Source of the DNA: Eledone cirrhosa
Taxonomy: Eukaryota
NCBI GenBank assembly: GCA_964016885.1
Contig: OZ024741.1
Location: forward strand, 142,786,001-142,850,000
Length of the DNA: 64,000 nucleotides
Direction of reading: 5' to 3'
Shown here: positions 1 through 64,000 of the stretch, in pieces
Layout: the number at the start of each line of letters is the position of its first letter
Position numbering within the stretch: the first letter of the stretch is position 1
Position numbers and translations under genes: made by a program
Notes under the pieces: model-generated
The model's database searches: none
The model's input: only the letters and a program-made list of their open reading frames with translations
What the model was told of the DNA's origin: nothing

Positions 1-18572: not shown

Positions 18573-18630
18573 TATATAGAGATATATATATAGAGAGATA
18601 TTAGAGATAGAGAGAGAGAGAGAGGGGGTA
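15701..18630. repeat. (TA)n/GATATATATA array grading into (GA)n
   Basis: Direct inspection. Confidence 0.95.
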
Positions 18631-20878
18631 GATATAGAGGCAGATATGCATGCATAGTCCCGTAACTTCTAAAGGAGCCACACAGCATTTTTAAAACCTC
18701 GCGAAGCCTGAGCCTCTCCAGAACTGAATACACCAAATTTCTTCCAGACAAGGATATAGAGAGTGAGAGAAAAAAAGATATATAGGGGAAGAATCGAACC
18801 AGTACTAGACTGGTACTTTTTTTATCGACCTCAAATGGAAGGAAGATAGGATTTGAACTGAGAAAGCTGAAACGAAAACAGCAAGCATTCTATTGGACGT
18901 TATAATGACTGCCAATTTGTCGCCTTAGAAATAGATTGAAGGCAGAGAGATAATTGTCCAATATAAAAAGATATGAAGTAGGTTATTAAGAGGAGAGCAG
19001 GGGAGGTGGAGTATGAAGATAAAAGTGGTGTATTGAGGACAGCAAGACAATGTTTCTGTCATTACAATAGGAATATAGACGTGGAACAACAGGTTTATGA
19101 GAGAGAGAGAGAAAGAAAAAGAAAGACAGAAAAAGAGAGCGACAGAGAGAGAAAGGAAGAGGGAGAGAGAGAGAGAAGGGGAGGGAGAGAGTGACAGAGA
19201 AACAGAGAGTCAGAAAGAAAAACAAAGAGTAAAAAAGAGAGTGAAATAAAGCGATAGAGAAAAAGATAGGGCAGAGAGAGAGAGAGAAAGAAGTATATGC
19301 AAATAAAGTGATGGAGCAGTTGCATGAAAAAAAAAAATATCCAAAAGTGAGAAAGAAAGTCGTGGAAGACATGATGAAATAGGGGCGGTGCAGACTGCAA
19401 TAAAATATACCGAGGACGTTTTATCATGGCTTTAACACTAAAGAGACTGTCGTGCTCTTGACAATTAAAAAGTCCTTTTCACTCTTTTTGCCATGGTTTC
19501 TACAGTTGGATGCCCTTATCAGCAGTTTCAGTGTTTTATCATGGCACAAGAAAAGCAGCCACAAATCCCCAATTAAGTTTATTAAACCTGTCACAATATA
19601 TTGTAACACACCATTGTTATATAGTATGACAACCATTTATATAATTGATGTCTCGGTATCTTTTACATAAACAAACTGCTCCCCACCTACACCAACACTA
19701 TATTTTGTCAATAACGGCAACAAGCAATTGTTAATTGTTCTTGTGTATTTTTAGACATCATTTCACTTACTCGTGTCTCTCAAGCCAACGGGGGAGGGGG
19801 GGGGCACATACGGTCACATTCTCTGCTAGCTAGAAAAAGCAGTTCAATTCCCTCAAATCTAACTGAAAAATAATCATGTAGCCTTTGATGCACTATGCCT
19901 GACTAAAAGACAGGTTTGCTATGGTAGGAACGCCTCAGATCGTAAGGTCTGCTAGTTCAGAGCTGAATTGGAGCAAAAACAACAGCAGTCGTTGTATTCC
20001 CAGCATTTATTACGTGTGGCACATAAACGGGACTATAAATATGACCGCGTGCCTCCTAATTATTAAAAGAAAGTAAAAGGCCAAATACGTTGATTTGATA
20101 TCCTTCTGGGATGGATAAAACAAGTAGCAGCTCTTGACCTACGAATTTGTGGCTTGCAGCCAACCAGAGAGAGAGACAGAGAGGAACAGAGATACAGACA
20201 ATCAGAGAGAGAGAGGAGAGAGAAAGGAGAAAAGAGCGAGAGACAGAGATAGGAGGAAAAAGAAAGAGATGGCAATGGGAGAAACGAAAGAAGAGAAAGC
20301 GAGAAGAAAGAGAAAGAAGAAAAAAGTAAAAGAAAAAAGTAAAAGAAAAAAGAAAAAAGAAAAAAGAAAAAAGAAAAAAAGAAAAAAGAAAACGAAAAAA
20401 GAAAAAGAGAAATAAAAACATGTTTGGCTAAGTATTTTTGTTTCGAACAGTCTCGACTATCTGGGCGCCAGATCAAAACACTATTGATTTAGAGCTTTAA
20501 AATGTATTGATCTGCTCTCAATTTTATGAGTTCAATCTCCGCGGGAGATGACGATAGATAGGTACGATCAGGGGGGCGGTGTAGGGGATAAGGACTGGGC
20601 GTTGCGGGGTGGAAGAATGGTGCAACAATCGTATTTTGGCACTACTCTGATAACTACCGTTCAATGATCGAAACAACAGAATTAAACATGGTTGGGTGCC
20701 AAAGTTCCGTGGTGGGATGGAGAAATGGAATCGAACTAACCAGATTGTACGTCTAAAGTAACAAGACTTTAGAAGATGCATTAAGCTTAGATACTTGAGA
20801 GAGAGAGAGAGAGAGAAAGAGAGAAAGAAAGAGAGAAAGAAAGAGAGAGAAAGAAAGAGAGAGAGAGAGCGAGAGAGA

Positions 20879-20917
<39 letters not shown>

Positions 20918-21169
20918 CGCGGCTACAAACAAAACATCAGGTTAAAGTTCAGTATTTATTTATTTATTAACAGCTTGGCTTAACTCTAGCCTACCAGAGT
21001 TTTGAAAAATTCTATGCACGTGCGTGTAGATAACCTTACCCACCATCTCATTCATCGTTTATTTCCATGCTTCCATCTATCTCTTTTCCCTTTCTATCTC
21101 TTCTTATCCATTTCTACACCCCATCCACCCGTCCCAATCGATCCCTACCCAACCACCACCACCACCGCA

Positions 21170-22030
21170 GACACAGCTGTAGCCAACGACACTGGCAGAC
21201 TCGATCCTGTCAGCCCCAATGAAGTCAGACGCCCCGAAGAAGCTCAACAACCAGAAAGCCCTATCACCGTGAAGATGTTAAAGGCAGGCGGAGATAACAT
21301 GATCTAGTGGCTCACCCGCATCATCAACCATGTATGGATATTAGAGCGGCTCCTAAATGACTGGACACAGGGCATAGTCCTCCTCTTCTGGAAACAGAAG
21401 GGTGACAAACTCATCTGCAGCAGCCAAAGGGGCATCACCCTCCTCTCCATCCCAAGCTAACTTTTCACCAAGATCTTCCTCAGCCGTGCTCTTTCCGCCA
21501 TTAGAAGCACACTTCGCTCACAAGCCAGATTCATGCCAACTCGATCTACCGCTTACTACATTTCTGCAGAGATCGTCGCCACTACGGCACCTTCGACAAC
21601 CTCAAAACGACTTTCGACACGGTTGACCACACATCCCTCTGGAAAATTCTACAGCTCACCGTTGCGCCTCCCAAGATCACCCTGTTCAAACGGCTCTATC
21701 GCAGTGTCGAGTGATGTGTGAGGGTAAACGGAAAGGACACGGACCAATGCCCAATCGACAGCGTGATCAGACAGGGCTACATGGCTGTCCTCGACCTCTT
21801 CATCTGTGTCATCGACCTGTGGGCGAATATTTTTGGCGTTACCTTCGGGAACTACCACCTTACCGGCCTGGAGTACACGGATGACACTACCCTATTCAGC
21901 AACTCAATCGATCAGCTCAGAGACGCACTGGCCATATACCGAGAGGAGTCAGCAAAGCTTGGCCTTCAGGTGAGTTAAGCGAAGACCAAGCTGATGCATG
22001 TCGGCGATGCCCAGATCCTCCCCCACTTTA
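21170..22030 (+). mobile_element. Decayed RTE-like reverse transcriptase fragment
   Basis: MLKAGG..., KGDKLIC...RGITLLSIP, IRQG, LEYTDD (YADD-like), KLGLQVS; stops and frameshifts. Confidence 0.8.
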
Positions 22031-22205
22031 TGAGGATGAAGCAGAGGGTTAAATCTAGACTGTTAATCATTGAGCAATCGATTAAATTGATTGCAGATTC
22101 CGGAAATATGAAAATCAAAGTAGACCTTAACGTGATCTGAACATAAATAGACCTTATTAAAACTATAATAATATGCCACGTGCATATACACACACACACA
22201 CGCGC

Positions 22206-22244
<39 letters not shown>

Positions 22245-22284
22245 AGTTAACGGACCCACAATATTTATCAATGCCAGGACCGGT

Positions 22285-22338
<54 letters not shown>

Positions 22339-22619
22339 TATACCAATCCTGAACTCCCAAAATTAAATAGTTAAAGCTATTGTTGCTATTATTAATGACA
22401 TGGGAACACTGACTGAGCGGTTGTGTCCTTTATTTCACGTCGCTCCAGTTCACTCAGCTGGGAAAAAATGAGTTGCGACGTCACTTGGGCCAAGCTGTAT
22501 TGGCCTTTGGTATGAACATTTGGTATGAACAAATTAAAAAAGGGGAAACAAAAGTAAAGAAAGTAAAAGAACGGGAAAGGGAGGGGATGACAAGAGCTCT
22601 GGTGTCGCAGAAGAGAGGG

Positions 22620-23370
22620 TGAGGGGTGAGGGGTGATTGGGATTTGAGCCTAGGGCAACAGAGCAGGAGTGCTGCGCCCCGTGGACAAGACGGCAAAAGC
22701 ACTTCCCCGGACGATGGCCAGTGGCACCTGCTACAATAGCCACCCAACCCCGTGAGACTTCCTCCTCAGATGGGCCACCGACGCTCTGAACTTGCGGAGG
22801 AGCTCAGCAGTACGGGGTCAGAGATCTCGACGGTGACCAGTGCGAAGAGGAAGCGGCCGGAAAAACCCCAGTATTTGCTTATTTTACGTTTTCCTGCTAG
22901 GCAGGCTGCGATGCTGGTGTTTGTGGCCGAAGCGACTAAGTTGGAGGCAGAGAACGTGTCCGCAGCAGGTGGCGTCCCAGATGAGGGATCTACCTCCTTT
23001 CAATGGGAAGAGGGCGATTCCATCGGGGTGCTTGCCATCTCCGCGATCTAGTCCTGCTGGCTCCAGTTGTGATGGAAAGCCAGAGGGTGCAGGCCGAACT
23101 TAACCGCTCCACAGCAGCATTTATGCATGTGGTGAACATAGGAATTATGACGTCACTGGTACGAAACTGTATCTACCTTTCCCTGGGACAACATCAGTGG
23201 CACGGAGAAGAGACACTGGCATACATGGGCAGCAGCTGGTCTTTACAAAAATACCTTTCTCGGGCTTGTGCCTCAGAGGGGAAGTTTTTAGGTGCAAAAC
23301 CCATGGTCATTCGTGACCGAAGGAGGTCTTTACCTTTTATTTCCCTAAAAGCAAATAGTACCAGTGATTG
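22620..23370 (-). mobile_element. Possible decayed LINE ORF1 (gag-like) fragment
   Basis: GC-rich block; frameshifted remnant of a CFxCxxxGHxxxxCP knuckle near 22650-22720. Confidence 0.35.
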
Positions 23371-23641
23371 ACTTAAGATAAATGAAAACACACATACAAG
23401 CATGCTAAAAAAATGCCGCATAAACACATACACACATACAAATAGATGTGTTTAAAAAGTGTTGGAAAAAAACAAAAAAAAACAAAACAAGTTATTGATC
23501 TTTTATAGAGATGATGCAAGCGAAATGAATATAGCAGGAGAGAGAGAGAAAGAAAGAAGAGAGAGATAACAGACAGAGAGATAGAAAGGTCAGAAAGGAT
23601 GAGTCGGCTTTACAGGAACATCTTAATAACATGACTTGGTG

Positions 23642-25020
23642 CTTTCTTCTTCGAGCACTTATTCCTGAGAATGTCGTGGGGGCAGAGTCCTCAAATATCC
23701 CTTCCAGCTGGTCCTGTCAGAAGTAACCATCTCCAACTGATCTGGCTGGATCCCCAAGAGAGACCAGCCAAGCTCATGGATGTTATTTAACCATCTGACT
23801 TGGGGTATACCCCTGAGTTTCCTGCCGGTTGTTTTTGACCGAAAAATCTGTTCAGTGATTCTTTCCAAAGACATTCTAACCACATGCCCATAGTATCAGA
23901 GCTGTGATATCTCAATTCGGAGAAGTAGCAGCTCTACTTGGAGTGACTCTCCGATCTCCAAACTATCAAATGACATTACTGCAAAAACCTACCAGAGAAA
24001 CCCCACTGCAGCCACCTGTATTCGCCATGGTCTTTTTTTGGTTACTACCTGCTTTTGTGACCTCAACCTCCAAGAGATTAGTCACTGTTCCCAGATGCAC
24101 CTCCTGTACACGAGATTTTGTTGTGATCAGGTTTAGGAGATCAGCAAATTATTCTTTCCACCTCGCGAGGATGCACCTCTCTGAAGAGAGAAGAACCCCC
24201 AGACGCATTCCTGATAGCAGGTGTGGAGGAGGACTTCTCATTACAAAATCGGCTAATGGTCTGCCAGAATACTTTATTTGCTGATCTGAAGTCAGATTCC
24301 AGCTTAATCACAAAGTCCTCCCATGTCTTAACTTTGGATGCCTTTACTGTCTCTGCTGTGATTCTTTGTGCCTGATTGTACCGCATGTGAAAGAAGGAGC
24401 ACTTATTTTCAAGCCAAGCTTTGTAGGCCTCCTTTGCTCAGATGGTATTTTTGACATCTTGATTGAACAAAGGGATCCTCTTCTTATCCAGCACCATACC
24501 AAGCCACTTTTGCCCGCAGCATTTAACAACTGAAGCAGAAACTGCTGAGCTGAACAATCTCTGTTGTCTCAATGTCCTCAGGAGTTCTCTGAATTTGGAT
24601 GCAATAGTATCTGCATACCTGGTCATGACTTCCCTATCCACAAATCCTTCTCACTTTATCCTGTTGGTCACCCAGGACCTGCTTGATTTTGGGGCTTCTT
24701 AAATTGCAGATAACTAGATAGTGATCAGTTGACAGCTCAGCCCTTTTCTTAACATGAACTTCCAGCACAAAATTGAAGAGATCAGAGACAATAAGAAAAT
24801 TGATTATTGATCTCTGTCCCAGATTTACATTATACCATGTATATTTATGGATGTCGCTGTGCTGGAAGGTGTTCAAAATATAGAGTCCATTGCTATAACA
24901 GAGGTATAATAAGGCCTCGCCATTCATATTTAGATCAGGTTCACCATTCCTGCCTATCACTCCTTTCCATGTCATGATGTCAGTGCCAACATGAGATGTT
25001 GAGTGAGGGGATACTATCAT
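23642..25020 (-). mobile_element. Decayed, internally deleted RTE LINE (endonuclease region joined to 3' end)
   Basis: N..HKYTW...IINFLIV...STDHYLV endonuclease motifs (24634-25020); 3' RG.PQVRW...gaagaaga tail; same family at 27155-27600 and 54690-55405. Confidence 0.85.
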
Positions 25021-25856
25021 CTAAAGTTAAGTACTTACTGGTGATCATGAAGAATTTCAACTCTATGCCACTGTCCCTTTGAGACTGGCCAGTAAGTGAG
25101 CATCTATGTGAGCGCTCAACCTGTTACAATTAAGAGCCTGCTCATGAAATTAACGTGTAAATAGCTGAGCATTCTCCAGACACGTCAGAGATTCGGGTAT
25201 GCAACAGTTTATAACAAAGTTGGCGTTCTGAATTACAGGTACAGCCCATCCAACAGGCTTCCAAACAGTTTCCATTTTTCAGTAACAATTTCACTCACAA
25301 GGTATGGGTTGATCTGTGGCTATGGTAAATGACAGTTGCTCAAGATATCACACAGCGAGACCGAACCCAGGACCTAATGATTGCAAAGCAAACCCCCTAT
25401 CCATTTGGCCATGCTGTGTCCCCATGGTCCTAGACACCCCTAAAAAGACTGGATGGTCGCTGCTGAAATACTTATTGTATGTCGAGTCCAATCAGAGTTG
25501 ATCTGGGAGTAAACAACAAAACCAAGACAAACTATTTAGGTTAGCTTACATCCGGCTCAATGCAGCAGTAACATCACAGCCCTTCCCTCCTCTTATATGC
25601 TGATTGATCATCACCAACAGCACCACTCTCATTGCTAGCATTAGACCACACCAACATCACTATTACCACCACAAAGGTAGAGGTGCGCGCGCGCGCGCAC
25701 ACTATCTTGATGGAAATTACATTGAGGTGAGTAAAAGGTTCAGTTGAATGTCAGAAGCTGAGTCAATCCTCTCAAAATTCCCCAAATCCCAGAAGTCACA
25801 ACACAAGAAGAAAGACTAACTGTAAAGCAATAAGCAAACATAATATATATATTATA

Positions 25857-26665
25857 CTAGCAGTGGTACCCGGCGTTGCACGGGATAAGGTATTTTGTAA
25901 CGCAGGCCGCCAACAGACCTAATCGTGGAAAAACTGCATGCGTGGACAATATGTAAAGAAAATAAATTGAATACTCTGATGGCTGGATAATCTTTAAGAT
26001 TTTCCTCGATGAAGCAGGAAAAATGCAGGTTTTCACCTAGGGGATCAAGAAAATGAATTTTTTCTGAAAAAAAAAATGAAGTTTTTCACCTAATGCAGGT
26101 AAAAAAGTTGGATTTTCTTTGTCACGGTGTAAAGACTGATAATAGTTACAATTTCAAGGAAATCAGTCTGACGTAACGACTCAAAAAGCCCTAAAAACCT
26201 GAAAAAAAACGCAGTTTTTCAACTAATGCGAGCCCTAGGCGATCAAAATGTTGAATTTTTTTATGTGCATAACACTCCCTGAAACATAAGTAATACACAT
26301 GTAAAGTTTGAAAAAAGTCGGTTGGGTACTTCGAGTTTTAGGGATTCAAACTCACAGACACACACAGACATCCTCAGGGAAGTGACGTAATGCAGACAGC
26401 CAGACATACAGACATATTATAAGGGCGCGACGTTATATGTATGTATCTATCTATCTAAAAAGAGAAAGACTAAGAATTATAGAGAGGGATCGCTAAATCG
26501 CCTAATGCGGTCCCTAGGGCATTGAAAATTTGAAATTCTTTTTGCTCAGAACACTCCCTGAAACATAAGTATTACACGTGTAAAGTTTGAAAAGTCGGTT
26601 GAGTGGTTCTCGAGTTTTAGGGATTCAAACACACACACAGACATCCTCAGTTTTATATATATAGA
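25857..26665 (-). mobile_element. Non-autonomous Helitron (809 bp) with an internal ~150-bp duplication
   Basis: Minus strand reads A|TCTATATATATAAAA ... hairpin cccgtgcaacgccggg ... CTAG|T, i.e. canonical TC/CTAG ends in an AT target; 26220-26378 duplicated at 26500-26650. Confidence 0.85.
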
Positions 26666-27154
26666 TTATACATAGATTGTATTACATAAACAGATGTTAT
26701 AAATTTGTAAACATAGATGTGCATTAATACACACACACAAACACAATCAAAAACAATATAAGCAGTCATTCAAGGTTATACACACACATACACACTCACA
26801 TATAATCACACAAACATTGGTTTTACAGAAACACATAAGTTTTCACCATTCTAGACTTTATTGATTCCACCACACACACACACATATGTAGATACACACA
26901 TACATTTTGCACACACACACACACGATACATTTTTTTCTTACTAAACAAACAAGAGAGAAGAAAAGAATGCGAGAAAGATCGTTTTTAACATTTCACCAT
27001 CACAACCAGATGTCTGTAATATCTAGAATATGTTTGATAGACACATTACGGATACAAACAATCTACATTTAATGTCAAACAGTAAAACAAACTCCCACGC
27101 ACAACTAAAACAGACCCATTAACTCAGAAATTGAGAAATAAAGGGTATTCATAC

Positions 27155-27600
27155 CAACCCTTACCTATAGTCATGAATCTTGGGTAATGACCGAAAGAAT
27201 ATGATCACAAATACAAGGACGAAATGGGGTTCCTCTGAAGGGTCTTTGGAGTAATGTTACTCCATAAAGTGCATAGCTCAGAGATCAGAGAGTCACTTCA
27301 CGTAGAGCCGCTACTTCTCCGAATTGTGAGATCACAGCTCCAATATTAACAGATATGTGCTTAGAATGTCTAAGGAAAGAATCATTGGACAGATTTTACG
27401 AGCAAAACCAACTGGAGAGAGACCCAGGGGCAGACCCCGAGCAAGATGGTTGTATAAAATCCATGAGCTTGGCTGCTTTTGATTGAAAATCCAGCCGGAT
27501 CAGTTGGCAACAACTGCTTCTGACAGGACCTGCTGGAGGGAGTATTTGAGGACTCTTCCCCAACACCCTCTCAGGAATAAGTGGGCGAAGAAGTATTCTT
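27155..27600 (+). mobile_element. RTE LINE 3' fragment
   Basis: Homologous to 54960-55405 and 23642-24050. Confidence 0.8.
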
Positions 27601-28743
27601 CCTCACCCAACAAAAATGAATAAATAAATGAGGTAAATTCAAATTCTAGAACTTTCTGTTTCACTTAGTATCCAAATTATTGAAATTCCTGCCATTGCTC
27701 CCACTGGAGTTATTTCTCCTTAGCTCACTTCACATACATCATTCTATTCTTTTTCTTGTTGGCATCAGGTGGAGAGATTTTTGAAGCAGAATTCTATGAC
27801 CAGAAGCCACTCTCAGCACCACTCATTTTTGCCTGTTTAACCCTTTCCTTACCATATTTCTAATGAAAAACTGCTTGTGATTTTTAAATAATTTGGAAAA
27901 TAATCATGAATATCAAGGCTATATAACTTTCTACTTATTAAGCTGGTGTTTGGAACACAACTTAAAGGTTCTTATATAAAATTATGTAGGAAGTATTTTA
28001 GATAAATATCTAATAGAAACACTTTAAAATAAACACCATTATATCATAAAACCAGGGGCTATTTCAGGCAGATTAGTATCAAAGGTAGGACGAATCTTCA
28101 TATATCTAACTGGTGAGCAACAGGATATATGTTTACATGGAAATGCAGAGATGGATATCATTACCTGTATAAGAGAGAGAGATACATGTATGATGGGCTT
28201 TGTGCAGTCAACCAAATTCACCGCAATACATTGCTCAGCCTAGGACTAGAAAAGGGGATAAGCCAAAGGGGTCATGCTGCGAGACAGAACCCAAAACTAA
28301 GTGGTTTTGAAGCAAACTTAAATCGCACAGACATGCGTGCGTTTTTTTTTTTATCCAGATTTCTTTTCATAAGATAGTCAGACAAAGGAAAGAGAAAAAG
28401 CACATCACATCGGCACTGCTGCTGCCACTGCCATATCACCGTCACCAGTAGAATAGTGAGACTGATATGGCTAATGTCTTCAGGAAAAACTACAAGAGTC
28501 GGCTGCTGAAATGGCAGCAAGGTGTCAGATGGTAGGATTAAACATGGTGGATCGTTAATCAAGACAGAGAGAGAGAGACTGAGACAAAGAGAGAGAGAGG
28601 GAGTGTTAATTGATTAAATTAACCGGTTTCAAAGTACCATATGGTTTTGGGGAGGTTTTAGCAATACTGATCATTGCAGCGACATGAAACTAGTGACGAG
28701 AAAGGAATTCTGTTTATATAATTAACGTTTGTATTCTATTTCA

Positions 28744-28791
28744 TCAGTCACTGATGAAATCCTAATACTATATTGAAACTAGCCTGGCTGA
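28744..28791 (+). ncRNA. Degenerate minimal hammerhead ribozyme (family H3)
   Basis: Helix I tcagtca/tggctga, CTGATGA 28751-28757, GAAA 28775-28778, palindromic CTAG; U16.1 replaced by C. Confidence 0.55.
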
Positions 28792-29046
28792 TCCCTCTTT
28801 TTCTGCCCACAAAGATTGTATATATATAAACAGGCTGTTTACATAGTGTTGGCTACAATGGACAGATATATTTTATAGTACAGTATAGTAGTGAAACAAT
28901 GTATATATACAGACAAGGTGTGTATATCTGTCTACACATGCAGTGTTGGTTTGAATATATAGATACATTCTGTATTAAAGTAGAGCATTGACACTTTCAT
29001 CGTCATCGTTTTTATGTCCACTTTTCCACGCTTGCATACATATATA

Positions 29047-29277
29047 CAAAAAGCACCCAGCCGAAACTAAAGTGGTTGTGTAGGTATCACAACCAAAAGC
29101 ACCTAGCACACAGTGGAAATGTGGTTGGCATTAGGAAGGGCATCCAGCTGTAGAAATCTAGCCAGAAACAGTTCTGCATGAGCAGGACATGGTCACCTGA
29201 CCCAACTTACCTCTAATGGTACAATCCGTCTAACCCATGCTAGCGTGGAAAATGGACGTTTTACGATGATGATGATG
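29047..29277 (+). mobile_element. SINE/RTE-type tail copy
   Basis: Matches 442-621; (GAT)n end. Confidence 0.75.
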
Positions 29278-29299
29278 ATACAGACAAGGTGTTTGCCTA

Positions 29300-30200
29300 T
29301 ATAAAGTTCGTTCTAGATATTGCTGCTGTAACTGTGTGCACACGTCTTAGCCAATATCACACCAACCATAGCCTGCCTCTCTCGGATCTGCTGTTTATTA
29401 GAGTCTCTAATCAATTTATCCAGAGAGCTTCATTTACCCTTAGAGTGTCACTGTGACAGTGAATGTCTTGCCCTTGTTTCCACACTTATCAATGTGCTTC
29501 CTGAAGGACAAGGTTCTGTTGCTGACGTGCTCCTTAATACGTATATGCAGCGGTCGGAGAGTGCTGCCAATGTAAAATTCCTTGCACCTGTCGCATTCGA
29601 TCTTGTACACGATGTATGAGTAAGCAACAGTTTGTATGGCATATTGGGCAATTGCTGAGGAAGCACTCATTTCCGGTGTTAAGATGTGTTTTTTGGGGAA
29701 AGGCATCTCCACAGGGAGGGTCCTGAGTGGGCCAACTAGATGTCAAGACCCTCTCTTCGTATGGCTCTGCGGATAGCGCTGGTGGTTTTCTCGCCCAGGT
29801 ATGTTTATCTCTCGTGTTTTGTTGCCTCCTGCGCCTGGGGTTCCTTATTCTGTTGGTGAAAGATGTTGGATGTCCATTGACCTCCAACACACTGTGGAAT
29901 TGCTTGGTGTGGGTGGCACCACTCACAATATCACTGCATCTGTCTTTTATCTACTTGATCTCATTTGTGATGTATCTTTTTTGGTGCTCTCAGGAAGAGT
30001 AGACTTGAAGTGGAATAACAGGTCCCAGCAGGCTGCCTTGTGGTAGAAGTCTGTGTGGATCCCTCCGTGTTCTGTGATGTTAAGACGAAAATCAAGAGGG
30101 CAAGGAAACTGTCGTCGCTAGGGTGCTCTATACAGAAGTCGATGTTCTTCTCCATGTTATTGAACGCCTCGTAAATACCATCAGCTGTTTCTCGGGAAAA
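29300..30200 (-). mobile_element. Penelope-like element fragment (RT C-terminus plus GIY-YIG endonuclease)
   Basis: IVYKIECDRCKEFYIGSTLRPLHIRIKEH GIY-YIG motif (29440-29712); RT thumb-like IDFCIEHP..SFLALLI (29961-30155). Confidence 0.85.
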
Positions 30201-30464
30201 TGACGTTTTTATTTTCCCTTCAGAAAACCACCCTTGTTGATGGATGCAAATCTGAAATATAGGGACTCTGGTATTCTTCTTTTTCCTCTTTTCTCCTTAT
30301 GCCTTTTACGTTTATTTCCGTTTGTTTTTCTTTTCCTTCTATTGCCACTGAATTTTGTTGCCAGAAGATTTACCTATCTGCATTGTAGAGGCTTCCAAAC
30401 AAACTATTTTTCTTATTCCACAATGCTTCATGCAAACCTGAACACTCTTGATAATTAAGATTTC

Positions 30465-30870
30465 TACTTTAGGCACAAGGCTAGCAATTTGTAGGGAAGC
30501 GAAAGTTATATCAATCACAGCATTTGGCTGGTACTTTATCTTAACCACATAAGGATGAAAGGCAAAGTTGATATGGTGAGCTGTGAACTCAGAACATAAA
30601 GGGCCGTAACTAAATACATTAAAGCATTTTCTTTGAGACTAACAATTCTGCCAATCCCCATCCTACTAATAATGCCCCTACATTTCGCACAAAGCCAGAA
30701 ATTTTGAAGAGAAGGGGAAAGTTAATTAAATCGATCCCATTGCGTACTTTATTTTATTGAACCCATAAAGAAGAAAGGTAAAGCTAACTTCAGCAGGATT
30801 TGAACTCAGAACATAGAAAATCTGAAAATACCACAAAGCATTTTGTCCAACACTCTACTGATACTGCCAT
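30465..30870 (-). mobile_element. Two tandem degenerate SINE family A copies
   Basis: Repeated aaggatgaaaggcaaagtt...tgaactcagaacata motif. Confidence 0.65.
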
Positions 30871-31192
30871 GATACTGCCATGATACTGCCATGTGTGTGT
30901 GTGTCATCAAGAGGTGTAGAGTGGAATTGTTGCCTGTATGGGTAGGTAAGTAGAAATGTTTGCTAGCCATCATATGAAGGTGATGGTGGATGCAATGGTT
31001 GGGTGGGTAGGTGAGGTGTTTGCCCACCATATTATCAGTGTGTGTGTGTGTGTCAGAAAGTACAATAGTCTTAAAGAAAAGTTAATGACAGGTGAAATGG
31101 ACAGGGTAGTGGTAAAGTCAAGGCAAAGCAAAATCTGGAAGAGGAGGAGAAGAAAGGGTCAGTGTAGTAGGGTAAGAAGGAGGGAGGGATGG

Positions 31193-31220
<28 letters not shown>

Positions 31221-31223
<3 letters not shown>

Positions 31224-31411
31224 GAAGGAAATGTGGTAAGGAACCAGGTGGACCATAACGCACCAAAGTACTCAATACTTGAGGTAGTAGAGTGGGTAAT
31301 AGGAACCAGTAAGACCCCGACAGCTGAGCTCAAGCCGTTTCGACAGCTAATTCTCAGAATTAGCCGTCGAAACGGCTTGAGCTCAGCTGTCGGGGTCTTA
31401 CTGGTTCCTAT
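31221..31411 (-). mobile_element. Second H2 fold-back element, inserted in (TA)n
   Basis: Palindrome 31299-31411 centred at 31355; tail identical to the reverse complement of 14516-14593; (TA)n on both sides. Confidence 0.8.
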
Positions 31412-32789
31412 ATATATATATATATATATATATATACTGAGTCTGTTGCTTCTGACAGGACCCAGTGTTTGCAGTAGTAGTAGTGCTATATCTGAGGCAA
31501 GCCCTTCTTGCCGAGTTTCAATGTTCTCCCAGTGCTGCCAATGCCAATAGCATCTGGAGTGCGTATATACAGTATAACAGGGTGACTGAGTCACTTGAAA
31601 TCAAGAGTCCAATTAATAGACCAGGGTATTGTTGTTTTTCCAATCCTTTTCCAAACCATAAGTATAAAAAGTAGTGATTCTTTTCTTTGGCTTCATCAGG
31701 AGGAAGGGCTGTTCTCATGGCTATTTTTTTTAGGAGCTCTGAAACTCACAGAAGAAAGGAAAGAAGTTATCCTCAGACAAAAGACCTCTCCCCATACATC
31801 AAATGCAACAGAATGAACTTCACTGAAGACATCCAACAATAACATGAAGGTGCTGTTTAACCCTTTAGCATTTAAACTGGCTGCACCCAGCCACAATTCT
31901 CTCACTTCTTTCTGTTCAAACTGGCTGTAACAGGCCAATCATACTGATGTTAAGGTATTGTTCTCAAAATAATGTCAAAATCTCAGATTTGATAGCATGT
32001 GAGATAATTAAGCCTTTACAGTGAAAATACCTTTCCATATTTCTTATGAAAAATACACTACCTATGATTTTCAATTAATTTTGAAAATAATCATGAACTT
32101 GGCAGGATTTAGTAATACAACATTCTCATTATTAAGTGGATGTTTGAAATGAAGATTCTAAAATTATTTAGAATAATGGTTAATTTGGGGGACGGGAAAA
32201 GTTGATTAAAACAACGCCAGTACATTCCTGGTACTTTATGTTATCGACCCCATAAGGATGAAAGGCAAGCTAACCACGGTGGGATTTGAACTCAGACCGT
32301 ACTCTCAAGACCTGAGAGTACGTGAATTATTGACGAACATAAGAATTTTAGAGTACAAAGAGCATCATGGAGAACAGCCAACCATAGAACATTTCTTAAA
32401 AAAACGTCTCATCCAACACATGTCAGCATGAAAAAACAAATGTAAAACCATTAATAGATTCATGCACACACACAAGAGAAAGCTTTTGACAGAATATCAT
32501 GGCTGTAGTCTGGTGGCTGCTGAGAAAAATAGAAGATAATTGGCTTGTGAGAGCAGTGCATGCCATGTACAAGGTGAGAGTTAGTAATAAAACCAGTGAG
32601 GAGTTTAGCATACAAGTAGATATCTATCAAGGCATCATCTCATCCACCCCCACCTGTTTATTTTAGTTTTCTAGGCTTCTTAGAAGTAGTTTCTCTAGGC
32701 AATAAGAAGACTCAGAAGTGTTTTTTTTTTGCTCACTTCAAGCAAGTGAATAAAGCTACTACAATGCAAGGAGTTACTGAGAAAGGAAA

Positions 32790-33230
32790 GGGACAGACAA
32801 AGCATAATTTAAGGAGAGAGACAATGGTGATTGATGTTGCTTTTGAATTTTTTCAAATTGTAGTGGTCAGGAAAGCAAGAAGATGGAATAGAATTACATA
32901 GGAAAGATGTGTGAGCGAAGAAACTATCAGAATAGAATTTGCAATTACATTTAGGAACTTTAACTGTAAATGGATGAGACCTAGTCACCAATCTGGTGCT
33001 CCGTTTAAACTTGTGAAGATGAGGCAACAAAGAGGAAAGCTCATCAAAATAATTCTTAAGAAAATATTCATAAAAATGGAGAGGGGAAAAAACTTAATAC
33101 AGACGTGGTACATATGGAGTCAGACAGCTTAGTAAAGAAAGTCCAAGTGGAAAGAAGCTGTGGAAGGGGAAGACCATGGTAATGGACAGAAGTCAAGGCT
33201 GATCTCAGGATGACCGAACCTCACAAAAGA
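32790..33230 (-). mobile_element. CR1/Jockey-group LINE 3' fragment
   Basis: SHPFTV...SFFAHTSFLCNSIPSSCFPDHYNLKKFKSNINHH C-terminal motif. Confidence 0.7.
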
Positions 33231-33359
33231 GATACGGGGGGGGGGGGGCAAAATTGGTAGTATTTTGTACTGGAAGGAGACACATCCAAACTATATAAGC
33301 AATAAAAAACAGGTGTAAAATGATAAACGGTTATATCATGCAGCTATTAATTAATACCT

Positions 33360-33720
33360 TGAGCAGTGACTTGGCAGTACTTGCTGAGCATTGGACAAAA
33401 TGTTTTGCAGTATTTAGTTATGGCCCTTTATGTTCTAAGTTCAAATTCCACCGAGGTTAGCTTTGCCTTTCATCCTTCTAGGGTCGATAAAATAAAGTAG
33501 CAGTTAAGCACTGAGGTCTATTGACTTTCCTCTTTCCCAACTTAATAAAGATTTCAATTTTGATACAAGGCCAGCAATTTACAGAAAGCGAAGAGTTGAT
33601 AATGTCAACCTCAGTACTTAACTGGTACTAGTATTTTATTGACCCTAAAAGGATGAATAGCAAAGTTGATCTCAGCTGGATTTGAAACTGGAACATAGAG
33701 AGCTGTAGCAAAATAGTGCT
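33360..33720. mobile_element. Two SINE family A copies tail-to-tail
   Basis: gcctttcatcc..gggtcgataaaataaag on + then its reverse complement on -. Confidence 0.65.
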
Positions 33721-34210
33721 ATGTATTTCACTCGATACTTGTTTGATATCATTTTACATGCATCATACTGAGTGGTTATCCAATCTATTGCACAAACTGG
33801 CATCTCAAGTGCAGTACCACCTTAATGCAGAAAACTGCACTGCTAGCAAAGTGGCTGTCTTATGTAAGTGTGTGCATTTTCTGCTTATAAATATATATAT
33901 ATATATATACACACACACAAAGACATACACATGTATGTATACATATGCATTAGTAATGCAAACGACCCTAACACAAATGATCAGATCAAAATGCAATGCA
34001 TCAGAAACTGCAGTGAATTATAAAAATGCATGTACAACACACATAATCCATTTAAATCTTTCCAAGACATGGTACAGAAAGGAGCAAGAGAAGAGTATGT
34101 GTGTGTGTATTTGTGGTATTACATTGTACATATGTGTATATGGATGTATATCAAAACAAACTGATGTTTTAAATTGAAGTTCTCAATACACACACACACA
34201 CACATACATA

Positions 34211-34884
34211 CATGATGGCTGCCCCCTCGTTATCGAGTATGGCCATTGCACGAGGAGAAAAAAAAATATATATATATATATATACACACACACATACATA
34301 TACACACACACATTAATAACAATAATAACAACAACAACAACAACAAACATACATACATATATACACACACACAAACATATCTATACACACACACGATAGC
34401 AACTAACAGTGCTGCGATCGAATGTGGCTTTTTAGCCCAGCCAATGATCTAAAATGTCTTGCACAGAGTCGGCAACCAAAACATTCACTGGGAATAGTCG
34501 GCTGTGGTTGGAGTTCATGTACTTTTGCATGTCGCTTGAGCCCTCCTGCTGATTTACATTCTCTACCACATGTTTGGCAAGCATGATGAGTAGCATCTCC
34601 AACAGCAGCCTGGTAGTCAACCACTGGTCTTACTTTATGACTGCGAAGATGACTTTCGAGTCCAGCTTTGCTTAGGCAGAGTCTCGCACAGACGCTGCAT
34701 GTCAGCACCATAGGAGGAGCCTCGCCGTCTGGAAGTGCAACAGCAATGCCCTTCCTCACATCCCGCTTTACTTTCTCGTATGCAATTCGAGATGCCTCAA
34801 AGGCAACTTTTACCTCATATACAGTCTTTCTCCATTTATTACGATCAGCAGCAATATTTTCCCATGTATCAGCAGAGATGTTAG

Positions 34885-34885
<1 letters not shown>
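34211..34885 (-). mobile_element. RTE (BovB-like) LINE 3' end with three C2H2 zinc fingers; 3' UTR interrupted by microsatellite
   Basis: WENIAADRNKWR followed by CSVC..HLRSH, CQTC..HAKVH, CRLC..HIRSQH; tail-like ggccatactcgataacgagggg..ccatcatg at 34211-34255. Confidence 0.8.
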
Positions 34886-34956
<71 letters not shown>

Positions 34957-34982
34957 CAAAAGATGGTTAAAAGAGTTCCATG

Positions 34983-35053
34983 TATTTTATTATGCGCATT
35001 TCAAAAACAAATATCATCATGCAATAACATTTGTGTTTTCATCAGATAAAATA
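34983..35053 (-). ncRNA. Type I hammerhead ribozyme (family H1) in a terminal repeat copy (34953-35160)
   Basis: Reverse complement reads tattttat-CTGATGA-helix II-GAAA-tgcgca-TA-ataaaata. Confidence 0.8.
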
Positions 35054-35821
35054 GGAAGACATGATATGAAGGTTAAAAAACACTTGTGAATAGTGCAGTT
35101 TTAAATCAACATATGAAAAGTAGTTTTAGATTGATGTGTGATATTGGGAAAACATTTTTGAGGGGGGGCGGGAGGTTGGAAAGGATGAAAAAGAGGAGGA
35201 GATAAATAAAACTCACCTCCTACATATATATATATTAATTTTATTGATTTTTTAGTTAATCTTATTGACTGATGAATAGCTCTTGTTAATTTTAACACGT
35301 CTGTTGAGAACTCTAATTCGATATGTGATATCTTGTATTTTTACAAAAATATACACTTTACTGAATTCATTCGCCTAATATGGGGTTCCCTCCCTTGCTG
35401 GACTCCATGTGCGTTTAGTAACGGGTTGGGTGTCTCTATATTTCTGAACGAAATGCCTGTTGAGAAAGCAGCTTCCTCGTTCATCTCTTTACCAGAAGTC
35501 AGATATAATTTTTATGTGGGCCGACGGTAATTGATTAAGGAACTGCAGAAACCCATAAAGCTAGATTTTAACATCTTTCTAGCGGGTCCGGTTAAGATTT
35601 TACATTCATTTAATTTATTAATTTATTATTTGTGTGACCCGAATTTTCCTGGTCGTTTTTTCAGCTGTGCGAATGATTTTAAGCATTGTCTCTATGTGTT
35701 GGTATTTAAACGATAGTTATAGCTCTGGTTTACCCAAACTATTGAGCCCTCTGCCACACATTTCGAAGATTGTGTTTCGTGATTTCGTGGGCCGAGATTC
35801 CGATTCTCGATTATTTATTTG

Positions 35822-35855
<34 letters not shown>

Positions 35856-35879
35856 TATATACACACAACCGTAGAGCAA

Positions 35880-35956
35880 ATATATATTAAAATAACAGAT
35901 TAAAGTTTAAGCAAAAAATCTTTGCTTAAACTTTAATCTGTTATTTTAATATATAT
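35880..35956. repeat. Perfect inverted repeat (36-bp arms, 5-nt loop) in TA-rich context
   Basis: atatatattaaaataacagattaaagtttaagcaaa / tttgcttaaactttaatctgttattttaatatatat. Confidence 0.85.
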
Positions 35957-37363
35957 ATATACATATGTATGCATATATATATATGCATACATATATATAC
36001 ACATGCATACATACATATAGCAATCTATCTATACATACATATATCATGAGAAAACCTGAAACTTTTCAGTAAGAGGCTTAATCAAAGTTATTGCCATACT
36101 GATCATCCTATTCAGTTCATATGAAACACAGTAGCCTTATAATACCACTCGGTGACCAGTCAGATACACACCTCACCAACCATAACCAGCCAGCAAAGGA
36201 AGATTCTATGAGGTTACTAACTATAACAAATACTTGCCAAGCTTCTCTCCAGTCACATCCAACTATATTAACACCCTTTTCATATCAAACATCCTGGTTC
36301 TACAATAAAAGGTGTGTTTTAAAGTGTTTATATTTATAAAAAAATCTTCCAATGTAATTTTATGTAAGAACCTTTGTTAGGTTATATTCCAAACACCAAC
36401 TTGATAATGGTTTCTGATTTAGGCACAAGACCAACGATTTGTGGGACAGGGAAAGTCAGTTATATCAACCCAAGTATTTTACCGGTACTTTGAACTCAGA
36501 ATATAAAGAGCTGGAACAAATAACAGAATGGCATTTTATCCGATACCCAACCAATTCTGCCAATTCAACACTTTTACCAGCATAATGAGAATGTTTACTA
36601 GAATATTACTAAATACCTCCAGTTTCTTGATTATAATCAAATAATTATTTGTGACTATATTTAAGGATTACATTATAGCTTAAGCTGTGGGACTACCTTT
36701 CAACAGCCCTCAATATTTAGGGATTCATGAGGCTGAAGGTGTAGGATTACCTTTCAACAGCTCTCAATCAGAGAAGGTGATGCTGCATAGCCTAATGGTT
36801 AGGGTATTGCACTTACAATCATAAGGTTTTCATTCTTAGACTAGGCAGCCTGTTGTGTGAAGCTACACACTTCATTTCATGTTTGCTCCAGTCCACTTAG
36901 CTGAAGGATTGAGCAGCAACAGCTTGGAGAGTTAACCCTGAAATGAATTGGCATTCCGACAGTGAGAAGGTCATGTATTTGCAGTTGCTTAACACCAATG
37001 AAACTGGAATAAGCTCCAGCCATAGGAGCCACTGGGCTTGGGACTGACTTAAAATCTTTCAGTACAAGGAAGCTATGAAAAGATTCAACAGAAACTTTCA
37101 GCTGCCCTTTTTTACTTTTTAAAAACAACTTTGGTTTCTTTTGCTTCCTGTTAGACTGCTATTGTTTTTATGTCTGCGTCTGTCTGATAAGACAGGATAA
37201 GACCAGAAAGAAAAGGAGACAGAGAACAGAAAGCTGTTGAGAAGGTAACAGAATTTGTAATGTAAGAGCTTTGACAAAAATAACCAATAACTAATAATAA
37301 AGCTGAAGTGAAAGTCAACTAATGAGTGTGTTTTTATTGGCAAAATGACCATCCCCAAATATA

Positions 37364-37579
37364 ACAACCCTTTAATGTTCAAACCAGCCAGAATTCTCTA
37401 CCTCTTTTTGTTGAAACTGGCTGTAACTGGTTGCTCAAACTGATGTTATGGTATTGTTCTCAAAATAAATACTTTCAAAATCTCAGATTCGATATTATAT
37501 GAGATAATTATGTGAGGTAAAGCCTTTACCATGAAAATATAATAGTATATATAGAGTAATGTGAATGCTAAAGGGTTAA
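37364..37579. mobile_element. MITE with CCCTTTAGCATT-type TIRs and TTAA flank (piggyBac-like); partial copy at 31857-32045
   Basis: ccctttaatgttc ... gaatgctaaaggg-ttaa; ttaa-ccctttagcatt at 31857; shared internal sequence. Confidence 0.6.
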
Positions 37580-37991
37580 GCCAAAATATTTACATTCATT
37601 TAGTAGCTAAATGGTGCTATTGTATGCCATCTATTCAATATTTTCTCTACTTCCAAAGATTGTCCCCTGATAACAAAAATAGTTGTCTTAATTTATTGAG
37701 ATAATATTCAAGAAACTGCAGTTGGGGACCTTATTTAAGTGAAGCAGATTTACTTTAGTTTGTCTAGCTCAGTGATTCCCAAAGTGAATTCAGTGAAAAA
37801 AGGTAGAGGAGTATATCTATATTACGACCATATAATAGTATTAGACTTTGGGGTTCCTCCAAAAGTTTCTGAACCAAAAAGGGTTCCGCATTTGAAAAAG
37901 TTTGGGAAACCCTGGTCTAGCTTATATTTCCTCACAAACATGTATATACTGAAATATTTAAAAGATTTGTCATCGGAACGATAAAACCAAC

Positions 37992-38117
37992 CCTGTTTTA
38001 TAGTGTGCGTCACACGAGGATGTTTGAAGATATATTTAATAGATTTATGTCGTAGATGTTTTAAAATATCTTCGACGCCAGAAAACGAAGGAGTCCTAGT
38101 ATAACCAGTTGCAAAAA
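37992..38117 (-). CDS. Candidate 126-bp internal exon (phase 1-1) of an unidentified gene
   Basis: Acceptor ttctaacAG, only one open frame (FATGYTRTPSFSGVEDILKHLRHKSIKYIFKHPRVTHTIKQ), donor G|GTTGGT; sequence not seen elsewhere in the window. Confidence 0.3.
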
Positions 38118-38962
38118 CTGTTAGAATTAACATTAAATTAAATACAAGATTTTTTTAAAAACCAATACGGGTGTGCATGTGTGATGGTCATGGCTGGAAC
38201 GCCGATCAGACGTCTGCTCAAACAGAGCTGTCCTGGGGTTAAACAACAATACACACTAAATTTGTCCATATGCTTAGCTTTAAGTCAACCTTGATTTGGG
38301 TAGCTGCAAGGCGTTCCAGTCATGACCATCCAGTCCATATTTTTCTCAGTTTATCTGAAGCTACGTTGTTAAATGTGATCTTTTATTTATAATATAGGAA
38401 GGTGTTATATAGTAGCAAATTTGTGTTTTAATAAATTTATAGATTACCCCACTCAATTTCAGTGGGAAAGAATGTTTTTCTCGTTTATTTTTCGTGTGCT
38501 ATCAACTAATCTAACATTAAAGTTGATGGCAATCGACTTTTTTCCTCGGACATCGGAGAGGGTGTAGTGCCCCCTCCTCTCCTCGGAGTTTTCTCTACAA
38601 TTTTTCCCCCACGTGTTATCAACGACTAGGACCTCCAAACCACTTGGAAACGACTAGATTTGTAGAAAGTAGAGCGAAATGGGGCGAAAAGACCACTGGT
38701 GTTTTGCAGATCTACACACATCTCGCATTTGGCGGGAAATAATTATCTTTCCTTGTTTTTTTCTGAACCTCTTAGATGCTTGCAATCGACTGTTTTCCCG
38801 GAAAACGGAAACCTTAACACCTCCCCCCTGGTGAGGGAGGTTGCAAAGCATCTAAGAAGTAAAAAAATATATATATATATTTTGCACCAAGCGCGCGTGT
38901 ATAAATAAATAAATATATATATATATAATATAAAATCAAAAGATGGTTAAAAGAGTTCCATG

Positions 38963-39033
38963 TATTTTATTATGCGCATTTCAAAAACAAATATCATCAT
39001 GGCATGATATTTGCGTTCTCATCAGATAAAATA
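38963..39033 (-). ncRNA. Type I hammerhead ribozyme (family H1), left arm
   Basis: tcatcag 39019-39025; exact reverse complement of 39134-39204. Confidence 0.85.
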
Positions 39034-39133
39034 GGGAGACACGATATGAAGCTTAAAAAACACTTGCGAGCAGTGAAGTGTCAAATCAACACTTCACTGC
39101 TCGCAAGTGTTTAAGCTTCATATCGTGTCTCCC

Positions 39134-39204
39134 TATTTTATCTGATGAGAACGCAAATATCATGCCATGATGATATTTGTTTTTGAAATGCGCATAATAA
39201 AATA
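39134..39204 (+). ncRNA. Type I hammerhead ribozyme (family H1), right arm
   Basis: tattttat-CTGATGA(39142-39148)-helix II caaatatcat/atgatatttg-GAAA(39185-39188)-tgcgca-TA-ataaaata. Confidence 0.85.
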
Positions 39205-39944
39205 CATGGAACTCTTTTAACCATCTTTTGATTTTATATTATTTATACTCCAGTCCTATAAACTGTTGAGTGCTACTTATCCGATATTTGCATTGCTTTA
39301 TTGTGCTACAATAAAACTCACTTCCTACATATATATATATATAATATATATACACACATACATGACGTATTATGATTGATTACTGTTGTGAATAGTTGCC
39401 TGGTTTACAGACTTAGAAGATGATAAGGCTTCAAGAATGTTCCATTTTCTTGAGAGACAGCAGATTAGGTAGGTTTTTTTTTTTTTGTGGGGGGGGGGGT
39501 TAGAATTAAATGACATTAAATGAAATAGTGAGATAAGTGGTGGGATTACAGACGCACACACCGCCATGACACAAAAAAGTGAGATATATTAGATACGGGA
39601 GAATCGGAAAGAGAGATTACAAATGTGACATTTTTGGAATGTCAAAAGTGTGTATGTAACGGATTTTGATGACGAAATCCAGTGATTATTAAATTTAGTG
39701 TTAAATGTTAGTGTCTTACGAAAGTAATCAGAAAATGTAAAAGAGAAGGAAATTGCTCTACATACAACTTAACACTAGATAAAATAACATATATAAAATC
39801 AAAACGAAAGAAAATATTAATTCAACACTGTCGAAACAAAAATGAAAGAGCATACAAGGAAACCGTTTAGTTAGTGATGGAGGCTTAACATGATAAACGA
39901 AAGAAAGTGAAGTTTCACTTGTACGTATACATCATTAAAAACCA

Positions 39945-40368
39945 GGGGCGAATTAAGATCTTAAAAGAGTATTGTGGCTTCCCATTCAATTTATAAAATC
40001 TGAAGCAATAAATAAATAAATAAATAAATGAAAATGTGAAAGGCTCAAACGCAGAAAATAACAGTCAATCACTATAAATAATGGCTGAGAAAATTGGATT
40101 TATTCACACAGAGATAGGAAAAAGTACACCGAGGAGACAAACCCCATCTCTCTCGAATACTGTGCAACTGTCCACGTTTTTCTGTCATTTATTTTCCTAA
40201 CTATTATTTATAGTGATCGACTTTGTTATTTTCTCCGCTGAAAACACTCATATTTTCAAATTTCTAACTCTCCCAGCACTTCGCTAATTTTTATAAATTG
40301 AATGAAATTACTGTACTTCCCTTGATGCCTCGAGCATTTGGTCTTTGCTTAATAGTTAATTCAGCCCC
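39945..40368. mobile_element. Old MITE-like fold-back element
   Basis: ggggcgaattaa/ttaattcagcccc ends; internal cattcaatttataaaa/ttttataaattgaatg and agaaaataacagtcaatcactataaataat/attatttatagtgatcgactttgttattttct. Confidence 0.65.
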
Positions 40369-41569
40369 GTTAAGAACATAGAAACACAAAAATTGTTAGG
40401 CTACACGGTCTCAGAGAAAGCTACCAGACTTATAGAACATGAATTGTTATGTTTGGTCAATTCCTGAGTTAGACATTTCAGTAGGTAATTTTTTCCCCTC
40501 TCTTTTTTCGTGTGCTATCATCTAATCTGACCTCCAACAAGCTCGCAATTGATTTGTTTGGGGTTCAATATGATAGGCTGTTTCAATCATACATTTACTT
40601 ATTACTGGTTCATATCATTTGCATGTCAACAATGTGATTTCCTCCAACTTTTCATACATTTGTATATATTGATACATTACGAAACACACACACAAACAGA
40701 AAAAAAACATCCAGAATGGTATTTCTGTTAGTAGTGAAAAAAAAAAAACGATGCAAAATAACTTTTACGAAGGAGTACATATGGTTGTCGGCCTGCTAGA
40801 AATAGCAGTCAAACCCCGTCTTCAATCACTTTAACTTTCATTAAAAAGAACACTCGAAAGTATAGCCACATATTTTCATAATCACATACATACATACATA
40901 TAATATGATCCTGCTGTTTCACTAAATTCGTGCATGTCATCATACACTTAAATATTTACAAATTTAGATAGATACACAACACACTTAGAGACCAAAGAAT
41001 CCATATTTGATAAACACGAATCGGAAAACTTGTATTGTGTAATTGAAATGCGCGCGTATTCTACCCCACCTTTTCTTCTCTCCCTTATTCCCTTTTTTTT
41101 TTTTTCCGTGTTTTTTGTACTCTACATTTGTAGACACATTTCTATGAAATAGAATATATATTATATTTTGTTCCTGTTTTTGACACTACAAAGTGAACGT
41201 TAGTAAAATGAAATGCCACACAAGTAATTACTTCAAACGGTTTGGTAAATTAATTAATTAAAACTTTTTTAAACAAACAGAAGATCAAAAGCCAAAGTCA
41301 ACTCCAGACAGTGGAAGCAGCGAACTTGATATTCCTGTGACGTTAATGTTGCATACGACCATAATGAAGTTATCAGAGAGGGGGGGGGGTGTACTCCTCA
41401 CATACACGAAGAGATTCAAACACGTAATGCAGCTCAAGCCACCAACCTCCTCTCACACGCACATATGTTTTATGGCAGAAATTGTATCAAATTCAAGTAA
41501 AGACAAGTCACGAGTGTTTAAATATATAAAAGCGATACACACCAATACATATATGTATGTATGTGTGTG

Positions 41570-49890
<8,321 letters not shown>

Positions 49891-50754
49891 ATAGTAAATT
49901 TATAAAACACCCCCATTCGATTTCAGAGGGGAAAAAAAAAAAATTTCCCTCGTTTTTTCGTGTGCTATCGTGTTTTATAAGTGTGTATATATATACATAC
50001 ATACACACACAAACAAGTACACACACATATTTCACCTATTCTCGGGTCCCAAATAATAGAGGGGATCGGTATTTTTCTAGGTTATCTCCGTTGATATTTT
50101 TTAAAACCAGAATTAGTCGTTTAGTTTACATATTGAGACCCCCAACCCATCCTATTTTATAACGTAAGATTTCTAGTAATGTACTTTTTTGATCATGTAT
50201 AAGGTTTTTTTTTCATGTACACGAATACCACGAGGAAAGTCAGAGATAAAAGGCACACTTTACTTTATAGAGAACTGTTTACGGAATATGTTTACAACAA
50301 AGCAGCACGATCCCCATTACCCACCTGCTATAACGAGAAGACTTCGTGAAGGTTTGCGGGGTCGGAGAAACATAACATGTAATAAATAGTGATTTCAAAA
50401 AATAAGGGAATCAAAGATTTCATATATAAGGAGATTCGTCTAGAATTTCCCCATTAAGGAGAAAGTAAGTGCCATAATTTAACAAACTATATTTAAACAA
50501 AATACAATATATACCAGTTTTATAAATAAACATTGACGTACCCTTTCAAAATGCGACCGTTACTTTTGGAAGACATCAGGATATCCTGATGTCTTCTTGT
50601 ATTTTGTCTGATGAAGGCATACCATAATTTAACTTGGTATCCTTTAAATATGTATAATGAAATAAATATGGTTTTATAAATATAGTTTCCATTTGTTAAT
50701 ATCGAATATCTACTCCAAATACTTGTTGTATCCCAACAATTTAATTAGAACTTT

Positions 50755-50792
<38 letters not shown>

Positions 50793-50799
<7 letters not shown>

Positions 50800-50890
50800 A
50801 GATCAAAAGATGGTTAAAGGAGTTCCATGTATTTATTTATGCGCATTTCAAAAACAAACATCATCATGCAATAATATTTGTGTTTTCATC

Positions 50891-50894
<4 letters not shown>
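50793..50894 (-). mobile_element. Truncated H1 ribozyme repeat in (TA)n; helix I lost
   Basis: tcatcag 50886-50892 and tgcgca-tttc retained; nearly identical to 3745-3845; (TA)n both sides. Confidence 0.75.
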
Positions 50895-50925
<31 letters not shown>

Positions 50926-51589
50926 ATATATTCATACATAACGTGACAGACTATGTAGTTTTTAAGTACAGTTATTCAAGGTTTTTAATATTTTGTGATC
51001 ATTTACTTTCGATATTGTACATCTACATATATTTTGTTTACGAAATATGTATTTGTATATCTGCTTAAGAATTGTACCCAAAAAGAGACCTTGTTAAAAC
51101 AAAATTCTAAAAAAGTCCACGTAACTTAAAAACAAATTACAAACATACACCGTTCTACTTACTTTTATGTTATTAATAGATATATATATAATTATATCAA
51201 AGTCCAGGGACTGGAGGATTTTATCAATAAAAATTTGAGAAGAGTACGTTGTAAATATCGGAGTATATATATATGTGTGTGTGTGTATGAGTGAAAAATT
51301 CCACTCACTGTAATTCCTCGTTTTCTGATAAACTCTGATATTGTATGTCTCCTCTTCAAGTTCTTCACTTTAACAATGATGGCTTAACCGACTGCGTATA
51401 AACCTACGTGTGTGTTTATTATACGTTATTATTTTAGGATGTATTTGTGTACGTGTCTATGTTTTCCTAAATGTCTAGCATATGACACATTATATATGTA
51501 TGTGTGTGTGTATTACGCTATTTATAAAATTAGCATTCATATATACATATGTATGTTTTCCAACGTTAAGTACCATGCAACTTTACCAA

Positions 51590-51810
51590 CTGTCACCACC
51601 ACCACCACTATCGCTTCACTGTCGCCGCCATCACCACCAATACTATCACTTCACTGTCGCCGCCATCACCAACACTATCACTTCACTGTCGTCATCACCA
51701 CCACCAACACTATCACTTCACTGTCGCTGCCATCACCACTATAACTGCCACTGCCACCATCATCACCACTATAACTGCCACCACCACTTTCGCTGGCATC
51801 ACTATTAACA
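51590..51810. repeat. CAC/CAT-rich minisatellite (cactatcacttcactgtcgcc units)
   Basis: Direct inspection. Confidence 0.8.
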
Positions 51811-52421
51811 TCACGGTTTCTATTCGCCTACTTAGTCTTTCTTCTGTCACTGATGATAACGAACAGTAGTAGTAAGTTATTCAGTAAGTTATTGTTTAAG
51901 TTCTAAAATTCAGTACTCGATCAAGCAGACGTATGATCAAAGGTGTTCCAGCCTTCATCATACTTTCTTTTTGGGAGTATCTAGAACTAACTACATTGTT
52001 CAACGTGCCCTTCCTTTTTTAAGACGGAGTGGAGGAAGACTTTGCTGCTATTTTTAACATGTCGAGCTAACATGTAACGTATGCTTTGTTGGTTAGTAGT
52101 AGTAGTTGTTGTTGAACCCTACGTCAGCCTTGATCGAACAGTCCGATGACCAAAAGCCTTCCAGCTTTGGCCAAGGGCCTTCTTTGTAGGGATATCTATG
52201 GCTACATTGTTCAATCTGCGTTCCTTTTCCCCCCACGCTTTGGTGTGAATTGAAGGAGATACTGGTTGCTATTTCTAACAGGTCAAGCAATAACGTGAGG
52301 GCTCTCTTTGGTTAGTAGTAGTAGTAGTAGTAGTAGTAGTAGCAGCAGCAGCAGCAGCAGCAGTAGCAGCAGCAGTAGTAGTAGTAGGTTAAGCAACAAC
52401 GTGCGGGCTCTCTTTGGTTAA

Positions 52422-52457
<36 letters not shown>

Positions 52458-52479
52458 CAGTAGTAGTAGTATTGTAATT

Positions 52480-52690
52480 AAATATGAGCTAAGGGAAATA
52501 ACTCAAGTACACCAATGGCATGAATTTAAATAGATTAGTTTCTGATACAAATCATTTTTTTGCCAGCTGAGTGGACTGGAGCAATATGAAATGCATTCTC
52601 TTGCTCAAGGACACAACGCATCGCTGGAAATCGAACACATGACATTACGATCGTGAGCTGAACACCCTAACCACTAAGAAACGCGCTTTC
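52480..52690 (-). mobile_element. SINE family B copy (head and centre)
   Basis: Reverse complement has cttagtggttagggtg..gtgttcgatt..ccttgagcaag..gctccagtccactcagctgg. Confidence 0.7.
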
Positions 52691-54689
52691 ACAAATACAT
52701 CATTTACATGTGCATGTGCTTGCTTGTAGCTCATACATAAATCATACGTATTTTATAGCATTGGTTACTAGAATACTAAATGAATAATTTGAAATGAAGC
52801 TTACATTTCACATCTAGCTTTCAGCCTATTTACCAACTTAGATAGTGGGTGGGTGGCAGGGCCTCCAAGAGAAATTTTGCAAGGCAGTACAAGACCTCTT
52901 TGGGGCCTGAAACAGGCAACGATTTTCTCAAAATGGATGTTGCATGGTTGTTGTGGGGCCTGCTTAACTCTTGGGTCTCGAAATAAAGTACCCGTTGGAC
53001 GCCCCTCTCATAGGCCCTGGTGGGTGGAGAATGTTGGGTTCATCATTTCACATCTGGCCAGGGCCTATTTAGCAGCTCCGGTGACCAGTTTTCAAATAGG
53101 AGATGACAACATACACCAATAATGCAAAAGAAAAAAAAAGAGGGAAAGCACTGACGCACAAAGAACTGAGTTTTTTGTTTAGAACAATTATTTCTTCTTT
53201 TTTATGTTGTATCTAAATGTTGACTGTACTGTATTAAATGCCTGAATGTACATTCATATTTTACATTTTTTTACCCAACCTGTTTTAAATGTTTGCATGC
53301 ACACACACACAACCTTGATTCAGGGATATTGTGAGATTTTCTAACTCAACTAGTTGACGTAACGGAATAGCTTCCGGACTGCAACACAGCCTAGACTGAA
53401 AGAGGCTTGCAAATTTAAACGAATAAACAGATGCATTCGCTGATTGCAATTACAATACATTACCAATAGCTTTATGTCAATCTATTCACACATTCCCAAC
53501 TCACTGTGGAATGCACTTTGGTTTTTTTCAATATATGTTGAGTGACTTACTGCTCCATATAACTAAAGCCAGCATAAATCTCGATTCCATACATTTTTTT
53601 TTTTTTGTTTTTGTTTTTCAAGTCGTGTCCTGATATTTCACTAACTCTATCGGCTTAACATACGCCGAGTTGCTGACAACTCCGTATACTTACAGCCCAA
53701 TCTAAATGTTTACACACACATGCATTCACATAGTTACACGATTTTCCGAAAGTTCTCTGCACATTGAGCACAGGAGCTATGTCCATGATTTATATGGAAT
53801 TCACAAGATATTTTTCCTTTTTTCCCTTACTGAACTGGTTCCGTCGTTAGGGAATAAGCTTTTCGGCATAACTACCTCGACATAGGTGCGACTGCATATT
53901 ATGCACAAACCCGCCTTTGCTTTTTACGGCAAAACTAGCTTCAAATCCTATTCCCAACTCACTGTGGAATATCGGCTGTTCAGCTACTCCAAGCGACTCA
54001 CTGCTCCTTAGACTCACACAGTCAACCACCTCGATTTCGCGCGTTTCAGGACATTCTCTTGCAATCAAATTTCGCTACTTTTTTGGTTATCGATCACCGC
54101 TCCTGCATCGATCTGAGCGGGGAACTAATGTAGCGGAATCAAGATAAGTTCTTTTATAGCAATTATTTGTTGGTCGATTTATATCTGTCGCTTCCTCTGT
54201 CCCCTGCCTTGAGAACTACCGGGGTGATCGCACACGCACAGACTTGTTTACGCCAAAAAGAGACCGTTAAATGAGGGGTCAAGGGGTGGGACAAATTTCG
54301 CTACACTTTTGTCCCAGTCGATTCTGGTAACTCAGAAGAGAAGCATCATTAGCGAGATGTAGCACGTAGCAAAAAGAAAAAAACTTTGGTCCTGTCGACA
54401 ATGCCCCAACAGCAGTTCTTCCATCAGCGTTTCAACTACACACAGAGAATCATACAGCTCCTTTGCACTGCGAGATTACTGCTACCTATACTGGTATATA
54501 CATCCTGAAACAACTTGTCACTTTGTAATTGAACGTAGCCTAATAAACACATATTCGTTTTCCTGTATAAATAAGTGAAGTAAAGTTATTACTCTAACCC
54601 AAATTATTGTATTTGTAGTGTTTATTCATCTTCAACTACAACCAACTAACTTCACTTCAACCTCTCCTGTTCATTATTTTTTTAACAGG

Positions 54690-55405
54690 ATTGACATGCG
54701 CAACCGGGTTGGAAGTGGTATCATGGCTGGCGGGTGTAAAATCAGTCGGCTGGAATTTGCAAACGACATGGTGTTACTTAACTCGACATGTGAATGGAGT
54801 TCCACTGAAGCAGGTAGAGAAGTTCAAGTATCTTGAGTACGTGTTCACGAGTGATGGAAGGCAGGGGCTGCTGCAGTAATGCGCCAGCTTCAGCATTCAG
54901 CAATCAGAAGAAGTGGGGTATGCGTAAAAGCCAAACTCGCTATTTTTAATACGGTGTTCGTGCCAACCCTTACTATAGTCATGGATATTGAATAATGACC
55001 GAAAGAATACGATCGCGAATACAAGTGGTCGAAATGGGGTTCCTCTGGAGGATCTTTGGTATAACGTCACACGATAGCGTGCATAGCTCGGAGATCAGAG
55101 AGTCACGCCAGGTAGAGCCGCTACTTCTCCGGATTAAGAAACCACAGCTCCGATACTATGGGCATGTGCTTAGAATGTCTAAAGAAAGAATCGTTGGACA
55201 GAAATTACGGGCAAAACCAACTGGCAGGAGACCCAGGAGTAGACCCCGAGCGGATGGTTGATTAACATCCATGAGCTTGGCTGGTTTCGCTTGTGGATCC
55301 AGCCGGATCAGTTTGAGACGGTTCCTTCTGAAAGGACCCGCTGGAAGGGGAGTTTCAGGAGTCTGCTCCACGACTCTCTCGGCAATAATTGGGCGAAGAA
55401 GAAGA
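54690..55405 (+). mobile_element. RTE LINE 3' fragment (internally deleted)
   Basis: LEFANDMVL, LKQVEKFKYL, QLRYYGHVLRM, GRRPRSRPR; gaagaagaaga tail. Confidence 0.85.
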
Positions 55406-55515
55406 CTTTTTAGCTTTAAAGTATAAATGAGTAAAATATTCTATTTTATTAGTTTCAGTCATTTGGTAAATTTATTCGATTTATTTTGTTGTGTTATATA
55501 GATATTATTATTTAA

Positions 55516-55708
55516 GGGCAGTGGATTGGCAGTATCGGTAGAGGGTCGGACGCCATGCTTTCCAGCATAGTTACGTCCCTTTACGATCTGAGTTCAAATC
55601 CCGCCGAGGTTGACTTTGCCTTTCATCCTTACGGGGTCGATAAAATAAAGTACCAGTAATGCACTGGGATAATTGCTGGCCTCGTGCTTAAAGTAGAAAC
55701 AATTATTA
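55516..55708 (+). mobile_element. SINE family A, full length
   Basis: Matches 1431-1648. Confidence 0.8.
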
Positions 55709-56168
55709 AATATTGTATAATTGCGTGTAAATATTTAAAATGCTTTATTGGTCTTTAATTCTTGGTAGCTGGTTCTAATTAAGCCAGCGAATTTCCACGG
55801 GGTCAGCGTGTTTCACATAACAATAAGAAAGAAAGGTTAAGAGTTAAGTTATCCAATTAATTACTTTTTTTGTGTTGGGTGGAAGACAATAGCAGAAAAT
55901 ATCACAGTTGTAAGTCGAGGAAGTTTCCACATTGCTTCACCGAATGCTATAACTAACAACCAAATCTCCCATAATACACACTAGAGCTTTAAATAAAAAG
56001 GGGACACATTAGACAATATAGTCATTTATAAAAAAAAATTTTAAAAGGCAGAATGATTACGACATTTGATCATAGGTTTGCCTGATCCAGGCTGACACAT
56101 GGCTAAATAACTACTGCTATACTTGTGTGAAGAAAAGTATGTCACGCTGGAAAAGAGATGGCTGGAAT

Positions 56169-56203
<35 letters not shown>

Positions 56204-56442
56204 TGATTCGAAATACCGAAGGAAAGATGGGAAACAAAACGGAACTAGAGTTACAAAGGTCTGAGTTGAGTCCTGACGTTCCAATATAGGGATGAGGTTC
56301 GGTCTGACAGAAAAGTTCCGATTCAATCGATGGCGTCTCTGGACGAACAACTTATCTGGACGAACCAACGAGGGAGCCTCAACATGGTCGTTCGGCAAAA
56401 TAGAAATAGCCACAAAATATCCCTCAAATCACAATGCTGCTC

Positions 56443-56504
56443 CTACTACTACTACTACTACTACTACTACTGCTTCTGCTTCTACTACTGCTGCTGCTGC
56501 TATA

Positions 56505-56555
<51 letters not shown>

Positions 56556-56606
56556 ACTACTACTACTACTACTACTGCTTCTGCTTCTACTTCTGCTGCT
56601 GCTATA

Positions 56607-56637
<31 letters not shown>

Positions 56638-56700
56638 TTGCTGCTGCTGCTGCTGCTGCTGCTGCTACTACTACTACTACTACTACTAACTAACTAACTA
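56443..56700. repeat. (ACT)n/(GCT)n compound trinucleotide repeat
   Basis: Direct inspection. Confidence 0.9.
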
Positions 56701-56956
56701 ATAGGATTTTAAACAAATTTCGGGAGAACTTCACAGGAGCTCAATAAACCGAGTACATGACTGGTACTTTATTTTAGCAACGTTGAGGGAATGAAAGGCA
56801 GAGTTCTGCTGGATATAGCATTGTAGCATCTTGTCCGACACTCTATCGACTCTTGTCAATCCGCCACTCAATCTTCACAATAACATAAATACTGCAACTT
56901 TTCTTGCCTCATATCAATTTTATTCTGGAAGAATGTTGATGTAAATAACAGCTAAT

Positions 56957-57775
56957 GTGTGGGAGTAGTGGTGGGTGTAGCTGTTAGAATGGTGGTGGCG
57001 GTGGTGGTGCTGGTGCTGGTGGTGGTGGCAGTAGCAAATGTGGTGGTGGTGGCAGTAACAGATGTAGTGATAGTGGCAGTAACAGATGTAGTGGTAGTGG
57101 TAGTGATAGTGGTAGTAGTAGATGTAGTGGTGGTGGCAGTAACAGATGTAGTGGTAGTGGCAGTAACAGATGTAGTGGTAGTGGTAGTAGTAGATGTAGT
57201 GATGGTAGCAATAGCAGATGTAGTGATAGTGGTGGTGGCAGTAACAGATGTAGTGATAGTGGTAGTAGTAGATGTAGTGGTGGTGGCAGTAACAGATGTA
57301 GTGGTAGTGGTAGTAGTAGATGTAGTGGTGGTGGCACTAACAGATGTAGTGGTAGTGGTAGTAGTAAATGTAGTGATGGTGGCAGTAATAGATGTAGTGG
57401 TGGTGGCAGTAACAGATGTAGTGGTGGTGGCAGTAGCAGATGTAGTGATGGTGGCAGTAGCAGATGTAGTAGGGGTGGTAGATGTAGTGATAATAGTAGA
57501 TGTAGTGGTGGTGGCAGTAACAGATGTAGTGGTGGTGGCAGTAGCAGATGTAGTAGGGGTGGTAGATGTAGTGATAATAGTAGATGTAGTGGTGGTGGCA
57601 GTAACAGATGTAGTGGTGGTGGCAGTAGCAGATACAGTAGTGGTGGTGGCAGTAACAGTTGTAGTGGCGGTTATAGTAGTAGGTGTAATGGTGGTGGGAG
57701 TAGTAGCTGTAGTGGTGGTGGGAGTAGTAAATGTAGTGGTGGCAGTCGTGGCAGTAGCAGGTGCAGTGATGGTTG
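56957..57775. repeat. GTG/GTA-rich minisatellite (gatgtagtggtggtggcagtaaca units)
   Basis: Direct inspection. Confidence 0.9.
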
Positions 57776-58165
57776 CTAGATCTACCAGATCATTTATTTT
57801 TTACTCTTGACTGGTGTATCCAGTTTGGAATAGGTATATCATACCCCTGCGTGTAGTAAGAAGTGACTAAAGCGTTGGTGTCATGAAGGGCATCTGGCTG
57901 TAAAACATTGCTTCAAAAAGTCCCGTCCAACCCAAGCTAGCATTCAAAAGTGGACAAAAAAAAAAAAACGATGATGATCATGATGACATATTTTCCAGAC
58001 CATACCACCTTTAAAAATGCAGGAACATTAGTTGAACTGCGTCTGGATAAAACGGACGTGATAGTCAAGGCTGGCACGTCTTTGTTCATATGTCTATGCA
58101 CATATTACAATTAAGGCCAAAAGGCATGCTTGGAAAGAATGGCGGAATGGGGGAAGTAGAGAACA

Positions 58166-58738
58166 CTATCTGGTGGCTAGGAGAGAAGCACAATCAGTAA
58201 AACAAAGATGTGGTCCGAACGTGGAAGGGCCGAAATCCCACTGCCATCGCCTCCATCTCTCTAGCCCTCCCCATCTCTCTGTATGGTGAGCAAATGGGGT
58301 CCCGCGTGCTGGCCTCCCCACAGCACCGGCAGACAGAATGGAGAAGGCGTTTTCCCGGAGGATGGTAAGGGAGCTGCGCTGGAAGAGCCATTTCAACCTG
58401 CGGCTGGCAAACTCAGTGCCTATGGTGGTGAGTAGGGAGGTAGCACTAGGGCCAAGGACACCATAAGTCTCCACTGCCAAGAGCACGACCGCAAACCTGT
58501 CGGAGAGCGACCGGTACTTGGAGAGTTTGGCCTCCTCAGCCCGACGTGCAACAGAACCTGGGTTAGTCGCAGACTGCACCAGGTTGCGGCTGGAGAAAGT
58601 GTCGCTGCAAGTGGCATCCCAGACGAGGGGTTTGCCACCGCGGAACGGGATGATGGTCATACTGTCTGGCCTTTTGACGTCCCCTCGGTCCAGCCCCACC
58701 GGTTCGAGCTGGGAGGGGAAGCCTGCAGCATCCAAGCC
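58166..58738 (-). mobile_element. CRE-like non-LTR element 3' fragment with restriction-like endonuclease
   Basis: EPVGL...KRPDSMT...LVWDATCSDT...AEEAKLSKY...LAVETYG RLE motifs. Confidence 0.85.
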
Positions 58739-58739
58739 A

Positions 58740-59965
58740 AGATAACTTGTCTAAGACTAAAGTTCTAGTGTGTAGAAAGGAAAATAGGGCACAGGTTCCC
58801 TCTGGGAAATGGCCATGCTCAGTATGTAGGAAAGGAGTAGCTAGAAATCCCATTCTATGTCCCAAATGCAAGCTATGGGTCCATAAAATATGTAGTGGGA
58901 TCACATGCAAATTATCAAAGAATGTAGGTTTTATAAATGGCCGATGCTCAGGTGCAGTAAGTAGCAAGTGCCCACTGAATACTAGCTCCTTCAACTGCCC
59001 AGATGGTTTTATAGAAATAGTAGACACTTTCTGTTACCTGGGTGACAAAATCAGCAGTGGAGGAGGGTGTTCTCAAAGTACAGTAGCCAGAGTGAGAATG
59101 GGATGGAAAAGGTTCAGAGAGCTTATACCGCTGTTGGCCACAAAAGGTTTCTCTCTAAAAATGAAAGGCAGATTGTATGATGCTTGTATACGAACAGCAA
59201 TGTTACATGGTAGTGATACCTGGGCATTGTATGCAGAGGACCTGCGCAGATTGGAAAGAAACGAAGCATGCATACTGTGTATAGTAATATACACAAACAT
59301 TAAAGCATAAACGAACTAAGTGAGAAATTAGGCATAAGAGGGATCAGATGCAGTTTACTAGAAAGGAGATTGCGTTGGTATGGTCATGTGATGCGTGGCA
59401 ACTGTATAAAAAGGTGCAGGGCGATCAAAATTGATGGAAGCTGCGGAGTAGGTAGACCCAGAAAGACCTGGGACGAGGTGATAAAAGCTGACCTTGCACA
59501 CTTGAACCTCTCTAAGACAATGACACAGGATCGAGATCTTTGGCGTTACGCAGTAATACAGAAGACCCGCCTTGTAGGTACCTCTTAATCCAATATACTC
59601 CCTACACCCCTACATCCCACACACCCCACACCTCCCTCTCACTTCTGCCCACACCACCCTTATTCTGTAAAATTATATTGGTACCACAAAACATCCAGCC
59701 CACACTGTAAAGTGGTCGTGTAGGTGTCACGACAAAACGCACCCAAAAAGCACCCAGTCCACACTGTAAAGTGGTCGTGTATGAGACACGTTAAAAAGCA
59801 CCCAGCACACACTGTAAATGAGGTTGGCGTTAGGAAGGGCATCCAGCCTTATAAACATTCCTATACGAGTGAGACACAGTCACCCAACCAAATTTGCTTC
59901 AAATGAGACAAACCCGTCTAACCCATGCTAGCGTTGAAGATAGACGTTAAATGATGATGATGATG
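58740..59965 (+). mobile_element. RTE LINE 3' part with a PHD-like Cys/His insert, followed by a triplicated tail motif
   Basis: SKTKVL-GKWPCSVC..CPKCKLWVHKICSG-VDTFCYLG...RWYGHVMR...GRPRKTW; (GAT)n end. Confidence 0.85.
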
Positions 59966-60562
59966 ACACTCACACACACATATACACACAAACATATACA
60001 CACACATATGCATGCCCAGATACATAAACACACATGCGCGCACACAAGGTCAGTCCTTTGAGTTACATGCTGAGTTCAGGCAACGGGCTTCCAAACTGTC
60101 TAATTACGTTCACAATGCTTGTGTTGACCCGTGGCTATGGTAAACGAACTTCTTAAACAAGGAATCCCAAATACGCGACCTTCGGTAGAATAAAGGAAAA
60201 TTTGAAACGGAAAATTTGTCCCCCTATATTTTGTACTAATTTATATACGTATTAATTTTGTTGAAATAAATAAATAATTAAATAAATAGCAGAATATCGG
60301 CTGTATTGCAGATTAACACTATAACTTGTGGAAATCACGACCCTCATATCATCTAACGTTTGGTCAATTGTGATGTCAGCCAAGACGTAATGGCCGTTTG
60401 GACTCGTTGAGTTTAAGAACCCTTCTTAAACCATGCGGCCAGGCTGTGTCAATATTAAAGTAAAATTATGTAAAAAACAAAACGAAGTAGTCGAGTAAAT
60501 GGCCCTTTCTTCATAAAAAATTAAATTTATTATATCAATTTTTGATGTACGATAAGCGTTTT

Positions 60563-60810
60563 GAAGGCGCGTGACTTAGTGGTTAAGGTGTTGGACTTAC
60601 TATCATAATGTCGTGGATTCAATTCCTGTACCGGGTTGTGTGGTGTGTTCTTGAGCAAAACATTTAATTTCACGTTGTTCCAGCTGAAGATGATTAACCC
60701 TGCGATGGACTGGCGTCTTATCCAGTGGGGAAGCCTTTTACTCTCAGTTGCACCGGGGAAACCGGGATAAGCACCGGTTTAATAAGCCTCCGGGATTGAG
60801 ACAAATTTTA
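60563..60810 (+). mobile_element. SINE family B-related copy
   Basis: tgacttagtgg A box, ggattcaattcc B box, cttgagcaaaacattt centre. Confidence 0.7.
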
Positions 60811-61575
60811 GATAAACTGTTTAAACGACAACAGTGGAATCATGTGTGTTTGGTTGTTTGTGTTCGAATGTATTGACCAACAGTAATATCACGTCAAAGG
60901 CGCTCGTCCGCTCTGGCCCAGTTGATCACCGACACACATCCACACACACATGCGCGCACACAGACACATGCACTCACTTACACACATGCACATGTACATA
61001 CACACACACACGCGCGCATGCACAAACACTCATACACACAAAAAACATGGACAGAGAAAAAAATGTAGTCTTTTGACCTGACTCGGCTGTCTTATGCTCC
61101 ATACTTGGGATTCTTGAGGTTTCTTAAAAAAATTGAACATAGTTACTGGATTTTACAGTTTCTTTGCTTGTTTTTCTTGTGTTCTGCTTTTTACTGTCGT
61201 TATTCTTTTCTCGTTCGTTTGTTTTTGTAGTGCTTTTGTATGGAATGTGGTGGTGATATTCTTAAAGTAACCACATTGGTTTGGTGTGGTGAGTCCTAGT
61301 TGGAATGGCTTGAGAAGACAGTGAGCGGCCGAAATTACCTCAGCAATTTCATTTCTAGACAAACGCTGGCCGCCATCGAAACGCGAAATAAGGAAAGAAT
61401 ATATGTATGTGTGTGCGTGTGTGTGTTATGTGTGTTTGTGTGTGTGTGTATATATATATATAGTAATTTCAGAAGATCCCGTAATAGGGCGAAAGCAGCG
61501 AATCTTTGCTTAAACTTTAATCTGTACTAATAATAGATATATGTTGTTATTTCTGTTTACCTTTCACACACACAC

Positions 61576-61616
<41 letters not shown>

Positions 61617-61667
61617 AACAAGAAAACTTTTAAGATTTTATTTTGCTCTGACTGTCTATCCATATAT

Positions 61668-61779
61668 GGATTGTACCCTTGATAAGTTCGGCTAGATTCC
61701 CGCTGTTCGAATACTGGCGCTTCAATTCGGATATAGCTGTCGAAACGACCGGAGCTCAGCCGTCGGGGTTCCTGAATCT
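61668..61779 (+). ncRNA. Candidate hammerhead ribozyme with variant core TTGATAA (U3:A8)
   Basis: ccc-TTGATAA(61679-61685)-g..cggcta/tagctg..c-GAAA(61742-61745)-cg..gagctc..c-GTC(61762-61764)-ggg; distal ggatt/aatct pairing. Confidence 0.6.
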
Positions 61780-61817
61780 TTATATATATATATACACGCA
61801 TATATATATATATATAA

Positions 61818-61929
61818 AGATTCAGGAACCCCGACGGCTGAGCTCCGGTCGTTTCGACAGCTATATCCGAATTGAAGCGCCAGTATTCGAACAGCGGGAA
61901 TCTAGCCGAACTTATCAAGGGTACAATCC
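61818..61929 (-). ncRNA. Mirror copy of the U3:A8 hammerhead candidate
   Basis: ttatcaa at 61912-61918; reverse complement of 61668-61779. Confidence 0.6.
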
Positions 61930-62056
61930 ATATATGGACAGACAGTCAGAGCAAAATAAAAACTTAAAAGTCTTCTTGTTTATATATATATGCACCTGTA
62001 TGAATGAATATGTGTACGTGTTAGAGTATGGTTTGGTAAGCCAGTTATTAAAGCAT

Positions 62057-62258
62057 TGAGTGAGTGGGAAAACGGTCATATCCGGTAGAGGGTCGGACGC
62101 TATGCTTTGCAGCATAGAGTTATGACCCTTTGCGTTCTCAGTTCAAATCCCGCCAAGCTTAACTTTGCCTTTCATCCTTCAATAAAATAAAGTGCCAGTA
62201 ATGCACCGGGATAATTGCTGGCCTTGTGCCAAAAGTAGAAACAATTATTATTATTATT
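62057..62258 (+). mobile_element. SINE family A copy followed by (GAA)n
   Basis: Matches 55516-55708. Confidence 0.75.
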
Positions 62259-62294
62259 GAAGAAGAAGAAGAAGAAGAAGAAGAAGAAGAAGAA

Positions 62295-64000
62295 CGGGAC
62301 GTGGGAACCCCGAACGTAAAACCCACTTCAAGACTTTTAAAGGGATTCCCAAAAGAAACCCCACCAACTATGGAGGTCGAACCACCCGACCTTCACAAGA
62401 GCCCGGAAGGTAAGTAAACCTTTCCTCTCTCTCTTTTTAACCTGCCAACATGGCCGTATTAAGAGTAGGAAGTTTAAATGTTCGAGGCCTGGGATCGTCC
62501 TGGAAGCAGGGTCATCTACTCAACGACCTCAGGTCTCTAGAAATGGATGTAATTGCCGTCAGCGAGACCAGGATTTCCGACACGCGCGCACCAGCCCCCA
62601 TTTTCGACGACTATCAGATCTTTGCATCTGTTAACCGGTCGGGAATGGGAGGCGGGGTGGGAGTGCTGTTTAGGAAAGGCCTGGATCTCGAGGTAAGGTT
62701 GATCTTCCGGGATCCGGACGGGAAGTTGGTGGTCCTGGACGTGAACAATAACGAAGGTGGTGCCTTTAGACTGGTGGCCGTCTATGCCCCTACTGGGGCA
62801 GGACGGCCGGACTTCTTTAGACGCCTGGAAGCCTTTCTGGGTACGTCTCGCCCTTTACTGTTAGCGGGGGACTGGAACGGCATCTTAGACGCACTCTGGG
62901 ACTGTGTGGGAGTATCCGATAGGAGCGGGGGGTGCAAAAGCCTCAAGAACATGATCAGCCAGTTCCAACTGTCTGAAAGGTACCGACTAGATTTCCCTAA
63001 TGCGCCAGTGTGGACCTGGACTAACCCCATAGGGTCATCTAGTTCGTATATAGACAGGATATTCATTAGGAAAATAGACAGAAATAGTGTAAGCTGTCCA
63101 CGTTTTAAAACGGTTGCCTATTCAGATCACAAGTTTGTGATCTGTATGGTCGACCTAGATAAGACGCGTAGATTAGGACCTAGTTACTGGAAGCTGAACT
63201 GTCATTTCCGGCACGTAAGGCTTACAGGGACCAGGTCAACAATTTAGTTAGGAAAAAGTTGACAGGGGGAGGCGTCAACAATAGATGGTGGGGGGCTCTC
63301 AAAAGAGAGATTAGAGTAATGTCGATAGAGCTTAGCAAAGAAGTAACGTTAGAGAAAAATAGAAAGGAGGGGGAGTTGGTAGATAAGTTAGACGAGGCTA
63401 TTGGTAGTGGCATTGCAACTGACGTGCTAGCGGCGAGAATGGCATTAGACCATTTCTTCAATGCGAAACACGAAGGTTGCATTGTCAGAGCTAAGGCGCT
63501 TGCTCTGAGAAACGAGGGAACCAAAGTTGTTCGATGGGCCCGCGTGGCAGAGGCGCAGCGTGGTAATAAAACCACGATTCGGTTTTTGGCGGACCGAGAC
63601 GGACACGAGCTGAGCGATTCCAAGCGGATGTGTGAGGCCTTTCGCCAACATTTTGCTCGGTTGTTCGGGGGAAGTGGCGGGTCAGAGACGGTAGCGGACT
63701 TCAGTCCCTACCTCGATGGCTTGCCGCAACTCTCGACGGCTGACGCTGGGCGCTGCGAAAGGCCAATTACTTCAGCTGAGATTCAGGATGCCCTTGTCGG
63801 CTGCATGAGGCGCAAGTCACCCGGTTTGGATGGTCTGCCCTACGAGCTTTACGTAAATATGCCAGACTTGTTCTCCAATCTCCTCGAAGTCCTCTACTGC
63901 AACTGGCAGCAAAACGGGAGTATTCCCAGTTCTGTGAGCCGGGGCGTAGTGACGCTGATAAGGAAAGACGAGAACAAGAGGGACACATTAGACAATTTCA
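62295..64000 (+). mobile_element. Second, diverged Tx1/L1-like family (ORF1 end plus ORF2 endonuclease and linker; runs off window)
   Basis: ORF2 ATG at 62450: MAVLRVGSLNVRGL...GDWN...SDHK...YWKLN, frameshift near 63200, then KSPGLDGLPYELY; collinear with 8457-6930. Confidence 0.9.

What the first reader, a model, noticed from the sequence alone, without database searches (positions are those of the whole stretch)
38925..39242. Double-hammerhead palindrome: two intact ribozymes head-to-head
Seen: ~155-bp arms identical except for a 3-nt indel, each with a complete HHR, so either strand's transcript has one sense ribozyme and its full antisense copy. H1 copies differ in helix II while keeping it paired and keeping the cores invariant. 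Inference: recent fold-back during reverse transcription; a read-through RNA would form a long hairpin that blocks its own ribozyme or feeds small-RNA pathways.
Basis: partly seen in the sequence, partly recalled or inferred. Interest (0 to 1): 0.75.

Follow-up and report, generated by a model that had tools for sequence, protein, structure and literature searches.

The report
Head-to-head Penelope retroelement insertion scar
This 320-base DNA palindrome is two mirror-image copies of the hammerhead-motif-bearing end of a very abundant Penelope-like jumping gene, a layout that this family likely produces routinely while inserting, so it is ordinary for this genome and not a special double ribozyme.

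Summary
The palindrome is real in the assembly. The arms are 38925-39081 and 39089-39247, with a 7-nt centre, and differ only by a 3-nt T-run indel. Each arm carries every conserved hammerhead core base and three helices in type-I order.

It is not a one-off. The arm is the last ~170 nt (pseudo-LTR end) of an ORF-bearing Penelope-like element (PLE). Its hammerhead segment occurs at about 26,350 places in this 3.0-Gb animal genome. In 57 other loci, 23 have the same head-to-head partner. Among the first 100 listed hammerhead sites, 52 sit in (-,+) pairs and none in (+,-) pairs. 749 places share a CATATG-centred junction and 5 share this window's centre.

In 22 of 23 classifiable pairs, one arm carries an 82-nt 3' "tail" and the other does not. 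The tailed arm is the more truncated one in 21 of 22. This matches the published PLE insertion architecture: an inverted 5'-truncated copy, a tail at one end, and a microsatellite target.

It argues against a simple cis fold-back. It favours two opposed cDNAs joined by microhomology (TGT/ACA here).

Ribozyme activity is unproven. No Rfam hammerhead model matches, no covariation was found, pair 10.1-11.1 is G·U or A-U, and helix III has only 2 bp, as in the dimer type. Reads spanning the centre could not be obtained.

The parts
38925..39088 (-). Left arm: 5'-near-complete, tail-less copy of the PLE pseudo-LTR end (reference positions 5-176). It includes the 7-nt centre 39082-39088, which is the antisense of TGATTTG.
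   Evidence: blastn against a natural reference copy from L004; arm alignment; orientation of the centre read.
39089..39247 (+). Right arm: copy of the same element end, reference positions 15-176. It carries the locus-specific T6->T3 deletion at about 39110.
39248..39329 (+). 82-nt 3' 'tail' (reference positions 177-258), present only on the right arm and followed by (TA)n.
   Evidence: The blastn match 39088-39329 covers reference 14-258 at 96.7%. The same extension follows about half of the single copies.
39128..39212 (+). Hammerhead-like motif of the right arm. Helix I is 39134-39141/39197-39204, the core CTGATGA is 39142-39148, helix II is 39149-39184, GAAA is 39185-39188, and helix III is TGCGCA at 39189-39194. 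The predicted cut lies after A39196.
38955..39039 (-). Hammerhead-like motif of the left arm, identical in sequence to the right one. The predicted cut on the minus strand lies between 38971 and 38970.
38903..38924 (.). TA-rich left flank, likely the remnant of a microsatellite target.
   Evidence: (D2)
39330..39352 (.). (TA)n right flank. A target-site duplication cannot be told apart from the microsatellite.
3675..3848 (+). Another copy of the same element end (second subfamily, reference 1-171).
34939..35115 (-). Another copy (reference 1-176).
50787..50895 (-). A 5'-truncated copy (reference 68-176) at the edge of an 8-kb (TA)n array.

Best explanation
The palindrome is a head-to-head pair of short copies of the 3' end (pseudo-LTR) of a Penelope-like retroelement, and it was likely created in a single insertion event when both cut strands of a (TA)n target primed reverse transcription.

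Shown:
- The arms are copies of the last ~170 nt of an element that continues upstream into an RT-bearing ORF.
- Such head-to-head pairs are very common in this genome.
- The pairs follow a strict rule. One arm ends at the inner 3' end (position 176) and is 5'-complete. The other ends at the outer 3' end (position 258, with the 82-nt tail) and is the truncated one.

Inferred:
- One strand primes at the inner start site and copies a short pseudo-LTR RNA to its 5' end, which lies at about position 1-5.
- The opposite strand primes at the RNA's 3' end and copies it for a variable distance.
- This second cDNA then jumps onto the 3' terminus of the first cDNA. The jump is aided by microhomology: TGT/ACA at positions 5-7/15-17 in this locus, and the self-complementary CATATG at position 1 in the commonest class.
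- In this locus the second cDNA had almost reached the 5' end, so the two arms are nearly equal.

The hammerhead motifs are passengers of the element end. With a 2-bp helix III they are predicted to need a second sense copy to cut. A read-through transcript of the palindrome would instead lock each motif in a roughly 160-bp duplex.
For: Abundance of the family:
- The arm is a dispersed repeat.
- Its hammerhead 3' half occurs at 13,186 + 13,164 places with up to 2 mismatches, and 0 in the reversed-pattern control.

Link to a PLE:
- Full copies continue upstream into an ORF.
- The C-terminal RT part of that ORF aligns with a Pfam-validated RT+GIY-YIG ORF of the same genome: BLASTP E 2e-6 and hhalign 90.8%, E 1.2e-6 over 216 columns. 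The reference ORFs were validated.
- Atlas neighbours carry HTH_animal, DUF8422, GIY-YIG and RVT_1 (a lead only).
- L126 shows pLTR-ORF-pLTR. L128 shows an inverted 5'-truncated copy next to an ORF copy.

Frequency of head-to-head pairs:
- In 57 loci there are 25 head-to-head pairs in 23 loci, against 1 tail-to-tail and 1 same-strand adjacency.
- Among the first 100 listed sites there are 14 (-,+) pairs within 400 nt, 12 at 0.4-6 kb, 0 (+,-) pairs and 4 same-strand pairs.

The tail rule:
- 22 of 23 classifiable pairs have the tail on one arm only. From 21 tailed and 19 untailed single copies, 50% would be expected (binomial p 2.7e-6).
- The tailed arm is the more truncated arm, or equally truncated, in 21 of 22.

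Junctions and arm relatedness:
- Junctions sit at microhomologies.
- The two arms of a locus share private variants, so both come from one source.

Literature, passages read:
- PLEs often have an inverted 5'-truncated copy at the 5' end, a tail at one end, and a microsatellite insertion bias (PMC8557442).
- A purified PLE protein cleaves and extends both target strands, and the tail is the stretch between two RT start sites (PMC11167929).
- PLE pLTRs carry minimal type-I hammerheads with a palindromic helix III, thought to act as dimers (PMC4209133).

Dimer prediction: the cofold of two motifs is -46.1 kcal/mol against 2 x -17.6, with an 8-bp intermolecular helix III.
Against: - No read or contig spanning the centre was obtained. 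Logan contigs of the same species cover the unique flanks and the repeat only in 40-80-nt pieces.
- The order of events and the template jump are inferred from junction anatomy only.
[quoted passage not shown] The strict tail asymmetry seen here is therefore not explained by published data.
- The endonuclease of this family is only weakly recognisable: Pfam finds nothing, BLASTP gives E 0.016, and hhalign gives probability 11%.
- Five loci share exactly this centre, and three of them share the whole architecture. That could instead mean a palindromic copy was itself re-copied.
- The 57 loci were the best-scoring matches to near-full arms, so one arm of each pair was selected to be long.
Confidence: 0.75

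Rival explanations
1. Cis snap-back. A single first-strand cDNA reached the RNA 5' end, folded back on its own TGT...ACA inverted repeat and copied itself, giving a perfect hairpin.
For: The arms are almost identical. The element has a built-in 3-4-bp inverted repeat with a 5-7-nt loop exactly at the centre. The same centre recurs at 5 loci.
Against: The centre is contiguous with the tail-less arm, yet the supposed copy-back arm carries 82 nt of tail that is absent from its template. In 11 or more other pairs, the arms cover non-overlapping or unequal parts of the element, for example 110-258 joined to 10-176. No self-copy can produce that.
Confidence: 0.1
2. Re-copying of a palindromic source. 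A pre-existing head-to-head unit was transcribed through and retrotransposed as a whole, so this locus is a daughter copy and not a fresh junction.
For: Four further loci have the same centre with 0-2 mismatches. L090 and L091 have the same architecture (5-176 | 14-258) in different flanks. L093 looks like a 5'-truncated version.
Against: Both arms of the window share two variants (CGTG, and loop GCCATG) that differ from those shared by both arms of the other four loci. The junction lies at a microhomology that could be reused independently. A 160-bp RNA hairpin would be a poor template.
Confidence: 0.1
3. Assembly or read artefact (chimeric fold-back).
For: No bridging read was seen. PLE tandem/inverted structures are said to trouble assemblies (PMC8557442).
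Against: The flanks are unique and differ on the two sides. The arms differ by an indel and by the one-sided tail. The same architecture occurs at hundreds of places on many chromosomes, with the same asymmetry. Contigs of runs X3 and X4 cover the bin holding the locus-specific deletion variant.
Confidence: 0.03
4. Post-insertional DNA-level inverted duplication, for example replication template switching at a (TA)n tract, or a fold-back/MITE-type DNA transposon.
For: Giant (TA)n arrays lie nearby. The locus has a long terminal inverted structure.
Against: The systematic use of two defined 3' ends and of the element's 5' end as junction points indicates RNA-templated synthesis. The outer ends are unequal, so there are no true terminal inverted repeats.
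Confidence: 0.03
5. A selected hairpin-RNA or miRNA-like gene, or a regulated 'self-blocking' double ribozyme.
For: There are sub-threshold Rfam hairpin matches (best MIR1523, 43.9 bits against gathering 96) and a very stable hairpin.
Against: All matches are below gathering and hit unrelated miRNA families, as any long hairpin would. Hundreds of similar junctions have variable arms. There is no expression evidence.
Confidence: 0.02

Closest known systems
Insertion architecture of endonuclease-positive Penelope-like elements (Craig et al. 2021, PMC8557442, passages read; Arkhipova et al. 2013, PMC3846280, seen only in the search listing)
   Same: Heavy 5' truncation; partial tandems that form pseudo-LTRs; an inverted 5'-truncated copy directly at the 5' end; an extra 'tail' at only one end; insertion into microsatellites; a hammerhead motif in the pseudo-LTR.
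   Different: The tail is 82 nt here, against the 30-40 bp described. Most copies are stumps of 170-260 nt that start at one fixed position. In this locus the inverted copy is almost as long as the main one, so the unit looks like a clean palindrome.
Minimal/dimeric type-I hammerheads of metazoan PLEs and satellites (Cervera and de la Pena 2014, PMC4209133, passages read)
   Same: All core letters; type-I topology; a 2-bp helix III with a palindromic loop (AUGCGCAU), predicted to pair between two copies; location in PLE flanking repeats.
   Different: Helix II is 15 pairs (4-6 described). Pair 10.1-11.1 is G.U or A-U, not the 'highly conserved' G-C. There is no extra base between 9 and 10.1. 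No Rfam hammerhead model scores it.
PAc Penelope-like element in vitro (PMC11167929, passages read)
   Same: The protein cleaves and extends both target strands at AT-rich sites. Two RT start sites bound the 'tail'. Hammerhead cleavage is not needed for insertion, and no copy here starts at the predicted cut site.
   Different: In vitro, the start site did not differ between strands. Here the two arms of a pair use different 3' ends in 22 of 23 cases.
Metazoan non-LTR retrozymes (PMC7229834, listing and abstract start only; Li et al. 2026 preprint 10.64898/2026.07.22.740005, abstract and outline)
   Same: Type-I hammerheads in animal repeats, thought to depend on or derive from PLE pseudo-LTRs.
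   Different: Retrozymes are tandem head-to-tail, non-coding units. This family is the end of an ORF-bearing element, and its copies are single or head-to-head (1 same-strand adjacency in 57 loci).
LINE-1 twin priming (recalled from memory, not looked up)
   Same: Both strands of the target prime cDNA, and the two are joined by microhomology.
   Different: Twin priming gives an inversion of different parts of one RNA. Here both arms contain the same 3' region, so each arm was primed at a 3' start site.

Membership tests
Hammerhead ribozyme, type I | Conserved core C3 U4 G5 A6 N7 G8 A9 / G12 A13 A14 / A15.1-U16.1 / H17 | tested here: met
   CUGAUGA ... GAAA ... U A| are read directly in both arms. 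They are the same in both subfamily majority sequences.
Hammerhead ribozyme, type I | Three helices around the core, with helix I open | tested here: met
   The centroid fold of one arm gives helix I (8 bp plus an extension), helix II (15 pairs) and an open core. 95.9% of cells are paired in 60 distinct copies, against 58.5% or less in the slid controls. The structure was derived from these same sequences.
Hammerhead ribozyme, type I | G10.1-C11.1 closing pair of helix II | tested here: not met
   Columns 22/62: G.U in 34 and A-U in 25 of 60 distinct copies.
Hammerhead ribozyme, type I | Match to the Rfam hammerhead covariance models | tested here: not met
   No hammerhead family at the gathering score, nor at E<=10 in 1.6 kb or in 105 nt.
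Hammerhead ribozyme, type I | Covariation supporting the helices | tested here: inconclusive
   Only one-sided, wobble-compatible changes were seen. The covariation score is 0.122 against 0.120 shuffled, and 56 of 500 shuffles reach it.
Hammerhead ribozyme, type I | Self-cleavage | not testable with these tools
   Single minimal PLE motifs were reported inactive, and dimers weakly active, in vitro (PMC4209133).
Dimeric (newt/PLE-type) hammerhead | Helix III of 1-2 bp with a palindromic loop that can pair between two copies | tested here: met
   AUGCGCAU. The cofold of two motifs is -46.1 against -35.2 kcal/mol, with an 8-bp intermolecular helix III.
Endonuclease-positive Penelope-like element | PLE-type reverse transcriptase ORF | tested here: met
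   hhalign against the genome's Pfam-validated RT+GIY-YIG ORFs gives 90.8%, E 1.2e-6. BLASTP gives E 2e-6. Pfam itself finds nothing in this family's ORFs.
Endonuclease-positive Penelope-like element | C-terminal GIY-YIG endonuclease | tested here: inconclusive
   There is a co-linear IY...YFG...R...H stretch. BLASTP gives E 0.016 and hhalign gives E 0.0027 with probability 11%. Pfam gives no hit. Atlas neighbours carry GIY-YIG.
Endonuclease-positive Penelope-like element | Pseudo-LTRs, an inverted 5'-truncated copy, a tail at one end, and a microsatellite target | tested here: met
   L126 and L128; L124+L004; census of 57 loci; (TA)n flanks.
Metazoan non-LTR retrozyme | Head-to-tail tandem arrays of short non-coding hammerhead units | tested here: not met
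   There is 1 same-strand adjacency in 57 loci. Same-strand pairs are 1-4.4 kb apart, which is the pLTR-ORF-pLTR spacing.
miRNA precursor families (Rfam) | Score at or above the family's gathering threshold | tested here: not met
   The best match is MIR1523 at 43.9 bits against 96. All matches are below gathering.

The most novel reading that the evidence does not exclude
The thousands of head-to-head stumps in this genome record an ordered, two-strand integration reaction of Penelope-like elements. The strand that primes at the inner start site makes a complete cDNA. The strand that primes at the RNA's very 3' end (the tail) makes a partial cDNA. That partial cDNA then jumps end-to-end onto the 3' terminus of the first, at CATATG or TGT/ACA microhomology. 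If this holds, the one-sided tail and the inverted copy, both unexplained hallmarks of PLEs, come from one mechanism. That mechanism can be tested with this family's short RNA.
Probability: 0.4. Interest if true: 0.45.

Novelty: new member of a known kind. Interest (0 to 1): 0.25.

Why it matters
As a 'double ribozyme' the finding does not stand out. It is the normal insertion scar of a very abundant Penelope-like element.

Its value is as data on how these elements integrate, which is poorly understood. The family leaves short, easily read junctions in very large numbers, and they follow a strict rule: the tail sits on the truncated arm, and the complete arm is tail-less. Published in-vitro work does not yet explain this rule.

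The family also shows a hammerhead variant with a long AU-rich helix II and a non-G-C 10.1-11.1 pair, kept in about 26,000 copies and missed by Rfam models. Such palindromes are also a practical hazard for assembly and repeat annotation.

Tried and rejected
- Rfam scans gave no hammerhead at any threshold. The sub-threshold miRNA and snoRNA hits are generic hairpin or AU-rich matches and were set aside.
- Read support: the runs listed are Logan contigs. When laid they gave only 40-80-nt pieces in the repeat and no piece bridging the centre.
- No RNA holder was listed, so nothing can be said about expression.
- The summed contig depths were not used as a copy number.
- The neighbouring 400 kb held no further copy. 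All 5 copies in 464 kb lie in the window, next to its large (TA)n arrays.
- A first set of GIY-YIG-positive loci did not contain this family. The link to an ORF came only from extending full-length copies upstream.
- Pfam found nothing in this family's ORFs.
- A profile search of solved structures found nothing at E<=1.
- Covariation analysis gave no support beyond shuffles.
- Look-ups of earlier notes by place and by sequence returned nothing.
- No copy or inner arm end starts at the predicted hammerhead cut site (reference 125/126) in the 57 loci. There is therefore no sign that cleaved RNA is the template.
- A target-site duplication could not be called, because both flanks are (TA)n.
Full report
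**What is there**

Window 38920-39247 is a near-perfect inverted repeat. The arms are 38920-39057/39110-39247 (138 nt, 99%) and 39058-39081/39089-39112 (24 nt, 100%), around a 7-nt centre CAAATCA.

A global alignment of the two arms shows one 3-nt gap (T6 versus T3) and one mismatch at the outermost TA-rich base, just outside 38925.

As RNA the stretch folds into a single hairpin of -259.4 kcal/mol, against -58.1 +/- 4.6 for shuffles.

**The hammerhead-like motif**

Each arm contains CTGATGA-(38 nt)-GAAA. The window has 6 such matches against 0.48 expected, and 5 belong to one family: 3747+, 34999-, 38979-, 39142+ and 50846-.

Read directly from the sequence, the motif has these parts:
- Helix I is UAUUUUAU/AUAAAAUA, 8 bp, with a further interrupted stem.
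- The core is CUGAUGA.
- Helix II has 15 pairs with one CxU mismatch and a 6-nt loop.
- GAAA follows.
- Helix III is A-U and U-A closed by GCGC.
- U-A then precedes the predicted cut, which lies after 39196 on the + strand.

The centroid fold of one arm is this three-way junction.

**Limits on calling it a ribozyme**

- No Rfam hammerhead model matches at the gathering score.
- None matches at E<=10 in 1.6 kb or in 105 nt.
- On 60 distinct copies from 61 sequences, the named structure is 95.9% paired. Shuffles give 95.7%, and the covariation score is not exceptional (56 of 500 shuffles reach it).
- The two subfamilies differ at six stem positions, all by one-sided wobble-compatible transitions. 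That is weak support at best.
- Pair 10.1-11.1 is G.U (34 copies) or A-U (25 copies), not G-C.
- Individual genomic copies carry core mutations, as expected of decaying repeats.
- Helix III has only 2 bp. The octamer AUGCGCAU is self-complementary, and two motifs are predicted to cofold at -46.1 against 2 x -17.6 kcal/mol with an 8-bp intermolecular helix III.

This is the dimer-type architecture described for metazoan and PLE hammerheads. For those, single motifs were inactive and dimers weakly active in vitro (PMC4209133, passages).

**What the arm is**

The own genome is a 3.0-Gb, 1,796-contig animal assembly. The arm is a dispersed repeat. The 34-nt 3' half of the motif occurs at 13,186 + 13,164 places with up to 2 mismatches, and 0 in the reversed control.

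Aligning copies with their flanks gave a coordinate system on one natural copy, L004:
- Many copies begin at one fixed position, reference 1 (CATATGTTGATTTA...).
- They end either at position 176 (...TTATATTAT, then (TA)n) or at position 258, after an extra 82 nt, also followed by (TA)n.

The window's right flank 39248-39329 is this 82-nt extension. The unit is therefore -(5-176) | +(15-258), and not a symmetric object.

Longer copies continue upstream for about 2.3 kb or more, into an ORF:
- Its RT part aligns with a Pfam-validated RT+GIY-YIG ORF of the same genome. BLASTP gives E 2e-6. hhalign gives 90.8%, E 1.2e-6 over 216 columns that include the FDV/YxDD motifs. The reference ORFs were validated.
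- The C-terminal GIY-YIG-like stretch is co-linear but statistically weak. Pfam finds nothing in this family's ORFs.
- Language-model neighbours carry HTH_animal, DUF8422, GIY-YIG and RVT_1 (a lead only).
- L126 shows pseudo-LTR, ORF, pseudo-LTR. L128 shows an inverted 5'-truncated copy next to an ORF copy, with the motif in both. L127 has a 1,119-aa open frame followed by the second-subfamily motif.

PLEs are very abundant here. 150 of 150 scored GIY-YIG candidates pass Pfam's cut-off, out of 10,596 first-look candidates. The RT fragment of this family has 41,601 first-look candidates.

**How common the palindrome is**

I examined the 28 + 29 best loci other than the window, returned for the two subfamily arms. 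A script looked for adjacent hits.

It found 25 head-to-head pairs in 23 of 57 loci, 1 tail-to-tail pair and 1 same-strand adjacency. By eye, two more head-to-head loci (L106, L121) fell outside the script's spacing limits.

An independent, coordinate-ordered sample gives the same picture. The first 100 places listed (all exact matches, first 45 Mb of contig 1) contain:
- 14 (-,+) pairs within 400 nt;
- 12 (-,+) pairs at 0.4-6 kb;
- no (+,-) pair within 6 kb;
- 4 same-strand pairs.

So 52 of 100 sites are in head-to-head pairs.

The junction in which two complete copies share the self-complementary CATATG of position 1 occurs at 749 places with up to 2 mismatches, and 0 in the control. The window's own centre occurs at 5 places with up to 2 mismatches. 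L090 and L091 have the same overall architecture in unrelated flanks. L092 and L093 are shortened forms.

**The rule**

Of 23 classifiable pairs, 22 have the 82-nt tail on one arm only. Single copies are 21 tailed and 19 untailed, so 50% discordance would be expected (binomial p 2.7e-6).

In 21 of 22 pairs, the tailed arm is the more truncated one or is equally long. The tail-less arm reaches reference position about 0-10 or beyond.

Because the loci were found with near-full arms, one long arm per pair is expected. That this long arm is always the tail-less one is not expected.

Arm-to-arm identity in 15 long pairs is 95.3-100%. The window's pair is among the more similar, but it is not unique. 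The two arms of a locus share private variants, so both derive from one source.

**Mechanism**

A cis snap-back of one cDNA does not fit, for two reasons:
- In the window the non-palindromic centre is contiguous with the tail-less arm, yet the other arm holds 82 nt that the first lacks.
- In many loci the arms cover different parts of the element, for example 110-258 joined to 10-176.

The anatomy fits the following sequence, all of it inferred:
1. Two opposed cDNAs are primed from the two strands of one cut (TA)n target.
2. One starts at the inner site (176) and runs to the RNA 5' end.
3. The other starts at the RNA 3' end (258) and runs a variable distance.
4. The second then continues on the 3' terminus of the first. 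The switch is seeded by microhomology: CATATG, or TGT(5-7)/ACA(15-17) in this locus.

Published passages give precedent:
- PLE insertions 'often' have an inverted 5'-truncated copy at the 5' end, a tail at one end, and a microsatellite insertion bias (PMC8557442).
- A purified PLE protein cleaves and extends both strands, and the tail is the stretch between two RT start sites. No strand difference in start site was seen in vitro (PMC11167929).

No inner end falls at the predicted hammerhead cut site. This is consistent with the report that cleavage is not needed for insertion.

The fixed 5' end at position 1 is likely the pseudo-LTR transcription start. This is an inference.

**Open points**

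No read spanning the centre could be obtained. An artefact is nevertheless unlikely:
- The flanks are unique and differ on the two sides.
- The arms differ by the indel and by the one-sided tail.
- The same asymmetric architecture occurs at hundreds of places.

I could not fully separate two readings of the five same-centre loci: independent reuse of one microhomology, or copies of a palindromic source. The window's arms share two variants that the other four loci lack in both arms, which argues for at least two origins.

Expression, cleavage and small RNAs are untested. No RNA holder was listed.

Earlier AI notes of this scan describe similar head-to-head PLE stumps in this and other genomes. 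I treat them as agreement, not as evidence.

**Verdict**

The 'double intact ribozyme' reading is over-stated. The origin during reverse transcription is right in spirit, but it is the routine, already described PLE insertion architecture and not a singular fold-back.

It is a new family-level example of a known kind. Its modest extra value lies in the strict tail rule and the microhomology rule.

Noticed in passing
window 11429-18592, 41572-49893, 9111-10449, 1696-2786: Very long (TA)n arrays of up to 8.3 kb. All 5 copies of the element in a 464-kb stretch lie in this window, and none lies in the 400 kb around it. This fits a (TA)n insertion preference.
   Followed up: partly
L048 (G000:C1:438609500-438617500) 1850-3502(-) / 3213-4865(+), and 6206(-) / 6325(+): Two 551-aa RT+GIY-YIG ORF copies of another PLE family lie head-to-head and overlap by 290 nt. 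Nearby is a second hammerhead type (…GAAAUGAUCAUA…), also as a head-to-head pair 119 nt apart.
   Followed up: partly
window 4160-6789 and 10714-11436 (minus strand): Fragments of a non-LTR (LINE-type) retrotransposon ORF. They are up to 98.8% identical to a 581-aa ORF in L047 that carries RVT_1 and zf-RVT.
   Followed up: partly
window 28751-28778 (+): An isolated CTGATGA...GAAA match that is unrelated to the family. It is probably chance.
   Followed up: no
window 38521-38545 / 38774-38798 and 38760-38781 / 38846-38867: A short direct repeat and an inverted repeat lie just left of the palindrome, around a G/C-rich hairpin CCTCCCCCCTGGTGAGGGAGG. This may be another small repeat. It was not identified.
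   Followed up: no
window 57019-57742, 56443-56688, 51596-51739: A 24/48-nt minisatellite (GTGGTAGTGGCAGTAGCAGATGTA-like), a (CTA)82 array and a 35/67-nt repeat.
   Followed up: no
L006 1466-1492 / 1487-1734; L093 1474-1514 / 1512-1685: Copies whose inverted partner is only 27-40 nt of the element's 5' end and has no 3' end of its own. This minor junction class does not fit the tail rule.
   Followed up: no
L019 1877-1971 and 1419-1675; L007 1300-1668 and 1858-1944: Tail-only fragments (reference 164-258) lie on the same strand, about 200 nt from a full copy. They may be partial-tandem (pseudo-LTR-like) products.
   Followed up: no
G000 flanks of the window: The 464-kb stitched neighbourhood contains one run of 200 N, which is an assembly gap.
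   Followed up: no

Follow-up and report, generated by a model that had tools for sequence, protein, structure and literature searches.

The systems closest to the one described here are hammerhead ribozyme motifs carried by Penelope-like retroelements. Craig et al. (2021) describe a Hydra clade of such elements that uses (TA)n targets and leaves inverted, 5'-truncated copies, and in every Hydra row of their File S2 the core is C3:G8 (CTGANGA), helix II is short and loop III has 0-3 nt (PMC8557442). The same source calls the function of Penelope hammerheads unclear and suggests that they could be passengers (PMC8557442). Minimal hammerheads with a U3-A8 core were reported by Cervera and De la Pena (2014) in Cercyon Penelope-like elements of Schistosoma mansoni; this motif, in which helix III is small or absent and A9 is followed by an additional base, gave ~1,300 genomic matches, mostly single truncated copies, with opposite-strand pairs lying 100-700 bp apart (PMC4209133). 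Perreault et al. (2011) reported natural U3-A8 core variants, which they state were active in vitro in earlier work (PMC3088659). With regard to the 3-8 pair itself, a full pairwise scan of one hammerhead is reported to have found rescue by the G3:C8 swap only (PMC9901934), and a natural CUGANAA hammerhead from a schistosome is reported to have been inactive when tested (PMC8490949). Cleavage by the PAc (Poseidon) hammerhead of Anolis needed protein and, according to the same report, was dispensable for insertion in vitro (PMC11167929).

The window analyzed here is a 64,000-nucleotide stretch (contig OZ024741.1, 142,786,001 to 142,850,000) of the 3.0-Gb genome of Eledone cirrhosa. It contains an inverted repeat (61616-61794 and 61803-61981) whose arms differ at 3 of 179 positions and enclose an 8-nt loop within a (TA)n tract. 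The left arm (61616..61780, plus strand) is separated from the right arm (61817..61981, minus strand), its inverted duplicate, by the (TA)n spacer that forms the center of the palindrome (61781..61816); a second (TA)n tract flanks the left arm on its outer side (61589..61615), and the right arm is bounded, at a truncation point identical to that of the left arm, by a shorter tract (61982-61991). The left arm holds a type I hammerhead motif (61676..61767) in which helix I joins 61676-61678 to 61765-61767, the core U3-U4-G5-A6-U7-A8-A9 (TTGATAA, the family majority) occupies 61679..61685, helix II spans 61686-61741 and is closed by G10.1 (61686) and C11.1 (61741), G12-A13-A14-A15.1 (GAAA) follows at 61742..61745, and helix III spans 61745-61763; G16.2-U16.1-C17 (GUC, 61762..61764) would place the predicted cleavage site after 61764. 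On the minus strand the corresponding positions are 61918-61912 for the core, 61911 for G10.1, 61856 for C11.1, 61855-61852 for GAAA and 61833 for C17 at the predicted cleavage site. The initial annotation had read TTGATAA, G10.1-C11.1, GAAA and GUC in both arms, and the sequence bears this out directly. Its description of helices I and III as short or imperfect is equally accurate and, if anything, understated, as helix I has 3 pairs and helix III an A·C mismatch at 61748; helix II of the window arm is also mismatched, by a G·A at 61733. The pair is flanked by very high-depth short repeats (62082-62250 and 61470-61537) that are probably other interspersed elements, and further downstream lies a broken non-LTR retrotransposon ORF (62441-63999, plus strand) with a PF03372 endonuclease/exonuclease/phosphatase domain (E 2e-15), which is unrelated to the pair.

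Searching the genome with an arm yielded 2,615 candidate matches, and among the 40 of these that were scored, 39 places outside the window are 81-89% identical to it. Similarity among the copies extends 5' of the motif, whereas the 3' end is reached at (TA)n just past the motif or after a short tail; the copies are thus inserted at (TA)n with the hammerhead motif near their 3' end. Longer copies run upstream, on the same strand, into a broken RT and GIY-YIG-like ORF whose end lies ~1.2 kb upstream; its tblastn matches are RT and endonuclease-like ORFs of loci collected for this analysis, and these are unannotated ORFs rather than reference Hydra proteins. YRDD precedes the YIG motif in the longer copies, whose ORFs are broken, DKT is present at two loci (L189 and L165), RLRWR at two loci of the sister family (L165 and L166), CxCX5C at four (L185, L186, L167 and L169), and CxxC and CxH in several of the longer copies. 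From its ORF motifs, (TA)n target and tblastn alignments, the element appears to be a Penelope retroelement of Hydra-clade type; we label it 'Hydra-clade-like' because two of its ORF pieces gave 0/2 matches to Pfam and the assignment was made by motifs and tblastn. The left arm is the 5'-truncated 3' end of such a Hydra-clade-like element, and this fragment is without an ORF. Two other identities were considered and rejected, namely a non-LTR retrozyme, since the copies come from the ends of a coding element and lie dispersed, with one direct pair among 24 neighbor pairs, and a minimal Penelope hammerhead, since helix III has 5 bp and G10.1 follows A9 directly, with no extra base. A young subfamily identical to the arms was likewise rejected, as the best other copy among the 40 candidates scored out of 2,615 is 89% identical. 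The window holds two further short 3'-end fragments of the element, both starting inside helix II (14464-14613, plus strand, and 31201-31349, minus strand). Elsewhere, other long Penelope-like ORFs were seen as open frames of 558 aa (L032, minus strand) and 488 aa (L170); the latter, of another type, carries a GIY-YIG-like domain at its C terminus and is nested among hammerhead-bearing ends.

By its modeled anatomy, the family motif is a hammerhead. Its helix II comprises ~56 nt and its helix III 5 bp with a 9-nt loop, and the residues U4, G5, A6 and A9, G12, A13 and A14, the A15.1-U16.1 and G10.1-C11.1 pairs and an H at N17 are intact in both arms and in the subfamily majorities, in agreement with the hammerhead-type motif first proposed. 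Six subfamily majorities fold as the three-helix form with an open helix I, the active fold lying 1.6-4.6 kcal/mol from the ensemble in nearest-neighbor calculations that ignore tertiary contacts and protein; 3 of 9 groups gave no foldable majority. Across the six, U4, G5, A6, A9, G10.1, C11.1, GAAA and GUC are invariant, N7 is T, G, A or C, and double changes are found at two pairs of helix II. The palindromic GAGCTC of loop III (61752..61757 in the left arm) is kept in both sister families and is constant in all subfamily majorities while the adjoining bases vary; such a palindrome would permit helix III to be swapped between two RNAs, giving a swapped dimer. Pairing is preserved in 89.6% of 376 cells in 21 distinct hand-picked copies. 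The covariation control on these related, hand-picked rows is modest: the score was reached by 8 of 500 shuffles, and the number of double-changed pairs by 370 of 500. The Rfam hammerhead models gave no match at E up to 10 in window positions 58000-64000 or at four other loci, so the motif does escape canonical searches, as had been predicted. Sub-threshold Rfam matches to microRNA hairpins were rejected, being caused by the palindrome and (TA)n.

Like the Hydra-clade hammerheads of PMC8557442, the motif is of type I, lies near the 3' end and is sense to an ORF with RT and, at its C terminus, GIY-YIG, and the elements share the DKT, CxCX5C, CxxC and CxH motifs, the (TA)n targets and the inverted 5'-truncated copies. 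Unlike the Hydra rows of File S2, the present family is mostly U3:A8, its helix II measures ~56 nt and its 9-nt loop III holds a palindrome. The U3-A8 covariant core in a Penelope repeat is shared with Cercyon (PMC4209133), from whose motif the family differs by its full helix III, very long helix II and absence of the extra base. The variants of Perreault et al. contain the identical compensatory U3-A8 change, and in the available text they are presented as isolated examples, without a series of subfamilies in all four Y3/R8 states (PMC3088659). PAc is also a Penelope hammerhead and its 3-8 pair has been tested, with engineered mutants of a canonical C3:G8 core (PMC11167929), whereas mismatched cores in the present family are natural and occur in amplified lineages.

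To survey the core states, a 17-nt pattern over the core was matched exactly against the genome, giving 3,518 matches as compared to 1 for the reversed control, so the motif does not arise by chance and the family has at least 3,518 copies. The pattern favors young copies, admits only C or T at position 3 and A or G at position 8, and counts copies rather than events. Within these bounds, 2,772 copies are U3:A8, 673 are C3·A8, 59 are U3·G8 and 14 are C3:G8, so that C3 occurs in 687 copies and G8 in 73, 14 of them with C3, and CTGATGA in a single copy. A Watson-Crick 3-8 pair is therefore present in 2,786 of 3,518 copies (79%) and broken in 732, and the two positions are unassociated (odds ratio 0.98, Fisher p = 1.0). 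Comparison of the copies confirms TTGATAA as the family consensus: with a pattern that left positions 3, 4, 7 and 8 free and gave 217 matches, 77 of the 100 listed read TTGATAA and none CTGATGA, and among 17 copies picked by ORF end U3 is found in 15 and A8 in all 17. The first refuting case named by the initial annotation, a CTGATGA consensus, is thereby excluded. The initial annotation had argued that the U3:A8 double change preserves the pair of the active hammerhead. The window pair is indeed U:A, but rescue of activity is not assured by it, as the pairwise scan of PMC9901934 reports it for the G3:C8 swap only. Nor is the U3:A8 core itself new, as natural cases appear in PMC3088659 and, for Penelope elements, in PMC4209133.

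Judging from trees of the fetched copies, the mismatched 3-8 states are lineages rather than noise; these trees use 167-358 columns that include some non-homologous flank, and their branching order is only moderately supported. The fetched C3·A8 copies carry a true T-to-C substitution with intact helices and form a clade (UFBoot 93) with internal substructure inside U3:A8 relatives. Of the first 100 C3 copies listed, 90 have CTGAGAA as their core and 93 have G7; examples of C3·A8 (CTGAGAA) are L145-L149, L165, L166, L168, L172, L173 and L179-L182, and several C3·A8 copies are associated with ORFs that are broken yet of near full length. Each of the two sister families contains U3·G8 clades (UFBoot 91 and 97), with subfamilies at L095, L101, L103, L111, L100 and L098 in family A and at L125, L128 and L159-L164 in the sister family. 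The C3:G8 copies of family A lie among U3·G8 copies and were reached either by substitution (L103 and L111) or by loss of one T (L098 and L100). Nested in the C3·A8 clade is a very young, nearly identical U3:A8 (TTGATAA) subfamily (L167:3609 and L177:2387), which offers the most promising entry point in a search for a recently active element.

Genomic copies decay neutrally: in the 17 copies picked by ORF end, differences from the majority amount to 20/235 in the core versus 182/1,820 outside it. The suggestion that a covariant core reflects selection for activity is accordingly unsupported, given this equal decay and the lack of association between positions 3 and 8 in the 3,518 copies. In the window arm, a C is missing from helix I and a T has been gained next to it, and the bases found in most family contigs at its two mismatched positions, 61733 and 61748, are C and G. 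The active fold of this arm is 14.0 kcal/mol uphill, as compared to 1.6-4.6 for the subfamily majorities, and when folded without constraint the left arm does no better than shuffles (z -0.24). The arm ranks 13th of 15 in per-copy folding, a weak ranking because 58 of 73 family A copies are unscorable, missing the anchoring motif or the closing pair. The GGATATAG variant of the arms is found in 3 of the first 100 of 167 matches listed, two of which are the arms themselves. As the whole palindrome folds as one hairpin of 179 bp (-323.9 kcal/mol), the motif would be buried on either strand in read-through RNA, with the ribozyme held in a long duplex. Among the RNA runs searched for the stretch, none of Eledone cirrhosa matched, and six rows came from other organisms with shares of 0.05 or less. 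The window pair is predicted to be inert; the claim of a functional ribozyme pair is unsupported, as the two arms amount to a single decayed copy and each would sequester the other.

Our preferred reading, held with considerable confidence, is that the pair derives from a single decayed 165-nt piece of the 3' end of a Hydra-clade-like Penelope retrotransposon, with the element's hammerhead motif, that was likely inverted-duplicated at its flanking (TA)n after decay and is predicted to be inert. In 137 nt, 12 differences from the family majority are common to both arms and 1 is arm-specific, so the arms are a single observation, a dependence that the initial annotation had rightly cautioned about. 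That the palindrome is an assembly artefact of fold-back reads seems scarcely credible: the arms differ at 3 sites, and in a short-read run (X1) a common 97-nt contig of depth 12 splits into two contigs of depths 6 and 6, one of them with three differences, a split repeated in a second run (X2; 8 = 3.8 + 4). Both arms thus have their own single-depth contig beside the double-depth common one and are probably really present in the genome, although X1 and X2 represent one sample, possibly the source of the assembly, and no contig spans the whole palindrome. Coverage in a RAD-seq run (X21) is confined to repeat-derived parts of the stretch. It is also very improbable that the pair is a selected bidirectional unit that cuts transcripts of either strand. 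The core is complete in both arms, as in only 25 of 96 family A copies, and U3-A8 ribozymes can be active (PMC3088659), but the helix lesions are common to both arms, the two arms count once, each strand carries its own antisense within ~50 nt after the motif, and the RNA-run search gave no Eledone cirrhosa match. More weight, though still little, is due to the possibility that the arms were inserted together as an inverted structure and later homogenized by arm-to-arm gene conversion. Inverted copies are reported to be typical of these elements (PMC8557442), and both arms share a single truncation point. Gene conversion is possible between the arms of close palindromes, and the common lesions fit duplication after decay and a conversion-homogenized old inverted insertion alike. 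The usual insertion pairs look different, however: among the first 100 of 3,518 matches listed, 20 of 24 neighbors within 5 kb are head-to-head, the arrangement of the inverted 5'-truncated copies described for these elements (PMC8557442), and the 3 tail-to-tail ones are at least 2.9 kb apart. The head-to-head pairs mostly diverge independently: of 24 that overlap by at least 90 nt, 21 have more arm-specific than common changes. Close tail-to-tail pairs with at least 90 nt of overlap have 12 common and 1 specific change in the window, 13 and 5 at L073, 4 and 4 at L065, and 0 and 20 at L109, the last showing that not all of them arose as the window pair did. Similar fold-backs also occur in unrelated DNA; 41 inverted duplications, many outside the element, were found in 471,934 bases of loci (L003-L143) chosen for containing the element, and short inverted duplications are common in this genome. 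One unrelated palindrome lies in the window itself (38920-39247), with 164-nt arms that are 96% identical and a center that is not (TA)n. The tail-to-tail form was probably produced by local fold-back or template switching at the self-complementary (TA)n, or by later arm-to-arm conversion, rather than by the element's usual insertion pattern.

A different question is what the motif does in the source elements. One answer, which we regard as a serious possibility while leaning against it, is that the motif is kept as a structural signal, for protein binding, priming or RNA end protection, with cleavage dispensable and the 3-8 pair drifting by transitions. The 673 C3·A8 and 59 U3·G8 copies among 3,518, at an odds ratio of 0.98, would fit such drift, and the C3·A8 copies are a structured clade with intact helices. 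Consistent with this, the natural CUGANAA hammerhead is reported inactive (PMC8490949), and single 3/8 mutants of the Anolis Penelope are reported to have lost cleavage and kept in vitro insertion (PMC11167929). Several observations pull the other way: every other catalytic position is invariant between subfamilies, 79% of copies retain a Watson-Crick 3-8 pair, and both the young U3:A8 subfamily inside the C3·A8 clade (L167 and L177) and the C3:G8 copies arising inside a U3·G8 clade look like returns to pairing. The GGA subfamily of family A has C3 in 9 of 23 matches, and copy counts are not independent events. Set against that purely structural role, we envisage that in the source elements the motif would adopt the type I hammerhead fold, in which helix II is long and helix III has 5 bp, and would probably cut after GUC, weakly or helped by the element's protein, to trim the retrotransposon RNA. 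Since C3·A8 and U3·G8 source elements multiplied as well, the 3-8 pair would be under no more than loose constraint. Tentatively, and with a confidence just short of even, we propose that a Hydra-clade Penelope lineage reached at least 670 copies via several successive sources with a C3·A8 core, keeping its other catalytic bases and its helices. This would mean either cleavage-free spread in vivo or a long-helix-II hammerhead that tolerates a broken 3-8 pair, for example by G7 slipping into the role of G8, and the genome would then present all four states of the active-site pair (U:A, C·A, U·G and C:G) as a natural series. A literature search, whose coverage of subscription papers was thin, found no amplified natural C3·A8 family.

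The U3:A8 core variant has already been published, and the window pair is likely an ordinary dead repeat fragment. What is new is that a Hydra-clade-like element has both a U3:A8 core and a very long helix II, and that hundreds of copies form a lineage in which the 3-8 position is unpaired. The presence of a broken core pair in about one fifth of the copies suggests that the element can spread without efficient self-cutting. The C3·A8 lineage, and not the window pair, is the interesting part, as it makes the need of Penelope elements for ribozyme cleavage testable, and the subfamilies amplified with paired and unpaired 3-8 states provide ready-made natural variants. Should the C3·A8 form cut, an exception to the accepted core rules would be needed; if it does not, the lineage would be in vivo evidence that spread needs no cleavage.
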